DNA of 63,047 bases, the filler included, from Sphacelaria rigidula (lineage: Eukaryota): the NCBI GenBank assembly GCA_964200075.2. It is 11 parts of 11 records of this genome, joined end to end, with 100 filler letters (N's around TTAATTAATTAA, not from the genome) between each part and the next. Parts side by side here need not be neighbours in the genome. Positions count along the whole stretch, not along the records: positions 40,188 to 45,827 come from CAXNAA020025642.1; 10 more parts are not named here. The stretch is one strand, 5' to 3'. Made by a program: the position numbers and the translations under genes. The notes below the pieces were generated by a model that was given only the letters and a program-made list of their open reading frames with translations, had not been told where the DNA came from and made no database searches. Positions 1 through 63,047 of the stretch are shown piece by piece. Each line of letters begins with the position of its first letter. The first letter of the stretch is position 1.

Positions 1-3000
1 GGTTGCCCACTTGAGCCTCATCTCAGAGTTAAACTTCAATTCGCACAATTTACTGTTATGTGTCTGCCCGAAGGGACAGGCACGACAATGCACCCGCCGA
101 ACGTGCAGTAGGTGCTGCGCGTTTGAAACCACGATGCAGGGCAGATGCTCGCACTGTGAAAGCCGAGAAACATGTGTCTGCCCGAAGGGATAGGCGCGAT
201 AGTGGACCCGCTGAACGTGCAGTCAGTAGGGCGCGTCTTAAACCACGATGCAGGGCAGCTGTTTCCATTGTGAGGAGCGGGAACGAGACACAGCACGTGT
301 CTGGCAAAGAGGGTAGGCATGAGGGCGCGCCGGCCGATAGTTCCACGGCAAGCATTGGTATGGATGCTGCTGGTATTGCTGCTGGAGAGGGAGAATATGT
401 CACGCAGCTCGAGCAGACTGCAGGCAGCTTAGCAGCCGCTGTTGCCGTTCAGGAGTGCGCTGAGCAGGAGGTGGTGGCTGAAGCGGGAATATTTGATCCA
501 GCCGCTGCTGCTGCTGCTGTTGGAAGCGTGAAGCCAATTTGCTCCGATGAGCTAGCGCTGAGCGGCAAAGGTCCAGGTTGCTTGTGGCTGCCGGACCAGA
601 GCGTGATTGGGGACACACCTTGCATGCTCACCGCTGCAAGGGGGTGTTATCTTTGTGATGAGGGTGAGCAGAGCAAGCTTCGGGCTTGCGATGCCCAGGG
701 TGAATCTATCTGCGCCAGTGAAATGGTGAGAGATTGTTCAGATGATTCGTAGAGGTGTCTGCTGGAAGGACAGGTGGATACCGGGTTGACGGAATTGCCG
801 CCGGAGCAGCGCGTAGCTGTGGACACGCCTTGCATAATCGAAACAACAGGGGCGTGTGACCCGCGTGAAGCGGGAAGGCAGCGCGAGCTGCAAGCTCGTG
901 ATGCTGTTAGCGATCACAATTCTGACGGTGACGACGAGCGTCGCGTGGTGTTGGGGTGGTCGTGTGCACTGCTGTGTACATGGACAGCTTTGGCGTATTT
1001 GGCGGCGATGGCGGAGGTGTCTCCACTGTTTCGCCGCGGGGTGTTTTAGGAGGATAGTGTGCCATCAGGAGGTGTTGCTGTTCGGGACTGTGTAGCTGTT
1101 CCCGTTTCGCCTCTGGTTTCCTCTATGAAACTGACTGAAGCACAGGTATTCAGTACTGCCCAAGTTTGTGTGGAGGCAAATGATCTGTTGCATTGGTTCG
1201 GCGGTGCGAATATACCTTTTAGAGGCGTGCTGAGCTACATCATGGGGGTGCCAGGTGTAGCTAGACTGAAGGTGCAAGGACGGAGTGTCCGAGAGGAAAG
1301 GCTACTCTACGCTGTGCACTGGGTTGTGGTTCGGGTGCAGCTGTTTCTCAGGAGCGGGCTGGAGGACCACAAAGAAGGCATTACCTGAGGTTTTTGCTGC
1401 TGTGGTGAGCGCCGAGTTGGGTGCTGATGTTGAAAAGCAAGTGCTGAGATGATTGAGTGCTTGTTGAGAATGGGGAAACACATTATGACTGGTATTCGCG
1501 AATCGTTTTGAGAATGGTTGCAGCTTGTTATCGTGTGTTTTGTGGTTATGTTAGAGCATGAAACATCATTGTTGAGCGAGTATGATCGTATCGCGTGTGC
1601 AGGGTCGAAGCCTGGCGTACACGTAGATATTTAGGATGTGTGGGTTGTGCTGATGTGGTTGGCACGGACGATGCATGGTGTTTGCTGCGAGGACGGTGGC
1701 ATTGCATGTGCTGAGTGAAATTTTGGCATGCATGTGCGAGTTTTCATATGCTGAGTGGAAATTTGGCAGGCATGTGCAAATTTTTGCTCGAATGGTACTG
1801 ATATGAATGGTATCTGGTGACGACCTAGGGTTGGGCAGTTTTCGATATACTGCTGTACGCTAAATGAAGAGAAGATCGTATAATCTTGTTCGCGCAGGAA
1901 CACAGTCGAATCATATTTGTGCGGTTTGCACGTACTGAGTGCAGGATATATGGGCTGTTGCTGTTAGCGCGAACATGAGCAGAAACTACGAAATGCGCAG
2001 GCTCGTCCTGACTGTAGGGATGGGTGACACCTACTGTTAGCGTGAACATGAGCTGAAAGGTACGAAATGCGTAGGCTTGTCGTATGTGAGCAGGTATGAC
2101 GCGAGTGCTTCCGGTGGTTGAAGATAAAGACATTATGCGCGCATGCATCAATGATCTTTGACCGTGGCACGTTTTTGTATGGATTGTCACGTGTTTGAAC
2201 CGCACGTGGTTGTTTTTTTGTTCATGTAGAAGGAGCACGTGGATGATGCGTCCATTTGTTCAAAGAACTGGTGCGGGTGGACTGCAAGAGTGTCGAGGAA
2301 TTCATTATTTCTACATTTTGGCTGATGCACGGATGGGATACGACGGTCCAAGATCCAAACGAGATATAGAGTTGTCTGGGATTTGCTTGAAAATAAGAGT
2401 TCGAGAACGAGATCACGAGGGGTGATCAATGATGGCGGAGGACGAGGTCCGTTCGCCCTCGTTGTATTAGTATGCATGACTTGAATAGTGGTTTGAGTCA
2501 TGGCTTTCCTTCGATTGTTTGAATATAATGATGGCAAGTTGAAGCATCGAAGCTTTGATGGCGGGGAGGCATGCGATGCATACGTTTTATACGGTGTTGC
2601 AGAAGCAAGAGGCCACGTGCGTTCTGGACGTGTTGGGTGCTGATTTCCTTCTTGCGTGAGGATGATGTATCATTGGGCCGTTGCACTCCGTTGCGCAGGT
2701 GTTGAACGTACAAAGAGTGCATTTTGTATGTTCGGAAGAACCTTGTCTCGGATGAGAGGGATGATGAGTCACGAGTGTTCTGGAGTTTGACGTTTGCTGA
2801 CATTTCCGGTTTCGTGCCGATGAAGAGTTCAGAGACTTGTTTTGGGCGCAGATTTGAGAATTCGGCGCTAGCTATCGGTTTGTTACTCGAAGTGGTGCAA
2901 GTAGCGTGACTGCATGTGCATGATGGACAATGTTTTGTTGGAATCTCTTGCGAGTTGTTCGGAAGCGGGGCAAGCTTGTATAGAGCTGTTGTTGGAAGCA

Positions 3001-3117
3001 GCGGAAGAGATTGCTATTCTTGGCGGAAAACGACGGTACTTTGAGGCACCAATGATGTCTGAGTTTGTCAAGCTCTGGATGTAACCACTCGCTGGTAGTA
3101 GAGAGCTTTGGGGGTGC
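1..3117 (+). mobile_element. Heavily degenerate Ty3/gypsy internal region (family A), probably non-autonomous
   Basis: Weak pol-like remnants in order: DILLYA (~1844, RT-like), GIHYFYI (~2297, cf. integrase VIHFDYL), RFRADEE (~2807, cf. integrase C-terminal RFYAD). Ends in a PPT-like GAGAGCTTTGGGGGTGC directly before the LTR at 3118. Many stops and frameshifts. Confidence 0.6.
60..340 (+). repeat. Degenerate tandem repeat, ~114-123 bp unit, ~2.4 copies
   Basis: GTGTCTGCCCGAAGGGA...GAACGTGCAGT...AAACCACGATGCAGGGCAG starts at 60 and 174; a third diverged start at ~297. Confidence 0.8.
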
Positions 3118-3378
3118 TGTAGACTGTAGCCACCTTTGTTACCTAAGGTCAGGGACATTGTAGGTGGAGTTGCGGGTCTGATTGCCGGACTCTGTGATGG
3201 TGACCTCCATGACAAGTAGGCTTGATTTTGCCACTCTGGTGGAGAGAGGCTATGGTCCTGTTCTCCTGTACTATGCTGAGGGTTAATACATAAATAACTA
3301 AAGCTGCTGAAGTCCATGTGCCCGTGATGGGAGGAGTCCATATTATGACAATCTGATCTTGAGTGACAAAAGTCTACA
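3118..3378 (+). mobile_element. 3' LTR of gypsy family A (261 bp)
   Basis: TGTAGACT...AGTCTACA perfect 8-bp terminal inverted repeat, preceded by PPT. Homologous copies at 4964-5220 (-) and 49066-49323 (+). Confidence 0.9.
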
Positions 3379-4301
3379 TAGCAAGATTGAAACGCGGACC
3401 GTCTCTCGCATGAGGAAAAACGGCAGCAGCGGCGGCAGCAGCAGCAGTATCAGCACCAGCTGATTCGGACCCACCCCCAACCGTACACATTTACCGGCCA
3501 ATAAGATACTGCTGTTGCTGCTGTTGCTGCTGCTACTACTGCTGCTGCTTCTTGTGCGGGAGGCGATCCACGTTTCGACGAGCGACAGTACCCATGCACC
3601 TGGCGCGTTATTTCCTCCTCCCCACTTGAAATCGATCATGACCTGTTTGCGTGTTGTTACCCTCATATTGTATCAGTATACAGTAGCATTTCAGTACGAG
3701 TACATATCACTTGTTTCCCCCTGTATTGGACGCTGGCTTCATTCTTTCAACGCCATCACCAGCGGCAGCCACGCGTGCGAGATACACCCGATGTGCACAG
3801 CTCGCACAGAGAGATGCGCACAGCTGTATCTTCTAGCACTTTGCCTTGTGAAGAAGCATTGACTTATCAGCAGGCAGTACAGACCAGCGCTTTCCGGCAT
3901 GGTGGCTATCACGCGCAAGGTGCGTGGGCGTTGTAGCACGATTGAAACGCGGACGGTCTCTCGTATGGGGAAAAACGGCAGCAGCAGCGGCAGCAGCAGC
4001 AGTATCGGCACAGGCTGATTCAGACCCACCCCCAGCCGTGCACATTTACTGGCAATAAAGATACTGCTGTTGCTGCTGTTGCTGCTGTTGCTGCTGTTGC
4101 TGCTGTTGCTGCTGTTGTTGCTGTTGTTGCTGTTGCTGCAGGTGCTACTGCTGCTTCTCGTGCGGGGGGCGGTCCGCGTTTCGACGAGCGACAGTATCCA
4201 TGCACCTGGCGCGTTATTTTCCCCTCCCGACTTGAAATCGATCATGACCTGTTTGCGTGTTGTTACCCTCATATTATACCAGTATACAGTAGCATTTCAG
4301 T
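3379..4301 (+). repeat. Direct repeat (3379-3695 and 3934-4301) containing CAG and CTG/TTG microsatellites
   Basis: GATTGAAACGCGGAC...GACTTGAAATCGATCATGACCTG...CAGTAGCATTTCAGT occurs twice, starts 555 bp apart. The poly-Leu/poly-Ser ORFs here are microsatellite artefacts. Confidence 0.9.
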
Positions 4302-4410
4302 GTTGTGTGTGTGTGTGTTGTCGTCCCATTCATTCTGGGCGCCAGTCTACACCTTTCGGTATATGTGGGCGCATCAGCCAGGATCGCACAGGAGGAAGGT
4401 CAACACAGGA
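4301..4410 (-). repeat. 3' end of SINE family 1 with (CA)n tail
   Basis: Reverse complement matches 56708-56795 and 37230-37312 (CCCACATATACCGAAAGGTGTAGAC...CCAGAAT...GGGACGACAACAC). Confidence 0.75.
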
Positions 4411-4499
4411 GTTTTTTCTGTTCAATTCGTTATTAATAACATATACTCCTGCATCTCGTACATTTCGGTCTACAGTACAGCACTCCACACGCCTTTTTG

Positions 4500-5595
4500 A
4501 AAAACGAAGTCGCCTCCCACTCACAGGAACAACAACTCTCTCCTTACACCAAGACGCGCTTGGCCACCAAATGACAATGGCCACAGCGCCTCTTCCTCAC
4601 GCAAGTTTCACTGCGTGTTTGAAGTCCTTAGACTCCTCTTCCTGACCGCACCTGGCCAAGCGTGGAACAAGCAACTCTCGCTGACCCCACCAGGCAATAA
4701 TTTCGCCGCTTTTCTGGAACGTGCACGGGCTCGCCAGCTGTTGGTCAACCCCCCGCACCTCTCGCACGAGCGATACCACAGCCCACCCTAGCACTGCCTC
4801 AGAACCTCCTCGGCTCTACTTCTTCAACTCCTCACGACGGTAAGCCGCCTTGAGCTGGACTTGTTTGCTGCAAATTGATCAGGCCTGCCGACTTCCCTAT
4901 CTTGCAGTGTCAGCTACTTTTTAGCGGACCTATCGCTAGTCAGCGGACTTAATGAACGTTCATTGCAGACTTCTGTCACTCAAGATCAGATTGCCATCTG
5001 GACTCCTCCCATCACGGGCACATGGACTTCAGCAGCTTTAGTTATTCATATATTTACCTTCAGCATAGTACAAGAGAACAGGACCAAGGCCTCTCTCCAC
5101 CAGAGTAGCGAAACCGGCTCTACTCGTCATGGAGGTCACCATCACAGAGTCCGGCAATCAGACCCGCAACTCCACTTACAGTATCCCTGACCTTAGGTAA
5201 GAATGGTGGCTAGGTCTACAGCACCCCCAAAACTTTCTACTACCAACAAGTAGTTACATCAGAGCTTGACAAACTCAGACATTATTGGTGCCTGATAGTA
5301 CCGTCGTTTTCCGCAAAGAATAGCAATCTCTTCCGATGCTTCCGACAAGAGCTCCATACAAGCTTGCCCCACTTCCGAACAACTCGCAAGAGATTCCAAG
5401 AAAATATCGTCCACCATGAACATGCAATCACGCTAATTGCACCACTTCGAGTTACAAAGCGATAGCTAGCGCCAAATTCTCAAATCTTCGCCCAAAACAA
5501 GTCTCTTGACTCTTCATCGGCACGAAACCGGAAATGTCAGCAAACGTCGAACTCCAGAACATTCGTGACTCATCGTCCCTCTCATCCGAGGCAGA
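4500..5595 (-). mobile_element. Second gypsy family A segment: 3' internal + PPT + LTR (4964-5220) + 5' internal
   Basis: 5221-5595 is the reverse complement of ~2745-3117; 4964-5220 matches the LTR; 4850-4963 matches 49324-49438. Left boundary is approximate. Confidence 0.85.
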
Positions 5596-5641
5596 CACTT
5601 TCTACGATAGCCTCCCCCCCAAAAGTGCATGGTTTTGGGAG

Positions 5642-5741
5642 NNNNNNNNNNNNNNNNNNNNNNNNNNNNNNNNNNNNNNNNNNNNTTAATTAATTAANNN
5701 NNNNNNNNNNNNNNNNNNNNNNNNNNNNNNNNNNNNNNNNN
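5642..5741. other. Artificial contig linker
   Basis: N44-TTAATTAATTAA-N44, stops in all six frames. Confidence 0.99.
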
Positions 5742-5815
5742 TCCGTCTCGAAAGGGATGCGTGGTCAATGGTCAAATGACTAAGGCAAGCAACAAATGAG
5801 TACGCCCCCCCCCCT
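5742..5815 (+). repeat. Dispersed ~70-bp repeat next to poly-C/poly-G tracts
   Basis: TCCGTCTCGAAAGGGATGCGTGGTCAATGGTCAAATGACTAAGGCAAGCAACAAATGAGTACGCCC. Other copies at ~14366-14420(-), 14528-14590(-), 30833-30898(+), 34209-34280(+), 57748-57808(-). Confidence 0.85.
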
Positions 5816-5989
5816 ATCGTAGCATGGCTCCGGGGGACGAAACAACAGATGAAAAATGAATCATGAAAGTAAAACACCAAGATTGATGATACAAATAGAA
5901 ACGATAGAGTCATTGAAGAAGAGGTCTTCGAAAGATTCAAAATAGTAACAATCAAATAACCAAACAATGACGAGATAATAAAACAAGAT

Positions 5990-6900
5990 ATATTGACGTG
6001 ACTAGAATAGTAACACACTATTATAAGGAAAACAAACGAGAATAATTATAATAATCACGACCACAATCATGAGAGAGAGTGAAACTAATAAAACAGGAAA
6101 TTACCGGCTCCTGCCGCATGGCTTCAGGTCCTCGCAACCCGAAACACATAAAACGACGCAGAAAAGCCCAAAGAAGGATGAGAGTTACAGAAATGGAAAA
6201 GTAACACATAAAAATAACAGTGGACAATTATGAAATAGATGAATAGAAAACCCCTAAGTGAAGAAAACAAATTGTAGTGATCAACGTATTAAAAACAAAA
6301 CGTGTCGTGTCAGACATATTAGTAGTTCAAAGTATTGAACAATGATGGAACAATAAAACGAAAAATGAGAACATTATCACAATACTGTGGTACGAAATAT
6401 CTGCAACAAAAATATGAGTAATAATACACAAGCATTGGCTGGGCCCTGCCGCATGACTGCACGTAATCGCAACCCGAAACACGGGAAACGAAACAGGAAA
6501 GCGCAGGGAAAAATGAGAAATGTAGAAACAATAAACACTGAAATGGTTACAATAATCATCGGTAGGTGAAAATCATAATTGTGGAAACAAAAATCATCAA
6601 ATAAAAAATGAAAATTGGAAAAAAAAGAGACTGGGAATCACAGCGATGAACACATCCGAATTTGCAGTAATTAAACTCATGAAATAATGGTGAAATATTT
6701 TAGTGAAACAAAAGTAGAACTAAGAGTATGATTATAACACAGTAGCAATAAATAGTTGAAACAGAGAATACAAATAATCGTGAAAATAACAAAATGTAAT
6801 TAATAATAAGACAAGAACTGGGAGACTCCTGTCGCATGGCTGCTGGTATTCCCAGCTCAAGACCCAGAAAGCGAAACAGAAAAGCGCAGAGAGACTCCAA
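5990..6900 (+). repeat. Degenerate A-rich tandem repeat, ~335-385 bp spacing, 3 cores
   Basis: Core CCTGCCGCATG...GAAACA...AAAGC at ~6110, ~6445 and ~6828. Confidence 0.65.
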
Positions 6901-8717
6901 TGTCCAGAACACGTTGGTAACTCACGGTTGATGGAGTGAATACGCGCATGAAAAGATAACAGAACAGGAAGCGATCAGCCTCGGCGATTCGTTCGGAGCA
7001 AGATAGCTCCCTGAGCGCACGCTATACCGTATGAAAAAACAAGCATTGTACTGACCGCCGTCGTTGCCATCACTAGCAACCATTACTCCACTGAATAGAT
7101 AGATACATCTCCGATTTTCTCCCCCATACTTCGAATAAGTCATACACTCACCGCCTGCCGCTCGAGGAAGTAGCCTCCGGCGGAGCCGAAGTGTAGCCAT
7201 GAGACAAGCACGGCCAATCTCTTCAGAACTATACGGCCGTCCTGCAACGGTCTTTTTCGAAGGCCGTCACGAGGAAGCGGTGGATAGAACAGGACAAACC
7301 ATGTTCGACGTCGATCGGAACACGGCTTGGCATATATTCTGGTGTGGAGTTCCTTCAATTTCTCCTCTTCTGCCAACGTCGTCATGTGGAACTCCGTGAT
7401 ATACTCAAGCCTTGGAACTCCGTGATATGTTTAAGCCTTGGAATCAGGCCGTGTCATGAGTTTGAGTCACGTGATACTGCCCAGAAATGGGGAATCATCG
7501 TGCCAGGTGTTCACACATTTGATCGACCCTTCTCCTGATTCGGTACCGCACTTCAGCCTGCCCCTGCTGTTGGTTTCAACATCTGCGCCATCCTTCCCTC
7601 CGAATGTGTGGGCCAGGTCACGCACAGCGGCCTTGTGCGTCGGGCGAAGCTATCTAGCACTCATGGTCGTCACTCTCCCATCCTTGAAGGCGTTCAGCAT
7701 CCCGACGGAAGGATCTCGCATAGAGCAGAAATCACTTATCAGCGAACGCGGGGACACACGACGAGCCGACTCGCATCGTCGTCGTCGTCGCCATCATCAC
7801 TCTCATCGCGGGCGTCACAGTCGCCTGGTTGGCAGCGGTTCACCGGGAATATCATTGCTTGGAGTGCGAACGCCAGGGCACACAGGCGGCTCCACCGGGC
7901 CGAAAGAGGAACACGCCGAGGAGATTTCCTCAGCTCCCTCGGCTATCCAAGGTGGACTGTTCAAGTCTACCTCGTATCAGGGGACGTCGAGATCGTTCCC
8001 TGCTTCGCCATACGGCGTGTCGGGGGCCGTAGACAGCATGCCACCCTCGGAGTGGACGTCGTCGACGACTCCCACGGAAGACAGTCCCCACACGGAGCTG
8101 GGCGACCTCGATTTGGAGCATGTCGTGCGAGAAAATGCGAACTGATCATCACGCGGGAGGCAGAGCGGCAAGTAGGCAGAGAATGCCGCGTGGAAGATTG
8201 AAATGAGGTGTGGCTTCATTTGAGGTACATGCGGCAGAGCAGCAGTCGGCAGCAGAAAATCAAACGAGCGTGCATGCGCCTGTGTTTTCTCTTTGTCCTG
8301 ATTTCGTTCTTGCTCCAAGTTTATACATAATCGTAACACTGGTGGTGCTGTGTTGTGTGCAGCCTAACGCAGTTGGCTAATTTTTGGCGTCATCAAATCT
8401 CGTCTTGTGTATCTCCCGTACGAGCGTACTTCTCGTTGTGTAGTCTGCATATCGTGCGAGTGTACGACCGCCAGTGATTGATGACGGAACACTTGAAAAA
8501 AAGCGATGCCTATGACGAATAAATTTCGGCACCAGTCACCCAGTAGCTGCGAGTACCCAGTACGATATCCAGTTTCTGGGAGGCGTTTTCAGTACGCGGC
8601 CAGTCGTGAAATACCGGCGGGTCCCCCTTGGTGTCCACCCGTTACTACAGTGCTAGGGTACCGAGTACTTTTATTATCGCTAGTGAATGTATATGTGATG
8701 TTTGCATGCCCTTTGCG

Positions 8718-8795
8718 TGATTGATTGATTGATTGTCGCACTTTAACTGACCCCCCAGGGGTCCAGCCGTGGTCTCATGATAGACATACCCAACA
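8718..8795 (-). repeat. LINE/SINE-type 3' terminus with stem-loop and (CAAT)n tail
   Basis: Minus strand TATCATGAGACCACGGCTGGACCCCTGGGGGGTCAGTTAAAGTGCGACAATCAATCAATCAA. Related termini at ~13850-13940, 22215-22300, 29470-29575, 31365-31460, 31460-31520(-), 60115-60175. Confidence 0.7.
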
Positions 8796-9791
8796 AAACG
8801 AAACTGAGACACGCTCTGAAGAAAAGAAGGAACAGAAAAAAAAAAGAGTAAAACAGAACGACATAGCAGTCTAAGTCGTAACAAAAAAGTAATAAAAAAG
8901 TAATAAAAAAGTAATAAAAAAGTAATAAAAAAAGTCAACACAAGCAAAGCAAGAAAGAAATGGCCGACCTAAAACAAAAGAAAAGGAAAAGAAGAGGAAA
9001 GTGTAGAGCAGATAAAATAAAATTGTGTACAGTTTTCATATCATTTTTTTGTTGATGGTGGGTTCCATCCTTTTCATTTTTTCTGTTCATTGTTCCTCAG
9101 TGCTATCATATATTAGGAGGACACCTGCTATGATGCGAAAAACGAAAGCTCGGGCAGTGACCTTTTCCCGACAACTATTCTCGACGAAAACAGCTCTCGA
9201 AGATACGCCACTGCTGCGCATCTCAAGCGCGCCTTCATCATTTCTCAATTACTACACCTTCTAGTGAACGCTGACGAAGAAGGAGTGGAACTGAACTTGA
9301 CCAGCTGCATTTGACGGGACCTCAAACAATCGGTAAGGACATGACACAGTGATTCACGCCCTGTCCGTTGGTGGTCCCTTTTCGCACTCACGGAAAATGT
9401 GGGCAGCACGGGCGGGTACCCGGTATTCGGTGTTTCGGATATTTTCCCTGTGCATACCGGGGTTTTCATACTTGGTGCTGCACCAGCAAGTACCCAGACG
9501 AACTACCCGGCAATTGCTTTCAAAACCACGCCTCCATTTTCCAGTAGCCCGTTCTTTTCTTTGTCACCCAGAATCACCTCTCATTGGGGATGAACACCAA
9601 GCACACGACCAGCGATCCAAGAAAATCATTCACGACATCTTTGTGTTACTGGGGGAGATCGTAGTATAGGCAACAATAATGCAGCGAGGATACGGAGCCA
9701 TAACTATTCCTGCCTTCATTTCCTGGTGCCGACTGTTGTGCTACCTACCTCACTCACCTCGAATGGAGCCATAACTCACCTCACCCACATA

Positions 9792-10010
9792 CCGTAATTG
9801 TACGAGTCATTGCACACCCCCTGGACTGAATTTCAAAGCTCGATTACTCCACAACAAGAAGAGCATCAGTGCTAAAAAGGGTGGCTTTGGAAAGATCTAG
9901 TCGATAGCTGTCCGAAAACGCGACGTTTGGTATTGGCACCCTCTTCGTCATGGAGTAATCGAGTTTTGAAATTCGGTCCAGGGGGTGTGAAATGACTCGC
10001 ACAATTACGG
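9792..10010. mobile_element. Tc1/mariner-type MITE, 219 bp, TA TSD
   Basis: ~60-bp TIRs CCGTAATTGTACGAGTCATTGCACACCCCCTGGAC... / ...GTCCAGGGGGTGTGAAATGACTCGCACAATTACGG; TA at 9790-9791 and 10011-10012. Confidence 0.9.
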
Positions 10011-10126
10011 TATTTGTCGCAAAAACTGTATGCCCATTTCAATATTTCCTCCCACGTGGCATCCTATGCATACTTGCGGCTTTGCTGACCACATGATGAC
10101 CATACGACGACCACGTGATGCCGATG

Positions 10127-10127
<1 letters not shown>

Positions 10128-10176
<49 letters not shown>

Positions 10177-10202
10177 TGTAGCAGTAGAAGTAGTAGTAGT
10201 GA

Positions 10203-10233
<31 letters not shown>

Positions 10234-10262
10234 CGTAGTAGTAGTCGTAGTCGTGGTAGTAC
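10128..10262 (+). repeat. (TAG)n microsatellite
   Basis: Imperfect AGT repeat of ~45 units. Confidence 0.95.
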
Positions 10263-11382
10263 TAGTGTTACGGGCAAATGGCTGCTAGCTTGGTCCCTAC
10301 AAAAACGCTGTGGAAACGCGACTTCAGGAGAACGACAGATAACACAGCATGCGGCGCGAATTCATGCGAGCAAGCAATCACCCGTGTGATAGTTCGTTTC
10401 ACAGCTACACCATACAGTAGTGGGCGGTCTAACTATTCAGGGGTGTTCTGGGGTTTTCTTCGCGTACTACTCTTCGATAGAACTCGAAATTGCTAGCGTC
10501 GGTAGATTTTTGTACAATAAACAGTATCACCCTCGAAACACAGTGCCTAAGTCAGTGTTGGTTGGCGTTATCGGGCGATACGAGCAAATACCTCGTTTAT
10601 CAGGAGGGTGTGGTTGACCGTAAAAGACAGTTTTTCGGCTCTAGTGCAATGATTGGGTAGAACTTCAAAAAAATAAAACTGTACATTCCTTGACAAATAT
10701 GATCGGGACAGGCTCAATCGACCGAAAATATCGAAGAGTAAGAATCTGGGCTGAAACGTGGCAGGATCCCCGATGACCGGTCAGCCCGTCAGCCATTCAA
10801 TATTGAGTATAAATGATATATTTTTCTTCGAATGTGAAGCGGATACAACTATCTTCAGATCTCCAATGTGATGAGCGGTGGCAAGCGAAAAGAGCCCAAG
10901 AAAATCGCCAATTACGAAGAAATCACAAAATGCCACAAAACGAATAGTTACACCGCCCACTACTATATATCAAATTAGTCAGGCTAGATCTCACCGGTAT
11001 CCAGCAACAGGGAAATTGAATCCAAGAGGAAGAACAGCTCAACGTCATGGTGTCTTCAGCACAGCTTTCAAGGCGTCATATTCTTTCTTTATAATTGGTG
11101 GCGTTGGGAACCAAAACGAGCTTCACGAGTTATCATCGCAGATACTTCGATCAGTTCGGAGATTGATTATTATAAACACCATGGGGCTCAATGGTTCAAT
11201 TAGGTTGCTCTCGGAACAGAATCGAACTATGAGTGAAAGGAGGCATGTCTGTGAAGGTCGTAACCGGTACAAGCAAGCCTCCACCCCCTGATCAGGCTAC
11301 TCGCCGGCAGCCACTGACCAGCCCTCCGGGTTCACTAGTCGAATAGCTAGCCCATCCTCGTACTGAACTTCCACCACTACGC

Positions 11383-11482
11383 NNNNNNNNNNNNNNNNNN
11401 NNNNNNNNNNNNNNNNNNNNNNNNNNTTAATTAATTAANNNNNNNNNNNNNNNNNNNNNNNNNNNNNNNNNNNNNNNNNNNN
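11383..11482. other. Artificial contig linker
   Basis: N44-TTAATTAATTAA-N44. Confidence 0.99.
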
Positions 11483-14400
11483 CAACAAAGGAGGACGCCC
11501 CCCCCCCTCACCCCCGTCAGTCCGGCCCGGCGAAAACCTGGCGTGCTCCGTCCCGGCTTTGTAGGGACGGACCCCCGATGGGGTTGGCGTCGGTTGGCGA
11601 TGATGCTGTAAAACACGCCACTCACTGCGTAGGCTAGGCAACCAGGTTAGCGAATTTGTTTTGCGCGCTCACGTTTCTTTTGCGGTAACCATGATGGTGG
11701 TGGAGCTACACCATTTTGTGCGGGGTGGGAGAACCTCACTTCCGGGCAATGGGGATGGTCATCCCACGTAGTGTTTGAATGGCGAGACACCCATGAGGCA
11801 GTGCGTAAGCCGTGGCTATCTATGAAAGTGGCGATACCGAAAAATGAAGCAACTTATTCGAGGCTGCCATCCAAATGCGAGATAATGAGTACGCTTCGGG
11901 AAAAAAAATCTTAGCAGGATGCAGCTCACCCTTTTTTCAGGAGTTGGACCAACTTCTATGGCGACACAAATCTTGATCCGTATGCAGATCGGAGGATCTG
12001 AGATTCACCTTTAGCGGACCCCAATATGGCCCAAATCGGGAGACCTCAGATCTGGGACTTTTTTTTTCGCCCCATTTCTCTAATCTGCGATACAGGTCGG
12101 GGAAATATTGACGCCCCCCCAATCTGTAGGAAGGTGACGTACATACAGTAACGTACGAAGAAAGGGCAAGATGCATTTGATCATTTTGAAGCTGCAGCAG
12201 CATAGTGTCTCGTGACAGCACAGACCGTGCCTACCCGCGCCAGCTGCTGGAACAGCTTCGTAGCAGGGGTAGCGCGCACGGGGTTTGGCAAGTGGATAAG
12301 AAGTGTTGACGCCGTACCCTGCAGCGATGGTAATATACTGCATTGCACTGCCATACATATCACCGTAACGAACGGGGCTGTACCACCCTACTGTCTGTTG
12401 TCGTTGTACTTGCAGGGTGATGTACGGCACTGCATTCGCATTACACTGTTCTCGCGCACTGCTCTCGCAATACTGACTGCGCCATAATGTATTATCGCAC
12501 GGCATTATCGTGTACGGTGATTGTGGAGTGTACCGCACTTTATTACCCTGGGACACCGCGGTACGACACTGTACTTGAAGGATGATTCATTGCCTGCCTG
12601 TCCTTCGTCTTCACTAGTGAGCGATACCACAACCCTGCGGAGAACTACCCTCTGTTTACAGAACCATTTCAACAAATCTGTGAACCCATAATGGCCCCCC
12701 GGCAAATTTGATCTTCGCAAGAATGAATCACTCCGATTTTTCACAGATTCGGGTCTCTGCAGAGTCGGTACTCGTCCCCATAAGACTAGTCCCCAAAACT
12801 GAAAGATTGACACCACTTTTGTATCATCAATATGCGGCAAGTAGCGGAAGCAACCAAAAAAACTACAACAGAAAGTTGGAGCGATTTGAACTTCACGAAA
12901 AAAAAAGAAAATATCATAACTGGATGAAAACAAAAAAAAACGATGGGTGCTTCCTTGAAGATTTTTCAACTTGCGTGCAGAACGCCCTCGTAATATCTCG
13001 GCTCAACGCTCCTTATTTTGGGCAGGATATTACACTTTTTGTGACGCCGCTGCTTCCATTCATCTAACTGGTATATGAGACGTCCACAAGGCCGGAATGT
13101 CACGAGTTCGAAAACCGGAAGATCCTTTTTTTTTGTCGAACAGAACCTGATTCCGTCGTTGAGGTAATATATTATGCAGCATATTTTCTCTTCGTTTTTT
13201 TAAGCGGCAGAGCGTGCATGACCAGCTTGGCCTGCAGTTCACAGCGATATAGTCACTGTATATGGGGCTGGTTCGGAAAACTGACAAAATCATCGCGTGT
13301 AGGAAGAATGCGGGTATTATGGCTGGCTCAGCCCGTACTCGACCTTTATCTCTGCACAAAACTCAACAAGATTGCATTGTTTGAGATATGTGTGTTCATG
13401 GGCTTCATTTCGCCTCGTTAGCTCGCTACAGCCCGGGAGAGTAGTAGAGCTCGACGAAGATGAAACGTGCTAAGCATCGTTTTTTTCAAAAGCACCAAGC
13501 AAGCGTGGATGTATGCCTTCAAAAGTGACGTACAAATACCACGACAGAGAAGGAGGCCACAATGCACGGAGTCGCACGCACAAGAGAGATACAGACAGAG
13601 AGAGAGAGGGATAATTGTCTTGCCGTGTGCTTTTGTGTGTTGACTGTTACTTGGTTGCCTTTCCCATTTTACCTCATATCTTGTTTTCTCTTCTTTTGTG
13701 TTTTTATTTTAACTAGTTCTTCTTCGTTCCCCTCCTTCCCGTTTCTACTTAGTTTTGGTTTTGGTTCCCTTTTCTGTGTTAAGTCGAGTCCGTATGTTCC
13801 GTCTTCTTTTTTTGTTCTCCTTTGCTTTTCGTTGGCGAGCGTTTCAGTTTTGTTCACCTTGCGTACGTCTATCTTATGAATAATGACCATTGCTGGGTCT
13901 GTCCGGGATCAGTTAATGTGCGTCACTCCATCAAATCAGCCAAGCCCTCTGTCATGGTCCGTCCTGTACACTGGGTGTACCGCAAGATACGTCAGCCCTA
14001 GCAAGCCAGTAGGCACTACATGCACTCTCTGCTCGGCGCTGATCAACGCGAGCCATCCAGAACTACATCACGGCAACCGGCTGTAGCAGCCCAGCTGTGC
14101 AAAACGAAATGGGAGTCAGCATTGGGACGGGTACGGTCTTTTCTGCCGGGTTACGTTCCGTCTTGGCTGCATGACAGCACACGACGACGATGATGATATA
14201 GCGGTATTGTCTCTGGCCCCTTCTGCAAAGCTGCATCACCCGAATGGAGACGAATGCCAACCCTGGCCAGCACAATCCCACGGCGAGTACATGATGCTCG
14301 AAGCAAATATTGAGTACACCACCCCGCGCACTAGTGGCGGGGGGGGGAGGGAGGGCGGGGGGGGGGCGTACCCATTTGATGCTTGCCTTAGTCGCTTGCC

Positions 14401-17123
14401 CAGTGACCACGCCCCCCGCCCCGGCCCCGGCACCGCCCCCNNNNNNNNNNGGGAGGGGGGGAGGAAGCGGGCGAGCCGGCGGCTCGGGGGTGGAGGGGGG
14501 GGGGGGGGGGGGCGGGGGGGGGGTGGTCGTACTCATTTGATGCTTGCCTTAGTCGTTTGACCATTGACCACGCATCCCGTTCGAGACGGGGCACCGTCCC
14601 TACGCCTAATAGAGACACCTCCAACATTTAGGCGCTCATTACGTTTCTTCCATACATCACACAAAAACTTTTACATCTCTTTATCCCCGTCCCTTGTGGA
14701 TGGAAAATCACGTGTGGGTACCGCTGCGGCACTGTACTGTGCTGCGGTAGCGGGCCCCAGAAGGCCAGCGAAGACATGTGTGACCGATTGCATACCAAGA
14801 AGATGTTTGTACTGCATGGAGTACATGTAGAACTATCTGACGTAGCGGGTCTGGTAGAGAAGAAAATTCACGAACTTGAGTGTATGTGGTTTAACCCGTA
14901 CCAAGGGATGGTAGCATCTCTCGATAACCTCACCACCCCCTGCTTTCGTCCTAATAAATTAAACGAAGTGGCGGGAAACTACCATAACAGCGGTGCGAGG
15001 CCTTGGCAAGCAGCTGTGTTAGCTGCAGCGATCATGTACACGACATAGACAACTGGTTTGGCGAGCTGATGTTTTCCCACACCCCAAATATAGGCTGCGA
15101 CGCGGTCTTCAGGTACCTCCAAAAATCGACCGCCTCACAGGTGTTTTTAGTCACCGCACCAATTCGATCTTTCTGGTTTGACGAACCCTACTTGCGGAAG
15201 TCTGACTACGTCTGGCAGCCTAGATACTTGGATTTAGAGTGCTCGGTCCTTGCCTTCCCTCCCCCCTGCTAAATTTGTGCTCACAAACATATAGGTGTGA
15301 TGCAATGACTTGAGCCTTTGCCCCTACTAATGATCTCTCTGCTTTTCAGAAATGTTTTGTTAAAAAAAAAAATCTCGACTTTTTGGGAAGCACTTTTGCT
15401 CTCGAGAAGACAGGTTTCCCCTCGTAGCTCTTGGGGGAACATCGAAATCGGACCACATGGCGAATCACGACACATGCGGTACAGGTGGATCTGAGGTACA
15501 ACCACACAATGACGTTGTTTTAAACCTACTGACTTTTTCAGGCTAGTCAAAGCATGGATCGAGCCGTAGCTGTTAGTCACTTGAGAATGATGCCCTCGGG
15601 TTGAGTCGAATTCGGCTATAACTGAACGAAGCACGATGATCTGTGTTAGAGGTGGCCCATATGAAACACAACCACACGATCAACAACTACATTTTCGGTA
15701 GCGTTTTCGGTATGCACACGGCCGCACGTCCTCCAATAATATTGATCAGATAACCGAACAATAAAGACGACTGTGTGCAGATGAACAAGTACCAGCACCA
15801 CACGTGATGCGCTTTTGCTGCAGGGTGCCTGCGCTTGTTTGTTTGGGCTCATATATATAAACTAGGCCGGCTACGCGCCGCTCACCTTTCTACGTTAGGA
15901 TCTGAAAAATTGACACGTAGTGATCAAGAAATTCGCGGACACATTCCGCCCCCTCTAAAAAACGTTTATATTGCCAAGATACGCCAACCAATCCCCCCCC
16001 CCCCCCCCCCCCCCCGATGAATGGAGAGTTGGAGGTAAACCGGCGACAAAAACGAGAGGAGAGGAAGGGTTGAAGGAATGTGTAGTAAAGTTCCCTGCAC
16101 ACCGCGTGTCAACATTTCAGGTCCCAAAACTCGAAAACGTGAGCTGCGCGTGGATGGATTTTTTAGCTGCCTTTGCCGTGGGGAAAAAGTACGGAGATGG
16201 GCGTTGCGAATAAGCCCAGCGAGAAATCTACATGTATACGCCGTACTTGTCGAAGTCAATCACAGGAGGCGAGGGTGTTGTCCCGTCGCTTGCCGTTCGG
16301 CGTGTGCGTAGCCATGACGCGGCGCACGCGAGCCAGTTGTGTCAAGAACGAGACGCTACTGGTTTGTGCTGGGAGCCACAAACTTTACTCTGTCGTTTCT
16401 CATTGATCAGTTGTCCTTCTCAGTCAACGAACTTGAGTGACTCGGCCTGCGTGCCTGGGTCGGTCGATTTCAGCCGCGCCTTTACTTCGAGATCAATCGC
16501 ACTAGAAGTCGAGTTATGGGAGTTATGGCCATCTGGTACAGTGAGAGACTCTCGGCTGACCCAGGTTATAGGCGTCAGATATTTCAGACATGTCCTTGTG
16601 CTGTTTCATCAGATATCCAGACCTGTTTGGACCTACTTCCAGCTCAAACCGATCTAGGGGAGAAATGGGCGCGTGCGCGTTCTCGGCAAGTCGACACACC
16701 AAAACAAACCACCCTCCCCTCTTCCACATCGAGGAACCCACGTAGTAGCTGTAATGATAGTCCTCAACATTCGGTAGACCACAGGTGGGACCCAGAGTAA
16801 GTATTGGAAGTAGGGTGCGTACCGTTGGGTATCCTGGGTCTTGAACGCTGTTGGAGTACCCGGTACGCCATGGTACGAAAGTTATCGACGGCCGAAAATA
16901 CGCAATATCCCAGCATGTGCAGGGTAACTACTGCGGAAAATATTCAGTGTTGAGAGGTATGGACTACGTGGAATACTAAAAGCCCCCGGGTGTGTGCAGG
17001 ATATTGAGTACCGAACGAACTATGAACCTCAAGATACCTCGGGTAGACCCCACCCCCCCCCACCCCCCCCACACCACCACCAACACACCCCACCTCAACA
17101 AACGAACAAAAACCAAAAAAACA

Positions 17124-17223
17124 NNNNNNNNNNNNNNNNNNNNNNNNNNNNNNNNNNNNNNNNNNNNTTAATTAATTAANNNNNNNNNNNNNNNNNNNNN
17201 NNNNNNNNNNNNNNNNNNNNNNN
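17124..17223. other. Artificial contig linker
   Basis: N44-TTAATTAATTAA-N44. Confidence 0.99.
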
Positions 17224-17269
17224 CTGATTATCTTGCATTTGGATTATAGCCTACAATAAGATGCTCTAT

Positions 17270-17330
17270 TTTCTGGCATCGCCATTTCCAGAGGCAGCCA
17301 CGGCTTATGCACTGCCTCATGGGTGCGTCA
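17270..17330 (+). repeat. Dispersed repeat fragment
   Basis: CTGGCATCGCCATTTCCAGAGGCAGCCACGGCTTATGCACTGCCTCATGGGTG; similar at 28706-28760 and 33147-33205. Confidence 0.7.
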
Positions 17331-18021
17331 CCAAAAGAGACAAGGGGGGGGGGAGGGCGATGTTTTTTTGTAGCAAAACGATTCGTAGCACAATTCAGCC
17401 AAGGGTACTATAGATTCGGAAAGTAACTGCAACGAGATATATGAGGTGGGGAAGAACGATGTCTTTACTATTTTCGGTGGGAACGACAACTGATTGCATG
17501 TGGGGGAAAAGTATTCCCTCTCTATGCAGGTATAAATGCCATTGAATAGCAATACGTAGAGTAAGAAAAATGATGCTCGAGAAAGAAGCCATTGGTATCG
17601 AACTGTTCTTAGTGTTTCGTCGATGTATGCCTGTAACTCCAGGGACCAGCAGTGTCCAGGACATGAACGAATAATGCCACGGTAGGGGTGCACGAATAAT
17701 TTCTGAGGTCAGAAATGTTAGGAGCCCTTTATCTCATTCAAACCAAGACTTATGAAATAAGTGAGAGAGTACGCCAGGGTTACGATTTCAATGTGCTGGG
17801 GGATATCCCGAATGAATTGGCAAACGGGGATGCCCTGGCCCATATTCTTGTGCATCTGGAATCGTTAGGAGCCCCTGAACCAGACAAGATTTCGCGCAAA
17901 AGTGCTCGAACGTACTCTTTCATGCCGTTGCACAAAGCGCTCCACGGGTCGGACGAAGTAGTGATTCGTCTGGCAATTACTTCATTTCAGTTTCGTTGAT
18001 TTGTACAGTATGAATCAACCC

Positions 18022-18180
18022 TTAGGCTTTGTTTTTAGCGTTGCAACCCAGGTACGCGCAGCCTAGGCACGTGGAATAGCGCAAAAGTTGCGTGGAGATC
18101 TTTTTGACCAGAGGTAGACTATTTTTCTCTTTTTTCGAGCATTCAGGCCTGAAAAATTGTGGGATTTGGTTCGAACTTTG
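18022..18180 (+). repeat. Dispersed repeat (MITE-like fragment)
   Basis: GCTTTGTTTTTAGCGTTGCA...GGCACGTGGAATAGCGCAA; similar at ~29742-29900 and ~58604-58720. Confidence 0.7.
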
Positions 18181-18504
18181 CGACGACTCGTCCGAACCGT
18201 GAAGCATCCCATAAAAGGCATGCGTACCTGCAGGTCGAAACAGGTCGCGTCTCGTAGAGGAATGCCCGTTTCTTCTTCTCTCTCGTACATGACGGGGTGC
18301 TTGCCCAAACCTTTCTCCCTCGCTCTGTCGCCCAATGACTCGCAGCGGCCCATGACAGCTCCGAGTTTGTTGTCACTCGGGGGCACCCCTTTGCCGATGC
18401 GATCGCTTTCCTATACGGGGTTCATTGAATGTGTGCGTACAGTATCAACCATGGCTGTCTATGGTATTATTTGCCACTACTTACTATTATTTATCGCACT
18501 TTGA

Positions 18505-18790
18505 ACCCCTTCTCTTTCTCGCCATGAGTGTGTGGTCTCAAGGGATCACCCCATCTCTCCCCCGGTACACGCCTTGCATTTTTGGTCTCGCGGATTGGGT
18601 TAGTATTCCCTCACCGCGTCGACTCACGTCAAACAAACTCAGTCGGTTACTTCGTTTACTCACGTTCTCACGCTTCTAACCACGGTATGAAAATCAGACA
18701 TCACGAAGAAAGAACCCAACGCATCGGGAATCTAACCCTCGTTCCCTCCACCCTGACGGCGACAGTCGGACCATTACACCACCGGGGCGC
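18505..18790 (-). mobile_element. tRNA-derived SINE family 2
   Basis: Minus-strand head GCGCCCCGGTGGTGTAATGG (A box) ... GGTTAGATTCC (B box). The body is shared with 22965-23103(-) and ~26410-26600(-). Confidence 0.75.
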
Positions 18791-20826
18791 ATAGTGTCAA
18801 CCGAAAGGCCCATGTTCCCGAACACTTCAACAGGGATTTGCTCAAATAATCCCGGCAATACATCAGATACGTCTGATTTTGCAATGTAAGTTGTTACTCT
18901 GCACTTAGTGGTTAAACCCAAATCAGATTCGGCGCAGGTGAATGCTCGGTGCAGGCGAATGCTGCCTATCCTACCAAAACTGTTGTCCCTGCCCTCCTGG
19001 ACTGGACAAATATATTGACATGGTAATTTCCCCCGCAGCGAGTATTAAAGATGTATTGCTCGGCAGCGGTGTACACGATCAGAGCAGAAAAACATCCTAG
19101 TCAAACTCTCTTACCTTGGTGTACATGAACGCCCAGTCCATTCCGGTTGCTACAGGATCCACGCGAGGCACTTTCCGATATACCTACGGCGCATCGAGGT
19201 TGTGATGGATACGGAAGAGACGACCGGAGTCGGTAGCACTGTCGTACGATCAAACGTGTTTTCCCCACAGCGAAGAAAGTGTAGCATTTTATCGTCAGAC
19301 CCTACAAACATTTACCGCTGGTACACACGTGATGAAAGGAGCTACTTTCTGCCAGCCGCTAGGTCGCCGTAGACTATCATTTTTCGCGCAGTGATGGATG
19401 TGCATCCCGATGGTTTATGCTTCGAACTTTAATAACCTTCCTCCGATGAGGTCTATATTCTGGGATCGAAAAGGGTCATCCGCACAAAAGGTGGGAAGGG
19501 TGGATGGACACACGCCCTCTCGGTGACATCGCTCTAGAAAGACAGATGAAAAAAAAACTACCCGGATTGAAATGCGGTGGATGGAGGATGCAGCGGACCC
19601 TGTGGATTAAAATTGACTCCACCTGCTGCTGTCGACATGATGAGACACAAACCTCACCGGTGGAGCGTCAAACTGCCGAACGTGGTTGACGGAAGTGCCG
19701 ATCCGAGAGCTGGTTGTGGTGAAGAAAGGATTAGGCGACTCCTTTATCTGTCTCAGTTGTTGCAGAAAGTCGGAGCCCACACGGGCGTAGTCAAGGGTAG
19801 GTGGCATAGTGAGTTGCCATGACGAAGAACTTATCGCTGCATACGGACGGGGCTGTCATTGACTGCACGTACAGCAGCTACCTACAGGTTGGTCTCTACG
19901 AAATATATCACGTAGCGTCTGCGGCGAGCTTCCACTCCAGCGTCGACATTTACGACTTGAAAGTCTGAGGAGAGGGGTGTCCACAGACTATTCGAAGGCC
20001 TTGAACACCTGAGTTGTAGTTTTTTCGGAGTTTTTTTCACGGCAGGTCGCCTCATTCGACTTTGTCTCATTTGACTGAATTTTTTCAGGAATAAAGATCA
20101 TCCTATATTTCCCAGGGGAAAGAGGAGAAATAGAATCACTGGATTAAAGGCCGCGAAATGGTCGACGCACCCCTCTCGTCACGCTGGACTGCGAAGCGAT
20201 GGAACTGTCAGAACGACGGACGAATCAGAGTGCGCGGTGTACTTACTCCCGGGAGGTTTGTACGGTCACCGGGAACACACGTTTTGGGCGAGGTTTCGCT
20301 GCTGTGCGTGCTGCTTGCCCCAGGGACATTTTTGATATTTTTCGCCGGGACAAGCCTGTGGCTGAAAGATGTGTGGGAGGTCGTGGGAGGCAACCGTGCC
20401 GGTACTGTTGTGCACTCGGAGTCCTTTCAAAAGCCATTGAGGTGCAGGAAATGCGAGATACTTTACACGTGGAATGAACTACAATCGCCGAATTCCCACG
20501 GACTGGCAACCTGGGGAGGAGCCGGGCTCAGTGGTAGTGCTGTCTTGACCGCTGTGCGCAAGCTGCGCTACCTTAGAGCATCGTTGTGCTCAAGGGGTGC
20601 CGAGTTGGCACATTTGTGACAACAGTATTTTGGGCCTACGTTCAACCCTTATTCCACGATCTCACCCGAAATGTGAATATTATCTGTGTGCAATCGAACA
20701 CGATAGCGTGTCTTCATTTGTCGATTTTCCATTTCTCGTATAGCAATTAGTGACGTCGTCGTCGTGGGGCTTATAATTTGCTGATGCCTCAGATGACACT
20801 GGAAAAACATGCATACAATATGCTAA

Positions 20827-22000
20827 GGCCGCTCCTTATAGCAGACAAAAATATGTATGTGGAAAAGTGCCTTTTTGGAGCCTCTACGTCGTTTTACGCC
20901 CTAAAAGAGAGCTAGGCGTATTTTAACACCTTGGAATGAGGCCATGTCTTATCAAATTGTCTTCGTGTCGAAAACGTGCGGTCGAATTGAATTCGCTCGT
21001 TTCTGATTCGCCCTCGCTGTTTATCTTTTCAGATGGTTGAGAACATGGATGCCGTGGACGTATCAGGTACAAGTACGAGCAAATTCGATTCCACCGTACG
21101 ATTTCGAGTCGAAAACAATTTGATAAGGCTAGTGGAAAGCCACGGCTGACGCACGTGGTAGCAGTTCCGCAAGCATCCCGCGGCCGGTCTGGGGTGTGTG
21201 GAGGTTTTGAACAACATAGCAAAAAACAAACCAATGATCCTGGCACTAACAATAACATACGCGGCCATTTGACGACTCCCAAAAATACTCTGTTCCGGTA
21301 AAATTTTCGAGCCTCAGTAACTAAATGCCTCTAGAGGGTGCGCGGCCCTCCAGAGGGGTGGTATCAACTGCCTCCAGAGACTTATTTTGCCCCTGGAGGG
21401 CCGCGCATCCCCCCGGAGGAATTTGGAGGATGCGCGGCTCTCCAGAGCACCATCTTTTTTGTTACTCTCGAGGGATGTAGACCTTTGGAGTCACTGGAGC
21501 ATCAGATGCCCTCTAGAGGATTCTTTTATGACGGCACCTGGGGATGAAATACCCTCTAGAGGGTGGGAATTTTACTCTCGAGAGGATGAAAATCTTGATA
21601 AGACACGGCCTGACTTGCGATACTCGTTGAGACGGTTCCAACACACCTGTGCGTTTTCCCGGTGACCGCAGTTTCTTTCTTGCCCAGACTTGCATTTTTT
21701 CTCGGAGATAGCTCATTTATCTCGGAGATCGGTCAAGTCCACATGAATTCGCAAAGTTTTTCTGCACGTGACGGGTCTCCGAGAAAAATGAGCGATCTCC
21801 GAGAAAAATGCAAGTCTGGGCAACAAAAAAACTGTGGCAACGGGAAAACGCACAGGTGTGTTGGAACCGTCTCAACGAGTACAGCAAGGCATTTCAAGGT
21901 GTCAAAATACGCCTTGCTTTTTTTAGGACATAAAACGACTTAGAAGCTCCAAAAAGGCACTTTTCCAGATTTATATTTTTGCCTGCTATAAGGAGCGACC
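20827..22000. mobile_element. Non-autonomous DNA transposon with ~110-bp imperfect TIRs, containing a nested MITE
   Basis: 20827-20938 (GGCCGCTCCTTATAGCAG...GGAAAAGTGCCTTTTTGGAGC) is inverted at 21890-22000. Internal CCTCTAGAGG subrepeats at 21325-21580. No clean TSD. Confidence 0.75.
21623..21879. mobile_element. Tc1/mariner (Stowaway-like) MITE, 257 bp, TA TSD
   Basis: ~105-bp TIRs CTCGTTGAGACGGTTCCAACACACCTGTGCGTTTTCCCG... / ...CGGGAAAACGCACAGGTGTGTTGGAACCGTCTCAACGAG; TA on both sides. Confidence 0.9.
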
Positions 22001-22864
22001 CGATAACGTTGGAGTAACGGTTTTCGCACGAAAAATACAGTCCAAAAAAGTCTTGAACATTAGCTGCCGGCAAGACTAACTACACAGTTGAACATTCAAG
22101 ACATTGGTTCACGGTCGATAGATACGAAGACAATTGGAAGTTATTGCTTGTAATACTGTTGTAGGACTCAGGAATTAATTTACTGCGGTGTATGTAAAGA
22201 TAGTTTCCGTTTTGTCTACCTTGAGGGTTACGTGTATCTTGTGACCACGGTTGCATCCTTCGCTGTCACTTAATGTGCGAAAATCAAATAAAGAACCAAA
22301 TATATCAGTTCTTGTGTCAATTGTGCCTTGAAGAATGTTGTGGTGAAAAATCTAGGGCCTGACCACTTTTCAGATTTTGGAAGGTATACAAAATAACTTT
22401 TCCAGCGTCTGTCACTTGGCATCAGAACAATACGAGTAGGGTCTGGCTAATATAGCTCAATACAAGAAATCGAGAATTATTGATACAGGTCGGAAATGGT
22501 ACCAGGTATAAGTGACCATTATCATTATTGTGGTTACTTCGTATGATGTTAATGGTTCTATGTAGATTTTGGATAATGGGTTCGAACCATTAATTGCCGT
22601 TACCCGCTTAGTAAGCCGTTACCGGCTACGTATGGTACATACAGCACACAGGTGAAATAGACAATACGCAACATGCGGCAACAGTTCTCACTTTTTAATA
22701 AATTTGAAACGGACTACTTTTTGAAAAATCGAAATTCCAGGTTAAATACGCTATGATTTTGCTCTTGAAAATTGGTCCGAATCTCGCGAGTCATCCTACG
22801 ATAGGGGGGGGGTATTTGGTTGCACGAAAAAAGAGGCTCATAAGTGTGTCAGACATCCTTCCAC

Positions 22865-22964
22865 NNNNNNNNNNNNNNNNNNNNNNNNNNNNNNNNNNNN
22901 NNNNNNNNTTAATTAATTAANNNNNNNNNNNNNNNNNNNNNNNNNNNNNNNNNNNNNNNNNNNN
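22865..22964. other. Artificial contig linker
   Basis: N44-TTAATTAATTAA-N44. Confidence 0.99.
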
Positions 22965-23103
22965 TCACGTCACAAAAACCCAGTCGACTACTTCGTTTAC
23001 TCACGTTCTCACGCTTTCCACGGTGGAAATCATACATCGGGAATCGAACCCCCGTTCTCTACACCGTAATGGCGACAGCCGGACCATTACACCACCGGGG
23101 CGC
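22965..23103 (-). mobile_element. tRNA-derived SINE family 2, 5' part (cut by contig end)
   Basis: A box TGGTGTAATGG, canonical B box GGTTCGATTCC; matches 18636-18790. Confidence 0.75.
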
Positions 23104-23609
23104 GGCGGTGCAAATGCTCCCACTAAAATCCTCAATCAACTTGTCGCAGTGGCACACGCGCCGCCCTGCTCTTGGGAGTTGTGGAAGATGACATTCGAAC
23201 GGTGCGACACCGAAAGGGTGCCATGGTAGTATCCCCCCCGTGACCAAGGACTACAGCATGCGGTTGGTAGATAAAAGATGCTGCCATGTGCTCTCCAACG
23301 TATTTTTCCCATGAGTAGTCGGGACACGACTGTATGTTCGTTTTCGGATGTGGAGAGTAAGGTGGACACGGTTGAGCCTGACAAACAGATGCAGCTCCGG
23401 TCAGGCGCTCCCTCTCCTCGAAGCATAACAGAACTCCGAAGACGGAACAGACGATGATGACCCCGAGGTCAACGGCACACTCGTTCCAGAGGAACGTTTC
23501 CCAGATCCATGCGAGGGAGAAACGATATCCCAAAGCAGGTGTGCAGTAGAGTATGTCCCAGTTCGGGGGCATCATATCCGTGGTTGATATTACGTGGTTG
23601 AAGTATAAA

Positions 23610-23820
23610 CACCGTTATGCAGATCTTCAGTGGGGGACGACAATCCCATGTGCTTCCTAGGGTGCGCAGAACGCGTTTTTGTCGGAATCGGCGCCACATG
23701 CCTCGATCTGAGCTCTTCCAACGCACGCTTTGCCTGGGACTCCCTCTGCATCCCGCTGGCCCGAGGGTTCTCGGTTTGCGTCGGGCGGGGATCGGGGTCA
23801 GGGTAAGGGTGAGCGTTGCC
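23610..23820 (+). repeat. Diverged copy of the TTAGGG-containing MITE family
   Basis: CAGAACGCGTTTTTG...CCAACGCACGCTTTGCCT...CCCGAGGGTTCTCGGT...GGGTCAGGGTAAGGGTGAGCGTT, matching 52770-52920. Confidence 0.7.
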
Positions 23821-24191
23821 GTTGCTTCAAAATTGTGTCACCTTTGGATACAGTGGCCCCGAACTGGGACAAAGCCACCCCCACGCGTGTCGGCCTGTCT
23901 AGGCATGGGTGAACTGGGGAAACTCGCAGTACTTTGTCTGTGCTCTTCGTTTTCACGTCTTCGTTTTGTTTTTACGTGCGTAAGTTTCTCTCCTCGAATT
24001 GGCATGACAAAGCCGCGCCACTGATCCCACACACCACACACTCACCCCCCCCCGCCCCTCCTAAATACGCACACATTCACATGATCCTGTTTCCTCTCTG
24101 AAATATCGCCCTTTCCCTTATCCTGTACTGTACATGTTGTCCTTTCCGCCTCTTTTCTCGGCCCTCTCTTTTTTTTTTTTCAATTTCACAG

Positions 24192-24541
24192 GTGGTCGTG
24201 ACGGATCCGTCCGCCTGTGGTCGCGATCCTCCGCGGCCGCCGTGGACTCCAACGAAGGCGTCGTGTATCTCTACAATGAGGAAAACGACAGCCAATGTGG
24301 CGCGGGCGCGCACAAACGCCGGTCATTAACCTCCATGCTTCACGCATCAAGTAGCACCGCAGGCGGTGGCGGTGGAAGCGGCAGCCGCCAGGCAGAGAAG
24401 GTCGGGATGGGAGGGTGGTACCTTGCAAACATGATGCCGGGCGCCCATGGATCTTCTGAGTTTGTTACGTGTGCTGCGGGGCCTGGGGCGGCGGCGGGGG
24501 CGAGTGGAGGGTGGGTGGCGACTGGGGGGACAGATTGGTCG
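24192..24541 (+). CDS. Exon of a WD40-repeat protein gene (partial gene)
   Basis: Polypyrimidine tract + CACAG acceptor; (G)GRDGSVRLW...WVATGGTDWS; donor GTGAGA at 24542 in phase 0; splices in frame to the exon at 25875. Confidence 0.85.
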
Positions 24542-25874
24542 GTGAGAGAGCTTATGTTTTTTATGGTGTTGGTGTCGGTGTTTGTGATTGCTGCGATTGG
24601 CTGCTCCACTTGACGCGTGGTATGTAATCTATATAGAATCGTTTTGCTTTTTTTATTTTTTCAATGACAATGTGTCCCATTTTTCTCGAATCGTTAAGTA
24701 GATAGATACGTCGATGTGGTGGTCCGTTGTAAAAACTTCACAGCCTGAACAGTGCCAGAAGGTTATATTATCTAAAAAAGTGTACTGCGTACGGTATCGA
24801 CTGTTACATCCATTGCAGTAGACGATAGATTCCAAACTATATGCAGTACACTTTTTTCACAACATAACCCCCTGTCCAGGTTGTGAAAACTTCAGGTTGC
24901 TTCATGCCCTCGTCCCGGTGTACACTATGATCACATTGGTGACACCGAGAGATAACTATCATTGCTCAGGGACCGCAGGATACCTGGTTTCGAATTCCGA
25001 CCTGCGCATCGCGATCGAAAAAGATAACCCGCCAAAGTTAAGGGAGCAACAGAAGATCGCAAAAATGTTGGGGGATGAGCAGGCAGAGTTGACGAACTCA
25101 CAAACCGGACTCTGGCGGAGATTGTTGACTTGGGTACCCGACACACGCACGGGGCTATGCTCCCGACTAGTTGGTAAAACGGTTGCCTCTGCGGACCCAT
25201 TCTCGGAACAAAAACGCGCAAAACGCACAAGGAGGAGAGGGGGGCGGGGGTGGCGTGAAGTGGATGCTACATTACATCGGTGGCAAGGTACTGTGAATGT
25301 CTGTTGAGGACTCACAGCTTTTGCGCATGTTGGTTGGAATGGTACCTAAACAATTTACCGGGAAACGTTGACACCTGGCTCTCGCAGTATTTCTCTTCCG
25401 TTCAAGTTCCGTGTGCCAGTGTGCCTTTCGATTCATCAGGCTGTGAGTCATTTGTTTGTCAGTTTTTTTCACTCTGGATTGTCTCTCCTGCCAGCGACCA
25501 GTGGAGAGGAGCTGTGTGTGCGGTAGACTTCATATGATAATGTTGGCCCTGCGTATGTATTGACTCGTGTTTTGCAACCAGTAGTCGTGTCAGGTACGTA
25601 CTGTACATGGTGTATGGAATCTCTTTTTTGCTTTTGAAAAAACCCAACATAGACAATCTCCCCGCGGTATACCCAATATTACCTCGAAGGGTTCGGAAGG
25701 GTTTACCTAGTGTACTTGATAGGGGGACAGAGTCTTCGCAAAATACCGCAATATCATGAGACCTTAATTCCACTCTATGCGCTTTTTTCCCCCTCTGTTG
25801 TGTTGTCGTTCTGGTCATCTCTTTTTTTTTCTCTCTCTTTTTGATCCGTTGTGTCCGTCACGCCTCATATGTAG

Positions 25875-26006
25875 GTTCGGCTTTGGGACGTTGTGAAATG
25901 GAGAGAGCTGGGCAGGCTGTCGTTCCGCGGTCATAGCCACCCCGTTCGGTCGCTGGCCGTATCTCCAGACGGCAGTCTCCTTGTCAGCGGAGGGGAAGAT
26001 CACAAG
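25875..26006 (+). CDS. Exon of the same WD40-repeat gene
   Basis: TAG acceptor; 44 codons VRLWDVVKWRELGRLSFRGHSHPVRSLAVSPDGSLLVSGGEDHK (canonical WD/GH repeat); GT donor at 26007. Not shown in the ORF track. Confidence 0.9.
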
Positions 26007-28605
26007 GTATCAACTTGAACGAAACTATCTAGGCATTGCTGTACTGATTTGTCTGTTGATATATGTAGCTTCTGGCCGCAAACAGGTACTCTCATCCAGA
26101 ACCTACGTCACTAACGGTACGTTCACCCAGACTAGTATCAGATCTTGTGAAGGGGCAAAAGTGTTTTGTTGGCACTTTCTACGATAGCGCCTGATGTTTG
26201 GTTTTAGGCTGCATGAAGCGCCTCATACGGGCGACATTGGCGAAAACGAAACCAAGCGTGGGAATTCCGAGCTTCTCATTGTGCTCGGCTTTTTTCACTT
26301 CGATTTACTTGTAGATTTTGCATCCCCAAACCAGCCACTTTTTTTTTTTGGGGGGGGGAGGGGGCTATTGTATAAATTGTCCTTCTAGTTTTTTTGCTCA
26401 CTTCCAAGTCCTCCTCTTCCTCAGGTTGAGTCCGTCTTCTTAAGGGATCAATCAACCCATCTCTCCTCCCGGTACAGTGTACGCCTTGCAATTTGGTAGC
26501 ATCGCGGGTTGGATCATGACCGTCAGAACTCCCGCACCGTGTCTACTGTCGTCTCACAAACTCAGCCAAACAGACTCTACTACTCATGTACGTCCCCACG
26601 CTTTCGACAACGGAAATAAAAAAAGAGTTTGTTAACAAGAAGGAAAAAAAAAACGCTTTTTGGTACTTTTCTGAATTTCCTCGTGTAGCATCCGTCCTTG
26701 GCGCTCACAAGTCCCAGCTTTGATATATATATATATATATATTGATTGGGAAAAAAAGCAAGTCGTGCTGACAACACAATCCTCGAAATGGTGTTGTCGG
26801 GGTGTTACGGAGTACGTATCTTGTTCATCAGGGGGTGTTATCGATCTGGCGGGAATCGAAGCCGCGTTTTCCACGCCCTTATGGTTTGTGTCAATGATAT
26901 CATCCATTGAGGAGACCACCGGGGTGAGGCGGCGCGGTGCTGTACGATCATATTCAGGTCGGTTCGTTGCGGGAACGGGTGGTATGTGGTGATATGTGGG
27001 TGCTGGTCACCGACGGGTGCCCTCGCCGAAAATCTCATTTCATGCCGGAATAACAAACGAAAAAAAAAGAGTTTCGGTTTCCGCCGATACAGTGTGTTCG
27101 GTTTGTGCAAAGGGTCCCAGGCACCGAAAAGTTTCCTCTCTCACCGCCTCACTGACCACGATTTTGAACCGAGAGAGAAGTTTTCGGCTGTACAGTGCCT
27201 GAAGGGTGTATTTACAGTTGATGCACGCTGTAGCCAAAAGGGAGATTTTCGCTTTATTGAAAACAGCGTCGCTCGAGGGAAATGCGTTTTCCTACCGGAA
27301 ACGATATCTTGTGATCTATAAGTTCTTGGAAATGACGGGTTCTCTCACCTACAACCTTCACGTATCGCGAAATGACGGGCATTCGCCGGTTTCAGGTATA
27401 GCTAGACGTTTTCGACCACAACAAGGAATACGATGTACCACAACATACTACGCCGAACGTTCTCCGCAATGTGATTGGCCGAATCAGCCGCATACCTGTT
27501 TCTGGTGAAAACCACCACGGGTGTTCGCTCCCGCGTCTTCTCTTCCAAAACCTGTACCTGAACCTGGCAGAAATTATAACACCCTGGACTCTAGATTCTG
27601 CTGTGAAAAAATGTAACATGTCCAGTATGGAATCTCTTGTCCGTTACAATAGGCGGAAATTGTCGATATTGTATGCAGTACACTTCTTGACTGTATTATA
27701 TTGTCATCGTCCAGGGTGTGGGAATTATACCCGACCCTATCGTAACTTGTACCCGAACCTGGTGGAAAGTTTACCCAAATCTTGTAGTCAACGAGAAGCT
27801 AAATGTCATATTTCGCTTTCCCCACGAAGTGTAGTCGTCGAAACGTGAGCGCGTTTTGATCTCCGAATGGCCTGCAACCCGGCTTTCTGAGGCTTGCCGG
27901 CTGCTGTTCGGCTCCCGATTTCACCCACGATGAGACCCCCCTTGCGCAGAAAAAACAAAGTCAGGCGCAAGTAGCACCGCCAGAAAGACGGCCATCCACG
28001 TCAAAAAGCGCCAACAAAGCACGGTTATTCCAGCGACACGGGAAAAAGATGAAGAGTAAAATAGTACTACAGCACAGGACAGAGATGTCGATGGCAAGCG
28101 CTCCGTGCATCATCGTACTGCTCTATCAGGAGAGTCGCCTGTTGTGCCCCCCAACTCCCCGTTGCCCCTTCTGTTTTTGGTTATTTCGTTGCCGTGACTT
28201 GCGAGCCACACCACATGAAAGAATACAGCGCTTATCTAGCATAACGACGGAAGTTGTGCGGAGCAGAAGTGGTGCGTGTGCTTCTGTTGTGCGGCTCCGT
28301 TGTCGAATGACCTCGTTTGGGGTGGAAAGACGCCTTCCGCATCCTCCCGACACGGTGAAAGATGCGATTGTTAACATTTGCCGCACTGGACATGATTCAT
28401 TGGTTGATCGTCGCACATTCAACTCATCTTCTACAGTGGGAACCCAGTCGTTGACACATCAGATATGCACCAAAGGTGAATAAACTCGGAACCACTGGCT
28501 CAGACTACTTATGAAATAAAAAGTACATGCAGCTGCCCCCGCGACCAAAACAACAACAAACACAGTCATAGCCAGCACGACCTTCCCGCCGCCAAAGGAA
28601 CATAA

Positions 28606-28705
28606 NNNNNNNNNNNNNNNNNNNNNNNNNNNNNNNNNNNNNNNNNNNNTTAATTAATTAANNNNNNNNNNNNNNNNNNNNNNNNNNNNNNNNNNNNNNN
28701 NNNNN
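28606..28705. other. Artificial contig linker
   Basis: N44-TTAATTAATTAA-N44. Confidence 0.99.
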
Positions 28706-31700
28706 GGTATCGTCACTTCCAGAGACAGTCACAGCTTTTACACTGCCTCATGGGTGTCTAACCGGGGGGAGGGGGAGGTTGTATTCATGGTGTTGCACGC
28801 CATAGCCATAAGGCTATTGACCTAGCATCCCTACAAAGTCGGGACAGAGGACGTCGGGTTTTCGCTGGACCAGGAGTGGGGCTGTAATTTGATCCCTGGT
28901 TCTTTCACTAGTCTCGTACCTAATCCTTATCCTGTAAGGGGGCGACGCGTGCCCACGTGTCCAAAACGCACAGCGAACAACCGGGGTCGGTCTGTCCTCC
29001 CCAATCTCCAAGCTCACCGCTGCAGCTCCATGCCTATTGCTTGTGTAGGCGTGGGTCAGCTTGTGCTCGTCCTGTTACGTTGAACGTGGTGGGAACCTTT
29101 GCGTAAGACCACAAAGCTCCAAACCCCACCAGACTACACCCGTACGCATGGCCAGCCTACCGCATGCACACACACACACACACGACCTCATACGCCACGC
29201 CGTCCAGCTGTTCAGCCGGGGCTGTCTGTGTTCAATTTTATTATACTGTAGATGCATGCATGACCACGGGTATGCGTTACTCCTGGCGCTCGTCGCCACT
29301 GTACTGTTTGAAATTTTGGTGCCCCAAGGCAGCAACGTGCTGCTGATCACGGCTCACGGGCGAACGACCATGACCCGCGGCATAGACGTGACGACGATCT
29401 TTTTCATGGAGGATGTCGTCTCTCCACCACAACCATTCCGAACCCCTCGAAAGTCCGGCGAACTCCCGTCTTGTTTCACCCTGAGTACGTCTATCTTGTT
29501 AATAATTACCATCATTGAGCCCCTCGCAGATAAGTTCATGTGGGACAATCAAGCAATCAGCTCAATCAATCAACGTACGGGTGGGCTCAAGAGGGGTTAG
29601 ATCTTCGACTGTCCATGCTTTCTTCTCAGTTAGTTTCTCCGCTGACAGTCCCCGTAGAGTTGTGGAGGATGTTTTTTTGTAGGCGTAGAGAGATGATAAG
29701 TCGGCGTGGGCGGAAACAAAAGCAGGGGCGACGCACAACTGTACGCTTTGTTTTCAGCGTTGCACTCTAGGTACGCACATCCCAGGCACGTGGAATAAAT
29801 AGCGCAAGATTTGCATGGGGATTTTTTTACTACTCGCACTCGCGGTCAATTTGTTTTTCTCTGTTTCGAGCAATCGCAGGTCAGAAAATGGTAGATTCGG
29901 TGATTTGAATCAACTGTTATTCATCCGACTGTTGCCACATTACCGCATGAGGACGGTACAGCTGTGTTTCCTACCGACTGTACTGCAGCAAAACACTGTA
30001 GCTATTTCTGGACGTGACCATTTGTCCAAGAAAAATGCAAGTTTGTAAAAAATATATATAATGCGTCCACCGGAATAACGCAGAGGTGTCCCGGAACCGT
30101 CTCAACAAGTATAGCAAGGTATTCCAAGGTGTTAACATTCGCCTGAACCCTTTCTCTAAGGACATGGAACGACGAGGGAGGACCGAATAGGCAGATTGGC
30201 GGGTACATATTTTTTTGGTGTACCATGAGAAGCGGCCTTGGACACCGCCCGATTATGTGGTACAATCTGTTGTTCAGCCCTTGTCTGCCTTAGACTTCTC
30301 CCTATGCTTGTCAGTCCATCACGCGTTTTTTCTTTGCGTCATTTTTTCGCCTGATTTGACGCGATTCGTCGACGCGCAATTTGTTGCGCACATCTTGGGC
30401 ACATTCGCGCATAGAGGTGGCACCACCATCTAAGAACTTGATACCTGTGAACTCGAGGCTTGAAAAATCAAAATATAGGATATCGTGCGCAAATTGTGGC
30501 GCCGGTAAGAATCTTCAGACGAAATCCTATACAGACGCTGTCGCGCAGAGGGAACAAGGTACTAGCCTCGTGCCAAAAAAGCGGTCCTTGAGTGGTGGCA
30601 CCCTGTGCATCTTCGCGTATGACTTGGCTGCAGGGTGCATTGGAGAATGATTTTTTCATACCCCATGCTCCAGTTTTGGAATATAATTTGTTCGCGCGAG
30701 GCGTTGAAACGTGTCTCTTCACATAGGTACGGTACAGTGCAGTACCAAAAAATTGGAAGATCAAATTACGCCACGTGATTGATCGACTGGTCGCTGCGAG
30801 ACCCCCCCCCCCACCCCCACCCCCCTCCCCCCTCCGTCTCGAGTGGGATGCGTGGACGATGCTCAAACAACTAAGGTAAGCAATGAATGAGTACGCCCTT
30901 CACATTGGTGACGAAGAATGGAAATAATCTGTGGAAAGATCCCAGTAATACGTCTGGGTGGATCCTAATTTCCCGGCATATGGGGAATCTGATTTTTTTT
31001 TCCAAACCAGGTGTTTTTTTTTTCAAAGTAGACCAGTTTGACCTCGACCCCCTGTTTAGTTGATGTTTGATTTGTTTTTATTTCTTCTTTTTTAATCCTT
31101 GTTTTCTTCTTTTGTGTTGTCTTCTCTGTTCGTCTGCTCTGCTATCTTCCCGTTTCCTTCACTTTTCTTCGGTGACTATTTCCGTCCTGTTCACCTTCGG
31201 TACGTACGTCCATTTTGTATACCCTGGATGATGGCAATAGGTTACATTGTCAAAACTTGCACTGCACACAGCATGGAATATATTGTCTATTTGCAATAGA
31301 CGTAATGGTTGATACTGCACGCAGTACACTTTTTGACTTTGTAACCTTTTTGCCATTATCGAGGGTGTGCTATCTTGTGAATAATGACCGCGGCTGTGTC
31401 CCTCTGGGATCAGTTCATCTGCGACAGCCAATCAAATCGAATCAAATCAACCAATCAGTTTAATTGTCGTATCTTTACTCACCCTGCCTGGCTCGAGCCG
31501 TGGTTTCAATCTAGACATTATCCATGATAACCGGGTTAGACGATACGTGCATCGGTAACCTGGCAGTTCTGATTCTGTCATTTCGGATGGTGAACAAATT
31601 GTGCCGCATATTTTTTATTAGTACATGGAGACATGAATAAAGAAATGCTCCCATCACACTGTGCTTGCTGTTGCTTTTCTGCACTGCTTTTTTTGTGCAC

Positions 31701-31927
31701 ATCATCCCCCTTACATTACTTCTAACGACATTTTTCTTCAAAACCGACGTTTTTTTACGTTTATTCTGTGCATTGTTTGCGTTCTCTGCCTGCCTTTTTG
31801 CCTGCCTGCCTGCCCGCCTCTCTCTATGACTCTCGCTGCCTATCTCTATGCGTGTCCCTTGTCTGTCTGTCTGTCTGTCTCTGCCCGGCTCGCGCTCCCC
31901 CTCACTCGTTTTTTTGTCATTTTCCAG

Positions 31928-32167
31928 CCTTCGTAACCCCCTTCCCCGCTCTGGGGTACCACGCCTCCGCCATCACCAGGCGAGAGCGACCGGGGACATC
32001 TTGCGCACCACTGGTTGGGTTAAGATCATCGCCAGCGTCACCCTTACTACCGTCCTCATCGCCGCGGAACATAGAGAGGGCACGTATGACCCCCACCAGG
32101 ATTAGCAGAATTTTGTTCGCAGTTCGGGATGTCGAGGCAGAGGAGGAATCCTCAGCAAAGGAGCGAG
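31928..32167 (+). CDS. Probable exon encoding a plastid transit-peptide-like segment
   Basis: TTTTCCAG acceptor and G|GTAGA donor, 240 nt with symmetric phase 1. Reads (A)FVTPFPALGYHASAITRRERPG...SSPASPLLPSSSPR...: AF motif followed by an S/R/P-rich stretch. Confidence 0.5.
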
Positions 32168-33871
32168 GTAGAAAGGCCAGCCATGCTGTGCATGTATGAT
32201 ATGTGTGATTTTTTCCTGTCACGGCTTTTTTTCTGTCTTTTTTGTTTTTGTTTTTTGTTTGTTTCCCTCCTCGAGCTTCTTCCTTCGGCGAGAGTGTCCC
32301 TGTACATTACGAGTGGCCGTTTTTTTTTTTTTTACAGTCCAAGTTTGCATGTGAATCTCCCTCTCTCTCCATATATATATATATATATATATGCGTGTTG
32401 TTACCAAAAATGACTATATTACCAGCGGAGCAGTCGATGAAGATGGGATATGTAATCGATCAAAAACAAAATGATAAATCCAATCAACTCACCAATGAAT
32501 CCGTCAATCAGAATGGTGGAGTACGGAATATACCAACGGACTACCCGGGGCAATTTGGAACAGAAACAGAAAATTCGATGTTTTTATTTTGAAAGAAAAT
32601 GAAGGCAAACCCCGAACCAATGGAGAAGATATTTCCAACGGACAAATCAAATGCCGAAGACATGGCCATACGGGAAAATTGGTGAGAAGACTGCGAGATT
32701 TGCGAGAAATCTCGGGTCGTTGTTAATCTGTCGGTCAATCGGTTGGTTGATCTGTTCATGTATCGATTGGTTGATGGAATGTTGCACATTGTTGGCTGAG
32801 CCGTAACAAATGCAGCTGTTAGTTGTAACAAAAATAGACGAGCCTAAGACGACATAAACGGAGACACTCGGTAAAGGAAACTAAAGTCAAGAAACCGGGT
32901 GATGGTAAGGGGGTATAGTCATGATTTTGCATGCCATACTCATATGACTATTGAGGACCTCGCATCCCTCCACAGACGGAGCACGCCCGGGTTTCGCCGA
33001 ATGAGGCTCGTAATCAATCACCAATCGCGAAGCGCCGTGGCGTGTTCGGCGAGTCGCATGAAGGGTGACGTGCATACTGCTGAGGTTTTTCGGCCGCGAA
33101 GCGTGCTGATTATCTTGCGTGACAGCCTCCAATGAGTTGCTTCATTTTCTGGTATCGTCACTTCCAGGGACAGCCACGGGTTACACACTGCCTCAGGGGT
33201 GTCTCGCAGTTCGTTTTCACCAGGAGGAGGGGAGGGAGGGAGGGGGAGAGAAAAATTGGAGAGAAAAAAAAACAGAGCAAGCAGAAAAGAGAAGATTGAC
33301 CCGGCAGAAAATAAAAAGGAAAACTGAAAACTATAAATAGAACAAAGCGGGGGATGGGAAGGGAAGGCAAAGACAGAGACAGGCAGAGAGAACGGGCAAA
33401 CGTTATTTAGGCCAAGGTGCAGTAAAGCTCCGAAGAAAAAATCGTGGGAGCAGCCCGCTGCCGCATGGCTTCAGGTAACGACACTGTACAATGCACTCCC
33501 TAGAATATCTTGAGTTGAGAGTAGCAGGAGAATAAGCCAGTAATGATACCTACCCACCACCACCCCCCTCCCCGTGGAGATTATTTCTATCTCGAGTTAT
33601 CCCGGCCGCGCGAAGCCCCGGGATTCTCCAAACAAGGCGTTGTGCGGCACTACATTCTTCCTTTATCTCGTCTAGAGAAAGAGGGCTTGCCTCGCGATCG
33701 GACGATGCCATTTTTTGTTTTGTGAAGCTGTGGCCCTGATTTTTTTTGTCTTTGCCTCTTCTCCTCCTCTTCCTCTTCTTCTTCCTTTCCTTCTTCTCCT
33801 TCTTCTGTTGCTGCTGCTGCTGCCACCGGTAGACCTAGAGCTTTGTTCGTATATCTATGGCTGACAACGTG

Positions 33872-34095
33872 ACGACTTGATTTTAGACTTGACAATGTTC
33901 TGATGAAAAAAATTGGTTCGGGGCAGGTGAGCAGTGGATCCAGCTCGTCCAGAACGTATTTTTGTCTAAACCGGCGCCTGCGGCGTCGGTTTCAGGTCTG
34001 CCAACGCACACTTTGCCTAGGGGACTCTATGCACCTCGCCTCCCTTGCCCGAGGGTCTCGTACGCCTTGGGTCGGGGTTGGGGTTAGCGTTGTTG
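33872..34095 (+). repeat. Copy of the TTAGGG-containing MITE family
   Basis: GGGGCAGGTGAGCAGTGG...CCAGCTCGTCCAGAACGT...GGGGTTGGGGTTAGCGTT. Confidence 0.8.
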
Positions 34096-34150
34096 TTATT
34101 TTTGTTCGGAAAAATCAACCATAGATAAACGGCCAAAACTTTAGGTCGCC

Positions 34151-34185
<35 letters not shown>

Positions 34186-34346
34186 CCCTCCCCTCTCCCC
34201 AGCCCCTGCTCCGTCTCGAAAGGGATGCGTGATCAATGGCCAAACGACTAAGGCCAGCAACAAATGAGTTCGCCCCCCCCCGCCCCCCCCCCCCCCCCCC
34301 CCCACCCCCCCCCCTCTTCCCCTCTTTCTTTTTTGTTTTTTTCTAT

Positions 34347-34446
34347 NNNNNNNNNNNNNNNNNNNNNNNNNNNNNNNNNNNNNNNNNNNNTTAATTAATT
34401 AANNNNNNNNNNNNNNNNNNNNNNNNNNNNNNNNNNNNNNNNNNNN
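34347..34446. other. Artificial contig linker
   Basis: N44-TTAATTAATTAA-N44. Confidence 0.99.
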
Positions 34447-37229
34447 CGGAGTTTTGGGGGGGAAGATACTTTCGCTCTGTGTTACTCTTTTGTATCTTCC
34501 CTGCAATGGGGAAATGGGACTTCAACCTCATTTTATGTTTCAACCCCCAAAAATTAGTATCGGCGGTTGTTTGTAAACCGCCATTCGGGCAACATCGAGC
34601 TCATCCGAAATCAGGAGAAAAACTATCGCATAAGGCATGTCGTATATCACTATGCTGCAGCACAAACACACTCATGCGCTGTCTTTTGTGCTGTTGCTGT
34701 CGCTGCGCTTTGGTGTCTCCAGTTGTTTTCGAGGACGGCTTCGTCTCCGCTGGGACTGGCTGCGTGAGTTGTTTTGTTACTGTCGTGGCGTTCGTTTCCT
34801 CGAAAATTCATGCTGTCAACACGTAGTGCCGTCTAGACACTGTTCCTGTTCACACCTTCATTGTGTGTCCGCTTTTTTATCTCGAGTCAAACAAACAAGA
34901 GGCTTCCCAAACCCACTGTTGATATGCTGTAGATTGTCGCTGTGCTGTTGTGCATCCAAACACTCTACGACGATCACGGTGCGGTGGGCGCTCGAGAGTG
35001 CCTGAACAGTTGTCGTGCTGCATGCGGTGTTTCGGTATGTACAGAGTTGGAGTGGCACCGAGTTATTTATCGCCTGTTGGAGGAATCATACTTGGTCCGG
35101 GACTGAACACGGATAATACACTTCACAATACGACCTACTTCTGCCTGTTGCCTAGGGTATACCTGGATGCTCCGCAAGTATAGAGAAAATACTACGGGAG
35201 GAACCCTTACGACTTTACACCCACCCGCACTCAAGTGCGGACAAAGTGAGTATCAATTGCATATCTGCGCTGGACTCAGCAGCAAGAAACAGTGAGCGTG
35301 TATCGTTCTGCACTGAACACAGTCTGCTGCACGCTACTGGTGTCTCTACTTAGTGTTCCACATCAACACTACAGTGTGGTGAAGCTATGTTGGCAATACA
35401 AGAGGAGTCAGGCAGGCGGCAAAGACAGGCCACGAGTAGAAAGCACATCGTTTGTGCCCACGTGATTCATGATTGGTGATCAAAATGATTGTCCTGGTCT
35501 GCAACAACTTCTGTGCAAACCGGATACACGTCACGTCAATCGCTGTCTGTGTCAAGTTGTGGTCAAAATACTGTTTCTTTGTGTATACAGGGGTACATCA
35601 ATTTCAAATGAAAAGGAACATAACCCCAAATCGTTGAAAATATCGAGAAAAAAAGGGATCGGGGGGGGTTGGGCACGGGCGGTTGGGCACCGGGCGGCAG
35701 GTCTGTGCTAATTACTTGAATTTAGTCTAGTAGAAGAGTACTTGATCTTAGTGTGGTTATCAACTACTTGGATTTAATCTGGTAGTCGAATACTTGATTA
35801 TAGTGTACAGGTTTATAACATTTGATAATTGTATGGGCACTGGAGCGAGGTTAAACAACAACACGTGCCGAAGCTGGACATCGACCAGTACAGATTATAC
35901 ACTATTCAGTGAGTGTGGTCCTCTTCAGCATTGCTTGAGATAGTGGATAGAGCTTGAGTAGTGAGACAGAGTTTGTCTTTTACCGTGAGAGATGTATGAT
36001 CCGTGTACGTATGTACTCATATAGCTAACAGAGATGCCTACATCGTACGGTCGCATGTGTACTCCATGACCAGCGGGTTTCGCTGATTTTGCTATCTAAT
36101 GTGAAGGAAATGACATCAAGAAGAGTGTTGGAAATATTTGTGGCTCGTGGCGTTTGGTACTGTTCTCGAAACAGACCGACTACCGTCGCGGAGACAGTAG
36201 TTTAGCAGAGGTTGCACAGTGGTAGTCAAACCACTTGCTTCTGCAGCAGACAGAAAGTCCAAAGACAAAAATGGTGTTTGGGGCTCTTCACTTCGGCCGA
36301 ACAAAATCAAGGCAACCTCTTTTGCAAGCAGAGTGCTGAGGAAACGAAGAAGAGCTGGGCAAGCTTGGTATGCTTGGGAGAGCGATTACAAGGGCGATAG
36401 ACCACCGCTTACAGCCATGTTCAATCCTGGAAGAAGAATCCAACACTCTACACGCACGTAAGGTCTAATCGTATCATTCAATTCAACCTCGCTATTGCTG
36501 ACGCGGTAGCCTTGCTAGCTTAGATTAATTGCAAAGTTGCACACAAGATATCCTGTAGCTTACGTGGCCTAAATACTCCGCTAGAGTGTCTTTCATTGAC
36601 AATTCATAGCAACGCGCCTATTGTAGCAGTATCCTACCTGAAACGCCATTCACACAGGTATACTATGAATCAACACAAAAGAGTTACTCTCCATGAAAAG
36701 GATACTTATGAAACGGTCTTACGTGGTTCGTTGTTTCGTTGAAACGCAACAGATTGTACCGCTATCTTTTGTTGCAGCAACTTCATTCAACCATAATGAA
36801 TATAGAGTACATCGTCTAGATTTTTCTAACACCTGCCCGTGAATGAGACATGTTGCTACCAAAGGTAGTAGTGTACTCAACGCACTAAGTATAGTAGTGA
36901 GTGATGCAGTCAGACGAAAATATACAACGTACATAAACTGTTGTACCATTCCTCGTTGTATACGGTACTGTCATGTTTTCGACAAACGTCAGTCCAAACA
37001 AATTAGACCTGAAAAAGTCCACCCGCGTGCGCACGTATGTGTGTGCGCTTTTCGCATAGGCATCAAATTTCATGAGCCCTGTAGAAACAAATTCCTTGAG
37101 CCTGTTTTTAGAAAGAACGAAAAATAATAATGTGCAACAAATCATCCCGAACGTTCTATGAACCGTACAGTCACATGCGGCATCAGATGTCCTGTATTTT
37201 GTTCTCCTGTTTGTGTCCTGACGCTGTGG

Positions 37230-37312
37230 TTGACCCCGGCTGGTGTGCCCAAATATATATATACCGAAAAGCGTAGACCTGGGTCCAGAATTGATGGGAC
37301 GACAACACATAC
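37230..37312 (+). repeat. 3' end of SINE family 1
   Basis: TGACCCCGGCTGG...ATACCGAAAAGCGTAGACC...CCAGAATTGATGGGACGACAACAC. Confidence 0.7.
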
Positions 37313-39222
37313 CCTGTGAAATTCACGAATCGAACATCGTTCCCACAAAATATCAAGTCGCAAGGTGCTGCTTGACGCGAGAGTTGAACCACGGAGGTCA
37401 CTGCACGCACCTGTGTTTTATCCAGCTCATGTCCCCTGGAGTTGGTATGGCATATCATACATATGCCCTCAATAAAATCGAGGCAAAATAAATCATGTAC
37501 AGAAAAAGTTTTACGCAACACATGCGGTTTACTGTACTGTCCTGCAATGCACGACAATCATACTGTGTGCACAGGCATTTATCACCTGATTACCCACAAT
37601 CAATCATGCTTACCAACATCTGCGTAAAATAGCAAGCATGATCAAACATAATACACACTTCACTGGTGTGTCTTCGCTGTGCTACATTTTCCTCCCCAAC
37701 GCTTGTGGGCGGAATTTTGACATAATAGCTGCTTCATGCTCGACTTCAAAACATACGGGGGTAGTGCGCAATAAAAAACCTCTGTACAAAGGTTGATGAA
37801 CAAATTCACCCGTGTACGGTACAATACTCGCGGTAGACTATTTTCAAATAAGGCAAGGTCCTGCATACAGACCAGTGCAGTGATATAAACACAGTACCGA
37901 AACTTGAAATCAGTTACCACGCTTGCCAACGATGCGCTACGCTGTACAGTACAACCGATCGATTTGTTTCTCGAATACGTTTCTCGGAGAATTCCTGGTA
38001 CTGCGTACAGTCTAATGAAGGATATACTTACCACATTACTATGGTTTCCTGCGCTACGTCAAGCATTCAGTAGTATACGGTGAGTAGTGGCGATCGTTGA
38101 TATCGCTGGGTCCGTTCTTGATGATAGCGCTGCAGTTGTAGTGTCGTTCGTTGATCTTGTTCGGTTCGTTCGCGGCGGTGTTGTAGTATAGCTGCTCGCC
38201 TCATTCCGTGCTCTCACCCGATCGTGGTTGCTGCTCGAGTGATGGCGCAAAAGATTCCGAACAGTGAAGGACACCTGATAGCACTGACAAACAAGTGGTA
38301 TCGTTTCAAATGAAACGCGGAGAGTTAGAAAGTTCAAGTGACATAATGGTGTATGTGCTTCGAGGAAAGCGATGTTGCTGGTGATGCTCGAGTGCGCTCA
38401 AGATGTGCTCCTGGATGCTGGCTTCTTGATGGTGGATGCTTCCCTCGGGCTTGCTGGTGGAGTCGCTTGGGGTGGTCGCTTCTTGGTATAAAGCAGGTGA
38501 TGATTTTCGTTCGTTGTGCTGACTGCCCTCGCTGGTGATGATATCCTGTACCGCGTCTCCTGCGCTGGATTTTCCTGGGGTGTTCAATCGCCCCGCTTTT
38601 CACGTAGACAGATGAGGGAGCTGGCCCCTGCCGCAGTACTGAAGGGCCTCTTTTCTTGATGTCAAGCACTTCTCTGATGTACCCTTTCTCCTCTCGTGTC
38701 TTTGTAACTTCGATGTCGGAGCTGCCCGGATGCGATATTTTGGGCTACTGCTGCTGTTGCTGCTGCTTCTGCTGCTGGTGGTTCGGCTGCTGCTCATGCT
38801 GGTGATGGCGGCAGTGGGACTGCGACTGCTCCTGATGCTGATCACGGGCCTTCTGCCGTGAAGTTGTTAGTCTCTTCGTTGTAGAGGATGGAATAACCTT
38901 CGTTCCTGTTCCCCTGTTGTAATTTCTGCGCCTGCTGATTTCTGCCGCTGTAGAGTTGACCGGCCTGTTCTTCTCATGGGATTTCAAATTTCGTTTATTT
39001 TCCGTACTGATGCATGCAGTTGTAGGCTTGGCCAATAAAGATCTAGATCTATTGTAGTTACGACTCTTGCTCATTTTTCCGGCTGAACAGCACACAGATT
39101 TGACTTTTCGGGCGGCTGCTGTCGGAGGCGGTTCTACGATCTTGACGGTTCCTGTCTTGTTCGGCGGAAACACTGCGGCTGATAATGCTGTCCCCATCCG
39201 CAAACAGTCTCCGGATAATACC

Positions 39223-40087
39223 CTAGTCGTGAGTGCTGACTCGATCCTTCTGTTCAAGGTTTTCGAATTTTGAGCAGCCTCCCAAAATGTAGTGTAATGC
39301 TTCACCGCAGTTGCTAATGGGAATTTTAAAATCTCCGAGATCTACGTAGGAATCACCCGAAAAGACGGTTGGCGCTCCTTTTCTTACTGCCTCTACGGGA
39401 GAGAACAGATGTCTCCCAAGACCTGGAACTATCACGGCAGGAAGTTTAACAGAGCGCTTGATTCCTTCAGAATCAGTAACGATGGTGTTGATAACACCTC
39501 TTCCCGTACATTGTAGGAGATGGCGTCCAGCAGTAAGAATGCTCATTGGTGGGTCGAGCTTCACGTAATCAACCATCTCACGTTCGATATTCGGCAATAG
39601 CTGATTATCCAAAAAATGCCCGCTGGAGCCACTGTCAACTGCCATCTTGAAGAAAATCTCGTTGGGTGTACAATGATTGGCAGTGACATGCGAACCTGAA
39701 AGAAGGGAAACCCCGATACCGTTTGACGGTTGACATGAGTCAAGCACAGTTTCGGCCGAAGGTGTCGAAATATGTTGGCCTTGGTCATTCGATGGTACTG
39801 TCGCGGAAGCTGGATCAGCGATGGCAGTGTTGGCTTGGCGTTGATGACCATCGAAGTTGTTGCTGTTGCCATTGCTATTGTTGTTGCTGCAGTTGTTGTT
39901 GCTGTTGTTGTCGTCGTCGCGGTTGTTGTGGTTGCGTTGGCTTCTATAGTCCGAGTCGTTGTGTTTGTCTGTATGGTGAAAACTGCACCATTTGACAGAC
40001 CTGTCCTGGTGGTTTGACTGCCCACTAGAACGGCAGTCACGGGCGTGGTGACCTCTTCTTCCGCACGAGAAGCATTTTCCGCGAAAT
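39223..40087 (-). mobile_element. Ty1/copia remnant: gag C-terminus + aspartic protease
   Basis: ORF 39223-39747 has MAVDSGSSGHF...GRGVI...VIVPGLGRHLFS (copia protease pattern DSG / G-x-G / vPgL..nLfS). An upstream frame reads WCSFHHTNKHNDSD (degenerate Zn-knuckle-like). No integrase or RT follows. Confidence 0.75.
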
Positions 40088-40187
40088 NNNNNNNNNNNNN
40101 NNNNNNNNNNNNNNNNNNNNNNNNNNNNNNNTTAATTAATTAANNNNNNNNNNNNNNNNNNNNNNNNNNNNNNNNNNNNNNNNNNNN
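40088..40187. other. Artificial contig linker
   Basis: N44-TTAATTAATTAA-N44. Confidence 0.99.
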
Positions 40188-40462
40188 GTTTGGACAAATG
40201 GTCTAAGCAACTACGATTTGGTCAAAACCCTGCTTGTGCCTCGCTGATTTTGTCTTCCTCTTCTAGCATCGTTCCTACTCTACCTTTCAGAATCTTACAG
40301 AATGTTTTCCCTACCGTGCTCAGTAGCGTTATCCCTCTATGAGATCCTGGATCAGCCTTGTCTCCTTATTTGAAAATGGTTGACGACTGCTCCTTCTCTC
40401 CACCTTTTAGGTGTGTATTCATTTCTCCGGATCCAGTTGTGCAGCATAACCATCATAACAAC
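40188..40462 (-). pseudogene. Non-LTR retrotransposon (LINE) reverse transcriptase fragment
   Basis: Manual translation: LHNWIRRNEYTPKRWREGAVVN / FK*GDKADPGSHRGITLLSTVGKTFCKILKGRVGTMLEEEDKISEAQAGF*PNRSCLDH. These are LINE RT N-terminal motifs (KKGD, RxITLL, QAGFR) with two stops and a frameshift. Confidence 0.85.
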
Positions 40463-40726
40463 CTGGATTCGTTATTGAGGTTCAACATTTTTGTGAGGTT
40501 CAACTGACCATCGTTTTCACAACACTTTTTCCGGAGAGGTTTTGAATTACGAAAGCGCTTGCGGTCGTGAGGGTGTATGGAAAAGTTGTTGCGAATCCCC
40601 CGGGTGTCGATGAAAACGCCGCCGGAGGAGCAACGGCAGAAAGGAGCCTCGTCGCTCGCGTCCCTTGTGTGACCCCTCCGCCGACGTCCATTGCAAGTCA
40701 CCCGGTCACCCCATCACTGGCAATCA

Positions 40727-41015
40727 TGTGAGCAATAAATATCGTTTTTTACGCGTGTAGTGTAGAGTAGTGCACCTACAGTATACATGCAACATGTAGA
40801 TATGTGGTGGGTCCCGGATTGATTGTTTGGAGGATGACTATTGAATGCGTAACATAATATCGTGTTCGTGAGGAAAATCCATGAAGCTTACTTCTGGTTA
40901 ACGAAGACTGCTGTTTCTAACACTGCTTGAAGTCTTGAAGTCTCTGGAGGCCTGGACAGGGAGGAAGCCTCTGGAGCAGCACTGTAACCTTGTTCTGATT
41001 TCAGGCAGGTTCACA
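40727..41015 (+). mobile_element. 5' LTR of family B (~289 bp)
   Basis: TGTGAGC...GTTCACA terminal IR upstream of gag. No second LTR is available, so the left end is inferred. Confidence 0.6.
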
Positions 41016-41191
41016 ATAAACGTTTATTTAGGAAACTTGTCGTTTCTGGATTGGGTTCTGGACGTCGCACCCGACTGTTTGTAGAACGTGAGGATGCTCA
41101 CGTTGAACAGCAGGGGGGGAGAAGCGGCGTAGAGAGAGGCGCAGGCCACACGAACCCAAGGCGGCTGCGGTGATAAGAGGCTGTTGGAAGG

Positions 41192-42193
41192 ATGGCAGCG
41201 CGAAGGGAAGGGGGCACCAGCGAGACGGTTGATGAGGTGAAGTTTGCAGTAACCGAATTGACCTTGGGTGGATCCTTGAAAGTGCCCGAATATGGGCGAG
41301 AATTCAGTGAGCAAGCTTCCAGACGCTTTTACCAAAGGTATTGCGAATATGAGGAGGCAGTGGGGAAGAGTAACAAAGGTCGGTCTATTAAGTGCGCACT
41401 CTTGACCATGCAAGAGTTGGTGCCAAAGCATATCCAGAACTGCGTGTCTGATATCATCTTTGACGGGTTGCCACTCGACGAAGACGAATGCAGCAAGGGA
41501 TTGCACGCCATGCCAAATGCTGGATCGATATGGAACTTGATCCTCGCGAAGCTGCAGCAGGCGTAAAAAAAGGCCCTTGCCGCACGGTCTGAACCAACTG
41601 CGATGGGTCAAGTAGAAGGGCAATGGAGTTCATTACAGGAGTACTTTGCGGAAAACGCAGGTGCGTAGTGCGTTTCCTTGAATCTGACCGTACGTTCAAG
41701 GCTGGTCCAGCACATATCATTACCAGAGCTATGGTCGCCGGCCTGACCCCACGTGAGTTCAAGAATAAAAGTTCAAAATATATTTTATATGAAAAGGGAC
41801 AGGAAAGAGAGCCCGAGAGTGGTTTATGAGGTAGCTCATGACTTGGCGGGAAAATGGAAAACTGTTGAGGAGGTTGACAAACACCGCCGACAGCAACCGC
41901 AGCTTAGGGAAAAAAGCGGCTCACAAGGCTCAAAACAATTTACATCGCATGCCGGCGCAGCGGCTGCGGCCGCCGCAGCAGGTAGTGGCGGCGCAGGTAG
42001 TGGCGGTAAGAGCTCGAAAAAGCCCCACAAACCTGGTCCGAGCTATGCAGGTTGTTTTGAGAGTGGCGATAAGGGCCACTACAAGAAGGACTGTAATAAA
42101 CAGAGCACACCTGCGGCCGCGGTGAGTGCGTCAGGTGGGCAAGCAAAGTCGTCGTCGCCGCTGCCGCTGCCGCAGCAGCAGCAGCAGCAGTAG
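41192..42193 (+). pseudogene. gag: gag, broken into three ORFs
   Basis: ORFs 41192-41566, 41623-41829 and 41753-42193; degenerate Zn knuckle CFESGDKGHYKKDC. Similar to the gag at 48561-49811 (PEYGREFSEQ vs PDYGEVWAEE; GLTPREFK vs GISPPEFK). Confidence 0.8.
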
Positions 42194-42399
42194 CAACAGG
42201 TCCATGGTCAGCGGGGGGGTGGTAAAGTTCCTGCTCCCACACGAGCTGTTTTCCCAAGGGATGGAACGCAAGGGGTGCTAGTAGTGCGGATAGCATGGTA
42301 CCGCCCCAGCCTTCCGCTCCGGCTCCTGCAGCTCAAACCCAACTGGCGGCGTGACCGGCTCAGGAGTGGACGTCTCAGACAATGCCGGTATGGCGGGGT

Positions 42400-42900
42400 C
42401 TGCACACCGCTGAGGTTGAGATTTACAGGCTGAGGGTGTAATGGTTGACCGCAAGCAGCGATGCTGCCGGGCAGACTTGTCCGTTCCAGGTTCCACAGTC
42501 AAGAACGTCTGCCCTATTACTGCAGTTTTGGACTCGGGGGCTGGCATCACTATCATGTCTGAAAAAGTGGCGGCCCAGTTGTAAGCAGTGTTGCCTGATG
42601 TGTCAGTTGTCACGAGCATGGCTCGTGCACACCCGGTGAAACTAGCTGATGGTAATGTACGGAGTATGCAGTCGAAGACGTGCCTAGTGCACTCTGCACA
42701 CCAGCTGGGGGCCGGTGGTGTTGGATCCATGTCAGTATGCGGTTATGCCAGGTGCCGATGATGTGGTGATCCTCGGGAGCGGTACGCTGGAGGCCATGGG
42801 CATTGACGTGTACAGTGGACTGGACGCATGTGCACGCTCAAGACCCGCGTTGGTGAGAGGTGTAGATACACCTGAATTCTGAGAACGTAGGCGTTTGAGC
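42400..42900 (+). pseudogene. Retropepsin protease (with stops/frameshift)
   Basis: AVLDSGAGITIMSEKV at ~42521; DDVVILGSGTLEAMGID at ~42757. Confidence 0.8.
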
Positions 42901-42976
42901 ATTGAGATTGAGGCGCCACAGGATCCAGGTGGACAAGAGGAGCCTGTGGATCCCTCCGTTGAGCGATTGATGTCGC

Positions 42977-45827
42977 GTGGTTCCGAGATGGACATGTCCA
43001 GAGGAGGAGCCGGCAGAGCGTCGTGTTGCACTGGATCATACAGTACAGGCGGCTGCGGACAAGGGTATGTCGGCGAGCGGCGTTGATAAGCTTCGGGAGG
43101 TTGTTGGGCGCCGTGTCAGCGCTTTTTGGCGGTCACTGCGCGGTGATCCGCCTGCTCGAGTAGAGCCCTTGAAGGTGAGATTCAAACCTGGGGCTAGGGC
43201 AGTCAAGGCGAGCCCGCGGGTGTATTCCCCTGTAAAGGGAACGTGGTTAGCAGGGTGTATGGCGACACTGGTGGCGCTTGAGCTAGTATTTCGCAGCTTA
43301 CAGGCGGTGTGGGCGAGTGCGGCCATGGCGACGCCGAAGAAGTGCGGTTATCGAATGGCGAGTGGTTATCGCGCGGTAAACAAGCAGATTGAAAAGGTTC
43401 CGAATGTTATGCCTACCCACGAGGCGGAGATGATCGACCTGCTGGGCGCTGCGTGTTTTGGAAAGATTGATATGCTGCAGGGGTACTGGCAGATGCCGTT
43501 GGCGGCTGATGCACAAGAATTATTCACGATCGCTTCTCCCGAAGGTCTGTTTACCCCCACACTGGTGCCGCAAGGGGTGTTGAATGCGACGGGGTACTTC
43601 CAAGGCATCATGACAGGATTATTGACCGGACTTCAGTGCAAAGTATGGGTGGATGATATCTTGTGGTGGGGTAAAGATGAGGATGATCTCTTGTGTACAC
43701 TTGACGAGATTTTGGGCCGTGTGGAGGATGCTGGTCTTTTTGCGGCTGCGCACAAGTGCATGTTCTACGACACACAGACCACGTGGTGGGGAAAGGTCTT
43801 TTCAGGTGGTCAAGTGGCTCATGACCGCGAGAGACTGAGCGGGCTGGCCAATCTTAGGCGCCCGCGTATAGCAGGCGAGCTTATGCAGTTCCTGCAGGCG
43901 GTAAACTGGCTGAGAACGTCCCTGCCGCGTCTGGCGGAGGTGGTGGAGCCGCTGCGGGCATTACTGGAGGAACACATGCAGGAGAATGTGCGCCGTACCA
44001 AGCGAGTGGCGTCAAACCGGACAATCGAGGAGTCGGCATGTACGTTCAGGTGTGCTCAGGTGTGGCACGAGGCGCAAGATTTGGTGGCGCATGCCGTCGC
44101 TTTGTCATATCCCAAGCAGGGGTATGAGGTTCTCATGTTTCCAGACGCATCGGATCTACACTGCGGCAGTTTTCTTACGCAGGTGCCGGAGGATGAGCTG
44201 GGTGATATATTGGCGGTGGAAGACATGAGCCATGAGCCGATGGGGTTTCTCAGCGGAACGTTTCGTGGAGCGCAGGTTCGGTGGGCTACGGTGGACAAGG
44301 AAGGCTATGCAGTCGTAAGTATTTTTCGTAGGTTGGAGTATCTTCTCTGGGGTGGGGTACATATCTTTACCGATCATCGTAACCTAGCATACATTTTTAA
44401 CCCTGAGGCGTGCGTTGCATCCGTGCCTAAGACTGCTGCCCAGAGGCTCGAGCAATGGAAGGCTGTGCTCGGGCAGTACGATTACTCCATCAGGCACATT
44501 GCTGGTGAGCGCAACTACTGGGGAGGTTTATTATCAAGGTGTGTAAACGTTCCGGCGGTGTCTGTGCGTGCTGCGGCCGTGTTTGCGAGCGGCCAGCCTG
44601 ATGAAACGCTGCCGTCGAAGAACGCAATTCGTGAGGCCCAAGAGCAGGCTCAGGCCGGGTTTGGAGTGATGGATGCTGGAGCCCCTACTTTTGCAGCAGC
44701 TGTTGGGCGAGTTTCAAAAGACGGTGAGGGTTTGTTTCGCGTGCATGTAGCAGGGCGGAATGTGTTGTGGATCCCGCCGCAAGCAAAAGAGCTGCAAACA
44801 CGCTTGATGATGTGTGCTCACATGAAGGAGGCGGGTCATCGGGGTGTTGTGGCGACACTGCAGCGGCTGCAAGAGTATTGCTGTTGGTTTCAGATGGAAG
44901 CTCATGTGTCGGATTTTGTGAGGAAATGCTTGCATTGTGCGGACTCGAAAGCGGGTGAGATGGTCCCGCGGCCACTAGGAGAGACAGTGCATGGCACACG
45001 GCCCGATGAGGTGATTCATTTTGATTATCTGTACGTTGGCGAAAGTGGCCCGCTGGGCGAGAGCGGCCTGGATGAAGGCGACGGGTGCAAGTACATATTT
45101 TTAATGATGGATGATCTGTGCAATTTCGCGTGGTTTGAGCCCACCGAGTCTTGTACAGCTGCAGCGACTGTGCAGCATCTGCTGGCGTGGTGCAAGGCGT
45201 TAGGTCCGCCGGAGGTCTGGGTTAGTGACACCGCATCGCATTTTAAGAACCATGTGATGCGAGCACTGGAGAAGGCGCTGAAGCTGGACCGGAAGTTCGC
45301 GGTTCCAAACTCGCCGTGGTCAAATAGTACGTGTGGAAGGATGATGCGAGAGGTTGTCCGTACCTTGAAGGCCATGCTGCAAGAAGAGAGGCGCGACGTT
45401 CGTGACTAGGTGGGACTGGTGCCTGCCGTACAGTGGGCATTGAACACGGCATTCCGCGAGCGCTACGCCAGTACGCCATACCATGCGATGTTTGGACGGA
45501 CGCCGCGCACAAGTTTTTCAACCCTGGCATCGTCGACCGGCGGCGAGTGGCGACTTGATCTGCTGGATGAGGACATGCTGCGGGAGAAGGTGGCATCGGT
45601 CGTGGAGGCGCAGCAAGCGTTGCACAAGGAGGTGGCGCAGCGTGTTGAGAAGACTCGTGAACTGCAACGACTTGTAGCTAGTAAGGGACAGTTGCCAAAT
45701 TTCATGGTGGGTGACTATGTGTTGGCTGCGAGGGTTAGGCGCTCAGGTACAACGCCAAAACTCGTAAGTACGTGGACAGGACCGTGGAGGATCGTGGCAG
45801 CGGAGCATCAACATGTGTACGAGATTC
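42977..45827 (+). CDS. pol: pol: RT-RNase H-integrase (810-aa ORF plus in-frame continuation after TAG at 45407)
   Basis: KIDMLQGYWQM, PQGVLNA, WVDD; RNase H FPDAS, DKEGYA, FTDHRNL; integrase H-H-CC (CAHMKEAGH...CLHC), HFDYLY, VSDTASHF; C-terminal GDYVL...WTGPWRI. Confidence 0.95.
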
Positions 45828-45927
45828 NNNNNNNNNNNNNNNNNNNNNNNNNNNNNNNNNNNNNNNNNNNNTTAATTAATTAANNNNNNNNNNNNNNNNN
45901 NNNNNNNNNNNNNNNNNNNNNNNNNNN
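45828..45927. other. Artificial contig linker
   Basis: N44-TTAATTAATTAA-N44. Confidence 0.99.
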
Positions 45928-46097
45928 AACCCTTCGACCGCGGTGCGGGTAGTCCATCTTGATGACACATACTCTTTTCAAGTGAATATTGATGCCGATT
46001 CAGCGGTGACCTACCTATTCTCGCGATCAAAGGGAGGAGAGCTACAAATATGTTCATAGACAACGGTTGATAGGGAACATCATAGAATATTACAAAC

Positions 46098-46360
46098 TAA
46101 CACCAACACTAGCTCCAACCCCGACCCCGACCCAAGGCGCACGAGACCCTCGGGCGAGGAGGGTGCATAGATTCTCCCAGGCCAAGTGTGCGTTGGCAGA
46201 CTTCAAATCGCCGCCTAAAACGCCGATTTTGACAAAAACACGTTCTGGGCGAGCTGAGTCCACTGCTCACCTGCCCCAGACCATGTATGTTTTGGGACTT
46301 TATCGAGTCTAAAACCTTGTAGTCATCCCTATCAACCATTATGTACAAAGATTTCTTCAG
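46098..46360 (-). repeat. Copy of the TTAGGG-containing MITE family
   Basis: Reverse complement of the 52646-52920 type (CCACTGCTCACCTGCCCCAGACCATG). Confidence 0.8.
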
Positions 46361-46377
46361 GTCTACTGCTCTTCATG

Positions 46378-46835
46378 ATCCACTCTGATGCTCGTGTGTA
46401 GTAAGTGTCTCGTCCAGGAGGCTCAACCAGACCTAACCGTCCGTGTCGCCGAACCCAGTCTACACACCGGCACATGCTCCTTTGTACAAGGGTGTGCGTG
46501 CTAGCTTTCGACAGCGGTGCCAACTGCCTCCGCGCACACACCGTACTCCAACATGCCCGCACTCAGGGTGTAGAGACATTACACTGCTCGCAGGCCAGGA
46601 TATGCCTGCACTCAGGGTGTTGACATATTATACTGCTGCATTAGAACAGGGGTAGGTGTGCCTGATGAGCACCGTGTTGACCCAACTCTACCACCACACC
46701 ACAGCCTTGGCCAAGGGTAGCAGTGAGAAAGAATCACTCCTTGAAGGTGATTCCGAACCTACACCCGCCGAAAATACCCTCCCCACGCCGTAACGACAAG
46801 ACCGGTCATGGCCTTCGTCGGAGGACGGGGAATGC
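46378..46835 (+). repeat. ~460-bp dispersed repeat (unclassified)
   Basis: Inverted homologue at 58811-59296 in another contig; internal ~50-bp duplication ATGCCYGCACTCAGGGTGT. Confidence 0.85.
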
Positions 46836-49065
46836 AGCAATAAATACTCTACTCAAACTTTGAGCACGTCTGCTTCAAGGGTCAAATAGCCTCTTGTTAT
46901 ACTACAATCCAAAGTGTCGTGTAACAATTCAACAGGCCCCCGTTAGGGCGGTTCGGATAAACTTTCTCGCTCTCATTTGGATCTTCAACTCTCAATACCA
47001 CGAAAACATTGTTGGCAACAGAACGAACAGGTACGGTAGGAATCTTCACCATGCGAGACAATAAATCTCCCCAAAAAATGCGCTCTCCAGGAATGTGTAC
47101 ACTGACATACTGATGTTGTTGTTGGGCTGCCAGCACCTCCTGCATGTCTTCTTGGCTTGGCTTCACTCCCGGAGACTGTTCCACTTGCGCGTTCACCGCC
47201 TGGTAGTCGCTGACCAAATGGACTGTGTCCCTTTTCGGCGCTGCCTTCGCCGGACTCGCCCACACAGCCTGGATGTTCCTAACCAACAAACCAAACGTCA
47301 CCAAAGCTGCGATGCATGAAGCAAGCCACACGGTCTTCACTTGATCGCAGCGGCGAGGCTTGACCTTCACAGCCTCCTTCATTGGCTCCACGCGCGCTGG
47401 CGGATCACTACGCAGCGCACGACGAAATATATCTGCGCGACGAGCCAAATCATCGCGCAGACAATGTGCGCCATCGGCGCTCAGGCCCTTCTGCTCGGCT
47501 TGCCGCACACTATCCTCAAGCGCACGTTCTCGTGCATCTCTCTCCTCCACAGGGTCAATGAACATGTCCGGCCCCCGATCGACCAAGCTCTCCACCGCTT
47601 CATCAGCAGGAGTCTCCTCCTCATTTGCGCTCTGAAATGACCGTATGGATACGATCACACGCCTTGCAGCAAGGTAACTGGGGTTTTCCACGCCGGTTTG
47701 CACCGGCACAGCACGCGGACGTAACTTATCTAACGCCAGCGGATACGGATCGATCCCGAGCTCCTTCATCGTCGCCATCCCTAAGAGAATCACGTTGTCC
47801 CTACCGGGTGTGATAGCGATAGTAATGGGTTGGAACTCCACAGACCCCCACGGCGTACGCACGCTAACAATAAACGGCACCGTTTTGTGTGTTACCGTGA
47901 CGGGAGCACCCATCGCGGTCTGCGCCGTTTGCGGTCCGTTTTCGAACGGAATCGGAAGCTACGCGCCGCCAGACTGCGAAGACATTTGCTCTAACAATCC
48001 CACACCGATCTACGTGAGCGCGGACCCAGAATCCAGAATAACGCGGGCCATGAACAAACCTACAGAACCAGGCAAGGTTAAATCTGCGCGTAGGCATTCA
48101 GCCTTGCGATCGACAGGTACCACGCCTGCCGAAGAACCCTCTTCTGTCCTAAGAGTCACCTGACGCCAGGGCTGCCCTTCAACACTTGCCATCGATAGCT
48201 GCGAATCGCCGGCCCAATCAGACAAAGTCGCCGGATATTCAGACGACGCTGTTACAGCCGTCGCAGCAGTAGGGAATGCACCAGACACGGATCCTGCCCG
48301 GCCAAGGGGTTGCGAGTTATTCGCTCCAGCACTCCCCACCGAAGTATTTGCATTTCCCACGTACACTGTCCGCCCCGCTACGGACGAACTATAAGATCCG
48401 GAGTCACCACCTGATAACGTAGTGGAAGAACAGCAGCGGAGGAATCATCATCCGCCGCCGATCGCTTGCTACCGCGGCCGCTGCGCCCGCGTCCCTGATT
48501 GGCACGGTCCCGTCCACCGTGACGACCGCCCCGAGATCCTGGTGAATCTCGCGCATTGCCTTATGCAGCGCCTTGAGCGCGAGGCTTGGGGCAGTCCTTG
48601 ATCACATGTCCGGTGCCGCCGCAGTTGTAACACGCGCGAGTGGACGACGCTCGCGAAGACCGCTGCTGTTTCTGTTGCTGTTGCTCTTTGCGGCGCGTAC
48701 CACCTGCACTTTTTTCAGAATCGCGCCGGCCATGTGCATCAATGAACTTCCACTGGTCGGCCGCCTCAAATAATTGTTTGAACACCACCGTCGGGTTTTT
48801 GTTCCGGCCGTCAACATACGTTAGTACCCTCCTGACATACGCCTTGAATTCCGGGGGAGAAATCCCGTCCATCAAAGCTATGGAAACCGACTCGGCGGGG
48901 CCTGGCAACCAACTCCTGTCCCCCGCACGGTACATGGCTTGCACCATGAGGTTTTCTCCAAAACCCGTTCCATATCTGAACTGACCATCATAGCACGATT
49001 CCTGACAGATTTTCCTCCTGCTTTGCTTCATCGTACGTACTCTACGCAGGTCTGCTGCAGCCCGC

Positions 49066-49490
49066 TGTAGACTCTAGTCACCATTGCTACCTAAGGTTAG
49101 GGACATTGTAGGTAGAGTTGCGGGTCTGATTGCCGGACTCTGTGATGGTGACCTCCATGACGAGTAGAGCTGGCTTTGCCAAACTGGTGGAGAGAGGTTA
49201 TGGTCCTGTTCTCCTGTACTATGCTGATGCTTAATACATAGATAACTAAAGCTGCTGAAGTCCATGTGCCCGTGATGGGAGGAGTCTACATAGCAATCTG
49301 ATCTTGAGTGACAGAAGTCTACAATGAACGTTCATTAAGTCCGCTGACTAGCGGTGGGTCCGCTGAAAAGCAGCTGACACTTCAAGATAGGGAAGTCTGC
49401 AGGCTTGATCAGTTTGCAGCAAACAAGACCAGCTCAAGACGTGTTAACATGGCGAGTAGTCTAGTTGGGGCTGTCTCTTAAATCGTCACA
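49066..49490 (+). mobile_element. Family A-derived insertion nested in family C gag, 4-bp TSD CCGC
   Basis: LTR 49066-49323 (TGTAGACT...AGTCTACA) + 5' internal to 49438 + 52 bp ending GTCACA; CCGC at 49062-49065 and 49491-49494. Confidence 0.85.
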
Positions 49491-50009
49491 CCGCGCAGTG
49501 TCATGCTATCCACCGGTTGTAGTGTACCCGGCACGCTGCCTCACAGCATCAAGCAATTCATCTGGGGTCATAGCTTGACCGTCCTTGTACATGTCTTCGA
49601 AGCACCAGTGAATATAGGGGGGAATAAGTTGCCCTATGCTCACTCTATTATGCCGTATAATTCCTTGTCCATTAGCGAGACTCAAACGCCGTATATGATC
49701 AAGATATGCCGAGAAAAAAACGCCTGATACCTCCTCTGCCCATACTTCGCCATAATCTGGCGGCTGTAGTGGCTCATCTAACACCAGCGCCGCTGCCGCC
49801 GCTTGAGCCATGTCGTCTATGCTTCAAAAACTTCACGGAGAAACTCTTGCCTGACTTTTGCGTCCTCCAGCTCACGGAGCGTTCGCCTTTGCTGTACGCT
49901 TTCAGTTGGTCTCCTCCTGTTTGCGGGCTAAATTGGCTCTAAGCTGGAGCCCACTTCTCCTCAGCCACAACTCCTCTGACAGAGTGCCGGAAGAATAATA
50001 TCGAAATAT

Positions 50010-50267
50010 TGTAGCCTCTGCCAGACGATCTGGACAAGAGGACTATTCACGAGGGACTCCTCCAGTAGCAGTGGCCTCGTGCTCGAGAAGTCCTTTCTTC
50101 TCACTTGCTATTATCACGGATTGATCCTCAACAGACCACATCAAGAGTCAGACAGCAAGGGGCCACCCAGATGAGGGTCATCAATCCAGGATCCCCTGTC
50201 CCCTGCGACTGCTTAGATCATGCACACGACTATACTGAAACCTACGGCTTGGTATCATTTGGCTACA
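50010..50267 (-). mobile_element. 5' LTR of family C (258 bp)
   Basis: TGTAGCC...GGCTACA perfect 7-bp terminal IR, ~200 bp upstream of the gag ATG. Confidence 0.8.
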
Positions 50268-50339
50268 GAGTGAAAAGCGGCCAATCAGTGTAGGGATCGT
50301 ATCAGTTCCGAAATGCCCCTTCGTGTGGCCCATTATTCT

Positions 50340-51400
50340 TTCTCTAGTAGCTTGCCACTGAGGCGCTTGATATCCCTGAGTAGGATATCGACGTGTAGCT
50401 GTAAGCACACGGCAGTGATAGAGGCAAAGAAGAGCACACACGGAATGAAAGATCGGCTAAGTTGAAGCGAATGATCATAGCCACTCTCAATCCGCGCTCT
50501 ACTCTCAATCCCACGAAACCGTTGTTGTAAATGAAATAAATCTGACCTGCGGTGATTGAAAGCACAAAGGAAGCCGTTAAGGAGTTGAAATTCATGGATA
50601 TTTAGCAGTGGATCCTGGAAAATGAGATCCATCTCAAAATGAGGTTCAAGCGGCATTTCTTTTTTGCAGGGATCACGCGAAACACTTACGACCGAGCGAA
50701 GTCATCTTCCCCCCCAAATGCCCGCAGCACTTCAATAGCTTTGGCTCGGTGCACCTCACGAATGCGGTGTACACGCGTGTCGATGACGATATCACCAGAG
50801 AGAGAAGCAACGACAGAGAGGAAGCTCATCGCCCGTGTTCTTCGTGTGTCGTCGCTCGGATATTACCAAACTCTCGAGAGACTGGCATCATCGTTGTTAC
50901 CAGCATGTGCCCAATTTTGCATGTATGTGCCGAAACATCGAGCTGCGGACAGATTTTCTTTCGTCTTACAATTGCCTGTCGAGCTCACGAATGCGAAGAT
51001 CGATTTCTCTCCGCCTCTCCTGTTGGACAGGACGCGCCTCTGTGCGCTGAAAAACATGTCGTTGAAGAACAGGGCAATGTTCCCGTCACCGCTACTACTG
51101 TTCTCTGTCACACACATGCCAGCAAGAGCGGTGGTGCGGCCATAACAAATAGATTCAATTTGAACTTCGGGGGTGTTATTCATCATTGATTTTACCCATA
51201 TCTGACCCTCTGGATCCCGACGAAAACAACGTGCGACACGCCAGTTGAGGGGGGTGTAGGAGAGATCGAACACTTGTAGAGACCTTTTTGACATGCGGAG
51301 TGAAAAAAATACGTATGGTGATGACCTAACTGTTGCTAGCGTGGCGCATAGGAGTCCGTCCATGCTGCAATCTGGAGCACACGCTGGTCGCGTGAACACC
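50340..51400 (-). pseudogene. Possible decayed Mutator-like transposase
   Basis: Frameshifted fragments GHVC and ...RFRGIESRARIESGYDHSL, loosely like the MULE DxxKG...HxxC motif. Weak. Confidence 0.25.
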
Positions 51401-51567
51401 TAGCTCGGTACAGTACGAGTAGCTTTCCAGAACCAGTCCGATGTGAGGAGGTCATGCATTACAAGCTAGGACGAGAGTGCTCTACCATGAAGCACTTGTC
51501 GCCGCATTTGAGACCCACGCCATCAACCGCCGACAGCAAAGGTCTCGTGGCTTTCACGCAACGCTGT

Positions 51568-51667
51568 NNNNNNNNNNNNNNNNNNNNNNNNNNNNNNNNN
51601 NNNNNNNNNNNTTAATTAATTAANNNNNNNNNNNNNNNNNNNNNNNNNNNNNNNNNNNNNNNNNNNN
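51568..51667. other. Artificial contig linker
   Basis: N44-TTAATTAATTAA-N44. Confidence 0.99.
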
Positions 51668-51767
51668 GGCTTGTTCCAGATTTATGCCAGAAGCAGCCGC
51701 TGGGGCCGAAGATGGGTGTCCTGAGTTGGGCAAAGCAGATGTCAAAACATTTATCAACAAATCATGA

Positions 51768-52370
51768 TCAGCCGGGGCACGAAAAGTAGCCGCGGATGTT
51801 GACAAAGTATGTACCGGCAGGGCAGCGCGGGCAGTAGTGCCCAGCAGTTAGGGGTCCGGACGTGGGTGCCACCTGCACGACGGAACGATCTTGGACTGCA
51901 GCTTGTATGACGAGATCCGGGCCAGTAGTAGAGGCAACGGGTGGAGTTGGGGCCACGGGTAACACCAGCGTGGTTGGGGGGTGGGACACAGAGTGTGTCC
52001 AGGTGGGTCCAGTGTCGACGGCTGCGTCCGATGGGGTGTGTGCTGCGACGGGTGCCACCGGCGTCGTAAAGGGTTGGGGCACAGCGCGTGTCTGCGAGGG
52101 GTGGTCACGGATGGGATGATGAGGGAGGGTCGGAAGCGTACGAGAATCCGAGCTATTATTGGGATCGGAGTTGGGAGGGGGCGATGAGAACTGCACGGGT
52201 TGTTTCTCAAAACCGATGGATCGAGCAGCCCTCGAGGGTGGTTTCCGTAGGGCTGAAGAATCAGCCTCGGGTCCGGAAAAAGTAGAAGATCCCTTAGTTT
52301 GGCTCCGCGTACGGCGGGGCGGCGTAGGTCCCGTTTTGGGGGAAGAAGCGGTGGTGATACGTTGCGACAT
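51768..52370 (-). CDS. Pro/Thr/Ser-rich ORF, possibly the N-terminus of a retroelement ORF1/gag or a first exon
   Basis: ATG-initiated 200-aa low-complexity ORF (RRTRSQT) running toward the contig end; no diagnostic domain. Confidence 0.25.
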   Translation of the reverse strand: MSQRITTASSPKTGPTPPRRTRSQTKGSSTFSGPEADSSALRKPPSRAARSIGFEKQPVQFSSPPPNSDPNNSSDSRTLPTLPHHPIRDHPSQTRAVPQPFTTPVAPVAAHTPSDAAVDTGPTWTHSVSHPPTTLVLPVAPTPPVASTTGPDLVIQAAVQDRSVVQVAPTSGPLTAGHYCPRCPAGTYFVNIRGYFSCPG

Positions 52371-52645
52371 GTGTGAAGCGTGTACAGCGTCTACAGAGCG
52401 ATACGTTCAGAGAACCCAGAGCAAGAAGCGAAAGCCAATACGTGATTTATTTTTTCTTATATTTTTTAACTAATTTATTTATTTTTTTGAATCACGAATG
52501 TGCGGCAGGGTATGTAATAGTCACAATACAGGGGCAGAGGACCAATAAAAGGCAATCACTGAATGTCTGATTGAAACGCAACTTGAAACCGGAAAATGGT
52601 ACGAGTATAAAAATCGGAAAGGCAGCCTGTAATAGTCAGTAGAGT

Positions 52646-52975
52646 TGAGGATTTGTACGTAAACAATGGTTGGTACTCGATTTTACTTGATTTCAGACTG
52701 AAAAAAATTCTGAGAAAATTCATGGTCTGGGGCAGGTGAGCAGTGGTGATCAGTAGGCCCAGCTCGTCCAGAACGTGTTTTGGTCCAAAATCGGCTGGAA
52801 TGCGTCGATTTGAGCTCTGGCAACGCACACTTTGCCTAGAAAACGCACTGCACCCCCTTGCCCGAGGGTTCTCGGTATGCCTTGGTCGGGGTTAGGGTTA
52901 GGGTTAGGGTTAGCGTTAGCGTTAGGGTTGACGGCATCTCCGTAGTACCAACCATTGTTTACGTACAAATCCTCA
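52646..52975. mobile_element. MITE with perfect 32-bp TIRs carrying internal (TTAGGG)n
   Basis: TGAGGATTTGTACGTAAACAATGGTTGGTACT / AGTACCAACCATTGTTTACGTACAAATCCTCA; GGGTTA x4 plus GCGTTA variants at ~52889-52929. Confidence 0.9.
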
Positions 52976-55900
52976 GATCGCCTCGTAATAGTGCAGCCGA
53001 GGTGGGTGCGGGACAATTACAAATGGTTCAGCGGAACACCCCGCAAAAGGCGGCGGAGGCAGTAGACAAAGTTGAACTGCCAGAGTCAAAACTGTACGTG
53101 ATTGACCACGATCGCCGAGTTTCAATGCCGCATGCTACTGAAACAGCGGCAAGAAACAATAACAATTCGTCAGGTAGAAAGTGCAGCTGTGCGCCGCCCC
53201 CCCCCAAAAAGAAACACGTGTGGGGGAAGGAAATGAAATGATTCCTACAAAAGTGCGCAATAAATTACGGCAAAAAGCAGGTACTCCGAGTGGATGCACT
53301 CTCTTGTGCAAGCCGGTCACGTCATATGCCTGTAAGATCTCTTGGCACTGAGAAGGGTCAAGTTATGTCCGAAATCAAGTCGCACTACAATAGCTTCACG
53401 CAATAAGTTATACCCACTTGATACAAAATATTCTTGTTCACTCGTATTCTTTATCGCTCCGGCCGATGCTCTCTCACGCTGCTCATCAACTATAGCAATG
53501 CTTCGCAGTCAGCTCCAGATCGCAAGTAATCGAAGTGGATCAGAAAGAGTACTGCCTGGACCTTCTATCAGTCTCATATCCATCCTAGTTCAGGCTTGAT
53601 CAGACGTGCAACTATAAAATCTGAGATTTGAACATAAACGCCTCCTAGCCTCATGACACTATACTTTATGCAGTAGTACACTTCTCGTATGTTGCATCTA
53701 TTGACCATATATCATCGCCCAGGGTGTGCATTACTAATGGGGAAAACCAGGACAGCATGCCCCAACGGAAGAGTGGCTGTCTCGCAATACTCGCAGAGTA
53801 CAAGCGAACTCGGCGACAAAAGTCCGTGGTTGAAAAATACTCGGTGTTATAGGGTATTCGTTAGTGTACGCCATCTATTTCTCATGTTCACAGGGTTCGG
53901 GTTAGCTCACCGGCTGCCGTGGACGCCGTCTAGGTACTCTGGTTGTCGAGTCTGGGACTGTGGACGTAGTGTGGACAACACACAGGTTGCTCAAGATCGA
54001 GAGTGTTCTCTCTTCGGAACCGGGCTAGCTACAGACAGCAAGTTGCTCGATAATGACAGAAAAGCCCCCCGTACAAGTTGTTTCGGGGGCTACAAAAGGG
54101 TACCGTACCGGACTTGTATTCGTAAGACTTAGAGAACGTGAGAAAGATGATGTCCGCAGGGATTCTCTCGACAACCTGCCACAATGCATACTTTTGTTCC
54201 ACCGTCTCTGTACTGCTGTTGCCCATATATCAACCTGCCCACACCCGTGTCTTCGCTGCTTTTGATTAAAGGAGTATCAATGTCGCTTGCGTTGCCAAGT
54301 GAGATCACGCCACACTTCTCTCGCTCTTCTGAAGCAAGCAGAGAGGGCACTATGCCTGCCCACGAATCTGCGGTAGATCGATCAACCCGCACAGGTATAT
54401 TTACCATCTCCACTCAAAATCACTAGTATTTTGTATATCCGGAGGGCTCCGATTCTTCAACTGAACGTGGATAATGGGGTAGGACCCCCTGATGACAACT
54501 TTCAATACCTTCATTCTCTCCAAAGTAACGATCCTCTCCTGTCGAAACTACCTGCTAGAGGAAACATTTCCGGAGTGAACTATTGAAATTACAGGAGTTG
54601 CTTCTGGTGATGTGCAGTAGCGCAGGTGTCGAGGACATCGACTTTGAAAACGGGTCACCTTGCGGGGGGTTACCTCTGTCAACTTCGGTCATAACGGTCA
54701 ACAGCGGGTCTCATTTTGCAGGCTGCACACTGCACTAAACGTTTTGGCGTTGCACTATTCGGTAATGTACAACCACCGCGCTGTATTTCACCACGCACCT
54801 GTCACCGCACAAAATGTGATGAACTGTCGTCGCCCAAGATCTCCAAGTATATCCTCGCGTGCTCTACCGTCTGGACGGCAGGTCTCTGGGCAAGCAAGAC
54901 CCGTTCACTGAGGTAATATAGTCATTGCCCAAGATACTGGGGATTGACCTGACCTACGAGTACTGGTTTACTGAAACCGGTCTATCTCTGATCGTCCGCG
55001 ACCAAAAGGGTGCTATCTTTAGGGTATATATATATAGATATATAGATAGGTATATAGATAGATAGATAAGGTAGATAAGGTAGATTCCTCCCACGAAAAT
55101 TATATGCCTCTCTTCTGACCATTCGCAAGTTGCCGGCTGCTGCTGGTTGTATCGTTTACAATAACACTACTAGTTTGTTTCGCTTGATCGACTACGGGTC
55201 TGATCGAGTTTGGTAAATATCATGACGAAAAACTCGCAGTCCGTTACAAATGTAGGCTCTGCTACGGCGGCTGCAGTCGATGTGCTGTCTTGTCAAGACG
55301 TGGTGATTCTATGGTGGAGGGCTCCAGTAGGAAATTGCAACGAATTTCCTCTTGACTAAGGTGCTTCCGTGTTGGTGGGCATACGGAGAAGACTTCAAGG
55401 AGGGAGCGTCTGTTTGTGTCACCCGTAGTTGAGCGGTACGGAATAAGGTATGATCCTTCGATGGTATGGGACGCAAAGCACAAGCACACGATCCAACTGC
55501 GGATATCAGTCGCGTCGTCTGTCCGTATATGGTTGCAGCGACAGGTGATCTATGCTTGATATATGCCACAATTTCAGCTCCTCTTTTTCATACAGTAGGG
55601 ATCACTCGTGTTTGATGTTGGCCCTCGTTATATACCATGCTCATTTTGGTTGTACATATTTTCATGAACTGACTCGTACTACTGACTGTAGTTGACGTTC
55701 ATTCTATGATGGAGCGCGTGCAGGTATGCCCTTTAGATGTGCGTGGTGTGCATTGTACGAGCGAGGTACGAGTACATCCCAAGCGGCGGCAATAACGTAC
55801 TTCGAAGTATGTAGTAGCTACAGTAACAGCTTGCTTATGCGGTCAGCAATAATGATGTCTTGAAGTGTCACAACGTCCACACTTCCTCGAGTATCCCATT

Positions 55901-56253
55901 TTAGGGACGGAGTAAGTTGTACTCGGCCTTCTCACGAACATCGCTTGATTCATACAACTCGCTAGAGCAACAACAGTACAGTACAGTACAGTATCTGCTG
56001 ATGAGGAACTATATTTATTGCATTCGTGTGTTGCCATGGTTGTAGTATTGTTATTGTTCGTACGGTGCTCCGGTGCCCGTATAGATTAAGAGTCTGTGCA
56101 ACATGGGGCACCCATGGCACGCGAGGCGGGGCGTTTTTGTGGAATTCACCAGCGTCCTCTGCTGAGTGTATCGGCCGATCTTGGGGGAAGATTGGTAAAT
56201 GAGGCGACTAGACATTCAGCAAGCAGTGTACAACAGCCGGTCACCCGGTGGCT

Positions 56254-56374
56254 CAGTCAGTAGAGCTGAGGATTTGTACGTAAACAATAGTTGGTACTAT
56301 GGAGATGCCGCCAACCCTAACGCCAACCCTAACCCTAACCCCGACCAAGCCATACCGAGAACCCTCGGGCAAGC
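56254..56374 (-). repeat. Terminal fragment of the TTAGGG MITE
   Basis: TIR TGAGGATTTGTACGTAAACAATAGTTGGTACT followed by CCCTAA repeats. Confidence 0.85.
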
Positions 56375-56406
56375 TCTCAACTTTACTGGAGGCGACCTGA
56401 GGCTCA

Positions 56407-56795
56407 GGTCGCCTCGACTCAGTTGGTAACCTCGAAACCTTTTGACGGTTGGGTCGTGGGTTCAAATCTCGGAGCGACCTGGGAGTTTTTCTCACACAAT
56501 GCCCACCTGTCTGTGGCGAGCGACTTATGTCGTGGGTACACAAAAGGCGACTAAACGGTCGACGAGGGAAAGAGATTGCTGAAACCCTCTCGCGATGAAA
56601 AACCTGTCTGTGGAGAGCGACTTATGTCGTGGGTACACAAAAGGCGACTAAACGGTCGACGAGGGAAAGAGATTGCTGAAACCCTCTCGCGATGAAAAAG
56701 AAAGACCCTCCTCCTGCGTGACCCCGGCTGGCGCGCCCACATATACCGAAAGGTGTAGACCGGCGTCCAGAATAGATGGGCCGACATTACAACAT
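56407..56795 (+). mobile_element. Near full-length tRNA-derived SINE family 1 with 97-bp internal duplication
   Basis: Head GGTCGCC...AGCGACC acceptor-like stem, A box TCGACTCAGTTGG, B box GGTTCAAATCT, no pairing D-stem; duplication 56505-56601/56602-56698; 3' end shared with 4301-4410 and 37230-37312. Confidence 0.8.
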
Positions 56796-57307
56796 ACCGC
56801 TGGGGTAGAACAGTGCAGAACAGCGCAGGAGGTTGCAGCAGTAGCTTCGATGACGATCGCGCTGTCAAACCTCTGATCGTCAGGTCAAGGTCAGGCGGGG
56901 TCATCTGGGTCAATTCCATCTACCTCAAGTGGATTTATGCCGATTTCCACGAATCTGTTTTTCGCTCAATTTTGTACGATGTTTGGTACCTTGCCTCCAA
57001 GAAGAAGGGACGCTCAAGTTGGTACACTGTGAGACGTTCAGGGGGTATCCTACGATTACTGTATCCGTACAATACAGGCTGGTTCACGGTGATCACCCAA
57101 AATTGTGTCATCAGCAAATGCCTTCCGCAATACGCACCCAATAGTCACATATATGGTATCATACTGACCGCAATGAAGAGACGAAGAGGGCATTTGTTCA
57201 ACGGTAGACTGCGGTTTGATCGCAATGAACGTTCCTCCTCGCAGCGAGCGAGTAGGCTTTCACCAGAGTATGTCCACTGCCCCCTTATTGCGCCCGCTGT
57301 TGCGGTC

Positions 57308-57407
57308 NNNNNNNNNNNNNNNNNNNNNNNNNNNNNNNNNNNNNNNNNNNNTTAATTAATTAANNNNNNNNNNNNNNNNNNNNNNNNNNNNNNNNNNNNN
57401 NNNNNNN
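57308..57407. other. Artificial contig linker
   Basis: N44-TTAATTAATTAA-N44. Confidence 0.99.
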
Positions 57408-57408
57408 C

Positions 57409-57475
<67 letters not shown>
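57408..57475 (+). repeat. (CAA)n microsatellite
   Basis: ~22 perfect units at the contig start. Confidence 0.97.
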
Positions 57476-58167
57476 CAAACATATGTTAAACAGGACAATG
57501 CAATACGGGAAAAGTCGTCCTCCCTACATCTTCTTCCAAGTCATTCTCGCCATATCAAAAACACAGACGACAGACTACAGACTACAGACAGAAAAAATAA
57601 ACAATCAAAAGTGAGGCCTGTTTTCCGAAATAAGACTATTTTCCATGTTTTTTCAGGCAAGACTGATCGACCACTACAGAAGTACGGACGGCCGACATGA
57701 GTAAAACAAAGCGAACGTAAGTGAGGACTGAAGTGTTGGGGGCATTTTCATTCATTGCTTGCCTTTCATCATTTGACCATTAACCACGCATCACTTTCAA
57801 GACGGAGCACCGTTCCTAGTTCTAGTGGAGACGTCTCCAACATTTTGTCGCTCTTTCTGTTTCTTACATACACTACACAAAAGCAATTATGTCTCGCCGT
57901 CAGTGGCCACCATCTTTTTCGTAGAATAGCCATCGTATCCTCACAACTGTCTAGTGTACCAAACGATTTCATGTCAGTTTCGTTTACATCCCACATTTCT
58001 CGTTGACTGGATTCCGGGGGGGGGGGGGGGGGGGGCGCCTTTTATTTTCTTCCACACAAACCTGATCCAGAACAAAAAAAGAAGAGAAAAAAAACAAACA
58101 GAACAACGCTCCGGTTTGTGCCTATCGTATGTCAGTTTGTTGTTTGTGCTGTTGTGTGGGGGGGGGT

Positions 58168-58208
<41 letters not shown>

Positions 58209-58810
58209 CTTTCATTTCCTTGCCAACAAACGTTGACCAACGCAAAAAAGAGTGAGAAATGCACCATGCACAGTACCGCACTGGGTTTCAAGCATGGCGA
58301 GCACAGACTGATGCGCTGATAAAGCACTGACACGACTGCTGTAACAGTGCCTCATGTGTTGTAGCCCGTTGGTTGCCTACTTTTGTACAGCAGCCCACCT
58401 GCAATGCTTAATCCCGAACGAAACCGAAGATGATAAATGCGGAACGCCCCTCCAGCCCAACAAGGGCTGTTTGTTAGTCAGAAAGAAGAAGGTGGTTTTA
58501 AGTAATCAACATTGAAAAGAGTTCAAGCGTGGGACGAATAATGATTCGTCTAAAAATTACTTGCGTTTAGTGCAATGGATTTGTTGGCCCGAAGTCATCC
58601 TTGTGCTTTTTTTTCAGCGTTGCACCCCACGCACGTGGAATAGCGCTACAATTGCGCAGACACGTTTTTGACCCGCGGTCAACGTTTTCCATCTCTTTCT
58701 GAGCAAGCAGACCTCAGAAATACGTACTAGACTTGTTTTGGCGATCCGAACCAGACACGATTTGTGTGACCCTTCAAATAGTTGTGACTAATGTTAGTAC
58801 GTACTTGTCC

Positions 58811-59296
58811 TCCGTTCCCCGTCCTCCAACGAAGGCCATGGCCGGTCTTTTCGATACGGAGTGGGCAGGGTATTTTCGGCGGGTGTAGGGCCGTAATCAC
58901 CTTCAAGGAGCGACTCCTTCTCACTACCACCCTTGGCCAAGACCATGGTGTGGTACTGGAGTTGGGTCAGCGCGGTACTGATCACGCACACCCACCCCTG
59001 TTGTCATGCAGCAGTATAATATGTCAACACCCTGAGTGCGGGCATATCCTGCGTCACAAGCAGTATAATGTGTCAAAACCCTGAGTGTGGGCATGTCGGG
59101 ATTCGGTGTGTGCGTGGAGGTAGTTGACACCGCTGGCGAAAGCTGGCACGCACACCCTTGATACAAAGGAGCGTGTACCGGTGTGTAGACTCGTCTCGGC
59201 GACAAGAATTGAGGAGGAGCGGTCGTCGACGGACGGGTTAGGTCTGGTTGAGCCTCGTGGACGAGACACTAAATACAGACCAGCACCAGAGTGCAT
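58811..59296 (-). repeat. Second copy of the ~460-bp dispersed repeat
   Basis: Reverse complement of 46378-46835. Confidence 0.85.
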
Positions 59297-60850
59297 AGCG
59301 AAGGAGGAAGGGTTTCATCACGTAACAGAGGGGGGACTGTTTGGGGATCATGGACACCGCAGAGGATGGGCGGTTGGTTTGTCCATGGACGCTGGTGAGG
59401 ACAGATGGGAGCGTCAGAATGTCAGCTTCGAAAAGGACCTAGCAGCGGAGAAGAATAGAGCAGGCGGCTGATTTTCGTTGAGGGCGGAATATTTATATGT
59501 TGAGTTCTTGGTACAGTTGTTTATTGTGGATACTACGTACAGATGGCATTCCATGTCGTCATGGTTAGTTGTAGGACACTCTGAACAGATTCTGTTTTTT
59601 GCTGATAGTGCTATGCTGTGTGTAAGCTAGACATGCCCTGTCTGTTGTTTTTCCATGACGATGCTACTTGACCAGAACCCGAGGGAGGTCATATTAACAG
59701 TTCCTCGCGTTTCCTCCTCGTTGCCATCAGGTTGTCCTCTTTTTGTTCTTCTCGTCTTTTTCGGATCTTCCCATCTAGCGTTGTTCAATCTCCAGTGCGT
59801 AGGCTCTGTAGAGCATCTCTTCGAACAGCACTCCAGGCAGTAGATCTATTGTGGGATTGGCCTCTGTTCTATGCGACGGTTGCGATTATCGGCTTACTCG
59901 CTGTTACTACTCTGTGTATACAACAGTACGTGGCAAAGTACTCGGAGAGGTCACACGCGGGGACTTCTTAGATTACAATACAATTAGGTATCCTGTAGTT
60001 CAATCGGTCTCATATGCATCCTTCGTAGTGTAGGTGCCCTTTTTTCGTGTAGATGTTTTGTTTCTTGCCTTCTTCTGCGGGCTGTTCGGGCTTTATGGGT
60101 ATGGGTGGTATGCTCCTTGCAATCTGTGACCACGGGTTCGAGAGATCGAGCTCATGTGACGGATATAACAATAATGTAACAGATTGAAATAGATACTTTC
60201 ACACGGCGGCAGGCCCATGGGTACGGGCCGAATTTCATAACGCAAACACTAATTTCAAGTAATTATATTTAAATTATTACCAGTTCCTCTACGTTTCATA
60301 ACGCATGTCATAACGCAAACTTGATTTTAGTATGGACTCCGTCACACTTGTGTTTACCGGCCTTCTGCAGCCCGCAGCCGCAGTACATGACTGACCGTGC
60401 TGCGGAGAGATGGTATCCACGACAACAACGGCCTCACAAGGAGTGCTTCGTCTTTCCGTATAAGGGTTGGTGTACCAAACGTTCGCTATGAGCATCGTCG
60501 TGCCTGCGGTGTGGTTGCGGTGGCCGGCGTTGGCGTCGCAGTCTCCATTTGTGCTCAACTTGCTCCTCTTCCTGTACCCTCCGCGGCTTTAGATACGGGC
60601 CGGGCATGTGATCAGACGGTGCTATCGTCATCATTGTGCGTTGTTTCATGCTCCCGGACGTCACAACCCCGAGAAAAATACTGCATCAGCACCAATGCTG
60701 CTGGGTCCCTATTGCTAGCCGTCGTGCTCTTGTTCTGGATGGCTCGTGTTGATCGGTGCTGCACAGACAGTACTCACGCGATGCCCACCGCCTGGCCAGG
60801 GTTGGCGCATCTTGCGGTAAAGATACAGTCGGTGCCGCGTCAGAAATCAT

Positions 60851-61270
60851 CAGGGAGGGATACGTGATAGGTGACGTTTTAACGTGACACATTCGAACAC
60901 ACGTAACTTTGGGTCATTTACCGCTACGTAAGATTTGATTTTTTGGATGGCACATATGTAGCTTAACGTGATATAACGTATAGTCCTTCGCATGGACCCT
61001 AGCATTGCGTTTTACTTTCCAAATGTGACGAAAACCCTGCTTGTTTTCGTGAATATGTCACGTGTCACGTGTCACGCGTCAAGCGTCACGTTCAAAATTC
61101 ACAAAAGCAGCATTTTCCTACACTGCTTCAAGGTCCATATGTTACATCACGTTACGTTGCATTTGTCCCGTCCAAAAAATCAAACCTCACGTAGGTAGCG
61201 TCAAATGGCCCAAAGTTATGTTTTTTCCGTTTTTTTCAAATGTGTCACGTGTGTCACGTATCCCTCCCTG
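60851..61270. mobile_element. hAT-like MITE, 420 bp, 8-bp TSD
   Basis: TIR CAGGGAGGGATACGTGA / TCACGTATCCCTCCCTG; flanks GAAATCAT / GAAATTAT (7/8 match); subterminal GTCACG repeats. Confidence 0.85.
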
Positions 61271-61736
61271 GAAATTATTTAGAGAATGCAATGGCGAAGA
61301 CGACCGAGCACGATACGCACCGAACATGGACCAGCTAAGGTAAATATGTATATCTCTTGCGTGTGCAACCCCGTGTGCAAGAGCATCGTCCCCTTTCGAA
61401 GGTGTACCGTAAGCTTGCTTCATGATGAAATGGTGCTCGTAAAAATATCATCGAGATACTGTACTGTGCTGGGCTGTAGCCAGCTGGCGGGCGGAAATGA
61501 AGCCCAGATCGGGCTTGGGCATGAAAATACCCCGAACAACTCAACCTTCTTGACCTCTCTGCGGTACATGGGGCTTAAGTAGCGCACATGTGTACACCAG
61601 CGCAGAAATCCCGGGTTATATCCGTTCGAGAATCATGGACAACAACGAAAATATAGCTGATTTGAGTTCAATTATTTTATAACGACCCGTACCCATGAAC
61701 TCAGTGCCTTACACACGTCGGACAAATCAGGTTCCT

Positions 61737-63047
61737 ATAGCTCGAGCTAGCTCTTTTCGAGCGTAGCTCCCTGGTGAGCTATGAGAGCTACATGAGCTAC
61801 GCATGTTTTTCCTGGGGTGAGCTGTGAGAGCTGTATGAGCTACGCATGTTTAGCGTACGTGAGCTACCAATCCGTAGCTCATCCTCCCATATCCGTCCTG
61901 GGAGAGCTATGGGAGCTGTATGAGCTACGCACGTTTGCGATAGGTGAGCTACCAACCCGTAGCTCATCAGCTCAGATTTGTTCTGGGTGAGCTATGAGAG
62001 CTGCATGAGCTACGCATGTTTGCCCCGGATGAGCTATGAGAGATGCATGAGCTACACATGTTTACCCTGGATGAGCGATGAGAGCTAGGTGAGCTGCGAA
62101 TAATTGCCCTGGATGAGCTATAAGAGCTATGAGAGAGCTACGATTGCTCATCCCTTTGACAGCGAGGGTAGGGGGTCTCTGAATCGGCATCATTCACACT
62201 CGAAAAATCAAGTAAATTATGCTGATTTATCAGATTGCCTACCCTCGCGGTCAAAGGGCTAACCCCTTGACGGCGAGCATGAGTCATCTGTTGAATCGGC
62301 TCCAATTTCACTTGAAAAACGTATGCATGACCAGATGGAATCGTACCCTCGCGACCAACCGATCAAAAGAAATGTAGTGGTCGATTATTGTAGACTGAAT
62401 AACAACACTTTTTTTCAATCATCCGACCATGCGAACGAGGATATGTGTTGGCTTCTTTTCTTCCTATCGCAAAGAGTAAGGCAAAACATCAGAACCTTAT
62501 GATATGTGGTGCTATCGTTCGAACCGTTCGAACAAGAATGTTGCATCATGAGCGACACGGGGTTGGCCAGCGGCGCGCTAGGCATATGACGTGAGTGAGC
62601 CACGACCATGTTTCCCTGGGGTGAGCTACCGGGCGTAGCTCATCAGCTCATGTTTTCCCCGGGTGAGCTACAAGAGCTGCGTGAGCTACACATGTTTGCC
62701 TTGGGTGAGTTATCGAGCGTAGCTCATCCGCATATGTTTGCCCTGGGTGAGCTGTGAGAGCTACAGTACATGAGCTGCACACGTTTGCCCTGGGTGAGCT
62801 GTCAACCCGTAGCTCATCAGCTCATATTCGCACTGAGTGAGCTATGAGAGCTGTATGAGCTACGCACGTTTGCGATAGGTGAGCTACCAACCCGTAGCTC
62901 ATCAGCTCAGATTCGTTCTGGGTGAGCTATGAGAGCTGCATGAGCTATGCATGTTTGCCCTGGGTGAGCTACCAACCCGTACCTCATCAGCTCATATTCG
63001 CCCTGGGTGAGCTATGAGAGCTGCATGAGCTACGCATGTTTGCCCTA
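61737..63047 (+). repeat. GAGCT-rich minisatellite (~41-bp unit), interrupted at ~62150-62605
   Basis: GGGTGAGCTATGAGAGCTGCATGAGCTACGCATGTTTGCCCT, alternating with the variant GGTGAGCTACCAACCCGTAGCTCATCAGCTCA. Confidence 0.92.
62152..62258. mobile_element. piggyBac-like mini-element (107 bp), with a degenerate tandem copy at ~62263-62360
   Basis: TIR CCCTTTGACAGCGAGGGTAG / CTACCCTCGCGGTCAAAGGG; CTAA (TTAA-like) between the two copies; left flank TCAT. Confidence 0.6.

Follow-up and report, generated by a model that had tools for sequence, protein, structure and literature searches.

The DNA examined here, referred to as the window, is a stretch of 63,047 bases made up of 11 pieces of about 5641 bp, which are joined by N44-TTAATTAATTAA-N44 spacers (one of them at 5642-5741), and any feature running across a spacer is therefore artificial. 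On the plus strand of the piece that stops at 45827 lies a retroelement that we call family B. The 3′ part of its 5′ LTR, recognised from contig depth, spans 40791-41015 and ends ...GGTTCACA, and at the junction between this LTR and the internal part of the element sits the palindrome AATAAACGTTTATT (41015-41028, plus strand), whose first A we take to be the terminal base of the LTR. The palindrome has one exact match in the window, and 0 of 100 shuffled sequences match it. Further downstream are a gag region in two frames with a degenerate zinc knuckle (41177-42193, plus strand), delineated by ORFs and by tblastn matches to the gag part of P0007 and free of Pfam matches, and a pol region encoding reverse transcriptase, RNase H and integrase, which is cut by the end of the piece (42971-45827, plus strand). 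The Pfam models RVT_1, RT_RNaseH, Integrase_H2C2 and rve match pol in that order, and by this domain order family B is a Ty3/gypsy element. Its pol is 89% identical to P0001, which carries a chromodomain (PF00385); the family B piece itself stops within the integrase tail, where a chromodomain would be sought. The closest named relatives of this pol are found in brown algae (Sphacelaria rigidula at 74% identity, and Ectocarpus), followed by oomycetes at about 30-35%.

Families B and C, the latter described below, each lack a second LTR copy because the window consists of joined short pieces, family B being truncated by the piece end at 45827. Paired copies inside the window could thus be used to check an LTR end for family A only, and families B and C were judged on other evidence. 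For family B, an LTR end at 41015 is supported indirectly, by the metagenome loci L060/L064, where a verified LTR end carries the family B 14-mer, and, more weakly, by a step in summed contig depth (the sequencing runs consist of contigs and not of single reads). In run X1 this depth is 16,000-80,000 at 40791-41015 compared with 6,000-12,000 in the internal part of the element, and the fall takes place across 40992-41058, at the proposed LTR end. Contigs of four runs bridge the junction, and among the contig matches listed there is neither a variant within 41015-41028 nor a loose contig end at 41015. The base that follows the palindrome, 41029, is T here and C in most other copies (17,303 of 17,823 in depth, run X1). 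One contig of the same run joins the 3′ end of the palindrome at 41028 to 41570 on the opposite strand and another returns from 41015 to 40963; these are single contigs, and they may represent either rearranged copies that broke at the palindrome or assembly noise. Immediately 5′ of family B, a different repeat of extreme copy number occupies 40188-40522 (depth 1e5 to 2e6 in X1, against thousands for family B), within which many contigs stop at 40340, 40457 and 40513.

Family A provides the direct view of the LTR end. Its LTR copy at 2747-3378 (plus strand), which is either a 3′ or a solo LTR, ends at CA and is followed by unrelated flank, and so fixes the end of the LTR. The copy at 4964-5590 (minus strand) is about 627 bp long, has the form TG...CA, is 90.7% identical to the first and runs directly into the palindrome AATGAACGTTCATT, an exact match at 4951-4964 (minus strand). 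The same palindrome is found a second time at 49323-49336, next to a truncated plus-strand LTR (49064-49323; 49064-49336 with the palindrome) and before about 100 bp of internal sequence that reaches to 49438. When the three copies are aligned the LTR starts with TG(T/C)CTCGG and ends ...GTCT(A/G)CA; the copies at 5590-4964 (minus) and 49064-49323 (plus) continue into ATGAACGTTCATT whereas that at 2747-3378 does not. With three LTR copies, one of them followed by unrelated sequence after its CA, it is clear that the palindrome opens with the A that closes the LTR. The initial annotation had drawn this register from family B, for which the evidence is of the indirect kind given above; it is family A that establishes it. 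Gypsy coding sequence for family A was found by neither tblastx nor tblastn. Between two family A LTRs in facing orientation, 3379-4301 holds two tandem units of about 555-606 bp with many CAG/CTG runs. The sequences just upstream of two family A LTRs (2700-2746, and 5591-5641 on the minus strand) are weakly similar and one includes a G-rich run resembling a polypurine tract, so that the 'upstream' LTR may at the same time be the 3′ LTR of a neighbouring copy arranged in tandem.

In family C, the sequence that follows ...GGCTACA is the imperfect palindrome AATATTTCGATATT (49997-50010, minus strand), at an LTR end that lacks a second copy. This 14-mer can be read as AATATCGATATT with two extra T, and AATATCGATATT itself occurs exactly in L018 and L072; family C is probably a decayed copy. 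A family C ORF that by eye resembled the gag of family B was dropped when BLASTP returned no alignment, and tblastn and BLASTP gave no gypsy coding match for family C. The three 14-mers of the initial annotation were all recovered as exact matches where it had placed them. The window contains 87 inverted repeats of the form 5+4+5, and the four of these that begin with AAT are exactly the four family A, B and C sites. Families A and B do differ by the G-C versus A-T compensatory change. The wider description of a palindrome kept in three gypsy families holds in part: families A and B carry it in full and family C does not, and the gypsy assignment is secured by pol domains for family B but is unproven for A and C, since neither shows gypsy coding sequence.

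We asked how far this arrangement extends among relatives of family B. An alignment of its pol retrieved 80 metagenome loci at 22-35% identity, in which 354,713 bases were scanned for perfect palindromes of at least 10 nt whose first A is preceded by AC, with the mirror orientation as a control. On the pol strand 54 such ACA palindromes were found, compared with 14 in the mirror orientation. Counted from pol residue 1, two intervals, one 1,300-3,400 nt on the upstream side and the other 2,900-4,300 nt on the downstream side, make up 23% of the bases scanned and hold 45 of the 54, in 38 loci; the mirror control has six there. Among these 45 there are 28 different sequences, 10-16 nt long. The outer bases are AAT...ATT in 16 of the 28, the others being of AAA, AGT and ATT types with a few more, and a few of the 28 are probably secondary matches within LTRs. 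Because the search asked for perfect palindromes, the perfection of those recovered is in part a product of selection; support that is not circular comes from the mirror control, from the clustering in position and from the cases with LTR pairs. Among loci with enough flank, 23 of 32 carry an ACA palindrome and 9 of 32 do not. In a quick tree of the RT-RNase H region (66 rows) palindromes are present in both main branches, and close relatives differ by paired changes, as seen between L070 and L078 and among L026, L020 and L052. In one subclade, composed of L050, L056, L067, L068, L071, L077 and L080 (SH-aLRT 97), only L050 has an ACA palindrome, and four of its members have ample flank yet no ACA palindrome. 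Self-BLAST at higher sensitivity revealed no LTR pairs among the loci poor in palindromes. These numbers are to be read with the possibility that metagenome contigs are chimeric.

Paired TG...CA LTRs are available in family A, L060/L064 and L010. L060 and L064 share an 81-bp LTR, TGTGCC...GATCACA, in three different downstream contexts, and its 5′ copy is followed by ATAAACGTTTATT, the same 14-mer as in family B. The LTR of L010 ends ...GTCACA and then enters ATAACGTTATT, while its 3′ copy enters other sequence; in both L060 and L010 the palindrome begins at the LTR end itself. L008 is a comparable case, with a two-base ambiguity. By these sequence comparisons, a palindrome in the place expected of a tRNA primer site is a clade-wide feature of gypsy-type elements in brown algae and other protists. 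The element in L060 (157-260) and L064 (601-704) is very compact, and its 81-bp LTR holds a 12-nt palindrome of its own, TTAATTAATTAA; neither locus has a target-site duplication. The sister loci L070 (at 6362) and L078 (at 3703) contain perfect AAT...ATT palindromes, of 12 and 14 nt, which follow CTT instead of ACA, reflecting either a different LTR end or a shifted register. L054 was considered as a case of a TGG-type site after a 94-bp repeat, but this is doubtful because an ACA palindrome lies 60 nt further on.

Few features of LTR retroelements are regarded as near-universal, and the primer-binding site (PBS) is one of them. The claim that these elements have no TGG-type PBS held up: there is no TGG within 30 nt of the family A, B or C junctions. 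The window contains no tRNA gene, an Rfam search of 40600-41400 gave a single chance-level match (E 0.94), and across the window and six loci there were zero matches at Rfam gathering score and nothing tRNA-like or ribozyme-like. A search of the LTRs, within which the 5′ end of the element's own transcript would lie, found no exact complement of the junction of at least 7 nt in the family A and B LTRs; at a threshold of at least 6 nt there was none in the whole 81-bp LTR of L060 and one 6-mer, at offset 12, in L010. Nor was there a complementary stretch of at least 6 nt within about 100-120 nt downstream at any of seven junctions. Judged by sequence, then, the palindrome would appear to be neither a tRNA-type nor a Tf1-type site. 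Pairing with the 3′ end or an internal half of a host tRNA, or priming by the transcript 5′ end as in Tf1, are both established modes, but besides leaving none of these traces they would have to accommodate 28 different perfect palindromes, which no single host RNA can match, and we consider them highly improbable here.

The initial annotation favoured a local fold-back, in which a hairpin of five base pairs and a 4-nt loop forms within one RNA, is cut after its 3′ arm and primes into U5. The geometry is correct, in that the 3′ arm would end on a base paired with the final nucleotide of U5, and the minimum free energy (MFE) folds of the family A and B regions do hold a small hairpin. The energetics, however, speak against it. 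Folded in isolation, 21 of 22 palindromes give a hairpin MFE of 0.0 kcal/mol and family A reaches only -0.9 kcal/mol; the 10-nt palindromes of several families could form only a 3-bp stem; and in native context none of the four junction regions folds better than its shuffled sequence (z 0.30, 0.13, -1.10 and -0.33), the palindrome being unpaired in L010 and the hairpin not consistent among elements. By comparison, 21 perfect palindromes form full homoduplexes at -4.4 to -19.5 kcal/mol, although the palindromes are AU-rich and some of these duplexes are weak (-4.4 to -6.8 kcal/mol), and family C reaches only -3.7 kcal/mol. The pattern of conservation points the same way. At ACA junctions, stems with true loops of 1-8 nt were counted 18 times, compared with 8 in the mirror control, whereas for perfect palindromes the counts are 45 and 6, and all 28 catalogued versions are self-complementary through the centre, something that a loop does not need; the non-palindromic centre of family C is consistent with a loop. 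Retention of full self-complementarity, centre included, fits pairing between RNA molecules better than a local hairpin. On these predicted energies the hairpin reading is weak, and we regard it as quite unlikely, whereas the RNA dimer that the initial annotation had named as an alternative fits the results. Such a dimer need not prime. The palindrome might be a dimerisation or packaging contact only, with a different RNA priming from the first few bases past U5; palindromes are the usual RNA dimer contacts of retroviruses, one in the PBS of HIV-2 acts in this way in vitro according to the account in PMC5874298, and the outer bases that a separate primer would contact are often alike, being AAT...ATT in more than half of the distinct versions. 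We nevertheless consider this unlikely, given that no separate primer site was seen, that gag begins 8-24 nt past the palindrome in compact elements (8 nt to the start codon in L060/L064), that the outer triplet varies, and that a primer contact of 3-4 nt would be unusually short. A last possibility places the symmetry at the level of DNA, as a site, bordering the LTR, that a dimeric host or element protein would bind, for instance in transcription or silencing control. Perfect even-length palindromes are typical of binding sites for dimeric proteins, and the absence of an RNA folding signal would be expected; yet 28 sequences among close relatives would require repeated changes of specificity, the palindromes keep a strict register to the terminal base of the LTR (54 on the pol strand, 14 in mirror orientation), which points to the start of reverse transcription, and the element would be left without any primer site. 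This we think very unlikely.

The reading that we prefer, with a probability of about one half, is that the palindrome is the primer-binding site and works through RNA self-complementarity without a host tRNA, most likely by the pairing of two genomic RNAs followed by cleavage. How far U5 extends is set, in reverse transcription, by the 3′ end of the minus-strand primer. Given that U5 ends on the base with which the palindrome begins, the primer must pair with the left part of the palindrome, and since the only sequence that would always match across 28 versions is the palindrome itself, self-pairing is proposed. We infer that two co-packaged genomic RNAs would pair PBS to PBS in a duplex of 10-16 bp, and that one strand would then be cut where the palindrome ends on its 3′ side or close by, much as RNase H cuts the RNA duplex of Tf1. 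The resulting 3′-OH could be extended across the U5 and R of the partner, the 5′ fragment of one RNA taking the role that a tRNA plays elsewhere. Trans priming in Tf1 was reportedly described by Haag, Lin and Levin in 2000. We count against dimer priming the well-flanked loci that lack an ACA palindrome, the seven-row subclade that is mostly without one, the weakness of some homoduplexes and the possibly chimeric contigs.

The closest analogue, as far as sequence comparison can tell, belongs to another superfamily and is found in the fungal GalEa elements of the Copia type. These are described in a 2017 report (PMC5445492) as having no tRNA-type PBS and a short conserved 9-mer after the 5′ LTR, CTGATCAGT or CTAATTAGT, which is palindromic once the final A of the LTR is counted and which varies by paired substitutions. 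Its authors saw no LTR complement of the Tf1 type and could fit the site to no known model. The palindrome including the final A of the LTR, termed Conserved Hairpin Site CHSeq1 there, has its counterpart here in family A, L060/L064, L010 and the locus scan. The second GalEa sequence, CHSeq2, is given there as an inverse-complementary 9-mer 12-41 bp downstream, whereas none of the seven junctions here has a downstream partner of at least 6 nt. As described, GalEa also differs in its Copia pol order, its fungal hosts and its 10-nt palindrome, against the gypsy order of family B and the 10-16 nt seen here. In the literature searched, there is no description of a palindromic primer site in a Ty3/gypsy element; the work of Goodwin and Poulter 2001, mentioned below, may bear on priority.

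Other systems share single aspects of the arrangement. In Schizosaccharomyces pombe Tf1, of the Tf1/sushi type, an RNA duplex of about 11 bp at the PBS is cut by RNase H to make the primer, independently of tRNA (as outlined in PMC7175516). There the PBS pairs with the opening 11 nt of the transcript, located in the LTR, whereas the junctions studied here lack such a complement and the PBS is complementary to itself; the common ground is tRNA-independent priming from the element's own RNA, and Tf1 is the likely chemical analogue of the mechanism proposed here. In HIV-2, a palindrome within the PBS mediates RNA dimers in vitro (PMC5874298), so that a PBS-region palindrome pairs two genomic RNAs as we propose, yet in the retroviral case as presented there the PBS stays a tRNA site and the palindrome is its by-product; retroviral DIS palindromes, for their part, are described as lying in hairpin loops away from the PBS, unlike the palindrome here. 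Among Ty3/gypsy elements, Dictyostelium Skipper is reported to have a polypyrimidine stretch as a non-canonical site (PMC5006619) and 'novel mechanisms of priming' were proposed for Cryptococcus Tcn2-5 by Goodwin and Poulter 2001, as cited in PMC7175516. On those accounts both lack TGG and a Tf1-type complement, as do the elements here, though Skipper has a pyrimidine run and not a palindrome, and some of the Skipper and Tcn2-5 elements are chromoviruses.

The observation with which we began is therefore confirmed and extends well beyond three families, and the earlier interpretation is partly supported. A palindrome in place of the tRNA primer site suggests that the RNA of the element primes itself by pairing with a second copy. 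A clade-wide palindrome flush with the LTR end parallels a feature of fungal Copia elements that has gone unexplained, and provides a concrete mechanism that can be put to the test. More speculatively, and with the balance tilted somewhat against it, reverse transcription of LTR elements may have a third general mode of initiation, besides host tRNA and the Tf1 5′ end, in which the PBS is self-complementary, genomes pair, one of them is sacrificed as primer and dimerisation is itself the priming contact, with independent origins in protist and brown-algal Ty3/gypsy elements and in fungal GalEa Copia elements. If this were true, genome dimerisation and priming, which are thought of as separate, would become linked, and the elements would no longer depend on host tRNAs or be exposed to host defences that target primer sites of the tRNA type. 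Hosts are described as repressing PBS sequences by means of tRNA fragments and zinc fingers (PMC7472051, PMC8931336). Annotation of the LTRdigest type looks for tRNA matches, and elements with the palindrome would consequently be called 'PBS-less'.

The window contains traces of other retroelements. At 46897-49073 on the minus strand is a separate gypsy-type gag-pol remnant, which we call element X, with a zf-CCHC Pfam match and tblastn matches to P0002 and P0007; it is 5′-truncated at the start of the family A LTR piece, and its own junction is missing. An ORF at 39223-40087 (minus strand), cut by the end of its piece, encodes a CCHC knuckle followed by a D-S-G protease motif and by eye resembles a gag-protease of the Copia type.
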